Below are positions 1 through 64,000 of a DNA stretch of 64,000 nt, in pieces (position 1 is the first letter of the stretch; each line of letters begins with the position of its first letter). The position numbers and the translations under genes are program-made. The notes beneath the pieces are model-generated. The model saw only the letters and a program-made list of their open reading frames with translations. It was not told the DNA's origin and searched no databases. The stretch is from Bispira polyomma (lineage: Eukaryota), in assembly GCA_965649765.1 (NCBI GenBank), contig OZ287748.1, forward strand, positions 68,138,001 to 68,202,000. Reading direction: 5' to 3'.

Positions 1-475
1 AGTTTTACAATTAACAGATTGACAAGAGGTTAAGAAATTAGTCTTTTACCTGCAGCCTTTAAAAAAATTATTATTATATCAAAACAATAAACAAAGTCAT
101 AGAAAGCATGAGAAGATTACAGTATATGGTTCTGTATAAGCTCCTGAATATATTAATACCTCAGATAATGTTCAGTTTATTATATCAAATAGTAACTCCT
201 TGGAAGTTATGTTGTTAGGAATCAGAGGAGCTACTGTGAAATTTGCATCAAATTAAAAAAAAAAAAAACTGCATAAAAGAAAAATAATATTAACTATATA
301 CACCAGCTGGAAAACACCAATGATTCTAATAATTCTTCTTTTCTCGGCCGAAAATAGCTTGAAATGAATATAGTAAGAGAAGTTTAGGTAATCCCAAACC
401 CCTGCTATTGATGGCTCCCCAGTGGAAATTTATGAAGCTTTATTTTATGGTTAGGATAAGATTTTTTGTACTGAG

Positions 476-1003
476 ATTTGGGCTCATTCCAAAAAACAAG
501 ATGACCGCCACGGCGGCCATCTTGGAAACAGCTTTCGAACATTTAAAGGAAAAGTATTGCAGCTATCATTACCAAATTTGTTGTAGAGGTGTATCATGTC
601 AATAGCTTGATTGGGATTATTGTATTTGGGCCTATTCCTAAAAACAAGATGGCCGCCATCTACAGTTTGTACGCCATGTACAGTTTCCGAACATTTAAAG
701 GGAAAGTATTGCAGCTATCATTACCAAATTTGTTGTGGAGGTGTATCAAGTCAATAGCTTAGTTGGGTGGGTATTTGGGCCGATTCCGAAATACAAGATG
801 GCTGCTATCCTGGAAACGGTTTCCGGACATTTACAGGAAAAGTATTGCAGCCATCATTACCAATTTTTTGTGAAGGTGTATCATGTCAATAGCTTAGTTG
901 GGTGGGTATTTGGGCCCATTCCGAAATACAAGATGGCCGCTATCTTGGAAACGATTTCTGGAAATTTAAAGGAAAAGTATTGCAGCTAATATTACCAAAT
1001 TTG
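476..1003. repeat. ~135-bp tandem repeat, ~4 copies
   Basis: aaagtattgcagc recurs at 551, 703, 839 and 974. Each unit carries an aagatggccgc..tctt near-palindrome. Confidence 0.9.
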
Positions 1004-1371
1004 TACAAACAATAATAAACTTGAAATTCGTTGCTGGACCCTATCCCTGATACCAATTGTGCAACCCACCTTTTTAGGGTCTATAACCCCACTTGTTAAT
1101 TCAATGGGAAGACCAATGTCAATATATGGGTTTTTTCTTGACACCTTAAACCTAACTCACATACTAGATGGTTGCCTTTTCTAATTACCTCATTGATATG
1201 CAGAACACACTACTAAACTGTGTTAAGCTTGAAAAATATGACATACCTTGCAACTTTTACTGTTTAAAATGAATGACTCTAAATGGTTGAAATGACTAAT
1301 GTAAATGCGGCGCCCTTTTTAGAATGTAAACAACATCAGGCTGTGCGTGATAAAAGAGAACTTCTACTCAC

Positions 1372-3157
1372 TCGTTGGTGTTGAGAGCCTCTGTAAGCCA
1401 GGCGCCCGCCACTCCATAAGGATCTACCGCAGAGTAGGGCTCATTAAAGATCATCATGTTACTGGTGACTACACTGTATTTTATAACCTCTGCACATAGC
1501 TCTAGCAATTGTTCATTGGATTTACCTTGTTGGTTTGTGTGGATCTGTAGTAACTTCTGTATAATAAAGAGATGATAACAGATATACACTAAATGAATGT
1601 ACATGTAGTGGATCTCCGCAAAAGTTTTGAGAAAATTTTCAGTGCAATTATTTGTTAAGATTACCGAATAACTAGAAATAACGAACTGCAATATGTCGAT
1701 AGCATACATTTTCAACTTGCTGCACTGGTGTAACTATCCAGAAATTGAAAATTAAGGCCATTTGATATTTTTTAGGAATATTACTTAAGATTTCAATAAT
1801 TTATTATTTGTTATGCTTTTCTATCTGTTACCAATATAAATATATAATAACTAAATTTTAAATACTTTGTTACAGTACCAATCCCATCAAGTTGGACTGT
1901 GTACCAAATAATGTACAGCTAATTTTACCAAATGTGTTACCATTCAACACTGCATTTTAAAAAAACAGTGTTTAAAACAGTTGTGACATGCACAGTCTGT
2001 GTTAAAATACTGAACCCTTTTAGGTAAAAAACAACATGCAGAAAAAGTGGCAAACTAAGTGAAAAAGCTTTAATAGTTTACTAAATAGACAGCACACAAA
2101 TATTCATCAACTTCACTGCAATACTAGACACCATAACCAATATACAGTACATGTTGTTTCAAATTTACAACTGTTTGTTGCTTTTGCATATTTGGAAATC
2201 TTACATACGCGCCAAACACCATGTACATTCACCAAAATGTAAATGTAATAATATTTTCTTTTAGGATACCTATACGGTGAAATATTACAAGGATTTTCAC
2301 CCAATTTTGTACAAGAATTAATGTTTTATTTTATTTATTTGTAAAGGCAACTATTTCTTGCTTTTGATTTCCAATAAATAGATTATTTTTCAATTCAAAA
2401 CCAACGAAATATTAGTGTCCAGTTTCCCTCTTTGTACGCCAACATTTACCTCTAACCCCTTTAGAATTTTAAAGTCTAACACTTTCCCGTCTCGGTTTGG
2501 CCCTCATAGAATCTTCTCCTTCTGGATGAGTTTCTGTAATCTGTCGAGAAATTCGGCAGTGGCGTCATTAATTTCTCTATCTGGAAATGTCAAGAATTTC
2601 ATTTACTAGTACAGTAGATTTATTTATTCATTGGAGTTTTGTGTCATTAATTAAGGGAGCCCATAATATTGTTCTCCAAAACTTGAGTCCCTTTACTTAA
2701 AAAATTGTGACAGTTGTGTCTTTGTAAAGTTTAATCATATATGTATACAGGATACAGCTTAATCTGATGTGATTACAAAAAAATAACACAAAAACTATAC
2801 GAATAAAAATTAGTCACACCTTGTCTTGTAATTATTTTAGTTAGTCATTTAAGTTGTTGCTGCAAGTACACCTTATACAGAAACAATTTTTTACAATAAC
2901 CTGTTCAACAGACCTTGTCCACCAAGGAGCACGTGATGTCATTCAAGTACTGCCCCACTTGTGTTACCTATTTACAAAGCTTCATTTCTGGAAGTTCACC
3001 AATTAATTAGTGTAGCAGTATACAAGATGGATCAGTGGTCGTCGTGTTTTCAAGCAGTATATTTTACATGTTAGTAATAGATACACAATTTTAATTATGT
3101 AAACATACCTGTAGATTGTGTACATAAAATCCTTGTTACTCTCGCCGAACTGTCCAT
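1372..3157 (-). pseudogene. CSAD/GADL1/GAD-family PLP-dependent decarboxylase, 5' three coding exons, with in-frame TGA
   Basis: Exons are 3157-3109 (AACATGG start, CAG|GTATGT), 2580-2450 (TTTCCAG|, GAG|GTAAAT) and 1556-1372 (TTATACAG|, GA|GTGAGT). They join in phase to give MDSSARVTRILCTQSTDREINDATAEFLDRLQKLIQKEKIL*GPNRDGKVLDFKILKGLEKLLQIHTNQQGKSNEQLLELCAEVIKYSVVTSNMMIFNEPYSAVDPYGVAGAWLTEALNTN. This matches the family N-terminus (R..KV.DF, EQ.L..C..VI.YSV.T, D..G.AG.W.TE.LNT). The TGA is at 2506-2504. Confidence 0.8.
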
Positions 3158-3539
3158 GTTCAGTTGAATACCAAATGACTTGGGCAATGATCAAGATTTT
3201 CCGCTCTGAAAATAAATCCAAGGTGACAATGTATAGATTTGCTTTTGTCATAAAAATTAAGCATTGATTACAGTTGTTGAAAGGCATTGAAGGTCAACTA
3301 GATATCACGACCATAAAGGGGTCTGGTACTTCACTTGTCCCAGTGCTTTAAATGTTCTAAACCACCCTAACCCCTGGCAACTGAGCTGACTTATTTTGCT
3401 CTGTCTATCCAGCCATACACCCAGCCACTTCTTTGTGTAAGTCGACAATGTATTTTCCCTCCTGAAATTCGCCATTAAGCTTTTTGATATTGAAGCACAC
3501 ACACAGGAAATAAGGAATCCAAGACTGTTTCTGTTATTT

Positions 3540-6240
3540 TATGGACTATTTACAATTGTTAATGTTTTTAGTGTTAGTATTTTATTGGTGTAACCTTTTA
3601 GTGATTTAATTACCAGTATGAGGCAACCTAAGAAGACGTCTTCAGATGAAGCTCGTGCTAAAACAAGGACATCCAAAAAAAGTACCGTTCGGGTGAAATC
3701 CTCCAAGAAAAAGATCACAGAGGGGCAGGTAAACGACTGTGTATTAACTACTCTTAATAGCCTCATCCTCGGTACAAGCCGTAACTAGTGAGATGCCAGC
3801 AATGATGGCCATATTTGAGAGATGTCCCAATCGACTCCCGTTGTGTGACCTAGTCAAGATCTCTACAGAAACAGACCAGGAACAATGGCCCCGTATGTTC
3901 CTCTGGCTGCTGCTTCAGCACCCATACCAGAGTCACAGGCGCATTCGTTCCAACACGTTGATTACTCTAGGGAAGCATTGTGCCCAAGGTAGATGTCCTC
4001 AAATCTATCCCTGAAGTCCAGGTACTTGTCAACCAAAGGCTGGCCAAGTACGAGACCCAGACTAAACGTACTCTCACACAAGGTAATTCAGTTCGGGGCG
4101 ATTCAATAGTACCGAGATTGCGACTGCTGATCCCAAACTGAGATGGGCAAACAAAGGCTGGGTGGGCGGGACAGTTCGAAAACGCCCCACATCTGATGAA
4201 TTGTCACTTTTGCAGTGGGCTGCCGGCCAGTTGGCGAATGCCATGTAGGTTACTGATCAATAAACATCAGTGCCACAGGGCCAACTCTTCTAAAAAACAG
4301 GAATGCAAACAACCAATAACTGGGCCAGTAACCAACGACTAGATGAAAAAACATGGGACATGCATTGTAAGGACTTGAGTGTTTTAGGTAATGACAGTAA
4401 TAACACTTAAATGTGAATGAAAAATAAAAAACTAATTTTGATAATAATGTGTGGGAGAATCATAAATTTGCCAAAAGTCAGCTGGACACGGAAACCAGCA
4501 CAATGTGTAAGAACAGTACTTCGAAGATATATAACAATAATGTGATCATGAATGTTTTCTCAGTACAGGTAAACACAGACATCAGGTCAGATTATGTAAC
4601 TCATAGGTGTGATGTAACAATTCAGGTGACAAATTGGTCACATTTTTTTCCAGATTCCCATGAAATTTTGCCAGTCATTATATTAGGTCCAACAATGGGG
4701 AAATAACAGGTTTCTTCATTCAAAAATTGAATGCTGTTAGTAAGGTCCTATTTCAATATTACAAACTATTGAAACGTGTGTATGTAGCATACACTTATAG
4801 TGACCATGAGTCTGTGAATATTACTGCCAAGGTTAACACTGAAGGTGATATTACACCAAAGGAAGTATTAGCAGATCAGCAAAAAGACATCTTGCCATTT
4901 AACAAGCATGGATGTAATTACATTGATTTTGTGATAGGTTTGATTGACAAAATGTTGGATGTTAATGATGGCAATCAATCAGAAATGATTGACCAATCAG
5001 AAATGATTGATTAGCCAATAATTAAAACAAATGTAACAAGTTTGCATAGCACACAAGGTAATGTCTTGACACCACCCACCGACTTCTCAGAAATTCACAG
5101 ATTTTACCATTGTAAGAACCAGAGTGTCACTGACATGAACTTACCTGACAAGGATAAGGGTTTCCTGGTGTTATCAGACACTAATTTTACTTTTACAGGT
5201 CCAGATAGAGCTCCTATTCTAATTTCATCGATTGATCAGATGGTAAAAAGAGCAAACATTATTAAGGACTCGGGATGTCCAAAGTACAGAGGGGCACGCA
5301 TTCCCCTCATATCTGGCTTAAACATTGATGAATGGGAAAAAACTTACTTGACCACCCAGATAAATTATTACTACAGTACCTGAAATTTAGTTTTCCTCTA
5401 TCTTTGGATGACCCTACTTCACTAAATATAGGGGAGGCCACCAATCATCACTCAGCCTTACAATTTAAAGCTGAAATTAGTCAAAACCTTGAGAAAAAAA
5501 GTCAATGGTGCCATGTTGGACCCAGTTAACGAAGTACATAGCGATTTATAATACTGTTCGCCCCTACTTACTCGACTTAAAGACTTGAATAAACGCTAAG
5601 TCATACCCACAAGGGAAATCGGTTAATGATAATGTCAATAAGCAATTATTTGACAATACTTAATTTGTTCTCAAGTTTCCAACTATTGATGACATAGTCA
5701 AAAATACATCAAACCAAGGACGCCAGGATATTCAAGTTGGACGTCGCCTGGGCGTTTACCCCATAGATGCACTCAAACTAAGCATATGTTTTGAAGGCAA
5801 AAAGTACGTGGATCATGTGGTCGGGTTCGGCTGGGTCCACGGCTCGGCGACTTTTCAGCGAAGTTGCAATATGATAGCTCATGCCATGATGATTATGTCG
5901 GCATATCGAGCAGCGATACAGCAGAGAAAGCATTACAGGATTTATACCAATTATTCTTTGGGTCTTCCCATCAATGCAGACAAACTTTCAGCACCAGATA
6001 CTAAGGTAACTTGCTTAGGCATAGACACAGACATTGCTGAAGGTACTATTAGTATAACCCAAGATAAAATTGAGGACACTCACAAGTTATGTGTTGAAAT
6101 TGTTAATAAGTAATAGATATCTTGTGCAAAATTTCAATCTCTATTAGGCCAATTTTTGTATATTCAAAAATGTGTAAAGCCTGGAAGGGCCTTCATAACC
6201 AGACTTCTTATGACCTTTCAAGGTAACGCTCAAGCTTCAA
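3540..6240 (+). mobile_element. Decayed DIRS/Ngaro-like (tyrosine-recombinase class) retrotransposon remnant: gag-like and RT fragments
   Basis: Frameshifted RT motifs occur in order: ARIPLISGLNIDEW, LLQYLKFSFPL, NHHSA, FPTIDDIV (~5676), FKLDVAWAF (~5731), FGWVHGSATFQR, DDYVG, LGLPINADKL..P.TKVTCLGI, FQSLLGQFLYIQKCVKPGRAF. A gag-like ELSLLQWAAGQL lies at ~4200. Boundaries are approximate and no recombinase was seen. Confidence 0.75.
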
Positions 6241-6312
6241 CGTTTGGCTACCGATCTGGAAGAGAATCCTGTATAAGAAACTGATTGTGATGTTTACCTC
6301 TATTGTCGGACA

Positions 6313-6569
6313 TTTGAATTTGAATTTGGATATTTAATGTCCACTCTAGTACCTTTTAGTAGGTTATATTGGGACGGGTAGTTGGAAACGCTGGAGGAAA
6401 CACTGCATACAGTTGGTCAAGGCTCTGCACTAAAACCAGCGGCCCACAGTAAGGAACTACCACCTTTCCCACATAGGCATCAACGGGATTCGAACTCACG
6501 CCGCCCAGAGGTGAGAGACCAGTGATTGTGAAGCGCAATGCTTAATAACCACTAGGCCACCGCGGCCCC
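6313..6569 (-). mobile_element. tRNA-derived SINE family 1, full length, (TTCAAA)n tail
   Basis: Head GGGGCCGCGGTGGCCTAGTGG (A box) and GTTCGAATCC (B box). TSD-like flanks ctctattgtcggaca / ctctattggcagaca. Confidence 0.9.
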
Positions 6570-9002
6570 TCTATTGGCAGACAAGCCCTATCCTATCCAG
6601 ATGTTCTACTGCCTCCTCTCACTACACTCGCTCAAAGTGTGGTACTCAATTTTGTGAAACCAGGACAAAGTAAAAGTTTTGAGACATATGTTGGTGTGGT
6701 GTTCACGAACAAGTAAAAAAGTCTACTCATTTTCTTAGAATCCAAGTTAAGAAAGATAATCTAAGGTACTTCGTCTGCTTACTTAAAATCAAGTAATTTT
6801 TTTCTCCAAAGTAAGTATCTTTTCTTTCGTGAATATCACTTGGATCTCACTTAGTAAATAATAGCCACAATACTTGAACTCTAAGTTAGGAATGGGATTT
6901 CACTTGTTCGTAAATACGACTCAAGGGTTGTGGGTGTCGTAGGCCACTATGCCTATTTGATATTGAGAGAAACCCTGGCTTTAAAAAAAATATTCTGATG
7001 TTATTCTTTCAAGTTAGCTTTTATGTTTGCAAATATAAGCATATTTTACTTGTAAAGACTGGCATTTTTGACTTCTGATATTGTTAAAAGTAATTATTAC
7101 ATATTAATGATGTCTGCATGTTCATTTGAATAAATTTAATAAGATTTAACTCCACAAAATCATTTATCCTAGTCCAGAAACTGCTATAATACAATCGAAA
7201 TCATGTGTGGTATGCTATATTAATTATGGAATCATGCATAAAATCAAAGGACAAAATCAAAGAAGTATCACAAGATACACGTTTGTACATTAGTTTAAAC
7301 TAGTAATTGTATACTATTTACTTACCTATTTGTCTTTGGTTTTGTCTATTGCATTTGATGTTATTTAGAAGTGTAATCCATAAAAAAGACAGTAACTTCT
7401 ACAATTTGTTTAAAGTTCTCTGTTATTTAACTTTGTAAATGTGTGTATAAATATTTCAACAAAAAACATGTACTGGTGAGAAAAATATTTTTGTCCTTTG
7501 TCAGATATGCAGTATAATTTAATGCACAACAGACACTCCCATTCTCCAATTACGCAAGACCCTATTTATACAGTCATGTTCGTTTGGGACTTCTTTAGAA
7601 TATCAAACATGTTCCTCCCACTGTAGAGGTTGGTTTGCCTTTGTACAGGAATGGAAAACAATAAAAAGGTAGACACTAGTGAAAAGTTTAAAAAACTTTG
7701 AATCTGAACAAAATTACGGTTGAGCAGCTATGCGTTAAGTCAATTCATTTGACTTATGCAAGAGGTAATATGTAACACATAATCAACTTTAGCCTGTTTG
7801 AAGCATATATGTATATAGTATATATACAACTAGTTTGTTCTCTAATTTACTAGGGGAAACAATCTCAGTCTCTGATACCCTGAAACCAGTACACATTTTG
7901 GATCTGATGTCTTCTCTGTTGCAGCACCAACGCTATGAAACAATTTATGAGCCAATATAGGATCCCAGAGTACATCTCTAGCTTCAGAAGCAACCTTCAA
8001 ACTCATCTCTTCAATATTGCTTACCCCCTATAATGATTTATACCACTTTGTCAATGATGTTAGAAGATGCCTGGCATCAATTAGGCCTGGAATGGAAGCT
8101 CTTCCAAAACAAGTTTATACTTTATTTCAGATTTTATTGCGTATTATAAACAAATTAATTGACTAACAAAGTAGTTTCATTTGTGTAAAGTCAATCGATC
8201 ATCAAACGTCTTCAGTGCTTATATTTTGCTGAGACGGTTTTTAATATGTTAAAAGTGTATTTTGTTCATAAATATACCTATGCTGAAACTGTCCAATCAA
8301 ATAAAATCTAACATCTCCAAACCTACTGCTCGTTTCTTGCAAATCTTTAACCATCACACCTAGTACTAATTTTGGACCCCCTGTTTCTGAAATCCTGGAT
8401 CCACCGTTGCGTCGTGGGATATAAGATACTAAAAAAAACAAGAGCCCTAGATAATTTAAGTAAACACTTGCCTTTAAGTTTTAAATTTCTTTGGATAAGG
8501 AGAAAGGAAATTTCCCAGAGGTATTAATTTTTTGTTGATTTTGCTGTGATGCCTAAAATTCATCAGGTGGCCATTATAGGTGGGACATATTGTACTGGCT
8601 GCTTTATGATCCCATCAGGTGATTTTGTTGTCAACGGGAAAAAATTTCTTTGGTAAACCAATGTCATATCATTGGACCTAAAAATGGTATATAACATCCC
8701 TGACAGCTATCCCTGGTACTTTTTTGCTTTTGGCTAAAAATGTTTTGTTAATTTCCAATTGCAATATCCAAATAGGATCCAAAAGTGATCTTCTCTTATG
8801 CTTGGAGGACAATAGGTAAATCTAGGTCTGATTCTCCTGACTTGTTGATGTAACTGTTAATGTGCATTTCTTAAACCCAGGTACTGTGATATGCTTTAAT
8901 GTTTCATGTTCTGACTGACTGTGACACTGTTTACTGTTGTGCTGGGCATGGTAAAAAGTCCTACATGTGCTGTTTTGAATGTTCTACCTGAATTAATCTA
9001 TA

Positions 9003-9258
9003 TGTGTGTAGGTTTATGGTCTGATATCACCTCTGTCGAGGTCTCATTCGACTTTACAATTTACAGCCCAAACCTGGGTTCTTCACATGTCAACCTAGTG
9101 TTATTGGCCAGGTACCCATTTATATACCTGGATAGAGAGGAACTACCTTGTGTAAAGCATCTTGTCCAAGGGTACAATTTCCAGGCCAGCATCGAGGATC
9201 GAACCAGGGCTCTGAGATCAGTCAGATCCAAAGTCCGACACTCTACCCGCTAGGCCAC
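9003..9258 (-). mobile_element. SINE family 3 (CORE-like); related copies at ~39460-39772, ~61348-61440 (partial) and ~62390-62889
   Basis: Minus strand starts GTGGCCTAGCGGGTAGAGTGTCGGACTTTGGATCTGA and has a GGTTCGATCC B box. It contains CTTGGACAAG...CCAGGTATATAAATGGGTACCTGGC, a CORE-type segment shared by the longer copies. Confidence 0.75.
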
Positions 9259-10479
9259 ACAGACATTAAGGTTTTTCACTACCATTTTTCCCCAAAAAAT
9301 AAATTTCAATATTTTTTTGTGAAAATTGCAGAAAATGTGCTTTAATAAATTGTCTATTGGGAATGAGCTATCATTTTGCCTTTTTATGAGCCACTCTGCT
9401 ATAAACATTGTTTATCTCCAGAAATATTCCAGTTGTTTCCTATTATTTCAATAGAAACATAAGGGTTTGGGCCCTAAAAATTCTAAACAAATAAGAGGGG
9501 TCTTTTACAGCGAAAATCTTTGTAACTATACTTACATCATGATAAAGTGAAAATTAGTAAATTTAAAAAAAAATAAGTAGCAAGGCTTTTTATTGGGCCA
9601 TTTTGAGTGAAAATATCAAACAGCAGTTAATGTATGGATAACTATTTTTTCCTTTCATGGAAATAGGACTGTAGAAATCCATATTTTATTAATACAACAT
9701 ACAGGCATAGAGTCATATTTGTAATATTTCAGTATAAAACAGTAAATAAAATATTAAATTGTAAATATGATCTTTGTTAAATAGAAAATTAAAGAATTTC
9801 CCTTCTGTAATTTGTGCAATGATCATATTGATAGGTTAAAAATAATTTACAAGAGTATCTGCAACTGAATGGGAGCAAAGATTCTCATATTTGGAAAAAC
9901 CTATTCTGTTGAATTTAAAAACATAAGCAAACAAAAATTTGATTTTATACTATATATATAAACTCCGTTGCTGGGATAAATTAGGGAACTGAAAGTGAAT
10001 ATATTGTACACTGTTAGCATAAAATTTTAATTACTTTATGTTATTATTATGAGAAAAAGTATTATTTTTAGTCATAAAAATGACGGAGTGATAACCCACT
10101 ATTAATCTTTGTTATCATTAATTGTGTTTGTTTGTAGAGTTCAGTAAAACTTGTCATTATTGTTTTCAATATTGTCCTTGTCTTTTTGTTTCTGTATTCT
10201 AGCCATGTGATCTAATAAAAATATTTTTAAAAAATATCACTCCCCTGCTAAAAAATACTACTCTTGACAGTGTTAATTTATTTTCGAAAATCATTGAGAG
10301 AGTTGTGACATCTAGAATGAATCAGGTTATAAAGCCATTCACTCAACAAAACGTTACCTCCTTACCCATATGGTGAAAAAACAGGTTTCTGAATTCACTT
10401 TTCTGGATCTCAGTGGCCTTTATTACTATCGATTATTCAATGTTTTTATCAAGACTTGTCTCATGGTTGGAAATACTGG

Positions 10480-11252
10480 TGTTACATATAAGGACATTGT
10501 GGTATGTTAAAGCACTCTGCTAGAGTAATCTATTTATAGATTTAAGGAAACCCCCTAAGCTTCTAGAAGCTGGTTCTATTTTGTTACTGTTGTTATTGAA
10601 GTTATTATAATTTGTTTACAATTTTATTCTGGAAAGTTCTAGCGATTGTTGTTTACATTCTCTAGCAGTGGTATATATAAGGGTTGACAGCCTGGCCACA
10701 GAGTAGAGTTTATTGAGTTGGTGTGCTTTATGAACTGCTATACTGTGAAGCATTTTATTTATTTTCCTGTGGATATAAACTGATTATTATATAAATTTTG
10801 TGGTGAACTCATTGGAGCAAACTCGTTGTGGATCTACCAGAGATTGGATTTGCTGCATATTGGATATTGTTTGCGTCCTGGACTGGATAGCTTAGTTGTG
10901 CAGACTCTCTGGATATATATCTTTTGTGATCGTGGACACTGGACAGATATCAGGATACAGGCGTTGTGTGTTGGTGGACACTGAGCGGATGTCAAGATAG
11001 ATTGCTGGATACAGTGGACAAACTTGTTTAATTGTTATTTATGTGGACAAGACTGTGGTTAGGTCAGATTAGTTTCATTATTTTATTATTGTATAAACTA
11101 TTAAGGGTATCTCAGTTGACTGTAATTCTGTAATTGTGTAATTGTTATTTTATTTGTTAAATAAATTTGTTAAGTGAAACTTTTTGTCTTTTCCTGTTAC
11201 AACCTAAAAGCAACCGATAATTGCTACCGCGCTTGCTCCCGTGACCGTAACA
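10480..11252 (+). mobile_element. Solo LTR (Gypsy-like), 773 bp
   Basis: Begins TGTTAC and ends GTAACA (6-bp terminal inverted repeat). 4-bp TSD CTGG at 10476-10479 and 11253-11256. TATATAA at 10674 and AATAAA at 11160. Confidence 0.88.
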
Positions 11253-11699
11253 CTGGTACCACACTTAAATGGTTCGCTTCCTAATATACTGGCCAGATGA
11301 GCCCCGTCTTTTAATCCCAAAGCTGTGCCATTTTAGAGTTCCACAAGCATCTTTCTTGAATATTTTACTTTTTTCACTTTACACTAGTCTCGACATAATC
11401 ACTTCCTCCAAGCAACTTCTCAGCCTATTTGCTGGCACTTCCGGAATTCCTCAATGATATACAACCTTTGTTTCAAAACTAATTTAAACTTAATTCAATT
11501 ATGCTTACATATGCTCACCTGTGCAGAGTTGTGTGTCATGTGGGATCTCGCGTCAGTGCGGCTCTTTTTCTCGGGGTTGCTTTGGCTGCCTGCCAAGTGC
11601 CACTTCATTTTCAAGACATAAATTACTACATACAAAGCTGTAAACCTATGTCACCTTCAATACCTTGCCTCCCTGTTGTCTTTCAGCAGGCTTACCAGG

Positions 11700-12022
11700 G
11701 GAAACAGAATTTTAGTCTCTGATACTAGAACTGGTAAACGGATGGGATCCTATGTCTTCTCTGTTACAGCACCTACCCTATAGAATAATTTACCAACCAA
11801 TATACGATTCCAGGAAACCCTCTCTAGCATTAGAAGTAACCCATCTCTTTACCCTCGCTTACCTTTCATAGACATCTTTTTTCCTCCACGTCACCCCCGA
11901 TCACAAATTTGCTTTGGAAACGGTTTATGATTTTTACAACTTTGTCAATGATATTGGGCTTCAGAAGATTTCTGGCATTAATTAGGCACGTTAAAAATCT
12001 ATCATATCATCATCATTATCAT
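11700..12022 (+). mobile_element. L2-like LINE 3' end; related 3' fragments at ~7860-8090 (+), ~12045-12100 (+), ~17250-17345 (-), ~21935-22140 (-), ~23920-24215 (-), ~27760-27975 (-), ~39775-40095 (-), ~49280-49470 (+), ~62490-62700 (+), ~63790-63850 (-)
   Basis: Encodes a decayed ORF2 C-terminus (GSYVFSVTAPTL*NNLP..IR...LSS...HLF). Most copies share the terminus AGAAGATGCCT(A/G)GCATCAATTAGGC.CGTTAAAAATCTAT followed by short tandem repeats. Confidence 0.78.
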
Positions 12023-12529
12023 TTCTGTGTGTAACATTTTCCTCAATGCTTTCTATGATTTAGAAGATGCCTGGCATCAATTAGGCTCATATCATATCAT
12101 ACTGGCAAGAGCCAACAGTGTGATCTTCAGAAAGAGTTCCCTGTTAGTCTCCAGGATATAAAAGGGAATATATAGAAATCTGAAAAATGTCTCTAAATTA
12201 GTCTGTCATACAGCACCAGCTTTGTGGAATTCCCTTCCTGTGATGTTATCCCGCTTACGTGTTACAAGGCAACTAGCACAATTCAGTATTAGCTGAAGAC
12301 GACAGGCGAGTGTCTTGGGAATAGCATGGATTAATGCATTCCCACAATCCAAACGAGAGCCCCCGTTTTAGATGCAACATCACTGTAGCCTTCACTTGAT
12401 TTTTTGGTCGCGTATACATGTGTATTATCAGTATAACAATGATATTTCAAGTTATGTTTCTTTACCAAGTTTACTAACAGGTCTGGCATACATGCAAATA
12501 GTACACAAGTATAGATCCTTGTGGAACTC

Positions 12530-12625
12530 TAAAAATCATCAATTGCTATACGCTGAAAACATTTTGATAAGATATTGTGATCTATAACATCGAATGCAGC
12601 AGAAAGCAACCACAACTCAACTACC
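12530..12625 (-). mobile_element. LINE reverse transcriptase fragment (L2/CR1 group)
   Basis: ORF 12529..12753 contains LSAAFDVIDHNIL, matching the LINE RT motif DLS.AFD.IDH.IL. Confidence 0.55.
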
Positions 12626-15122
12626 CATGGAATTTTGATCAAGAGCTTCTTTAATGTCATGGTCAACTTATAAGAATATTTCTTAAGCTCTTTAGCGGAG
12701 GTCGCACAATGGAAAAGGATCCACGTCACAGGATTTATTGGGAGGTTTGGCAATTATGTTTCATAACTAGTCATCCTCAAGCCTCTTTCTTCAGTTACTA
12801 TAATAACAAGTACTGGAGCTGCTTGGTTGTACACGTACATTCAAGAAAAGGCACATAAGTACTTAGGGAAAAATACAACAAAATACAATTATATTCTATT
12901 ACTTCTATTATCCCATATTCAATTTTAAAAAACTTATTTCCACTCTCCAAAATTTAAATTCATATTCATGTTACACGAAATCCTGACGTAGGTCCAAATA
13001 GTTGAGCTACACTGATATTGACACCATATGAATAAGTGTGATCATTTGTCTTGTTTACATTATGTAATTTTTCCATATTATTATGAAGCAGCACACTATT
13101 GACTTGCAGTATTGTACAAACTACATATCTATATAACTGCTTATCATTCTACAAGTAATATTTGCTGCAATTGTTTGTCAATGGGTGCTTACAGTGTTAG
13201 GTCCATGGTCTGACCCTAATTTTGACTTGTATAATGATATTCACTTTATAAATAGAGTAGCTGTTTCTCAAGGGAAATTTATATTTTGTGCAGACAGTTT
13301 GATATCATTGTCACCTTGAGTAATGGCCCTGACTTCTCTCAGAAACACTAGTTTCATATTATTGCCACTGAATAATGACTCTGACCGCTTCTTGCTTATT
13401 TCTTACTAACTATTCCATGGAAAGCATTTATGCTTGCACCTTATTTTTTTTTGTGTGCATCTATTTTACTCTATGGCTGTGGCCATTTAACATGGATTGT
13501 TGGTCTAAACATTACACAAGGACGTTATGTCACCAAGTGCGCACAAAATGCAATTGTGACTGTAATTTTGCAACATACATATGAATATAATACCTGGGCA
13601 TACTATTTGTGTGTAGGGTAATTTGTAAATGAATTTGCTTTTGATGGTTAAGTTTATAGAATCTGGATGGCAATGTAATACCTCAAACTATAGAGGTATA
13701 CCCTGCACAGCATACCCAAGAATGTACAGTTCTAAGTTCCATATATTGATCAGAAAGCTTTCTCTTCAATTTTACCACTGGTAAAATACTGTAGGTAGTT
13801 GTGCCATAGAGTCATCTTTTATATTTTAAGAATCACGTGTAACTAACTGTAAACTGTCACTATAAACATCTATATACAGGCCTCAAATGTCTTGGTTTAT
13901 CAACACATATTTTTTTGTTTCCAGAAAAATCTTTCATTCTATGTTTTCGAAATAAATGCAGTATCTTTGAGTTGCCTATTTCTACAATGACAATATTGAT
14001 AACCGAATAAGTTAAACGATGCACACAGTCATATACAAAAACAAAATAATTTCGTCAATACTGCACAGCTTACAGGATTTAGTCTTTTTTTCATTACCTG
14101 TAGTTTGTTTAAACATATACAACTCTTGTTGTGTTTGAACTACAAACAATTACATATAATACTGACACACAAACAGTCACAAACAAGTTATAAAAGTGGC
14201 AATATTGAACTGTAAAATGCATACACAGTAGCTATTGTTTTAGAAAGATGAATTGGTTTTAACTACTTCTACCTATGCAGGTGTAGCTTAAAGCAAATCC
14301 TGTAAATGTGCAATTTATATAATAAACCAAGCAATTAAAGGTTGTATCTTTTGTAGCCACCTTTGCTATGCTAAAATGTAATGTTAAAAAAGCCTTTGTT
14401 TTTAATGTTATTTTTATAATAAATATATATCATAACTTAAATAAGGCTAAGTATTGTGGTAAATAATATATGCACATGAGGCTGATTTACAGCATCATTT
14501 TAACATGTGTCAACATAATTATGTTAAAGTGGAACGTGTTAAAAAAAGTGGTACCTTAATTGGTGAATTAATTGTGTTTGTTATTTAAAACCGAGTAAAT
14601 AAAGTAAAAAAGTCTATTAATTGGACAAATTCGGATTTTTCTTAGGACTTTTTTTAGCCATTATTTTGAAAATTCTTAAAATTATTACTTGGAGGATCTG
14701 TTTGAATGTAAGTATCTTACTAGTTGGAAGCCTAGACATGATACAACATCAATGAAAACTAGAACTGTCCTTCAAGCTTGATAAATACTCTGCGAGAAAA
14801 AGTAAATGTATTGTAATTTTGTGCAATGACACAGGACATGTTGACATTTGGTTTGTGGCACATAGAACCAAAAATGTGTCTATCCGTCACTTTTTGATAT
14901 GAGTAAAACATCACTTCAACGTAGGGATCCTCATCTGCCTCAGATCCATCTAGTTACACTTAGACTAGAAGGAAAACAAACAGGGGCACATGAAATTGTT
15001 CCACAGTATTGATAATAGACTTACTATTTTTAGTTTATACAATTACAAGAAGAGTTTGCATTAAACCATGTTGAATAAACTACTATAACATTGGTATTGT
15101 ATGGATGTCATATGAATTTTTG

Positions 15123-15468
15123 GAATAGGCTGATGTAAGGTATAACACATTCCAAAGCATGGTATACGATAATTTTTACCACAATTGGAGGCGTAGTAAC
15201 ACAAAGGCGAAGCCAAAGTGTTTCTACGCTCTAAAAGTAGTAAAAATTAGTGTATACCATGCTTTGGAATGTGTTATTCCTATTCTAGCATGACATATTA
15301 ATATTATTACTTGATTCTGGCTGTTTTTAATGGTGCAAAATTACGTTATATCAAGGAACTATATCAACAGGGCATTAAGTACACTACAGACGAAATTAGT
15401 GTATACAGTGATTTTTACCATAGCGTTCGGCCAATCAGAATCGCTTACACAGCCGTCTCATGTTAGAA
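15123..15468. mobile_element. Palindromic non-autonomous element with ggcgaagcc-centred hairpin
   Basis: Perfect 26-bp inverted repeat at 15142-15167 / 15252-15277, with further inner pairing to the apex ggcgaagcc (15206-15214). A second short inverted repeat, ttctagcatga / tcatgttagaa, closes the right part. Confidence 0.7.
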
Positions 15469-15829
15469 AAAAAGAAACATTAACATCTTGCTAAAATTTG
15501 GAGGGGATCACCAAGCATCTTCCACAATAAACTTTGAAATGTGTTATAACTAAGACATTTCGTAAAACTGTCTTTCTAATATTTGAAAGATTCTTTGGCT
15601 CTTCCTTAAAGCTTTCACCACTGAATAACCAATGGATAAAACTTGTACAGTCATCTGAGGTGTAGTAATGAATGCTCTTTACTCACAACAATTTTAAATT
15701 ACTCATCGGAATTGCAAATACACAGAACTAAAAAATAAAAAAGACATAAATTAACTATGCTAAAAACAAGGTACTTTGTACTACAAATAAAAGTTATATT
15801 GTGCTGAACGCTAGCTATGAGTAAGCCTT

Positions 15830-17144
15830 TTAAACTTCACTAGATTGTACAGAATTCATGTCTAACTTTAAACCTTTAGTCCTGAGATACTCTTGAAATT
15901 CAGTCACACTGTCTTTTTGGTTAGTTTTTGACCCTGGTCTTGATCTGTCAAAAACGGAATGCCCGGAGTCCGAATGATTCATGCTGTACATACTGAAGTC
16001 CTCGATAGAAGACACCTCTGCACTTGTACGGTCTGCTTTGGTGTCCCTACTGCTAAGAAGACTTGGCCTACAAGACGAGTCTTGGCCGCTCTGGCGACCG
16101 CTGTCCGCACTAGTAGTGAGGCTACATTCCGTGGTAGATGGTTCAGAGGCACACTCTACTAAGATGTGTGGCACTACTGCCTTTTGATTAGCCCAGCTAT
16201 CTACAAGGGAACCCCTTGGTACCAGGGACACACTACTAGGGCCACCAGATGTATCCACGTTTTGAGAAGGACTAGAGGCACGGCGAGAGAGGCTCATTTT
16301 GGGGGATGATGATGACGATTGATGATGTTGATGCATCACCGGGGCAGGTGGCCTTTTCCACACCGTGTCATCTGTGTCAGTCAGGGACAGCTTGCTACCT
16401 TGCAAAGTCCCAAAGGATCCTTTGTGAAGGAGGTCTTCGTCCGTCAGCAGATCATCCAAGTCTGCCAGTGGATCGCGCTCACTCAGCGTCTCTTCGGATG
16501 TACCACTATCACAGTCTCTGCCCCCATTAAGCAGCAGAGGGCTACTGTCAGTGACATCGTGAGGAGTAGAAACTGACACACAGCTCACTGGTGACAAGTG
16601 GTCATTAGCACCGTGATTGAACACACCCAGTTCCGATGATCTGCCTTTGACCTTATCCACCACTGCTGCATTATATTTGTAGCTCTGCTTAGATTCCGAT
16701 GAACCCTGAGAGTCTTTCGAGGCCTTCCTTCTTCTCCTAAGTCCAGATAGAAGTGTCTGCAGTAATTCCTCTCCAGTTTGTACACCAGCTTCTACCAAGC
16801 CAGTGGAACCACGGCGACATGCTTCATCTGCAGCCACCACCGCGTTATCCATCGCTTCGAATTCATCTTCAAACTCGCATACGCCTTGGAAGTCTGCGAA
16901 CGGAGCTGGTGCTCTGATGCGGTGGGATGGTTCGATGAGACGATTGACTATTTTCTGTGAAGCATTAGGCTGTGGTGAAGGCGAGGAGTCACTGAATGGA
17001 GCACCACTTGGTGACATCTGGTTGTACAAATGGCCCGGGGATACGTTGTCTTTGTCATCAGGGGTACTTTTGTTGCGCCACCTGTTGAAGACATTTCTTT
17101 GACGATAAAGTGTCAGTGCTGCATGCTCAAATGATTTCTCATTC
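15830..17144 (-). CDS. GRM1/5: mGluR terminal exon H (long Ser-rich cytoplasmic tail ending SSEV)
   Basis: Acceptor CAAACAG|GAATGAG. The phase 2 start matches the end of exon G. It is in frame with ORF 15830..17158 and ends in a class I PDZ ligand (S-E-V). It is the only long GC-richer ORF downstream of exon G. Confidence 0.82.
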
Positions 17145-20100
17145 CTGTTTGAATACATTAAAAAATGAAAATTTAAGATTTGTTATTAGAATACATTATA
17201 TTTTTATATATTACAGGTCTTATTATTATTATTATTATACATTTTTAACACACTTTGTTGATGCTAGGCATCTTCTAAAGCGCAACAACAGAATCAGTAA
17301 GGAAAACTGTCGGGAAGAGGGAACTAAGGTGGGTAAGCAAGGCTAAATTGATAGCCTTGTACACAATGTATTTATTGCTTATAAAGAAATTAGTTTTACA
17401 TGAGTAATAAGAAATACTGCAGAGAAAAATGTCGTGGTTCTAAGTTAAGCAACCATCATTGTCACATGAGACAGATATAATCATAAGTAAAACAACCTGA
17501 AAACAGCAAGACAAACAAGTAAATCTATATTAGAGTGTTTTTAAAATGTTATCAGTCTTCATAATTATTTACAAAATATACATTTGTTTTCGTACAGTAC
17601 ATGTAAAGGTGATAAATACAGGAGCATGCAATATGTACAAAACAGAGTAGGTAACAGAAAACATGCATATATATTTGTAGTGTAAAATCATGATGCATAG
17701 AATTTGCAAGCAAAAAGTATGGCAAGGCTGCAACTCTGGACTATATGCAAAGTGTTTCAGAAAAGCCAATAAAAGACAATTATACGATATACGATATAGA
17801 ACAAGTGACAATGTAGCAATGCCCAAACCTAATATTTGTTTATGTTTAATATTTTAAGGAAAGCCAAACTTACACAGATACAGCTGTGTACACACTGCTG
17901 TCAAAGGGTGTCTTTGTTTTGTTTTTTCATTAATTTTAACTTTCGTTTTTCTCATGTGTGTCATGTGACAGATGTATATAAAACAGTATGCATTATTGTT
18001 TTATATTATTCCTCAATAGGATATAGCATTGTTTTGGATGTGTTGAAAGGTCTCATGGCAACATTTGGTAAAAAGTGCTTTTTTGGAGTAATACACCGGA
18101 TTATATTGGTCAAACTGTATATTCCCATAGTGTCCTACGGTAAATAGTGTTAGAATACAAATGATATTTTTTCTTATTTGGATCTCTTTCAACAGCTTAG
18201 GACATGTCATGATGACCAGATTCAGTGATAGAAGAAACCAGTGCTGAAGCCACTGTAAACCACCAGCCTATGACAACTTTTATTGGTAAGTACCTCACAA
18301 ACTTTCCTACATGAAAGAACAAACTGGATTTGAACCCACATTGGTGAGAGGTCAACGACTTTAAAGCAGGTGTTTTTAACCACTCGGCCCATCTCTGGCC
18401 AGTGTATTTCTAGCTATCTCTCCCTATATATATCTATAGCCTTACAATTTATCTGTAAAGCCCATGGGCTTTTTTAACTCAGACTTCAGAAAAGTAGGGG
18501 GTGATCTCTCATGCGAATATGGTTGATGTGCCATATGTTTTGTTTTTTTTAATTGGGATATTTAACGTCCACTCTAGTACCTGTTTAGGTTATATTGGGG
18601 ACGGGTAGTTGGAAACGCTGGAGGAAACACTGCATACAGTTAATTAAGGTTCTGCACTGAAACCAGCGGCCCAAAGTAAGGAACTACCACCTTTCCCACA
18701 TAGGCATCGACAGGAGTTGAACCCATGCCAGCCGATCCTAGAGGTGAGAGACCAGTGATTGTGAAGCGCCATGCTTGCTAACCACTAGGCCACCGCAGCC
18801 CCCGGTGTGCCGTATGTAGAGTTTCCTATAATATTAAATATATTGGTATATACTTTGCTGGTGATGGAAACTATACATGGTATTAGTAAGTAATAGATTA
18901 CTCTTTAATGAATCCTTTATATACATATATATACTGGACATATTGGATATTTTTCAAAATTTACTGTGGTATGATATTTTAAGAGATATATCCCCAACAC
19001 CCAACTACAATAATCTAATTACAGTGTACGTTGGCTGATATATATATATTTGAAATGAGTTTTAGTTCATTTAAATAATGTCAAGTTATGTATATATTTA
19101 TATATATATAACACAGGTGACATGGGGCCATTATAAGGTATATCTTTATCCATTTGAACACAGGTGAGATGGTGTCATTATGCAGTATATTTTTATCCAT
19201 TTGAACACAGGTGAGATGGTATCATTATAAAGTATATCTTTATCCATTTGAACACAGGTGAGATGGTGTCATTATAAAGTGTATCTTTATCCATTTGAAC
19301 ACAGGTGACATAGTGTCATTATGAAGTGTATCTTTATCCATTTGAACACAGGTGATATGGTGTCATTTTAAAGTATATCATTATCCATTTGAACACAGGT
19401 GAGATGGTGTCATTATAAAGTATATCTTTATCCATTTAAAAATATCCTGACAGTGTTTGATCATATTTTTCCGCAGTCCATATTTTTACAGACATATGTC
19501 ACAACTTTTTTTAAAATTTAAAGTTAAACTACAACTGTTACAGTGTATACATTATGAATTCTGATTTTTTTTTGAAAGAATAGTAAAACAAAAACTGCAT
19601 TAGAAGTGCTGATCTGTTTTATTGAAACACTCCTTTTGGTAAAGAATATGCGGAACAAGTTATATGTGCTTTTAAGAAATGACTAGTGTAACCCTGTCAA
19701 GTCGAATCTGAAGGGACCATAAACATTTGTTCTACTTCTAACAGAAATTCTACTCAACAGGATACATTTTAATTAGAAATATAGCCATGGTGAGTTTAAA
19801 ATAACTTCAACGGAACAGGTAATTCCACTTATCAGAGTTCTACTTAAAATGGCTTTGACTGTACACCGATACCAAAATATGGACCATCTTGCTAAATTTA
19901 TTACCCCCAGTGATAACAATATAAGCTATTTTGACAAAATTATATACAAATCTAAAAATAAGCCACACAGAAGATACTCCTAATATGTACAGGTGCATGA
20001 GGGGGAGACAATCTATGATTCTATATAATATATATAAATATATATAAATACATGTATGGAGCCCTGGAGGGGACATTGTAAATATTTTTACCCAGATTGA

Positions 20101-20353
20101 TTATTGCTCAGAGATTACGCACTGTGCACACCATTTATAAACTGCGCTCACGAATTATAAACTGTGCTCATGAATTATAAACTGTGTTCATGGTTTATTA
20201 TATGCGAGCACAAAATAATCTGAGTAAAAAATCTTTAGAATGTCCCCTGCGGAGCACCGTACACATGTATAATAAATAAATGTGTGTATTGTCATACACC
20301 ATAAAAATACTTTTTCTTCTTTTTTTCTGCTCTACACAATCTAGGGGGTGTAT

Positions 20354-20391
<38 letters not shown>

Positions 20392-23300
20392 GCCCACAAC
20401 TTACCATAGGACCTCCATTTGTTTCTCACAAACAATTTTAGTGCCTGGCCCTTGGTGAACCCTCCACTGATACAAACTGGTGTTTGATTCAGGTCTGTTA
20501 TGGTAGACAGAGAGAGAGATAGAGAGAGAGAGAGAATATAACACATACAAACACACTGGACGACAGAAGGGTAATGTACTATCACTACACTGACCCCTTT
20601 GGTGTATATGTAAGGCCTTTATAGATTGGTTGCAAGCAAAGAGAGCGGCGTCAGCTTGCTTAATATATATCACATAGTGTGCCTGTTCTAAGATCTTATA
20701 GTCAAACAAACATAATCGCAAGGTACAAAATATCCCAATAATTTTTTTTAAGGAAATAGGACAAAATCCCAGTGAAATTAGAATATTGTATTTTGTATGT
20801 TCGATTGTTAAGTTAATAAAGTTTTAATAAACCCAACATCTTAAAAATGATTGTAATTTGGATCACTGGGAGTTTGTCCTAGCTCTGAAAAAGGACATTG
20901 GGATTATGTCCCTTGGGATTTTGTCCTAATAAATTTTGGGGGGATTGTGTACCCTTGGGGATTTTGTACCACCGGGATTTTGCCCTAAATATTCCTATTA
21001 TCTTAGATAGACTGTACATTTAATTTAAATACACTATGTTAAGTATATATATATTTTTTTTTATATAATTAATATCATCAAGTTGTGTATAAGTAACAGC
21101 AAAACCATCCATTTTGAAATGAAAAACCCTCCTAAAACAGTGAATTGGCAAATTTGCAAATTCCACAAGGATAAACTTCTAATAATAACTTTCACCAACA
21201 ATCAAAGGCAAATGAAAGCTATCCTCTAATGATGCAGACATATATCAAACGCCAATATAATTGACACTTAAAAACAAGTTGGGTTTTTTTTTCTTCGAAA
21301 TTGCATATAATTTTGCGAGTCAATTTCCCCGCAGATCCCTTTATTGCTCGGGGAATGCAATAACCTCACCCTTTTAACACCCCAAAAGGGACAGAAGGCT
21401 CGTTAATTCAGCCAGTTGACACGGTAATGCAACAAAGAATGGGCGTCTAATGCTGTGTTTTAGAAGCTATAACTGTAGCAGCATTCTGAGCCCAACCCAG
21501 GTTCTGCTGTCTGATGAAAGCTTTGCTTATAACAAACACGCCCCCCATAAATATAATCTTAGTTTGGGTTTGGGTTTTTTTTAAAATCTTTACCAAAGTT
21601 TCAATTTTAAACTATTTTATAACTTTAAAAATATGTATATACGCCAATATGTACAGAAATAAATCTGCAAACACTTCTTCCATTTTCTTCTCAAGGCCAC
21701 ACACCAACATTCATCACGTTCAAGGTCACATCCTTATTGCCTAAGGTTTAACTGCAACTTGCTTTACCTATTTAGACTGGACCTGATAGTACATTCACAG
21801 TGTTTGTTTGAGAACCAAAAAGATTTATTAATTGTTAAGTTAATATAAAAGAAACTGAAGAGTATTTCTTTCTTTCCTATTAGTCCCTATACATACTGAG
21901 ATGTAATATGAGTGATGTGATAGCTTTCTTGTTTTAACCCGCCTAATTATTGCTAGGCATCTTCTAAAGCGCAACATCATTGACAAAGTTGTTAAAATAT
22001 TGTAGTCTGTTTCTAATGCAAATTCGTGATCGGAGGGTGATGTGAATGAGAAAGATGTCTATGATGGGTAAGCGAGGATGAAAAGATGGGTCTTAAGGTT
22101 GCTTCTAAAACCAGGAAAGCTTTATTGGGATCGCCTTTAAAGAGTCCCGGAAATTATGTAAATGAGAAAATCTGGTTAATAGAAATTATTAGTTAGTGAG
22201 CTAGAATGTGTAATACAACCCTGATCTAGGTCTTAACTAATACATTAATAGTCCAATTACAATTATAATTAATATAACCTGGTTTGCAAAGAGCAACTGC
22301 AGTAGTTTTAAGCAATTAGTTATTGTAGTAGGAATAATAATTATTATGTAATGTTAGGAGAAAATGAACAACCATTTAGTGGTCAAAAAGTTTTTGCTAG
22401 TTTGTGACAAATATTTAAAAAAGTGGCTGAAATATAAAGTTGTGTATTTTGTTAAATTATATCTACTAGATACAAAAGTAATAGTAAGACTTAGTAATAA
22501 TTTTAAAGTTCATGCACAATTATATAGAAAGTGCGAAAATACTGACAAAGTTAAATATTTTTTGGTATCAGAAAATCGATAATACAGAGTCTCTTTTAGG
22601 ACATCCATATGATTTCTAATTTTCTAAAGTTGTGATTTATGGCCACCTCCTACTATTGGATTTCGCGAAAGAGACACCTGTTCATTTGCTGTGAAAACGC
22701 TGCGCAAACTCGGTCACTGTATTTGCTCCTTGATACCATCTTTGTGGTAAATATGCATTGCATGAATCCCTCAAGCCAGAAATTTAGTTTGAAAGTAAAT
22801 TTATGCAATGGATCGCTCTCAACATGGTCACAGCAGTGGTGGATGAAAACGTGTTGTGACTGAATAAGATATGCCCCATTTGAGTGCGGCCTGTACAACA
22901 TAAGGACCGTGGACGCCGTGCCAACTATAAAATACTACCTTAAAAGGCATTGACAATTTTATCTTTTATCAGTTGTCATCATGATAGGGTCGAGTTGAGA
23001 AAGCATGGCAAACGCTAAAAGTAGACGTAACAAGTAAAATTATTGGTTCTCACACCTTAAATTGATTAGTGTTCCATACTATTCTACATAACTGTAAAAT
23101 TTATCTAAAATAGTTGTTTGTGAGATGTATTCGACTTATCAGAGTTCTACCTAAAGGGGTTTGGCTGTACGTGTACATGCTAATGCACTAGCTGCCTCAT
23201 TTTCAATTACAGGACTTATTGCAGCACTATATATAGTCATGTATATTATCTACTGGTGCATTTCTGTATAAAGCACCTTGTAAGGTCTTCATTTTAGATT

Positions 23301-26300
23301 GAAGACAAAAATTGTATATACATGCACAAAAACTTCACACAAGATTACTTTCACAAAGGAACACAACTACATTGGATAGGAATATTTAAGACAATGCGAC
23401 TGATTTTCATGAAAACAATCACATCACATAAAGAAAGATATCGTAGACAATTGGTGCAGAAAAAAAGGTGTGCAAACCCATAATGTTTGTGTTGTGATGA
23501 TTGGTATTACAACCAACACAATAAAATGAATTAGTAAAAATAAATAGCAACTGGATTAAGATTCTTATTAAGTTATTATATCTTTTAAAGCAGATGATCA
23601 TTGATATTAAGCTTTTTGTGAGAAATCTTGTCTTAAACTCCAAAAGTAAAGTATGTGTGTTCTTAACGGTGTCTCTTAAGAATTTAAACTATCTCATTAA
23701 TATGCCTGCCAATACTGAGACTAAGCCTTGTAATTTCAGATGTATTACATACAATAAGGAATCAAAAATTTTGCCACACAATTATTAATTTGCTATTCAT
23801 TGATCAAGTATTCAGCTACATATAGTATAAAATATCACAAGAAAAAACTTGAAATTTACCACAAGATCATCTTTGAATACTTCGTGGGGAAATTGTGTTA
23901 TGTATTTTTACAGTGACTTATTGATGCGAGACATCTTTTAAAACACAACATCAGAATTAGTTAACTAATAGGGAAGTCCAAAAAATTGCTAAGTTCGTAA
24001 GGAAGGATGTTGGGGGTCTATAAGGAGGGAACTAAGGGGGCTTTGAATAGATGGATTTTAAGCTTTTTCCTAAAACCTTTTTTTTAGGAAAAGAGTTTCG
24101 AGTGAACTAAGCTCAACAGGGAGACTATTCGATAGCATAGGGGCAGCAATAAAGAAAGCTCTAGATCCAGACTTCTTGGTCGGTTTAACAGAGGAAACAG
24201 AAAATCTTTTTCCTCTTGTAAGCTTACTAATTGAAAGGAGGAGCCGCGGTGGCCTAGTGGTTAGTAAGCATTGCGCTTCACAATCACTGGTCTCTCACTT
24301 CTGGGCGGCGTGAGTTCTAATCCCGAGATGTGGGAAAGGTGGTAGTTCCTTACTGTGGGCCGCTGGTTTCAGTGCAGAACCTTGATCAACTGTATGCAGT
24401 GTTTCCTCCAGCATTCCAACTACCCATCCCAATATAACCTAAACAGGTACTAGAGTGGACGTTAAATATCCCAATTAAAAAAAAAAAAACTAATTGAAAG
24501 GAAATATGTATTTAATTTGAGTTAAACACAGTTTTTAACAATTATGTATTTATTATGGCGATGGGCACTTTATTGGTAGAGACAAACAGTACAGGTTATA
24601 GTTGGTCAAGAGTTTTGCACTGTAAAGAACTGACATCCAGCAAGTCTACTACCAACTACTACCACAATGACACTGGTGTAAATAGATTTAATTGCCCCCT
24701 GGTAAAGTTGCCCCCCTCCGGTAACTTAAAATTGATCTTGACTTAAACCCCCTCATGTTCAAATTACACCCATCTTTGTACTTTGTTTTTTCTTTGGGGG
24801 AGGGGTGTTACATCTCTTGTATTATTATTATAGATTTTAAAATTACATTGGGGGGGGATAATGTAAAAGGAGAGCATTTCAAACTGCTACACTAGGGGAT
24901 AAGATTTAAACCCACGTCTGTAGAGGTTGGGAGCCAGAGTGTTACTTCTACGTGACCAAGGTTCTTTGTAGAAGATATGAGTCACTTAGCCACACACTTC
25001 CATAGAAGAGAAATGGTCAATATTTACAATATAAATAGTATGCAATATATTAGTAAAATGGAATGCCCCAAACCATTCATATGTGGCACATGCTTTATAA
25101 AAAGTTTTTTTGTCATAATCTACAAAATCATTAGTTTCTATTTATGTTAACTATATGTGTAATTAAAAGGTGGATCGAAATTTAGAAAAGTATTAAAAGT
25201 ATTATCACAAACAAATCACGATTACATACACAACTGATATAATTTACTTCAAATATATTTTCACAAGAACTTACAAGTTTAAAAATAGCAAATAACAGAT
25301 AAACAAAATATCACAGAACACATAATTAATGGAATACTATTTAGAAAAAAAATACTGATTTGGTTTTTATTCATGAGAATTTTTTTTAAAAAGTTTTACT
25401 ATTGGGAAACAATAACTTAAATTAATTTAATTGATATAAATGAATGAAAATGTAGACTTATACTCACAATTCGTAAAGCTAGCTTTACTATTAACATTTT
25501 AATGGAACTGAACAAAAACCAAATTCAAAGGTGACACAAGTTAACATTTAATTCCCAAAAAGGTAACTGTCAATACATGAAGTGAATATATGACATTACC
25601 TGGGTTTAAATGGAACTGGATTAGTGGAATATGAGCTTAATTCATTGAAACCCTCGAGTAGCTTTGCCACTTAATTAATAAACTTTGGTGAAGCAATGAT
25701 GAATATATTCTATATATATAAAAACAATAATCAATAAAGGAAATTGTACACACATATCGATGTATTTTTAAATAATTGTTTTAAATCGTTTGCAATAACA
25801 TAGTTTTCCGTGATAGTATTTTTTTAAATTTTGACAGTAAAACCTCCATTTTCCGAACATGTTAGAAGAGCAAGATTTTGTTTGGATAATAGAAGGTTCA
25901 TAAAATGGAAGAGATTTGAAAATGTACATTTGAAAGAGTGAAAAATGTGATCATAATATTGAATAATCGGATAACAGAAGTCCATGAAATAGAGTTTCTA
26001 CCACAGGGTTTCAATGAATTTGTATCACAGTGTGAGCCTGTCTTAGAAATGAAAAAAGAAGAAAAAAAATTTTAAGACCAGGCAAACACAGGGTACCAGT
26101 CTTGCCTAAGCTGAGGAAAGGAGAAACGTGCACAGGATACCTGTTCATGCTATCATGAGAAGGTAATGACCTTGAAGTGGATCCAATGTGACACCGAACA
26201 TCTTTGGAGGTTGTGAACGCGGAGCGGTTGTTCCTCTCTGGCTTGCACACAATGATGTAGATCTTGGGAAAGAATAACAGGACTAGAGCCACGGTGGCAC

Positions 26301-29300
26301 TGAGAGTGATAGCTAGGCACATGGTGATCACCTGAAACATATACATGTACATAGTGGTCACCTGAAACATATACATGTACATAGTGATCACCTGAAACAT
26401 AAATAGTACTAGGACTAGAGCCACAGTGACACTGAGGGTGATATCTAGGCACATGGTGATCACCTGAAACATAAACAACAGGACTAGAGGCAAACTGATA
26501 CTGTGATAGCTAGGAACATGGTGATCACCTGAAACATATACATAGTGATCACCTGAAACATTAACATGTACAAAGTGGTCACCTGAGCTATAATTACTAC
26601 TACTAGAGCCACAGTGGCACTGAGTGTGATAGCTCGGCACATAGTGATCACCTAAAAAATATGCATGTACATAGTGATCACCTAAAACATATATATGTAC
26701 ATAGTGATCACCTAAAACATATTTATGTACATAGTGATCACCTAAAACATGAACAACAGGACTAGAGGCACAGTGACACTGAGTGTGATAGCTAGGCACA
26801 CAGTGATCACCGAAAACATATACATGTACATAGTGGTCACCTGAAACATGAACAACAGGACTAGAGCCACAGTGACACTGAGTGTGATAGCTAGGCACAT
26901 AGTGATCACCTGGATTTGAATTTGAATTTGGATATTTAACGTCCACTCTAGTACCTTTTAGTAGGTTATATTGGGACGGGTAGTTGGAAACGCTGGAGGA
27001 AACACTGCATACAGTTGGTCAAGGTTCTGCACTGAAACAAGCGGCCCACCATAAGGAACTACCACCTTTCCCACATAGGCATCGACGGGATTCAAACTCA
27101 CCCAGAGGTGAGAGACCAGTGATTGTGAAACGCAATGCTTGCTAACCACTAGGCCAACGCGGCCCCTGGTGATCCCCTGGAACATATACATGTACATAGT
27201 GGTCACCTTAAACAGATGTGGACATTTTTGTTACTAATAATTTATATTACTATATAACATAAAGTAACACTGTGACAAGATAATCTTTTTCGTGACTAAT
27301 ATATGTTCTTGTGTAGATTTACCACTGTCAGACTGATAGATTATTGTGTAAACAATACTGGCACCAGCTTTTGCCATAAACTTGTTGGAAAAACTACAAA
27401 ACAGTACATTTCTTTATCAATATACACAGGATCCCTTCACAGGTTTTTTTAGAACTAAGGAAGCAGTTTTCTTTATGTGATGAGACATTTGTGTGTCAGG
27501 ATCATCCATGGTGGGGTTGAACCTTTTTACCATATTATACCTGTAACAATTACCAACTACCTAGAGATGAAGCAAAAATAGGACATTTGGAATTACATTT
27601 TAATGTGGTATGTGGACAAAGTCCTCCCCGCCCCCCGCCACATGAAAATTGAAATAGCACAAACATATCAGTAATACTGTAACAATAATAGAGTGAGGGA
27701 TTTACATTCTAGCCTCACTTGCTCATCATATATCTTTAATATGTTTTTGTATTTTGCATTTTGAAATGCGAGGCATCTTCTAAAGTGCAACGACAGAATC
27801 ATGGATGGAAGGATGTGGGTGTGTGTAGAGAGGGAATTAAAGGGGCAATCAAGTTCTATGATATAGGTTTTAAGTTTACTCGAAAACCCAGAAAGTGTTT
27901 CTATTGATTTAAGCTCAACAAAGACATCATTCCATAAGATAGGGGCAGCAACAAAGAAAACTGAAGATCCAATATGGCAGTGGAGGAGTTCTGTTATACA
28001 ATCCACAAATCATACATGATGTTATATGGCATGTACTTCTTAAATAGAAGAAAATATTACCTTGCACCACTATTGGTTTGTTATTGGTATGTAGACTAAA
28101 ACAAATCATACACACTGAAAAATTTTGAGAAAGAAGGCTAAGGCTAGGAGGATATGTATGTCATAGAAACATGAGTAATGACTCGTGCATGTTTACAAAA
28201 CCCTGGATGTTTCCCCAGCCATACCCATGATGTGACCAGTTATATTTACAAGCTCATGCGTCAGCCGATAATACAGCATTATTTATAGGCATTGTCTGTA
28301 GGCCTACACTTAAGAGCAAATAATGAGAAAAAGATCCAGAGGACAAAAAATAGTCGAAGGCTTATTGTTATGATTAACATACAACAGTCAATCCCAGAAA
28401 CAACCCTGACAGCAATATGTTCTATAATTGAACCTCTCAAATATGATATAGTTGAACCATCGAATATGATATAGTTAAACCCTAAAATATTATATAGTTG
28501 GACCCTCAAATATGATATAGTTAAACCCCTCAAATATTATACAGTTCAATATCTCAACATTATTTAGTTGAACACCTCAAACATTATATAGTTCAACCCT
28601 CAAATATTATATAGTTCAACCCTCAACTATGATATAGTTGAACCCCTCAAATATTTCACAGTTGAATATCTCAAAACATTATATAGTTAAACCCCTCAAC
28701 ACTTTATATAGTTGAACACCTCATACATTATAGAGTTGAACCCCATCTTTAACGTCAAGGGGCTGGGATAACTTAAGCAGGATTTCCACTTCACATGGTA
28801 GATTGTACTAGACAAGCCCGTAGTTGGACTATTGGCTTTTACATAACAAATTTACTTTAAACTGATTCATCTTTCATTCAATTCTTGTCATCAAACAAAG
28901 GGAAAATTGTTATAATCGTTACTTGTTAATTACAAAATATTTATAACACTATTAAATAATATAAAGGGAGGATTAACATATTTTTTACAAAATAATAAAA
29001 AAATTTATACAAAAATTTCAAAATTTAGAGATAAATATTTAACAATACAAAAGTGTAATTTGAAAAAAAAATCCAGATATATAGTTTGCCAAACATTCAT
29101 AGTAGAACAAGAGTTATATGTGTAACTTGCACAAATCTTTAAATACTGCAGGTAATGTAACAATATTTGCAAAACGAAAAGTATTCAAATTGCACCATTC
29201 TTCTTCTTTGATATTACTTATCAATTATATAAAACTACATACATCATTACTTTTTGTAAGATATATTAAACATATAATTGTTTGTCTCACCTTGTTGTCA

Positions 29301-32300
29301 CTACCAAAATAGATGGGTACAAATGCTGTCCATATGACACAAGTGGTGTACATGGTGAATCCTATGAACTTGGCCTCGTTGAAGTTTTCAGGCAGGTTCC
29401 TGGTCTTGATGGCATAGAGTGTGCACATGACTATCAGGAAGATGTCGAACCCCAAGGGCACGATGATGCCGATGGTGGAGGCATTGCATGCCAGCCTCAC
29501 TCTGGTTTTTACTGGGTAGATCAGCTGGGAGTCTGCTGGTTCCATAATGAGCATGACTGTGATGATGGCACACTCTATGCCAATGATAATGAAGGTGATG
29601 ACCACCTGTGCTGAGGCGCTCATGAACCTTGGCTTGCGGGTCATGATCTTCTTCTTACTCCCGGCCAGGATACGGGCAATGCGGTTTGTCTTGGTCACCA
29701 GAGCGCCATAGATGAGTGAAAAGGAGAACCCGGGAAGAATTCTGGTTAAGTAGCATGTGACTAGAGATGGTTTGGCCACCAGAGGGAATGTGGTCAGGAA
29801 CGAAGTACAAATGCCGACCAGTATGATGTAGCTGAGTTCTCGGGTAGATGCCTTCACCACTGGAGTATTGTTGTGGCGGATGAAGACCAGACCAACCCAG
29901 CCAGTTACAAAGACCCCTGTGCAGGCAAATACCATGGCAATTATGGCTTCGGTGTCCCCCCATTGCATAAACTCTATCATAATCATGTCACAGGCTGGAA
30001 AAATATGATATAACAAAGCGTTGCCTTTTAAATAAGACATAGGTACACAACGTGAAATACACTAACAGTGATATGACCACTATTTACTATTTAAGGATAG
30101 CTTGTCACCCCTACAAATATTAATCTTATACTACTCAGTTTGGACAGGTCGTTTGCTTCCAACCAATCTATAAAGGCCTAACACATTTTTTTCTGAGATG
30201 GCAGTGCCCTTTTGAAATAATGGCAGTTCCCTTTTCAGAATAAAAACGATATCAGGCTTCGCCTGATAAAAATGCGAACAAAAAAGTGTACAGTATTGAT
30301 CTTTTAAATATAGAAGGCACTGGTAAAGTTATAAAAATACAACAAGTACAGCTTCTTTCTGACATTTTAAGTTTCCTGACAAAATGCCACCATTAGTACA
30401 TTAGTTGTACTTAATTGCATCTTATTTTTTAGCAGCAAGTTCCTTTTTGGTAAATATAGACACAGATGACTTTGCTAATGAAGAGGCAGTAGCAGTCTTT
30501 TGTCCGCATATTGCAGCAGCAATTATGAAACACCATTGTCATTTGATGAGAACTTCCCACATCATTTTTTTTTTTTTTTTGTCAACGTGAAGAAAGTAAC
30601 AAACCAAGGATTCAAATTTGGAATGTTCTCATGATTGCAAGTAATTGCCATGTTATGTTTTCTACAGTGAGGGAGGCACAGAAGATTGATTTTAGTGGTC
30701 AGAAAATACAGAAATTTGAGAAGCAATTAATTAGTAATTGAGAAAATTTAATAAACATTGTTTATATGGATACGGAAGAGTATAAGAGGCAACCTTTTTT
30801 CTTTCTTTTTTTTTACAAGGACCAACTTTTATATGTAATGTTTTGGGGAATTCCAGAGATAATATCTCGATAAATTAAGATAAATTATCTCGGCAAATAA
30901 AAAAAATAAATAAAAAATTGGCCCTTATGCTCTTCCAGTCTTTTGTCGACATATTATCTTGATAAACCGAGATAATTAAGGACCAACTTTTTAAAAACTT
31001 TTCTTAATTGTCGACATGTTATCTTGACAATTATCCACCATAGAGAAGGAATCTATGTGAGTGGCCAACTGAACAGCCAACATGGAGAAGGGTACAAACA
31101 GTCATAGGGTCAAAAGCTAATCAGCAAAGAGTCATGGGGTCAAAAGTTCATCAGCAAACAGTCATGGGGTCAAAAGTTGATCAGCAAACAGTTATGGGGT
31201 CAAAAGTAGTTAATCAGGGCGAGACACAAAACGATATAGAGATCAAAAGCAGATAATCAGGGAAAGACACAAAACAACATAGAGGTCAAAAGTAGTTAAT
31301 TTGGGCCAGACACAAACAGTCATCGGTCAAAAGTAGTCAATCAGGGCAAGACGCAAAACAGTCATAGAGGTCAAAAGTAGTTAATCAGGGAAAGACACAA
31401 AACAGTCATAGAGGTCAAAAGTAGTAAATCACGGAAAGACACAAAACAACATAGAGGTCAAAAGTAGTTAATCAGGGCCAGACACAAAACGACATAGAGG
31501 TCAAAAGTAGTTAATTAGGGCAAGACACAAACAGTCACAGGTCAAAACTAGTTAATCAGGGCGAGACGCAAAACAGTCATAGAGGTCAAAAGTAGTTAAT
31601 CAGGGAAAGACACAAAATGACATAGAGGTCAAAAGAAGTTAATTAGGGCAAGACACAAACAGTCATAGGTCAAAAGTAGTTAATCAGGGAAAGACACAAA
31701 ACAGTCATAGAGGTCAAAAGTAGTTAATCAGCCAACAGTCATAGGGTCAAAAGTAGTTAATCAGAGCGAGACGCAAAACAGTCATAGAGGTCAAAAGTAG
31801 TTAATCAGGGCAAGACACAAAACGACATAGAGGTCAAAAGTAGTTAATTAGGGCAAGACACAAACAGTCACAGGTCAAAAGTAGTTAATCAGGCTTTTTA
31901 CAAAAGTCAGTTTCAACAAAATCGGTCAGTATTTGTCAATTTAGTTACATAAAGTATTGTATATTGGAACATTTTATGTCAATAATATGTAAACTATTGT
32001 ATATGGAAAAATAAAATATATTATACACAAAAAAATACAAATTATTGGCCCTTGTAAAAAAAGAAAAGAAAAAAGGTTGACCCTTTATATTTATATCTTA
32101 AAAATAATTCAAACATTTAAACACAATTTGAGGCTCTGTATAATTTATTGAAGGCAAGCTCTGTACATGTTTTAAATTTGGTGCAGATATCTGCAACACT
32201 GGCCGTTAAAAACTCAAAACTAATGAGCTTAAACAGTCTTAGCTTTAAAGTTTTGTGAATAGGGATACAGATTAACTACACTTTTGATTACCCTTTTCCA

Positions 32301-34861
32301 AAAATAATATAAATCTATGCAATTAATCCAATTAAAAAAGACATGGAAGTATTCATCAACACAAAGTGTGATAGTTACATTATGATTTGTAAGATTTTAA
32401 TGCCAGTGTTTTCATAAAAAATTCAGATTTTTATAAAGGATTCAATGATACAGTTACTATATATGGTATTGGGTGAAAAATGTCAATTTGAAACTATCAG
32501 CCAACTGCCAATTACCCAAATATTATTTCTATTTTAAGGTTACCCCAAACCAAGATAGTCCCATCAGTGCAGTCTTCTGATAAAAAAATATAAGGATCAT
32601 AGCAATAACAGTCGTTAAGATATATAAAAAATGTGGACAAAATGGCTTCGGTGGGTGCTTTAAAGGACCTTAAAGTCACCTCAAACTGCCAGCTTTGTGA
32701 TTGATTTTTGGCATAGTCTTTAATAACAGATAGATGTATTATCCTAAACCACAATCACATTGTCCTCACTCTTTGTGAGTTATATAGGAAAATGTAACCT
32801 TTAAGTTTAGGAACCAGTTAAGATCTCGTTTAGGATCCGGATAGATTGGTATGCTAAATTTAAATTAAATCTGTGAAAAACCTTTTGAGTTATCGCCATC
32901 ATGTCGCTGTGTCTAGGGCAGTGGCACGACCGGACTGAATCCAACATAAAATTACATGACACACAATTTAGGGGTCATCTTCTGCATAATTCTGATAGAT
33001 TTTATTTCAAAAAAACTTTTTTTATAACAGAAAACCAAAGGGAACAAAAGGTCACACATTCAAAGTTTATGCCAAATAATACCCATACAGCGATTTACAG
33101 GTTTTCCTGAGTATATTATGGCATTAATTTTTGGTAACATTAAAGTCAATTTGTGTTGAAACGTCCCTACTGTAAACTGCTGACCCATCCTACCTGTTAG
33201 ATCATCATTGGGCCACCACCCCTGTTGGCAAGGCTTGCAAGTTTCATCCACAAGAATTTCGTTATCTTTACATGGAGTACAGACCCAACAGCACTTGATG
33301 CCACCAACATTGATTTTCTGAGAAATATTACATTAAAGTATATGAGTTAACAGATATTATCTATATGTATATAGGTGAACAGATATGATGTGTATGTACG
33401 GTCAGACAAGAAAATTATACAAATAACTACAGTTGGACCCAACAGTATAGAAAATGGTAAGGTAATCTGTATATGTGTAAAATACAAATATTATGTATAT
33501 GTATATAAGTAAAGAAAATGTTTTACAAATAAATACAGTTGTACCCCATGTAAATAGAATTACCCCGCTTTATGGAGAAACAAATCTGTAATCCCACAAA
33601 GCCCTTTTCCTTTTTAACATCTACCGGTTAAGTGGAAATCCTGCTTAATGAGAGAGATGTTTCTCCTGGTAACCTTGAAGTTCGACTCAAAGGGGATTCA
33701 TCTGTATTTACATGGAAAATGTTATACACTACATGCAAAAAATAATAATAGAAGGTTAATAAAATAAATGAAAATTCGGTAGAATGAAAGTGTGTTCATT
33801 AAAATTAAATATTTTGATAATTATAGAAGTTCAAATATTAGAATATTGCAATATAAACTGAAAAATAAGTTTTATATAACTGTGTAGATTAAAGTACAAA
33901 TTTCTATTATCCAAATATAGCTTAATTTCTACTCTAACAAATGATCTTTTCTCACCCTGTTATTCTAAAATGACTCCTAAAAGTTAATGAACCTTGTGCT
34001 ATCCGAACAAAATCTGGCTCTACCTAACATGTTCGGATAATAGAGGTTCTACTAAACACTATTACTCCAGTAATATGTACAATAAAAATATTAAAATATG
34101 TCGACATCTAAAATATTGGAATACTAATTTCACTTTTTGTCTTTAAATGTATCTGTAAATCAGATTACCATAATCTTTATCTTTAAAAAAAGTTATTCAC
34201 ATTCATTGGTCAGGTTTAAGAAGTTAAGACCAATTGTAAGCCTATACTTGTAAATTGAGTATTTAATTGGGTAATATGTTGCTTTGAACAGCTAAGGTCA
34301 TGCCACAATGGCCAGATTCCATGGTGAAAGAAACCGGTGCTGAAGCCATAGTAAACCACCGACCTACAAGAAGTACCTGACAAACTTTCCCACACGAAGG
34401 AATGAATAGGATTGGAACCCACATTGGTGAGAGACTAACAATTGTGAAGCAGACGCTTCTAACCACTAGGCCAGCGCAGATCTTTGAGCCTACAATTTCA
34501 ACTTTTATAGAATTATGGTATTTTCTCAGTATATAAGTACTGTAAGTATATTTGGTTGTACCAAATAAATATATAAATTAGGAGAAAGAAAGTTATTTTT
34601 ACTATTTGAAGTAAGTGCATTATTATATAATAAAAATGAGAACCCAAACAATTGAGTCTGCGCTATATTTTTTAACATTCTAACGCCCCCACAAACTATA
34701 AAACTTTTTTGTCGACAAAAAGTAGATCATTTGCCTTGTTCTATGATGCATACGATAAACTCTTAAAAAGGTTTATAGTAACATTTTAAGAATAGCTCCA
34801 AAATCCAAAAAAATATTATGCTAAAAATATACATGTTCCTCATATTTTATTACAAACGTGA

Positions 34862-34892
<31 letters not shown>

Positions 34893-37800
34893 AAGGAAAC
34901 AATAAAACATCTGATGACAATAAACTATAGAAATCACTTGAGTTACAATTTTTGTTTTGGTATGAAAACAAAGCGAGGCAAAAACGTCTTGATTCCAACC
35001 TCTTTCTAAATGCTTCCTTTTGCTATCAAATGTAGCTGGAGAAAAAAATCAAATTGCAAAATTTGTCCCCAGAGTAAAAGGGATAATTTAATTGTAGGAA
35101 GGGTCGCCTAATCCTAATTTGACCTTGTTCATGGACAAAGACTATTCTACTTCCAGCTAAAAAACCTGTTTTATGCTGCAGTTGCACCAACATTTGCATT
35201 ATATATCTGGCAAGCTTTTCAAACATAAAACTGATTTAAGTTTCAAAGGAAAAAGAATAATCAAATGTCAACTGCTTCTTGAGTAAGTAAATAGTTAATA
35301 CAGTAACTGCTGGGTAAGCTCAAATATAAACATAAAACAAACAACAACACATATAATATATATGTCCAGTTTACCCTCTCTTAAGATTATTAGTTTGTGA
35401 CAAATGAGAGAAAGATGTTGTTGCCTTGGAAGACAGGTTATATCTGGAAAATGTATTCGCCCGGTACACTTAATTCCGTCACTAAAGATGCTCTTGGAGA
35501 TGAATCTCTGTCCCCCAGGGAGAGAAATTTACCTCTTATTTTTTTAAAGAACCCAATTGTAACAAATATTGGAAACCTGTTTTAATTGGTGTCTGTGAAC
35601 TGCTTTAATTTACCAACTGGGCATCACCCATCAAAATGGTAAAAGTACTGCAAAAGTGGAAATTTTAAGTGAAAATGAATATTAATTCCAGCGAACTTCT
35701 TTTAGAAATTGAAAAATTCATTAAATGCTATCATTTAGAATTACACCCTGCAGGCATGTATATTGTCAATGCCACAATATGAATCCGAAAAATTTCATTA
35801 GCAATTTGTACAATTTATTTCAAGTATTTAAGCTAATGAGTTTGGATAGTGACAATTAATTCCCAGTTAAAAAATTGAATTTGTATTGATATTGAAAGTT
35901 AAAAGAATAACCAGAATGAAATGAAAATGAATTCCAGTGAAATTGTCAAAAATTGAAATTAATGACATTATTGTCAGGCACAAATTTTACTTATGCAGTA
36001 TTGATTAGAGCCTATCTTTTAGAATTATATCCTGCAGGCATGGGGGGGGGGGGGGGGTGGGGGGTTGTTATCAATACCATCAGATCAATCTACAAGAGAA
36101 CAGTAGAGCCTTTTTTATCTGAACAAGATGGAAGACCATGATTTTGTGCGGATGCGGATATTAGTAGGTTCATAAAATAAAAAAGTCAGTTTAGAGTTAG
36201 AATATGTTAATAAAATCAAATATTTTGATAACATAAGGTTTGGAGGTCAGATATTCCACTGTATTAAAAAGTCATGTTGCATTTTTACAACAAGCATGGT
36301 TTATATAAGTAAAAAGTGTTTATATAAGTAAAAAGTGTTTAGTATATTATATATTGATTTTATTGTGTCATTGTTAAGCTATGCACCTTAATTTATAAAT
36401 AATTGAAACAGTACGAAATATTTAATTATAGCAATCAAAATATTTTATGGGGGTATATATTTCAGTCAAATCATCAGTGGGATGAACAATGCACAACATT
36501 CAAGATTGTGTTTGGAAGAAAGAAGTCAATTGTAAAACCAATTTTAAAAGCACACTGATACCTAACAGGGAGTCAATGTAGTGGCTATAGAATGGGTAAA
36601 GCATGTGAATTTTTTTTTTAATTTGGATATTTAACGTCCACTCTAGTACCTGTTTTAGGTTATATTGGGACAGGTAGTTCGAAACGCTGGAGGAAACACT
36701 GCATACAGTTGATCAAGGTTCTGCACTGAAACCATCGGCCCACAGTAAGGAACTACCACCTTTCCCACATAGGCATCGACGGGATTCGAACTCACTCCGC
36801 CCAGAGGTGAGAGACCAGTGATTGTGAAGCGCAATGCTTGCTAACTACTAGGCCACTGAGGCCCCTTAAAGCATGTGAAAGCCAAGCGGAAAAACTGACC
36901 AGTAGTGCCATTACAATTGATTTTAGTCCTTTTTAGTCCTTTTTGCATATCCTTTTTATTTTAATCAATTTGATTGGATAAAATTTTTTTTTTTAATTTT
37001 TAAACAATCTGATTGGCTTAAAATATTTTTTAAACAATCTGATTGGCTTAGTCTAAAGAAATTCTAAAAAAATGCATTCTAAGAATGTTGGTAAATACAG
37101 GACCTGTTCAAAAGGAAAAGTGTTGTTGTGACCACAATAAAGCACAAGGGTATCCGATTTTAAAAAATTTAAATCAGTGGGATTCTCTTGTAAAAGCCCA
37201 TAGATTGATGTTAATGGTAATCTTTTTTACTTCTATAGTGCCACAATCGATGACCAAGCATCCTCTGTGGCACATATCCTAATAAGTGTGCAAAAGGATA
37301 GTCCGGTAGACGGGAAAAGGTTTGTGATCAAAGATTCAGTCGTGACAATGTGAAAATAAAACTGCAGTGCCATCTAGAAAACTATATTTTATGATTATAA
37401 CTACACAAACTATACACTTTAATATCCCAGTTAATGACAGACGATTGCTGTAGTTCCTTTGTAAAAGATTGAACCTTATTAACATTAAATAGCCATGCAT
37501 TAGCAGTAGCATGTTATAAGATTGATATGTGCACATGGTAAAACAATTATATAAAGTTCTATGCAACCAACATTAATTTTTATTTAACAGCCACCCACCA
37601 ACTAAATACTAGTAACAAGTTTAACAACTGCACACCTTCACCCACCATAGTGCACACCTTCACCCACCATAGTGCACACCTTCACCCACCATAGTGCCCA
37701 CCTCCACCCACCATAGTCCTAAAAGTGAATACAAAACTAAGTGAATCTGCCCTTTTGCCACAGATCTGTTTCAAAATGTTAATGGATGCTGTCTTGACCC

Positions 37801-40353
37801 CATGCTTCATCCATCCACCACATATGATGTGAACTAGTTCTTGTGTGTAATTCTGATGGCACACACATAATGATGGCACCTATAGTGTAGGGCTCTCGAA
37901 GTCATATACATTGTTTTCAAGATTCAGAATCGTAGGACAAAGCCAAGGTGTTAGTAGAAGAAAAAAAAACATGTATCCAGGGTTGTCATATGGTTTAAGT
38001 AAAAACGGGTTGGTTGATATGAATATATGCAGGAAAACTGAGATAAATAAACAACTGGTTCTAACATTTGGAAGAAGGGACTTTTACTTCCAAAGATGGG
38101 GCTGTGTGAGAAAAAAAAATGACCTGGAGCAATATCTATGGTTTCTGTACGTGCATTGCAACAACTTAAATTGTCTGACTAGATCAGCTCCTCAAAACAA
38201 TTTTGTGCAATTTTCTTTGATTCACCTCTCCCAAACCCTAGTAATAAACCAAAGGACACAAATGAAACATAACATCCTTGGTAAAGGATACAATACAATA
38301 TCATGATTTAACACGGGTGTTTCAGGCTTTCAGCTGCACTACGTTGCAATAGCCCTTGGGTTCATAAGTGATGTGCCCTGTGATGGTAGCAGGGGCCTCA
38401 GTGGCCTAGTGGTTAGCAAGCATTGCGCTTCACAATCACTGGTCTCTCACGTCTGGGCGGCGTGAGTTTGAATCCCGTCGATGCCTATGTGGGAAAGGTG
38501 GTAGTTCCTTACTGTGGGCCGCTGGTTTCAGTGTAGAACCTTGACCAACTGTATGCAGGGTTTCCTTCAGCGTTTCAACTACCCGTCCCAATATAACCTA
38601 CTAAAAGGTACTAGAGTGGACGTTAAATATCCAAATTCAAATTCGAATTGTGATGGTAACAAACCCAACAATGCTCTGCAAACTCTTGTTATTAGACTAT
38701 TATTATCAGTAAGCAGGTCCTTACTAGCAGATTAACATGTCAGTACTGGTTCGAAAGTTTTGCATATTGAATTACCTAGAAATCTTAAGGTATTATTGCC
38801 ATAAAACTGATGTTTATCTTTAATACAAGTGTGTTAAAAACAATCTTGGTTATTGCATATAAAATTACCTAGCAATCTTAAGGTATTATTGCCATAAAAC
38901 TGATGTATACTTTTAATACAAGTGTGTTGAAAACAACCTTGGCTATCATAATTTTCATATGTTTATGCTGTGAAAAAGAGCAATAAAAAAATTTATTTCA
39001 AAATATTCATAAAAGTAAAAAGGAGTTTTGTGTACTAAAATATGATTTTTTTTTTGTATTTACTATTTTGCAAACTTCAGTAGTTTTGAATTTAAGGTTT
39101 AATTGTAACTTTGACCAAATAGTAAGCTCTAAAATCTAACTGATAATGACACTATTTTGTCAAGCCTTATTGGTTATCAGTATCCCTCAATGATTCATTC
39201 ATATACTGGGGGTCGAATGACCCTTGGGCTGATAAGTCAGATTCATTTGGGCTGCAGAAAACCTGTAATGCCCTAAAATCATATTAAATATAGTATCAGT
39301 AATTTGTCATTTGATGAAATTTTATGATAAAATTGTTAAAAAGGCTAAATAGGTTTAGGGCATCAGACAATATTATGACAACCTATTGTATTTTTTTACA
39401 TGAAAGTAGGAAAAATCTGAAAAGAAAAACATGCGGAGAATTATATCTATGTAAATGTTTGTAGGTTTATAATCTTATAACACCTTTATTGAGGTATCAT
39501 CTCACTTTACAATTTACACCACAAGCCCTTGTTATTCCACTTGTCAACCAATTGTTCAGTCTCAACTCCTTCAGGCAGCATACTAGCCATGCTGTCACGT
39601 ACAGCTCACAAACTAGACTAACCACCTATTAGCGGCCAGGTACCCATTTATACACATGGGTAAAGAGGGACAACTTTGTGTTAAAGTACCTTGTCCAAGC
39701 ATACAATATTAAGGCCTGCAGAGAGGATAGACCCTCGGACCCTCAGATCCAAAGTCAGACACTCTCACCACTATTATTATTATTATAGATTTTTAACGCG
39801 CTTTATTGATGCTAGGCATCAGCAGAATCATTAGTCCAATCATTAAGTCCATGGAAATTGCAAAGTCGTAAGGAAGGAAGTGGGAGCATGCACGAGGAAA
39901 GCTAAGGTGGGTAGGCAAGATTAAAAAGATAGGTTTTAAGCTTTTTACTAAAACCGATAAGTGTGTCAACTGATCTGAGGTCAACTGGGAGACTGTTCCA
40001 TAACCGTGGAGTTGCAATGGAGAATGCTCTGAAACCCGCCTTTCTGATTGGTCTGACCGAAGTGACCAAGAGTCTTTTGCCTCTCTTGCGGTTACTAGAC
40101 CACAGAGACCATGTAAACTATATAATTGTTTATATTTACCTTAACCTGGCCTGCTGGGCAAGGCTTACTGCATACAGACTCCACTGTACTAGGACTACTG
40201 TCAAACTGTTGTCCAGGGAAGAAGACCTTCTCAGTTTCCATGGTGATGTTGCCCTGGTCCCAGCCACCCACACGTACATAGTCGTACACGTAGCTACCAT
40301 TGTGAACCTCGACTGGTCTGTAGTTCATGATGTCATATCTGAGGATGCATAGT

Positions 40354-40387
<34 letters not shown>

Positions 40388-43300
40388 AAGTGTCGATCAT
40401 ACAAAAAGATTCATGGGTCAAGGACGAATTTGTTAAATGCTAGAGTAGATTCTAATAGATAATATCTTTTTCTCCTAATTTTGCTACTGCCATGATCAAA
40501 ATTTGAATTTTGGGTGGTCAGACAAAAGTATTTTTATTTCAGACTAAGGTAAAACCCTTAGTGTATATACCAGCCCTGGCCCCCTTTTTAAGAGGGATTA
40601 TGTAAATATTTTTCATACATGTGATAGGCTGAATGTCTATTCATATTCATATTTATACTCAGCACATATATTTACCTTCATCTGGTAATCAGAGTGCTAA
40701 TTAACCCTTTCCTGACTGAAACAGTCAACAGTCTCAGTTACTGTCATTCCCCTAACTGAAGAGAAAGGCGGGGCTGCGGTGGCCTAGTGGTTAGCAAGCA
40801 TTGCGCTTCACAATCACTGGTCTCTCACCTCTGGGCGGCGTGAGTTTGAATCCCGTTGATGCCTATGTGGGAAAGGTGGTAGTTCCTTACTGTGGGCCGC
40901 TGGTTTCAGTGCAGAACCTTGACTAACTGTATGCAGTGTTTCCTCCAGCGTTTCTAACTACCCGTCCCAATATAACCTACTAAAAGGTACTAGAGTGGAC
41001 GTTAAATATCCATATTCCAATTCAAAAATGAAGAGAGAGGCTTGAGGATGACCATTTATCAACATCCCTAAGGATCGTTACCCTGACATTGGGATATGAC
41101 CCAGTGACAGAGGACCACCATTTTAGTGGTGATCCGAGCCTTATGACACACATAATTTTAGAATGCTCATCTTTGGAAATTTATTGCACAACTGGGATAA
41201 TTGATGTTTTAAAAGCCCAATCAAAAACATCTTTAATTCAGCGCATTGTCTACACCAGTTTACATGTCACTGTAAAAAAAGTACTTAATGCAGCCCTAAA
41301 AGCTAAATAATAGCACGACATCTGAAGTTTTTTCTCTTGTGTCTCAAATTTCATACAAAAATATGTGTTGTAGTATTGTTTCCCCATTCTGGTTATTTAC
41401 TTTGGACAAAAATAGAATGACATTGGTGTGTTGCCCTTAAATGTAGAATATGTAAGAAAACCTGACCAAATAAATTTCTATCAAAAGAAACTTGACAAAA
41501 AGTAATGTCAGTTCGCAGCAGTACAATTTTTTATTCCCCCCCCCCCCCCCCCCCCCCATTTAAATATTCTTAACACTATCGAAAGGAGTAAAGGGGTTAC
41601 AAAACCTCTTTCTGTGGCTTTTACAAAGTACAGCATCTCGCAAGATGCGTTTTAACACTCCATAATTTTTTTTTTAAATTAAGATTCAAGTTATGATAAA
41701 AATTTCACTTACTCCAATGTAAATATTACTATAACGTCTCATTCTAAGGACATGAACAATATGAAGATTTTTTTTTTTGCTTGTCTCATTTTTACCCTCG
41801 TGATATGTCACATAGAATTTGTGGCAAGGGTTTCAAATTACCATGAAAACGTCAAATTGTTAATTTGTTTTCTGTGGTTTGCTGCAGTAAATTTTCTATT
41901 TTGTAGTTATCCTGGAAATAGGATGGGGTTTTTAATGATTTTGCCAGTAGTGTACCCAACACAATTGTTAAAATACATGCCTTGTTTTTTTGGTGGAAAA
42001 GTAATTTATATATGCATCTGTCAGTTTTGAAAATGTGTATATTCTCCAAATAATTAACTGCCAAGCACATGTCCAATATAATTGGATAAAGTATAAGTGT
42101 TCTTTATAATATTATTAATGCACAATGTAAATCTGTGAAGTCACAGTCAACCCCCTCTGGTTTCCCTCTTGACAAAATGTTTTAACCAAAATAAAATGAG
42201 ACAATTATATTGACAGGCCTGTTCTAAAGTACCTCATCAATATCGATAAACCATTAATCGTAATCCTAATGCACAGCGAATTGGTCATCATTAGTGGGCA
42301 ACAGTGGTGGCTTGACATAGTGCCCAGCAGTCAAACCAGGGTTGAATTTAATGTTGAATATTTAACGTCTCCTCTAGTATCTTTTAGTTAGGTTATATTG
42401 GGACGGATAGTTGTAACGCTACAGGAAACACTGTATACGGTTGATCAAGGTTCCGCACTGAAACCAGCTGCCCATAGTAAGGAACAACCACCTTATTGAC
42501 ATCAACGGGAGGTGAACTTGCGACCATTCGATCACCAGAGGTGAGAGACCAGTAATTGTTAAGCGCACTGAGCCAAACAAGAGACCAGATGATCAAAAGA
42601 CCAAGCGATATTTTTTGAGTACATCATGCTAAAGTTAAACGTTGCTCACTTATTGGTATTCTGGAAATTTAAAAAAGTCAACAACAGCAGTCAAAAATAA
42701 AGCAATGGATCCAGTCTATACTAAATAAAAAACAATATTACTGTAATTTTAGTCATTTTACAGTTTGTTGAGATTTTTACAAATGACAGAATGAAGTGAT
42801 AGAGTATTTAGATTAGTTGACCTTGTGTTGTGTTGAAACATATATATATATATATTTACACTAAAATTTTTACCACATTGAGGAAATACAGGTGGAGAAG
42901 ATTGGAATTGACATCGCCTATGATAACACAAGCCCATCTCTTACCTTCCCGGAGGGTCTCCATTTTCATTAAAGTGTATCAGGTCATCACTGTAGCTGAT
43001 GAAAGAGACATTGAGCAAATACTGCATAAACAAAGTGCCATTGATGGGCTCCATTTCTGGACATAGCCCCGTCAGATCTGGACATATGTCTCTGTACATA
43101 CGATCCAGAGCATAGGCCATGGTGTAGATGGCATTGACCACAAAGCCTAGCTTGGCGTCTGGATCATACTCTTCGGCCAGGGATTCATTGCCTAAAGCCA
43201 AAGACAGAAAAGGAACAATCTCTAACACACTTTTTTTTTATCTCCATCTGTACTCTGAAAAAATTGTTGCAAAATCCACAAAAAAAGTTCACAATTTGAA

Positions 43301-45032
43301 ACTGAATTGACAGAAAATAATGTTAGACCATCATTATACAGACACTTAATACGATTCTAATTGCTACAAAAAATACCAAAAAAAAAACCAATCATTACTC
43401 ACCAGTGCAAGCCTTGTCATATGCCTTACTCTTATCTTCTCCCTCAAGATAACATTCAAATTTCTGTTGCCAGAATTCCTGGAACCACTCATTACGGATG
43501 TTGGTCTTTGGCTTTAGGTTGAAGTAGTAATCATCAAAGTCTTGTATTGTGGGTGAATAGAGTTTGATGGAAAAGCCACCCGCAGCAATAGGCTCGATAT
43601 CTTTAACGACATCAGGGCGGACATTCCAACCATCGCTGAAAATATATAAATGGAATGATGGAACACATAGAAATAACATAGAAGCCTTATTTATGTCTAT
43701 GTCACACCTTTAGGGTTTTCGCTACACTTATGTCACGTTTGAAATAAAGTTACTTTGATCTATTGTGAGCATATGGTTGAACTCTGGACACGTTTCCAAG
43801 GGTACACAACCAATGCTTCAAACTGTTTCAAAACATCTGTCGTCAAAATGTTTCCTCCCCAAAAATGCACGCCAGTTTAAAATCTGACCAAACTTGCCCT
43901 AACGTAAGACAAAGCACTACCTAAGTTCAACGATTGGATACAAGAGCGTTTGTTTTATACGTTTCCCTACTTTGACAGGAATATGACATTTCGACCCACG
44001 GTTTGGCAACAATGTTAAATGCCACATTCAACTATGATGGCTTTGATTGTACAGGTAGGGGTAACTTAGGAATTAAGTGTGAGCATAAAACATATTTTGG
44101 AAACACATACCTCTTCTATTTTCTTGACCAAGCCGTGAACACGCCATTGTCAACCAATGCTGTCTTGTATGACTATTCCTTTCGCCTTACCATGAATGGT
44201 GTGCATTAGAAGATGCATTCAAAATTCATATTACCATTACAGATAAAACTAAACATAATCCAGTCACATGTTATAGGCAAGAAATACATTGTCTGTTATT
44301 GCCAGAAGAAGATTTAGCTTAGAAAATCTCATTATAGATCACCCATCAGTCTTCAAATGTTCAGTCTACTTACATGATCTATCAAAGAATATGACAAACT
44401 TGTAGAAAGGATAAAACACGGGACAGTTTCAATGGGCAAGTTACACTTTAAGAAAAGACACACATGGCAAAAATTAGAAGAGGGAGACAATCACCTTTGG
44501 AAAAGAGAAAAATCACTAAACCAAGAGCCAAAACAGGTCAAGATCTCAAGGAAGGAAGCCACAAATTATCGCAAAACTGTACAAAATCTGACAGGCATAA
44601 AGAGGATTAAGTAAACTTTAAGTAAGTAAATATCTAGAGCATCTGTCTTATGGCAACCCCAAATTGTGGGGTTATGGAGAGGTGACATCTTTTGAGGAGG
44701 TTTAAAACGAAGTAAATGTTTTAACTTTGGAGACCCTAGTCAGATAGAGAGGATGAGCCATGATGAAGAAACGGTTTTTTCAGTGAAAACATAAGGTGAC
44801 AGTCTATTGTACATCCTGAGGTAAAAAAAATTCATAATGACTATCGTGTTAGGAATTTTTTATAGAGGTATTTTTAATCTAGGTTGAAGTGCTTAAAATC
44901 GAGTTAAGCTAAATATTCGCCAACTTATCTTAATTTTACTTAACTCATTCTTAGTTAATTGGCTTTGCATTCATTGTTAACAAAATAGTTTACTTAAGGT
45001 CGTGCATTGAATACATAATTTTTTTTTTTTTT

Positions 45033-45063
<31 letters not shown>

Positions 45064-48000
45064 GGGATTGGGATATTTAACGTCCACTCTAGTACCTGTT
45101 TAGGTTATATTGGGACGGGTAGTTGGAAATGCTGGAGGAAACATGACATGATGAGAACACCTGCAATACAACAGAGACAACAAAAGTATTTACACTTGGT
45201 TTTCAAAAATGCAAGCCAATGAATCACTCTTATGCGGAAGAGATTGAAACTATAAATTACCTACTGCTAAATCTAATCTTTGGATTCAAGAATTTTGGCT
45301 GCAGTAAAATCCAAAGCAATATGAAAATAATACAAAATGTGTCCCTAGCCCTGGCTCCCTATAGCCTCGTATATACTACAACTTTAAAGCCAATAGTAAA
45401 AATACATCAACCAGAAACATGAAAATTAACTCGTTTAGAATAACAAGCAGGAACTGATAACAAGATGTGGTAGAAAACATACATTTTAAATTCTGAAAAT
45501 AGAAAATACATCTACAGGAGAACTTATTAAATCATATTGGGTTTGAATTTGAATTGGGATATTTAATGTCCACTCTAGTACCTGTTTAGGTTATATTGGG
45601 ACGGGTAGTTAGAAACGTTAGAGGGAACACTGCATACAGTTGATCAAGGTTCTGCACTGCCAGCGGCCCACAGTAAGGAACTACCACCTTTCCCACATAG
45701 GCATCGACGGGAGTCTAACTCACACTGCCCAGAGGTGAGAGACCAGTGATTGTGAAGTGCAATGCTTGCTAACTACTAGGCCACCCTGAATACATAATAA
45801 AAACATGTAATCTGTATATGAAATGTCCAAAATAAAACATGATTAAATGCTATGAGAATTATTTTACTAATTCCTTAAAACATTTTTAATAGATATACCC
45901 TAAATTTAAAATCTTTGAGTTTTTATGTTGTTGCTGTCTACTTTTGTCAGTTACAACCGATGAACCCAGAGGACACCCCCACAAAGTGTCATCCTATATC
46001 TCTACAGTAAATAAAGTACAAGAATCTCTTCTCTATTAGTGTTGATTTAAGTCCTAATGTTGCTCCCTTTGGAATGGACCATGTGGGTTAAAATAGGAGA
46101 GACTGTAGTCGATGAGACAAAGAGATAAACTTGACACAAATGGCTTCTTTTGACCGAGAGGCTTTTTCTAATTCAGCCTTATCATTTTCAATCTTCTGCA
46201 AGCTGACAGATTTACTGTAGTCTGGGAGACATAGGGGATTACTGCATATACAAAGAGAGATCCCTTCCCTAATGTTAAGCTAATACATGTTAAATATATT
46301 GCTATCAGAAGGAGTAGAACAACGCCATTAATGATAACTTTAATGATAATTATTAATAGTTCAACAAAATGCTTCTTTAACTGCAGGGTTCTATTCATCT
46401 GCAACATATGGATATCAAACATGGCTTCAGTTTTTTCAAAGTTAAGTTCTACTGAAATAATAGTTAAGCAAGCTGCTCTAATGAAGGAGAAACTACAAGC
46501 CAGATACCAACCTGGGACATCTGATCACAGCTTTGTAACGGTGGGAAATTTGCTGATGACAAAATAAATGTTTAAATTTTTTTAATTAGGTTTTACGTTG
46601 TTTCCAACAGCTTAGTTCATATGATGATGTCCAGATTTAATGGTGGAAGAAGCCAGTACTTATACCCCTGTAAACCACCCACCTGTGGCTAGTTCCTGAC
46701 AAGTACCTTACCCAGATGAAAGAATAAACGGGATTTGAACCAATGTTAGTGATGGGCTAGTTAGTGGCTATAAAGCCAATACTGCTAACCACAAGGCCAC
46801 CGCGGCCTAAAACATCCGTGGCAAAATTCCTAGTGAGAAGCTTGACCAAAACCGTTTAAATATTAATCACACCAAAATATTAAAGTACATCTTTCTGGTA
46901 ATGGCAGATGATTGTCACATTTATGGCGGGATTGGGTGATGAAATATGGTTGCTTATTAGCACAAAATGAGGCCGGCTGCTCAACCTGTAATAATTCAAG
47001 CAAATATAAGGTTCTCATTAGTGACGTTGTAAAATTCTTGGAAGTTACAACCTTTTAAAGTTCTTGGAATTTTAAAACAAATTACCACATCCTAAACAAA
47101 ATATTTTATTGCAAGAAGTGATTCTTATGTTGGGGATATCTAATTGATGTTTCTGAGAATTATACATTTAGCCACATCCTGAGAAAGCATTCACTAAAAG
47201 ATATCATCTATCTCAGTTGTGAGCATAGTAACTGTTTAAAAAAAGTTTTTTTAAAGTTTGGCAAATGTTTTTTATGCTTTTCATATACTTAGTAAGACCA
47301 GTATTACATAAGAAATTTGATGTTCTGTTTTTTGCATTTCACAAGAGGAAGTTTCCCAAGGAAAAGCGTCCGTTCTTTTCAAGTCGAGGGGAAGACTGAC
47401 GTCGGTTCCTTTCTTTGGGGCGGTGATTTATGAGGCAGCAGTTTTTTTTTTACTTTGGTGACTGCAGTCGAGTAGCTTTAACAAAACAAAATTCTAGTTC
47501 ATCTACCAAATAACATTTTTGAAACTGCAAATTATTTTTTAGGTTGCAGATTTTAAGCTAAATTGTACAGTATATAAAATGAAGTTGTTTTAGTGATATC
47601 AATATGCATATTTGATCTTTGATATAATGATGGTGTCATATGCTAATTAAGTGTAGTTTAAGCTGTTGATGCAACCTTAACATGGTATTATTACACCCTT
47701 GAGATACTTCGATATTTGGATTTAGTAGCAATTGACCATTAGATGGAAATAGAGACATTTGTGACATAACAATTTACATTAAACATGCCATGTATATATA
47801 TATATATATCTCAGCCAGAATTAAACGCTGGGATTTCTTCTTATAAACATTCTTCACTTAATGAAAGTAACATATGCCTCTTGTCTGAGTGCTATTATGC
47901 TTTTATAAGGAACCATAACTTCCGGTCAAAATGATGACACCTTAGCAACCACAGTCAAAGTGATAATGTTTGAATGTTAGGTTTCACTGGATAAGTGATA

Positions 48001-51000
48001 AAGTTCTACACAGCCTGGTAAACCCCCCCACCCCCCCACCCCCCCACCCCCCCCACCCCCATTTTTTTTATGTAAGTGCCAGTAAATTTAGCCATTTCCT
48101 TTATATCTACCTGGGGACTTGGAGGTGCTAATATCAGGCTTGCTTTCTCGCTTTCTGGTGGGGGTTCTTTTTACTTCTTCTAACTTGATTAAATGAAGGA
48201 TTTTATGTAACTCCCTTTACAACAAACTTGTCATGCTGTGTTAATTTACAGGTTGATTCTTTTCTTAGAAATAGGCAATTATCCAATCTTTTGTGTGTGT
48301 TTTCTTAGTGTGTGTTTTTATACTATTCCTGTGTAAATAGAGAATGTTTTCAAATGGTCGCTCTCAAGATTTATGTCATAGAGAAAAAGAAAAATTGTTT
48401 ATATATGTTTGCTATGGCCATTTTGTAGAAATAAATCAATGAGATATAGGCTGCAGATGATCACTCTTGACAGACAGGCAGTTATTCAGCTGCTATAGCT
48501 TTCTTGCTGTTTTTATTTCTTAGCATTGCATATCAAATTCTTAGGATTGGATCCAATTCGGGAATATGATGCAGATAAACAGGGACGACAACCCCATACA
48601 ATATTATTTTGTTTTATTTTATGAAGTATCACAATTGAAAATATGAAACTTCGAATAGGAATCTTCAGCCTGCTTCCTGTAATTTGCGACAACTATTTTG
48701 ATGCTGTATCCTAGCATAGATTCATTTATCTGGATAAGACAATGGTTTGGAAACAAGTGAATGCAAGTCTGTAATGGTGTTCAAGAAGATTCTTATTCAT
48801 AGATTTGTCTCAACCTCCTTGATTGGCTAAAAATTATTCTTTCGAAAAATCTGATTGGCTGAGACTACTAAAATTCTAAGAATTGTATTGTAAAATGTTT
48901 GTGAATACAGACTTAGCCTATATCTATTGCCATTGTCTTAACTTGGTATCAAATTTATCGGCATATATATACGTTTCCTCCTCTTGAAAGACACATATTA
49001 ATATGTAGATAAACGCCAAGTGGCAACAAATTATGTAAACTTAATGGAGTACGAGGGCCTTTGGGCTATTATAAAACCCAATCCAATTAAAATATCATTT
49101 TTGAATGAAAATTGAAATTAAATTAAGAATGCTTTTTCAAATAGTTACTTTAATAAATGGTAGAACAACGCTACCACTACAATATTTTCTAGTGCTATAT
49201 TATTAGAAAATAATGTAGTGGTACTTCAATGGCAATGCATACCGCTTGTTTTTTTGTTTTTTTTTAAATATTAACCCTCTCTGGCTTTAGAAGAAACCTT
49301 AAGACCCATCTCTTCACCCTCACTTACCCTCCATAGACATCTTTATCCTTCACATCACCCCTTGATCACAAATTTGCTTTGGAAATGGACTATGATTTTC
49401 ACAACTTTATCAATGATGTCGCGCTTTAGAAGATGCCTAGCATCAATTAGGCACATTAAAAAATCTATCAAATAATACCACTATTAATGCTTATAATAAT
49501 ACATATAAATGCAGACACAAAATTAGCTAAATCATTACACCACACTTAAATTACATATAAAGTACTTAAACACTATTAAAGAAGCTTTCACCTTTAAATT
49601 CTAAGAAGACATTCAGACAGCAAGGATTGAGACAGAAGAAACTCCTTGTCCTAGTAATCTAGGTTTTCTTTTTAGGCTCTTACTCCTGGCTTTTATTAAG
49701 TTGCAAAGTGATTTGTTGGGGGGTGCGGCACAGTCTGTGATTATGAAGGCAATTTTCCATTGCTTTATGATGTCAGGCTGTTTACCATAAACATATTTGC
49801 GGGGCTGATGCGCACCCCGATGTTGTTATGGTGGGGTGGCCATCAGGGGCTGAGGTAAGGCTCTGCATAATGATGAGATCTTACACTTATTGCCTTCTGT
49901 ATAGGTTTTTGTTGGGTTTGCGTTGTTTTTGTATTGGTGTGTTTTCAAGGTCACCTAAAACTCCTTATTTCAATTCTATATTACAAACAGAACCATTGAT
50001 TGCTTGTATCAGCCATTGCATATTACAAGAAAATAAAACCTCTGTGTAATATAACTATAATATTAGCAAATCTTGCTATCTCTCCTTAATCAATGTCTTT
50101 AAAGTCAATTATGTAAACCTTGTTTATATCTTTGTAATTGGACAAAGAAGCTGCTAATTTTACACCTAAATTTAACTAATTTTGTAAACAAAACGTTGTA
50201 ACTTGTTATATTTTCTACATACATGTGTATTGTAAATATTATTGATATACACAATTGTATTGGATTTATCCTCTGTTTGAAAGTGCATTTGGTGATCAGA
50301 TGATATTGATATTTTCATTGATGTATTTCAATATATGAAAAATATACTGTACTTTTTTGCATGTCAACAAACAGGCTCTTATTTCTGCAAGTCTTTCTAT
50401 TTGCTAGAATTGGCTATTATGTTAGACATAATAATTTACAATAACTGACAATCCAGCTGCCATGCCATAAGATCCTGAAATAGACACCAGACCAAAGTAC
50501 AAGACACCATCATCTTTTGAACAGCAATAGAATGTTTTCGTCTACTCCCAACAACATGCAAAAAATATTGCAGCAAACAAGAAGACATAACTTTTTCCCT
50601 GTTTAGAATTGAGACCCATTGCACACGGCAAAAACTCCCGAGACAAACCTTAAAGAAGTCTGTTTTTGACAAGTCATTATTTTTCCAACCAAAATGTTTT
50701 TGTCTTTTTACTGGTTTCCAACTTCCAATCCACTTGCAAATTTGCAATATTTGTTTGTTTAGATTTATTTAATTTTCAACTTTCATGTTATTTGTGGTGT
50801 ACAGTAAGAACACTCCTCTAGTAATTTGGACTTTTTTTTTGTTTCTAAATTAAAGGTACTTCTGTATTACATCAGTATTGACAGAACAGTATGTCAAGCA
50901 AAGCAAGTAGTTATATAATCTTTTAAAAGACTGTTGGAAGGCAATGATTATAAATTAACACCTGTTAAAAAGCTAATAAGAGGATGGTAATAAATGTAAT

Positions 51001-54000
51001 AAAAACAGTTAAAATAAAAATTATTTTAAATAGTACTCTTAATTAAGAAAGAAAACATTCAACTCAGCTTATACTGTAAGTGTTGAAAAAATCAAATAAA
51101 AGGTTCCTATTTCTTGCTTTCGTTTGATCAGAAGGGGAAATTATCTTTCACATCAATTCTAAAAAGTAAGAAATTGTTTGAAATTTGATTCTGATGTATA
51201 ACATAACATAGTGTTGCATTGTCTATTATATTTGTTATCGTTTTAAAGCCTATAGCTTATTTTTGACAATATAATATTGACAGTATTTTTACTTTCATTG
51301 CAATCAGAGTTAACTCAACCATTAATATATAGAAAATATAGGGACAGTGGAATTAAATAATTTTTAAATGTCTATGTAGTAATTTATGTATCATTCTATA
51401 TTGTTTTACAGAGAAAACCAATGCATGTTCTTCCATGGACACACTGAAACATGTTTTGGCAAGTCTGTTCAAAATTGATAGTCTTTGTGGCTATATTATA
51501 GATCTAGGATATGGTGGTGTGGTGGGGTTTTACATCAAAAACTCACCCGGCTACCACCCCTCAGTCCCAGATTGTGCAGCACTCTTGCTATTTCAGGCAC
51601 CTCCTACCGTTTATTCATCATAATCCATCACTGGTGACTTAATGTTACGTGAAATCTGGCAACTCTCGACATAATGCAGAGTGTGATTAAAGGCTACTGG
51701 CTAAAAGGGGATGGGGAGGGAGGGGGCAAAAGGCTATAGTGTTTTGGGAGAAAGAGTATGTGTATGTAAAGAGAGAGCAATAGGCGGGGGTGGGGGGGGG
51801 TGGTGGTAGTAAGGGTAGAACAAGGGTTTTTATCAGGCACAGTCTGTATTCTGAAAAGAGCGTTGCCATTGAACAGGGTGATGCCATCTTTGAAAAAAGG
51901 TAGCGCTTTCGTGAATTGGTTGGAACCAATCAACCCATCCAAACTGAGGGGTGTCAGATCTGTAATTAGTAAATATATAGTAGCCATATCCACGTTAGGG
52001 TATTTTACACTTTGCAAACTGTGTCTGTTTTTAAATTCAATATCTTGTTTTTCGGAGATGAGGGTTTCCTCTTAATCTAAGGTTAATTTAGCAAAACAAC
52101 AGCTTTGAGAACACCAAATTATTGCCTGCACTTTGTGATGATTATTGGGTGTAGCTTTTTTATATCTTCTCTTTAATAATGAGATATGACGTACATTGGA
52201 GTATTTTTATACATATATCCATTATAGCTTTTCAATTTGGTGGCATTTCTGTATAGTTTACATATGTTATATATATAGGGGTAATATGTCTATTATGTGG
52301 GTTAAATGTCTGTTGTGCAGTTAGTTATATAGTATGGGGATGCAGTTGAGCTATGTTGGGAGTTCTGTAAAATAATTGGACTGATTTCAATGTTTTCATG
52401 ACATATGGATATTCGATATGCTTGTGATTCCTTGTTAAACAGGCTCTAATGCCCATCAAAAGTTGACAAATGACAGAGATTACCAAATATTAACTATCAC
52501 TATGTACAGATTCCATTCTGTACCTAATATAGCACATGCTCTAAAAGACACAATCACATGAATTATACACATACTTTACAGAAACTAGAAAGAAAAATTT
52601 TTATTAACCATTATTTAAATTGGTTCAGACAAACATTTAAGAGAAGAAGAATTTCTTGTGAGTACTAGCTGTGGTCTATATCTAAAATAATATTTATAAA
52701 CCTTCATAAAACTATCACTCAATGATCGGGCTCATTCCCACTCCATTCTTTGTGGTGTCACTGTACTTTTTTAACCCTTTCGAATCATTTGTTGTCTGAT
52801 GGCATTTGTTACTCCCAGAACCTATGTCCGTCGGTTTGCAGTTGACAGTTTATTTACGTAGTGATTCCCGTACCGTAGTCGGTTCTCCAGAGTATTGGTC
52901 TGGTGAACCATTCATGGTACTGCTATAATAAATATTAAATACCTCCAGTTTCCTCGCAATTGGAAATTGTTAGTCCCCCAGACTACCTGTTTAAACAAAT
53001 ATATAAATGTGTGGCCCGTATTGGATACCGGAAGTAGTATGGTGTTGTATGACTGCAGCTATCTGTAACTTATTAGCCATGAATCTATTCCCTATCATGT
53101 GTTATACCTGCACCTTTGGAGCTCCAAGTTTGGAATGAACCCAGGTCCTCTAGGTGTTAATTGAGTGTGTTACCCATTAGACACCAAGTCAACTTCTTAT
53201 CACTTGTCTTGTGAAGTAAATACCTTTTGTCACATCTAAAGTCATTGTCAACTCTTCCAGGCTTGTATTAAGAACAATCCTGTTATTACAAAGATTCCAC
53301 TGGCTCACAATCCAACAAAGAGGTAATATCCATAAATTGCCTCTCATCACCTACCAGAAATTTACATCCATATATATAAATGCCTGATATTATCTCTAAT
53401 TCAATACGAGTGAAAATAGACATTATAAATACTATTACAAATCTTATTTTTCAATTTAGCACCATCCCTATAGAACTCCCTTCGTTCTGTTATAAAAACT
53501 AGAACACCTAATCCATTGTTTTCCGTAAAAGACATTTTCATCCCATCATACTTCCACCTGACCATATATCTTTTCAGGGTAGAATAATTTTTTCCTTTTA
53601 ACATGTCTTTGTTCTTTTTGTAATGGGATATTGAATCATGACTGTGTTTATGGGTGGTTTGGGTCCACACTAGGGTGTGGAAGACTTTGTGGAAGAATTC
53701 TAAGGCGCTACATTAAATGATAATCAGGATCCTAAAATCAAAATTGACGAATAAGAAAGAAATCAACATCAAAAGATCAGCAATGGAGAGACTCAAGAAT
53801 GGGTGAATCATTAGAAAGAATTAAGGGCTTTACAAGGCTTACAGACTACACGACATGACACTACAATAAAACGGAAATATGTAAACACTATGTACACTAG
53901 CCCAGACACTGCACTACACTATCGTTGGGTGTTTCCTCAATATTATTTGTGTACAAATAGCTTTGATGATGTATTGTTCTATGTACTTTATATGGAATAC

Positions 54001-54456
54001 GTAGTGTGGTGTCGTGTCTTGACCACTGTGTATTACTGTCGTGCAGTGAGGTGTCATTCCCTGTAGTGAAATGTAGTGTTGTCTAGTCGACGGTTTGTAA
54101 GGCCCTTAATGTGAACAACTAACCAATAAGTGCCAAGGCATTTTGAATGTCTTGCAATTTTTTTTAAAAAGTTGAATAGAATAAAGATCATGGAATATAT
54201 TGACAATACCTTCCAATGAAGACAAAATGTCCAACACGGCCCTTTCTTTCAGTCGCTTTCAGAAGTCCCCTGATCGTGTTTCCCTCACAGAAACAGATCA
54301 CCACCCGGGCACTTTCCTTCTCCAGCAAGGTGTCAATCACCTCATCGTAGGCGGAGTCATCTGCATTGTTTGGCACATCATCTGTAGCTGCTTCACAAAT
54401 CCCTGTGTCCTTCAACATCTGTCTGAATACCTGCCACCCACTGGCACCATAGTTAC
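15830..54456 (-). CDS. GRM1/5: Group I metabotropic glutamate receptor, spliced, 5'-partial (8 coding exons in window, 3260 nt, ~1085 aa)
   Basis: All exons have AG/GT boundaries with matching phases. The product has Venus-flytrap motifs (GNYG, FCEG, GSDGW, DAKLGFV), a Cys-rich domain (CSKPC, CCWVCTPC) and a 7TM region. The i2 loop KTNRIARILAGSKKKIMTRKPRFMSA and the proximal tail KPERNNRSAFTTS are diagnostic of mGluR1/5. The signal peptide and first lobe were not found, so they are presumed to lie beyond 64000. Confidence 0.96.
18539..18803 (-). mobile_element. SINE family 1, poly(A) tail
   Basis: Same body as the other copies. TSD-like flanks tgtgccatatgt / tgtgccgtatgt. Confidence 0.88.
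19110..19437. repeat. 47-bp minisatellite, 7 copies
   Basis: acacaggtga recurs at 19111, 19158, 19205, 19252, 19299, 19346 and 19393. Confidence 0.95.
20356..20535. repeat. (TA)n and (GA)n microsatellites
   Basis: (TA)n at ~20356-20388 and (GA)n at ~20509-20534. Confidence 0.9.
20722..20990. mobile_element. Foldback-like MITE with GGGATTTTGTCC subterminal repeats
   Basis: Two ggacaaaatccc-like motifs on the left and about six gggattttgt(c/a)cc motifs in the opposite orientation on the right. Confidence 0.55.
24240..24488 (+). mobile_element. SINE family 1, poly(A) tail
   Basis: Perfect 14-bp TSD actaattgaaagga at 24226-24239 and 24489-24502. Confidence 0.92.
25835..26003. mobile_element. 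Tc1/pogo-type MITE (CAGTAGAACCTC-like ends); relatives at ~33990-34053, ~36100-36263, ~19685-19863, ~23130-23170
   Basis: Degenerate termini cagta(g/a)aacc...gtt(c)tac with internal ttatccgaac / gttcggataa motifs. The last two relatives have cagtcaaa-type ends. Confidence 0.55.
26141..26331 (-). CDS. GRM1/5: mGluR exon G (TM7 and proximal tail: VITMCLAITLSATVALVLLFFPKIYII...DSMN)
   Basis: Acceptor TGTTTCAG|GTGATC, donor AACAG|GTATCC. 191 nt, phase 0 to 2. This is the most proximal of many duplicated acceptors, chosen because it gives the canonical ECL3-TM7 spacing. Confidence 0.88.
26332..27215 (-). repeat. Compound minisatellite derived from the exon G splice acceptor and TM7 start (30-nt and 65-72-nt units)
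   Basis: The minus-strand junction TGTTT(C/T)AG|GTGA(T/C)CAC recurs with exon-start positions 26361, 26391, 26463, 26528, 26552, 26582, 26651, 26681, 26711, 26741, 26810 (AG lost), 26840, 26909, 27176 (GT lost) and 27206. Confidence 0.93.
26914..27166 (-). mobile_element. SINE family 1 inserted in the splice-acceptor array
   Basis: Full-length copy with (TTCAAA)n tail. Flanks tagtgatcacctgga / tggtgatcccctgga resemble a TSD. Confidence 0.9.
28423..28744. repeat. 23-24-bp minisatellite, ~14 copies
   Basis: Consensus approximately atatagttgaacccctcaaatatt. Confidence 0.9.
29291..29994 (-). CDS. GRM1/5: mGluR exon F (TM1-TM6)
   Basis: Acceptor TTTCCAG|CCTGT, donor AAG|GTGAGA. 704 nt, phase 1 to 0. 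Contains TPVVKASTRELSY, KTNRIARIL and PENFNEAKFIGFTMYTTC. Confidence 0.96.
30772..32089. mobile_element. Composite inverted-repeat element enclosing a satellite array
   Basis: ~45-bp inverted repeat at 30781-30824 / 32046-32089. A second inverted repeat ggaagagtataagaggcaa (30774) / ttggcccttatgctcttcc (30918-30936) overlaps the left arm. Confidence 0.6.
31096..31892. repeat. Satellite array: ~4 units of 30 bp followed by ~16 units of 41-44 bp
   Basis: Consensus ggtcaaaagtagttaatcagggcaagacacaaaacagtcataga. Confidence 0.93.
33194..33317 (-). CDS. GRM1/5: mGluR exon E (Cys-rich: KINVGGIKCCWVCTPCKDNE...GWWPNDDLT)
   Basis: Acceptor TTTCTCAG|AAAATC, donor ACAG|GTAGGA. 124 nt, phase 0 to 1. Confidence 0.93.
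34260..34477 (-). mobile_element. tRNA-derived SINE family 2 (V-domain-like); related copies at ~18180-18390 (-), ~46585-46808 (-) and two tandem 3' halves at ~60500-60760 (+)
   Basis: Head TGGCCTAGTGGTTAG...GGGTTCCAATCC. Body AAAGTTTGTCAGGTACTT...GTAGGTCGGTGGTTT...CACCGGTTTCTTTCACC, 3' end AGCTGTTCAAAG. Resembles mollusc V-SINE cores from memory, not from a search. Confidence 0.72.
36610..36865 (-). mobile_element. SINE family 1, poly(A) tail
   Basis: 13-bp TSD taaagcatgtgaa at 36597-36609 and 36867-36879. Confidence 0.92.
37629..37716. repeat. 22-bp tandem repeat, 4 copies
   Basis: tgcacaccttcacccaccatag repeated. Confidence 0.9.
38392..38648 (+). mobile_element. SINE family 1, (TTCAAA)n tail
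   Basis: TSD tgtgatggtagca / tgtgatggtaaca. Confidence 0.92.
38760..38945. repeat. ~93-bp tandem duplication
   Basis: aattacctag.aatcttaaggtattattgccataaaactgatgt...taatacaagtgtgtt occurs twice. Confidence 0.9.
40140..40338 (-). CDS. GRM1/5: mGluR exon D (YDIMNY...VGGW...SVCSKPCPAGQVK)
   Basis: Acceptor ATCCTCAG|ATATGAC, donor AAG|GTAAAT. 199 nt, phase 2 to 0. Confidence 0.94.
40770..41025 (+). mobile_element. SINE family 1
   Basis: Full-length copy. TSD-like flanks tgaagagaaaggc / tgaagagagaggc. Confidence 0.92.
41040..41140. repeat. Dispersed repeat fragment, also at ~63866-63968
   Basis: gcttg.ggatgaccatttatcaac.t.cc.aaggatc...tgacagaggac...atttt...atcc.agcc occurs at both sites. Confidence 0.7.
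42342..42570 (-). mobile_element. SINE family 1, older diverged copy
   Basis: Recognisable body (taggttatattgggacgg...ccagaggtgagagaccagt) with many substitutions and a damaged head. Confidence 0.8.
42945..43191 (-). CDS. GRM1/5: mGluR exon C (NESLAEEY...DAKLGFVVNAIY...NENGDPPGR)
   Basis: Acceptor GCTTTAG|GCAAT, donor GGAAG|GTAAGA. 247 nt, phase 1 to 2. Confidence 0.94.
43403..43635 (-). CDS. GRM1/5: mGluR exon B (DGWNVR...RNEWFQEFWQQKFEC...CT)
   Basis: Acceptor TTTTCAG|CGATGG, donor ACTG|GTGAGT. 233 nt, phase 2 to 1. Confidence 0.94.
45019..45143 (-). mobile_element. SINE family 1, 5'-truncated 3' end with poly(C)+poly(A) tail on the element strand
   Basis: 45067-45143 matches the SINE 3' end and is preceded on the + strand by a T run and a G run. 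Confidence 0.8.
45542..45786 (-). mobile_element. SINE family 1, near full length
   Basis: Same body as the other copies, (TTCAAA)n tail, first few head bases missing. Confidence 0.88.
53825..54105. mobile_element. MITE with TTAA TSD (Kolobok-like)
   Basis: ttaa|gggctttacaa ... ttgtaaggccc|ttaa. CACTA-like pentamers on the left are mirrored by TAGTG-like pentamers on the right. Confidence 0.72.
54210..54456 (-). CDS. GRM1/5: mGluR exon A (VFT: GNYGASGWQVF...VICFCEG...FVFIGS)
   Basis: Acceptor CTTTCAG|GTAAC, donor GGAAG|GTATTG. 247 nt, phase 1 to 2. Overlaps ORF 54188..54418. Confidence 0.93.
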
Positions 54457-54828
54457 CTGAAAGGTAAGGTATGCAGAGTTAATAGTTAATAGCCTTTAAT
54501 ACTCTTAAGGCCACCTTTAATTAAACTTGCTAATGTATGTGTTATAGTAGTGACTTAAATTCATATTCCAAACTCATAATGAAGATTATCTTGAAAGTAT
54601 AACCTAACTTCAGGTTAGGGTAATCTGAAACTCATGTCTTTAACTTAAGGTCGCCTTAATTACATTCAAGTAAATAGCATAGTGGATCTAACATATAGAA
54701 AGGATTAAACTAATACTCCCAAGTGATTGTTTTTGCTGACTTCATACATATTTCTATGGCAGAGGCACTGAACATAATGACAAAACCATATCAAATAAAA
54801 TTAACTATATGTAGAGATAAGAAAATAT

Positions 54829-54900
54829 CTCCCCGTCCGGGAATCGAACCCGGGTCTCCCGCGTGACAGGCGGGGATACTTACCACTATACTAACGAGGA
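54829..54900 (-). tRNA. tRNA-Asp (GTC), intronic
   Basis: Minus strand reads TCCTCGTTAGTATAGTGGTAAGTATCCCCGCCTGTCACGCGGGAGACCCGGGTTCGATTCCCGGACGGGGAG (72 nt). This is a canonical metazoan tRNA-Asp with intact stems and A and B boxes, followed by a TTTT Pol III terminator. Confidence 0.97.
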
Positions 54901-55869
54901 GTGATACGTTCTGCTTAATTTTACAGATTGATATTTACACTGTGAAGTACTAATGCTAAATTCATTTGACATGCTTTTATTTCCTCTCCTGTAGTTTTTT
55001 TGGTTTCTTTGTTTTAATTGTTTTTCGAATGTCTGTCTTTTTTTGGCACTGGCCAGGCTATGACTTAGGCTATCGATATATGTTAACAGTGCCATGGAAG
55101 CCCAACAACATATCCCATAATATCTTAATACATATCTGAATCAATACTCAGAATAATGGGGGAATATATATTAATATATACTACTAGTGCTATTTCTTCA
55201 CCCAAAGATTTTATGTTTTCACCCATATATTCGTTGGGTGGTTGGTTTGTTTCACTTTGTTTGTCACTGTGGTGCCTTGGTTAAGTTAGGCACTTCACTG
55301 AGTGCCCTAATTTTAGTAATGGTTTTATTACAACTGGGTAGAATGTTTCTTTTCCTTCATAGTATAAAAGTGTTGATTGATACAATTTTAACATACTGCA
55401 TCCGGTGACAACTATTGGTTTTAAACTAAGCCTGGCATTGTTCTAGATATTATGGATCCAAGATATTTTTAGCATAAGGTTTATTCTATAAAGACAAGCA
55501 AACTCTCTAGTATGTTGGTCAATGGATTTGCCTACCAAACAAATGCATGAAATTATTTAAAAATCTGAAAGCATAGCCTTATTACACTGTAATCGATATA
55601 TTCACCTATTGTATGTGTCCTGAATCCATAGCCAACTCAGAAATGATTAACCACTACACATGTTTTTTTACACATAAGAAAGCCATATCAGAAGGCAATA
55701 ATAAAGGGTCATATGTCAATGCTCATTTGCACACATATATCACATCATTTTTATATAATTTAGGTTTATCCTATGACCATAGCAGTAAAATTCTTATAGA
55801 GGAGTCTTATTTCATACTAAGCACTTATGGAACTGTAGCTGTATTCTCCAAATAACTCAAAAATCTCAA

Positions 55870-56296
55870 CAAAGACTCAAGACCAACTTTCACAGATTTG
55901 TTTATCTCTGGCTAGAAGATACATGACATCTGACTGCATATTTGATTTCAGTGTTGAAAGCTCTATTAAAATGAATCGTCACAAGTGTAGGTTATTTGCC
56001 TGTATAAGAGTTAACAGATGGCCTTCGCATTATTCGAGTTTCTGGGTTTGAGTATGATTTTTTTTTTTTTGGAGGGGGGGGTGGGGGTGTCCCCACAAAG
56101 ACTCAAGACCAACTCTAAAGATTTCCCGATCTTCGGCCACGAGAGGGGAGATACATGAAATCTGGCTGCATATTTGATTTCAGTGTTGAAATCCCCATTA
56201 AAATGAATGGTCACAAGTGTAGGTTTTTTCCCTATACAAGATTTGACAGACGGCCTTCACCTTCTTCTAAGTTTCTAAGTTTTTTTTTTTTTTTTT

Positions 56297-56327
<31 letters not shown>

Positions 56328-56328
56328 G
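55870..56328. repeat. ~225-bp diverged tandem duplication, each unit ending in a T run and a G run
   Basis: caaagactcaagaccaact at 55870 and 56096. Both units share ctgcatatttgatttcagtgttgaaa...gtcacaagtgtagg. Confidence 0.85.
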
Positions 56329-57482
56329 AGAATAGAGGGTCCATGGGTAAGAGGTTTCAAACACAATATGGCTAGCAGCTTCCTGTACCAATCCATCACC
56401 CAGTCTTAATGACCCCAATCATGTGACACCCATGTCAGCACCCTCCGATTTATGACCCAAGCAAATGCTGCTTAAGACAAGGAAAAGAAAGGTTTGGGGA
56501 TGGGGGGTTTAGTGGGGGGGGAGGGGGGGAGAAACAACAAAAAGGGAGAAGATTTTCTTCCAAATCCCCTCTTGCGTCTTTGTGGTATTTTTAAATCATA
56601 GTCAAGTAGAAACCCTTTTTTCTTCTCCTGTTTTAAAAAAGGATAATTGTTTTCAACAGAATAATCATCGCTTTAGTTTGCAAAGGACTAAAATTAGATG
56701 ATGTTTTAGGTATTGTATATCTTAATATTGTAAAATCCTGTAACCACATCATCGAAATTAACAATTTAGTTTCAGATATCCCATTTTTTTTTTTTGTCTA
56801 CCATTTAAGGGCAAGGCGGGCATAAGTTCAGTCAGTAAGTTTGATGTGAATTGAAAAGGTGTCTAAGAAAGAACATTTTAACTCGAGGCCTCCTGAATTA
56901 TTGATGAAACTCCTGCTAAGAGAATTTACGCAAGGATTCCTTTCAAACTTTCACTACTTAAGTTTCCTACTATTTAAGTGAAATATCACATAACTAATCA
57001 ATTTGGTGTCAAATAGCAACATTTTCTGATAGAAATGTGTTCATAAAAAGCACAGAATTCCATATAATATTTTAATTTAAATATAAAAAACAAAGTTTGT
57101 GATGTAATATTCGGAGGAGGAACTTTATTTTATACTATTTTAAAACAACTTTAGCACTATATACAACAATGTTTGAGAACACCCGTCAATAGTTAATACA
57201 CACTATAGGATAAATTATTGTGTTGTAGAAGCTATTGTTAAAGAAAGCCACATGATTGTAACGTGACTTCAAAGATTTGGGTCTGTGATGACAAACCAGG
57301 CCAGACCTGCTCTCTGGGGCACTGTATTTAACACCTAGTCCTTGATAACGGATTTTTAAAGGGCTTCACCAATTAAGAACAAGGTGAGACTACAATTCTA
57401 GAGGGGAAAACATGTCTGTAGAATAAGCATAACAAAACATTAGTTGCAGTTTGGTGCAGAGTGCCCACAATTGTCACACTAA

Positions 57483-58199
57483 GCCTGCGCTTCCTTTCAG
57501 CACATTTTTATCGGCCGTCATCGGCCGACGTCGGCCGATTTTATAAGTCCTTATTTAATATTACCAAGCTCTTCCTTTCAGCATATTTGCAACAGATCTG
57601 ATCCTACGTCGGCCGACGTCTGTTGGGCCATTACATTTTATCTGTCAGGGAGGGAAAAAATCGGGAGGACTGACCGATTTTGAAACAAAAATGGCTGCAA
57701 AAAAGCTATCATAGGCAGAATTTTCATCCCATACCTACTCAATATTCATTGGATGTTGGCGTTGGAAATCGCAGGAGAAAGCTTGTTTTATTGTGATTAC
57801 AGTGCTTTTTTCCCCACCAAAATCCGTTAAGAAACGGCTCAGATATTTAAGTTTATAGATGGGTACTCCATTTAACTTCCTCTTCTACTGTGAATAATAC
57901 GTCACAACAACGTCATAATGACGTCAGTTTTGTAGCTACGTCATAACTTACACATAGGAAGTAAATATGGGTACCCATCTATAAGCTTAAATATCTGAGC
58001 TGTTTCTCAACGGATTTTGATGCAAAAAAAGCACAGTAATCACAATAAAATAGGCTTTCTCCTGCCATTTTCCAAGTCACCATCCGACGAATTTTGAGTG
58101 TATATCGGATGAAAGGAAGCACAACGTCGGCCGACGTCGGATCGGATCGGACACCTTCAAATCGGCCGACGTCGGAATGTGCTAAAAGGAAGCGTAGGC
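57483..58199. mobile_element. PIF/Harbinger-type MITE containing a nested ~390-bp foldback (57722-58113)
   Basis: 24-bp TIR gcctgcgcttcctttcagcacatt / aatgtgctaaaaggaagcgtaggc with a TAA TSD on both sides. Subterminal tcggccgacgtcgg repeats. The inner inverted arms are ~170 bp. Confidence 0.85.
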
Positions 58200-58673
58200 T
58201 AAAATGACTTCAGAGTTATGTTTGCTTCTTCGAAAGATAATTTAACTACACCCAGTGTACAACATTTTAAGTGATTTGTACAATGAAATGATTGTGACAT
58301 ATGTTGATAATTCTAAGAAGTAATTAAATGTTATAATTACAACATAGCTTTTGCTCAATGCTAAGCTTTATTTCCACCTCAAAATTTGTATTCATTAAAA
58401 TCACATATACTTAATTCTTAATTCGGGACGTTGATAAAATAGTCAACCTTAAAGCTTCTGTTTGTCAGTTTGGGAAATGATTGTTATCAGTACTGGTTGG
58501 CTGTACTTGGGGAAGTCCTTTGGGCCTTATTGATATATATTACCCTAAGGCACTTACTTTCCTAAACATATAGTTCTACAACATAGCTTGGGTCATCAGT
58601 AGGCAAGGGGGTGTTCATATCTTGCCAAATGTCAATGTCATCCCCCAAAATAACCTTGTGGCATTAGTAGCAG

Positions 58674-58851
58674 TTGAACAGGGGACATTTCTATCACCAG
58701 ACCAACTTCCCCAACTGGAAGTTCAACCGGGGAACCACATCATCACCAGACCAACTCCCCCAATTGGGAGTTGAACAAGGGACCTTTGATCAGCAGACCA
58801 ACTTTCCCACACAGGAGTTAAACCAGCGCCCTTCTGATCACCAGACCAACC
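58674..58851. repeat. ~47-bp diverged tandem repeat, ~4 copies
   Basis: atcaccagaccaac recurs four times, with gttgaac-like starts. Confidence 0.75.
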
Positions 58852-60043
58852 CACTGGACCAAATGGCTATTTAGAAACCCTAGGTCGGTGAGTCATGTTG
58901 ATCTAAGTTGTACAATTAGAAGGTTAGTTCTGCAATGTCCTACAATGTAACATAACACTTTACACCATCATCTATATGACAAGGTTTTTTTTTTCTATAC
59001 AGCTGAACAGATATACGCCACAGAGTAGGATCAGAGAATGATTGATGTCTCTTATTCGTCACAAAGCTCCACCCACATGTCAGTAAACAGACACATTGAC
59101 CAGTTTTGTCCATGGAGGGGTAACGAGTGCAATATTTATGCTGCATTTTTTTGGAGTAGCTGGACATCATCCGAATAAAGAGAGAGAGAATCCAATTCCT
59201 CCTTATTAGTCATTACCTACAAATGATGGAGCTTTGTACATGAGGGAAGGGGACAAGTATACTTGTAGGAGGGTCAATGACAAATTGTTTTACAACAAGA
59301 GGGGCTACTCCTTATTCTTTGTGTGTATATTTTATTAAAGCTAATGTGGCAGTCACACTGTCCAGGTTCTATAGGGCCGTTTATTCCCGATGTGGAGAAA
59401 ACGTCCAACATTTGTCCATAAACTGGTGAGATCGGCAAGAACGGGAGGCAGAGCCGGAAATTTTGAACACGTTCAAAACCTCTGTGGGTTGTCGGCTCTG
59501 AAAGCACATCATGAGAGAACTGGACAAAAAAGGGGGGTGTTGGGGCTTAAACGGGGCATAAACAGGGCTTAAACTGCTCAGAACTTGTGTAAATAGGGCT
59601 TAAATTGCTAAGAACTTGTGATCTGGCCAGAACTGAAGTAATTTGGTGTAATCTGGAGCAAACGTTACATGAACGTGTGATAAACTGTTTAGATCTAGTC
59701 TGGTCTGGGCATAAATTCGTCATAAACTGGTAAGATCTGGTCAACACTGGCCATATCCTGGGCATAAACGGGGCTAAAGGGGGAATAAACAGGGGATGCA
59801 AAATTATGCAAATGCAAATGACCATCCCCCCACCCCCCATTCTCTCCCAATCAGCCAAGTTCAAATGATCGGAAGTAAGCTGATATAAACGTGGCCAGAA
59901 CTTTGGAGTGACTGTCACATAAGCACCAGCAAATAAAAAATAAAATAGCATGGAATAGCATCTATATTTGGTATGCATTCAACATGCGGAGGGAGGGTCT
60001 CATCTTTTTCTGCCATATTTATAGTTTTAAAACAATATAACTA

Positions 60044-60152
60044 GGGGCGGTATTTATAAAAGGGCTAAGTCTAGACATTCTCCTAAGTCTTGCACAAAAG
60101 TATATTAAATCTAAAACAATGCTGGGCTTAGTCCCTTTGTGAATACCACCCC
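60044..60152. mobile_element. Short MITE with gtattcacaaa-type TIR; similar termini at ~6697-6921, ~48776-48912 and ~37090
   Basis: ggggcggtatttataaaaggg..ctaag pairs with cttagtccctttgtgaataccacccc. Confidence 0.6.
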
Positions 60153-61786
60153 AGGTCTAAAACAATTTTTATTATTAAAAACCAGATAATTTTTTTAAAG
60201 TTTTATTCTTTGGCGAACATTTAGCAGTCATTCTTCCTGAGGACATAGTTTTAATTGACTTTACCCCTCCAAAATTGACGTATTTTGTTTTGTACATTGG
60301 ACTGGCCTGTTCTTGACGGATTTGGCTGCCAGTGAGTAGCCATTATTTAGACGTAAATAGACAGATAAATATAGAATAATTGATAGCCCTGGAGGGACAA
60401 GAACCCAGTAAAAACACTACACCCATTTATTCACATCACCCTATTAGGGGTTTGTGTTATGATGCAGTTTAGCAATAATACATTATGTCAAACTCTGCTA
60501 TAGAGCTGTTTGCTACTTCTCGTAGGTCGGTGTTTTTACAGTGGCTTTAGCACAGGCTTCTTCCACCCATTAAATCCGGCCGACCTGAACTTAAGCTGTT
60601 GAAAGAGACATATAAGCCAACTAAATTCTAAAAATTTACAGAGCTGTTCTTACTTGGTTTTCGGTGGTTTTACAATACTTCAGCACTGGCTTCTTCCACC
60701 TATTAAATCCGGCCGTCCTGATACAATGTAAAGCTGTCGAAAGCGACATAAAACCAATTAATGCTAATTATTTTTTGAGCAGTTGACAGTTATTGTTATA
60801 TCTGTTAAAAAAACATTATAATTGTGGTTATTTACAAAGGTTAACCTGTATGGCAATAAACCCTTTTAAAATAAATCTCAACATTGAGAATAAGCATAAT
60901 CTCTCTATTTTCTCTTGATTTACACTGACATATATCGCTAATGAATTAGACATATTTTTAGTTTAATGTCATTCTCGAATAACTCTGTATTACATCACTA
61001 CCAGTAGTTTATTGGTTGAGAAAAGCAGTACAGGGTAGAAGGTACTTTAGGTATTTGTTGATAATCTAAAACCACTGACCATCAGAAAGTCTACTGCCAA
61101 CATACTCAAATACAGGCTATGGTTTAAATTAAAATCACTGACTGCAAAAGTGGGAGGCGAGGGTATTACTTCGACAGCAGCAAAGTCCCTGAACGTATAA
61201 TAATATATATCTTTCCACAGTGTTTTAATACTATTACAAAATATATTTATAGGAACTTAGCTCCTCTATTTATATGTATAGTAAAATGTAATATTCTAAT
61301 TTGTCAAGTAAAACAGTAACATATGATACTATAATGTAATGTAATGTGTGTGTAGGTTTATAATGAGATATCACCTCTATTGAGGTGTGATCTCACTTTC
61401 TAATTTAAACCCCCGGCCTGGCGTTCTCTTGTTACCACTTGCTTTGTTCATGACCAGGTCACACCTTCACGTGCTAGCGTTCTCCAATGTACCAAAGCCA
61501 TATAAACTGAAAAAGGAGGTAGTTTCGTGTAAAAGTAACGTCATTTCCATAAAATGAGGAGTCGATTGTGACGTTTTGTGGTGTTTTTGTGATGATGTTG
61601 GTACTTATACACATGACGCGGGGGAAAAAACAGACCTCTTTACTGGTCTTTACTGCTACTTCGTGAAACATTTCTTGACTAATGGAGACGGGTGGAGACG
61701 ATCTCCCTACTTACTGCTACGTTGTTATGCTACGTTACGCTCATTTACAGACGAGTGGAGAGGTTCTTGAGAAACGGAGAGTTCTG

Positions 61787-62111
61787 CAGGGGTGTAGCTA
61801 CCATTAATGCCAGTACGCCCAGGCATACCAATTTAATGACAAGAAAGAAAAAAAAAATGAAAAAAAAAAAAAAAAATTCTTCTTATGCTGTTTGTTTTAG
61901 TAGTAAGATTCTTGTTGTTTAATAAAAAAAATTGTTCAATAAAAAAAAAAATAAAATTTTGGTAATCCAAAATATTATGTTGATGACACCCCCCCCCCCC
62001 CCCCCCCCCCACACACACACACCCCCCACGAATTAAATTTTTGGTAGGACAAAAAAAAAGAACCTAATATATTTTGGTAGTAACAGATGACAAATCCTGG
62101 CTACTCCCCTG
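61787..62111. mobile_element. MITE with CAGGGG termini and 5-bp TSD
   Basis: TIR caggggtgtagc / gctactcccctg flanked by ttctg on both sides. The interior is mostly A and C runs. Confidence 0.7.
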
Positions 62112-64000
62112 TTCTGCCACGATTATTTCAAACAGTTGAAAACAATCATGGCAGTGTACTAAACAGTGACATACGTTCCCGGAATGATATAATAGGTTAT
62201 GCAACGTCACGGAACAAACTCATCAGGGATCCTCACGCCATCATTACCTTTAAAGAAATAGCCCTTGTAAAATCAAAAACACTTCTCAACTGTTCCATGC
62301 TTTTACGAACAACTCTGTCATAAATAATAACAATCATTTGATATAGTGCAGTTATGAACATCACTGTTATCTAATGCGCTTTGAAAATATTACCCCAGCC
62401 AGGATTTTTCCATTTCCCAACCAATTGTTCAGTCTCTGCTCACTCAGGAAGCATACTAGCCATGCTGCCACATACAGCGCAAAAATAACACCCAGTTGAA
62501 CTTAGACTGCTTGATACACTTTCTGGTTTTAGGAGAAGGCTTAAAACCTATCTCTTCAGGCTCGCCTATCTGCCGCAGTCCTCTTCCTGTGCGCTGACGC
62601 ACCCATCCTTACGACCTGGCTATGTTTTTTTCATTTTTCTATTGGCTGATTGAATCTGATGTTGCTCTTAGAAGATGCCTCAATAAGGCGTGTTAAAATG
62701 TACAATACAATTAAAAATCCAAAATACAATACACTACTATTAGCAGCCAGGTATTCGTTTATACACCTGGGTGGAGAGGGACATCTTTATGTGAAGTACC
62801 TTGCCCAAGAGTACAATCTCCAGGCCAGCAGCGAGGACAGAGCCTGGACCATCAGATCCAAAGTCAAACACTCAAACCACTAGATCACAATAGTAATTTT
62901 CATTTTCTTCAAAGAATCCTACGGCCTTCCGAGTTTTGTGGACACTGTTACAAAGTGTTTTACAACTGAAAACCTAGTATTTTAGTGTATTATCCTAAAA
63001 CAGAGAGGACAAAGAAGTCCCCACATAGCAGGTAAATATCATCTTTAAAGTTCAAAACAAGGATTTCACCGGGAAAAAAAAAAGTGACAAGGAATGAAAA
63101 GTTCAAGGGCAAGTAGATACAACATGAAACATGTTTATGGGAAGCTTCTTTTGTTTGTTTTTCTTTCCCTTCCGGGAAAATGCTTCAGTAAAGAACTTAT
63201 GGTTTCCTCTCAGGAAATTATCTGATTGATATTTGTATTAAGGTTTCATTTAAACAAAAACCAAGAAAAGATTTATTCCTTAATTGTATTCACATTTTCT
63301 GTTTTACTACCTAATTATAAATTAAATTATTACTTACTAACTCTAATTTAATCCATAACATTTTGGATTATATAAAGAAGACGTAAAACTCATTTACAGG
63401 GGCCTACAAACTGCTAAAAACACTTGTTGTACCAGAGATAGAATGTTAAAACAAATAACTAGGTGCCTTTGGCTTCTATTAGATTTAAATGAGCCACTTA
63501 CCGGGCGCGGGGGGGGGGGGGGGGGGGATAAAGGTACATTAAGGACTAAGGTGTGTATAGTATAGTGTGGCTATTGTCATCACCAACTCAACAAGACTGA
63601 AATAGAAAGATCAAATGGTAAGCTTCTCCTCCTTGGGATATTTAAGCCTTTTTACTTTTTATTAATTTACAGCATCATGTTAGAGATTGAAAACTCTACA
63701 CCCCCGTTATATTGTATGACGATAGATATTTTCACATCAGTTTGCAAAATACTGTAGGGGTTTAGGGAACTGGGTAAACAAATCTAAAAAGTGTTTCCAG
63801 TGATCTGAGGTCAACTGGGGAGATTGTTCCATAACAAGGGGGTGCCACTATGGTCGTCAAGGTTTGCTTGGGGATGACCATTTATCAACGTTCCCAAGGA
63901 TCTTTAATCTGCCACTGGAGATAGTACCCATTGACAGAGGACTGCTATTTTAAGTAGCCATCCAAGCCAATAGGCAAACTTGTGTTAACATTTTGTCCAA

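Follow-up and report, generated by a model that had tools for sequence, protein, structure and literature searches.

How the correct 3' splice site is found when the end of an intron has been copied many times in tandem is the question raised by a single-copy group I metabotropic glutamate receptor (mGluR) gene of Bispira polyomma. The gene lies on the minus strand, as do all features described here, of a 64,000-nt stretch of contig OZ287748.1 (the window), and all positions refer to this stretch. Receptor identity was established by searches run exon by exon. The TM1-TM6 exon (29291..29994; acceptor at 29994, donor at 29291, AAG/GTGAGA, phase 0) matched Pfam 7tm_3 (E 4e-61), and its top PDB match was mGluR5 (E 6e-84, versus 2e-59 for mGluR2). 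The 191-nt exon carrying the true TM7 and the proximal tail (26141..26331; donor CAG/GTATCC, phase 2) aligned to mGluR5 805-859 (E 1e-16). The class C 7TM domain is thus nearest to mGluR1/5, and the tail after TM7 starts in the group I manner; a check of the Logan relative L048 for a candidate 36-nt tail exon (25635-25600) gave no informative match. Another exon lies at 17144. A 2959-nt intron (26332..29290) separates ECL3 from TM7.

The end of this intron (26332..27206) is an array of tandem copies of the junction between intron and TM7 exon. The copies begin at 27206, 27176, 26909, 26840, 26810, 26741, 26711, 26681, 26651, 26582, 26552, 26528, 26463, 26391 and 26361. The AG is kept in 14 of the 15, while the copy at 26810 is dead, with CG where AG is expected; 14 decoys therefore precede the true acceptor 26331, which bears out the roughly 14 extra acceptors reported in the earlier note. 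Two unit types were recognized, one of 30 nt (13 exon and 17 intron) and one of 69 nt (60 exon and 9 intron), with variants of 24, 65 and 72 nt (range 24-72 nt), and 14 of the 15 spacings are divisible by three. The units have diverged from one another (77-95%), and an in-frame TAG closes four of them. Because TRF found periods of 30, 99 and 159 within the array at 83-95%, and its matches in the genome were limited to the array itself, we do not regard it as a product of chance. The genome search found neither a second gene copy nor a paralogue as source of the array, and such an origin was rejected.

The frames and peptides predicted for the nearest decoys were confirmed. Two in-frame 30-nt units (26332..26391) place acceptors at 26361 and 26391 (+30 and +60 nt), the use of which would lengthen ECL3 by 10 or 20 residues (VTTMYMYMFQ, VITMYMYMFQ). 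The 72-nt in-frame unit before them (26392..26463; acceptor 26463, +132 nt) would add a TM7-like segment in which one Ala has become Asp; the Kyte-Doolittle 19-mer of this segment scores 2.44 versus 2.50 for the true TM7. A 65-nt unit (26464..26528), 4 nt below the 69-nt type, then shifts the register of everything upstream, so that all 11 AG acceptors there (27206, 27176, 26909, 26840, 26741, 26711, 26681, 26651, 26582, 26552 and 26528, with the dead junction 26810 among them; 26528..27206) fall into one other frame, as had been claimed. For each of these the stop would lie 345-819 nt ahead of the next exon junction; acceptor 26909, for example, is predicted to yield a 55-residue peptide ending at a stop at 26744. 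The nonsense-mediated decay (NMD) proposed for the out-of-frame products follows from this geometry, no stop coming closer than 345 nt to the junction that follows.

A 253-nt SINE (26914..27166) sits inside a 69-nt unit and differs by 2.4% from a consensus built from 11 other copies. It is flanked by a 14-nt target-site duplication (5' copy 27167..27180, 3' copy 26913-26900; 12 of 14 letters alike), and since the element inserted with this duplication, the acceptor at 27176 is a copy of 26909 and not an independent unit. The element is short and interspersed and ends in a simple-repeat tail, and its candidate copies number over 2000 genome-wide; A/B-box-like motifs were spotted by eye only, and an Rfam scan of the element gave no match. 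Its insertion into the array was tolerated.

We believe that the array is probably a mirage, as the exon-boundary minisatellites of amphioxus are called (Adh3, the globins BflGb6 and BflGb9, troponin C and PGBD5; PMC3087553, PMC3902484), that is, a slippage by-product without selected function, with the exon-adjacent 26331 dominating and any leak going to NMD or noise. The copies run head to tail, the unit straddles a boundary between exon and intron in the host gene, the imperfect units are of minisatellite size and many retain AG/GT signals, and the copies are intronic with the authentic exon intact at the end of the array. The published definition and size range fit this array; that all unit lengths except one are divisible by three fits less well. 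Slippage or unequal exchange may have started the minisatellite at the boundary, on both sides of which ATGT microhomologies recur; it then expanded, was partly homogenised and was later hit by the SINE. Going by precedent, the spliceosome would act mainly on 26331 through exon definition; we propose that this site is preferred because it is the copy that continues into the unique exon body and the one nearest the downstream donor, and we infer its dominance because a conserved, intact TM7 exon is needed. Splicing that leaks to the 11 out-of-frame copies would meet a premature stop well before the next junction, and the products would presumably be cleared by NMD. If it leaks to the three in-frame copies, a few receptors may carry a longer ECL3 or an extra helix that misfolds, as tolerated noise. 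Some leak to 26361 is physically likely, because its last 17 intron bases are identical to those of 26331 and it lies only 30 nt away.

Two other candidate selectors were rejected. Local acceptor strength was discarded because positions -17..-1 are the same at 26331 and 26361 and the pyrimidine tract is richer in several decoys than in 26331. RNA structure was discarded because local accessibility showed no preference for 26331; the array does fold better than shuffles (z -3.37), as expected from the repeated palindromes GTGATCAC and ATGTACAT. The earlier note had left a choice between an unusual mechanism that picks the last acceptor and an array that produces isoforms. Its anatomy and predicted products stand, and neither alternative is needed: exon-adjacent choice is documented for such repeats (PMC3087553, PMC1557585, PMC7490669), and the idea of isoforms or an eighth helix found no positive support, given the decay of the TM7 copies, the lack of the array in a close relative and the equivalent arrays at many other exon edges.

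In that relative, whose protein is 95% identical, the same intron is 637 nt long and has one acceptor and no array; the expansion and the SINE insertion are confined to the present lineage. The intron itself is lineage-restricted and missing in most relatives at 80-86% identity. The true TM7 exon differs from that of the relative at 22 synonymous codons and 1 non-synonymous codon. The private changes in the TM7 copies comprise 5 non-synonymous (M>V, C>F, L>R, A>D, A>P) and 1-2 synonymous ones, close to the neutral site ratio of 43:17, and put charged or proline residues mid-helix. On these ratios, the TM7 copies decay like neutral DNA. The AG was lost at 1 of 16 junctions, no different from neighbouring positions, and this was uninformative about selection for or against AG.

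Such arrays also occur elsewhere. In three unselected paralogues, 5 of 40 exon edges carried boundary copies, with spacings of 40, 41-42, 52, 55-58, 83 and 90 nt; the five include both ends of one paralogue's TM7 exon. The units of these equivalent arrays are mostly not multiples of three, and the other arrays of this genome carry AG/GA. In another animal, the homologous acceptor bears an unrelated, out-of-frame 44-nt array. Random intron points fall within any repeat in about 10% of cases, and copies are found at an equal share of exon edges; a roughly 7-fold enrichment at exon edges (rough binomial p 5e-4) appears only when these are set against points that lie in a terminal unit on one given side. 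"Common" is therefore firm and "enriched" softer, since the latter appears under only one way of comparing. Boundary copies are common in this animal's genes, and the array has no special tie to this receptor. Repeats of its kind are known and are apparently tolerated, and nothing found shows a change to the receptor.

We considered it unlikely that the in-frame acceptors are appreciably used and yield receptors that signal differently because ECL3 has 10 or 20 more residues or because an insert of 44 residues brings in one more hydrophobic helix. The three nearest decoys are in frame without a stop, the decoy acceptors are the same or nearly the same as the true one, a branch-like GTGAY stands at -27 in every 30-nt unit, and the hydrophobicity of the extra segment would suffice for it to cross a membrane. 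The preference for multiples of three also points this way, but most spacings trace to two founder lengths. Against it, the copies show neutral-type decay and lack the PKIY end of TM7, the sole in-frame helix copy carries Asp, the relative has no array, and most arrays elsewhere in the genome, or at the homologous site of another animal, do not keep the frame. In a similarly doubtful variant, the acceptor before the lophotrochozoan mGluR TM7 is a recurrent mirage seed (here, in a paralogue and in another animal), and neurons splice to the +30 and +60 copies, so that this species has its own ladder of group I mGluR isoforms with an extended ECL3, while the upstream copies are cleared by NMD or re-splicing. 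If true, a mirage would have been caught turning into alternative exon sequence.

Recursive rescue seems improbable to us. Here the copies read YAG/GTGA, and splicing to a decoy would regenerate a donor (AAG/GTGATC or AAG/GTGACC) for a further round of splicing to 26331, or else a unit would serve as a cassette exon, making the array self-correcting. GT follows all 14 AG-bearing junctions except the target-site copy, giving the AG/GT arrangement of Drosophila ratchet points, which are tandem acceptor-donor pairs (PMC8605326). However, ratchet points have strong regenerated donors, are ultraconserved across species and lie in long introns, whereas no copy here has G at +5, the array is lineage-specific and the intron is 3 kb. 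The four GTG-type donors read in the gene family are all GTGAG (a small sample), and the other arrays of the genome read AG/GA. The correct mRNA junction is itself AAG/GTGATC, so an active regenerated donor would delete TM7 too; such sites are suppressed by the EJC (PMC8184009), and the last 30-nt steps are shorter than a minimal intron of roughly 60 nt (PMC3265369).

Copy-number polymorphism is very unlikely to set different receptor doses in different individuals by way of NMD or leaky isoforms. Amphioxus mirages are unstable in length and human junction VNTRs are polymorphic (CBS 31-bp VNTR, PMC2630376), but the divergence of the units slows turnover. An identical, unbroken 458-nt contig across ten acceptors was found in two samples, and no copy-number variant or second allele was seen among the joints listed, a weak test with one study and possibly one animal. 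These contigs came from three DNA-like runs of the two samples, the only runs found to contain the stretch; they equal 25900-26798 letter for letter and span 25900-26364 and 26341-26798 unbroken at about the depth of the flanks, which supports the array as true DNA. Only two 31-mers are repeated inside it, and the unit order between these rests on the assembly because they recur. Tandem repeats are prone to mis-assembly and the three runs may themselves be the assembly's source, but with mutually diverged units broken by a SINE with its target-site duplication, and identical contigs built independently at about single-copy depth, an assembly artefact is largely refuted and hardly credible.

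As a single locus, this mirage carries little weight, being one among many in the genome; why the exon edges of this animal seed arrays so often is a question at the genome level. The locus is a natural test bed: it lines up 15 near-identical 3' splice sites, with three decoys in frame and eleven out of frame, and could reveal how an invertebrate spliceosome chooses among acceptors that are identical. In cDNA from such repeats, template switching can look like splicing. If the in-frame leak is true and regulated, a minisatellite would have lengthened a GPCR loop.

RT-PCR has shown that genes with amphioxus mirages are spliced regularly (PMC3087553, PMC3902484), and these mirages are unstable in length (PMC3087553). 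They and the present array are minisatellite-like tandem duplications of an intron/exon boundary, with units within 10-160 nt, AG/GT in many but not all copies, and local homogenisation of neighbouring units. BflGb6 has the same polarity, the intron 3' end with the 5' part of the exon, but only 3-6 copies. The present array differs from the amphioxus cases in its lophotrochozoan GPCR gene, two interleaved unit types and inserted SINE. In the 37-bp VNTR of human F7 intron 7, splicing takes place at the exon-adjacent site, while the pseudo-sites, though functional, stay silent (PMC1557585). This VNTR and the CBS 31-bp VNTR likewise form a row of near-identical splice sites from a boundary minisatellite, but on the donor side; on the acceptor side branch point choice also counts, and the array could become the counterpart of the F7 donor study. 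Human CBS 844ins68 duplicates an intron end (52 nt) and exon start (16 nt) in the same manner, and the insert is spliced out with use of the downstream acceptor (PMC7490669), a choice that reportedly requires a silencer, according to a reference cited therein. It is a single polymorphic duplication, in contrast to about 14 copies and no second allele in two samples here. Drosophila ratchet points (PMC8605326, PMC8184009) share the tandem acceptor-donor AG/GT, but they are single sites with strong donors, whereas the copies of this array are many and read GTGAT or GTGAC.

The minus strand of the window carries a class C GPCR gene, eight exons of which were mapped within the window using full-length homologues. 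Exon 29994-29291 matches Pfam 7tm_3 and among solved structures is nearest to mGluR5 (E 6e-84) and mGluR1 (E 7e-82), with mGluR2 at 2e-59, and exon 26331-26141 follows on immediately, aligning to mGluR5 residues 805-859. The genome has one such receptor gene and several more distant paralogues; the named relatives are from Owenia (77%) and Tubulanus (74%), which places the animal among the lophotrochozoans and probably the annelids. Three other intronic minisatellites in the gene lie away from exon edges (28423-28744, 31095-31893 and 19110-19437; units of 23, 43 and 47 nt), and the genome is rich in repeats of this type.

Every AG within 27400-26300 was listed and translated in the phase of donor 29291. 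The row of duplicated acceptors that the earlier note had described before the TM7 exon is real, and its acceptors, frames and peptides were reproduced, including the in-frame acceptors 26361, 26391 and 26463. Divided at its junction copies, the region gave 16 starts, the true acceptor 26331 included, with AG in 15 of them and CG at 26810. The units are of 30 nt (first 13 nt of exon, last 17 nt of intron) or 69 nt (first 60 nt of exon, last 9 nt of intron); lengths of 24, 65 and 72 nt occur as variants. The 65-nt unit moves all 11 upstream AG sites into one other register, as had been claimed, and each reading from them meets a stop 345-819 nt ahead of the next junction. Structurally the array is a mirage, the minisatellite spanning an exon/intron boundary that was named from amphioxus. 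A search of the studied genome found no second occurrence of it.

We believe that the array is probably a tolerated by-product; the sequence, the copies, the relatives and the fold comparisons gave no evidence of function for it. We located 20 exons in the genes of three paralogous receptors and tested each edge (40 edges). Tandem junction copies were found on the intron side of 5/40 edges, so the array is not special to this receptor gene, and such arrays are common in the genome. The TM7 exon of one paralogue (L032, at about 5442960-5444200 of contig G000:C4) is flanked by mirages on both sides, about four copies at the acceptor and 16 at the donor, of 41-42 nt; another of its exons has 4 donor copies, and the five edges include an acceptor array of nine copies with 40-nt units. 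About 10% of random intron points fell within some repeat and only 1.7% within a terminal unit on a given side, over which the exon edges show a roughly 7-fold excess (binomial p 5e-4; a rough value, with approximate edges and non-independent points). A 52-nt, 37-copy tandem array was seen at another place.

In the animal whose receptor protein is 95% identical (encoded on two contigs), the same intron is 637 nt long, with a single acceptor and no junction copies, and in most relatives at 80-86% identity the protein reads straight through the intron position, so these are without the intron. The array is therefore lineage-specific. This intron (29291/26331) lies at an AAG/GT proto-splice site and is patchy among group I mGluRs (homologous proteins P0001, P0010, P0030, P0055 and P0056 versus P0002-P0009), possibly through recurrent gain or loss. 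In a more distant animal the homologous TM7 acceptor carries five or more copies of a 44-nt unit (L050:1-220). These are out of frame, and the array closes with the intact exon, as it does in the studied gene. Its unit joins 13 exon bases to an intron part unrelated to the studied array, which indicates an independent origin. The exon part stops at the same Met codon as in the studied 30-nt unit.

The 267-nt gap at 27176-26909, absent from the earlier account, is a SINE (27166-26914) with more than 2000 candidate genomic copies (best 94-96% identical). It diverges by 2.4% from a consensus built from 11 copies, and its 14-nt target-site duplication duplicated one junction copy. Because the SINE sits within the array with this duplication, the array predates the insertion and tolerated it.

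Use of the in-frame acceptors, giving isoforms, is unlikely. The only in-frame helix copy has a hydrophobicity of 2.44 (true TM7, 2.50), enough to cross the membrane, so the proposed eighth helix is possible in principle; no sign of selection for it was seen, and this copy carries an Asp (A>D). Four synonymous differences from the true exon, plus one A>V, are common to the 69-nt copies. At codon 9 it is the true exon that changed after the duplication, since the copies there match the 95% relative. The changes confined to one copy each are M>V, C>F, L>R, A>D and A>P, against one or two synonymous ones, which is near the neutral site ratio of 43:17; the true TM7 exon differs from that of the 95% relative by 22 synonymous codons and one non-synonymous codon.

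The last 17 intron bases are identical at 26331 and 26361, and several decoys (the upstream junction copies) have richer pyrimidine tracts than 26331, which rules out local sequence as the selector. Predicted RNA structure was likewise rejected: the array folds better than shuffles (z -3.37), yet the decoys are at least as accessible as 26331. What distinguishes 26331 is its unique exon body and closeness to donor 26141, which points to exon definition, by which 26331 would be selected. Splicing to a decoy followed by re-splicing to 26331 is conceivable, as the junction copies read AG/GT. However, G at +5 is missing from every copy, GTGAG is the sequence at each of the four GTG-type donors read in this gene family, and the correct mRNA junction carries the same sequence as the regenerated donor. 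It is known that the EJC prevents re-splicing of this kind (PMC8184009), and ratchet points are characterised by conservation and a long host intron (PMC8605326). We consider this route quite improbable.

A dosage polymorphism of the array is highly improbable. No second allele was found among the matches listed, many of them from the SINE, in three DNA runs from two samples of one study, possibly one animal. An assembly artefact can practically be dismissed, since the contigs of these runs show real DNA: contigs spanning 25900-26364 and 26341-26798 have zero letter differences from the window, so 25900-26798 is identical. The depths of the array contig in the three runs were 17.5, 12.8 and 55 (flanks 13-18, 7-14 and 70-77, respectively). 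Only two 31-mers are repeated within the array; the contigs break because these recur, and the block order between them rests on the assembly.

Comparison of the two species suggests a better candidate than the array for real alternative splicing, a probable alternative exon of 36 nt within the intron that follows the TM7 exon (25635-25600, minus strand; L025:12815-12850 and L026:12788-12823 on the contigs of the 95% relative). Both species have equal length, an open phase-2 frame, an AAG acceptor and a CAG/GTAATG donor, and conserved non-coding blocks flank the candidate (about 25660-25636 and 25530-25505). If used, it would lengthen the proximal tail by 12 residues, close to the region in which vertebrate mGluR1 and mGluR5 undergo alternative splicing. 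The first 30-40 intron bases past the weak TM7-exon donor (26140-26100; L025:11520-11560) are also conserved, which hints at a splicing element or at an exon form that is retained or extended.

Studies have shown that a 37-bp VNTR in human F7 creates a row of donors that are functional but silent (PMC1557585); its own repeated sites are donors, whereas the studied array repeats acceptors. Similarly to the studied array, CBS 844ins68 is an acceptor duplication, and there the downstream copy is used (PMC7490669).
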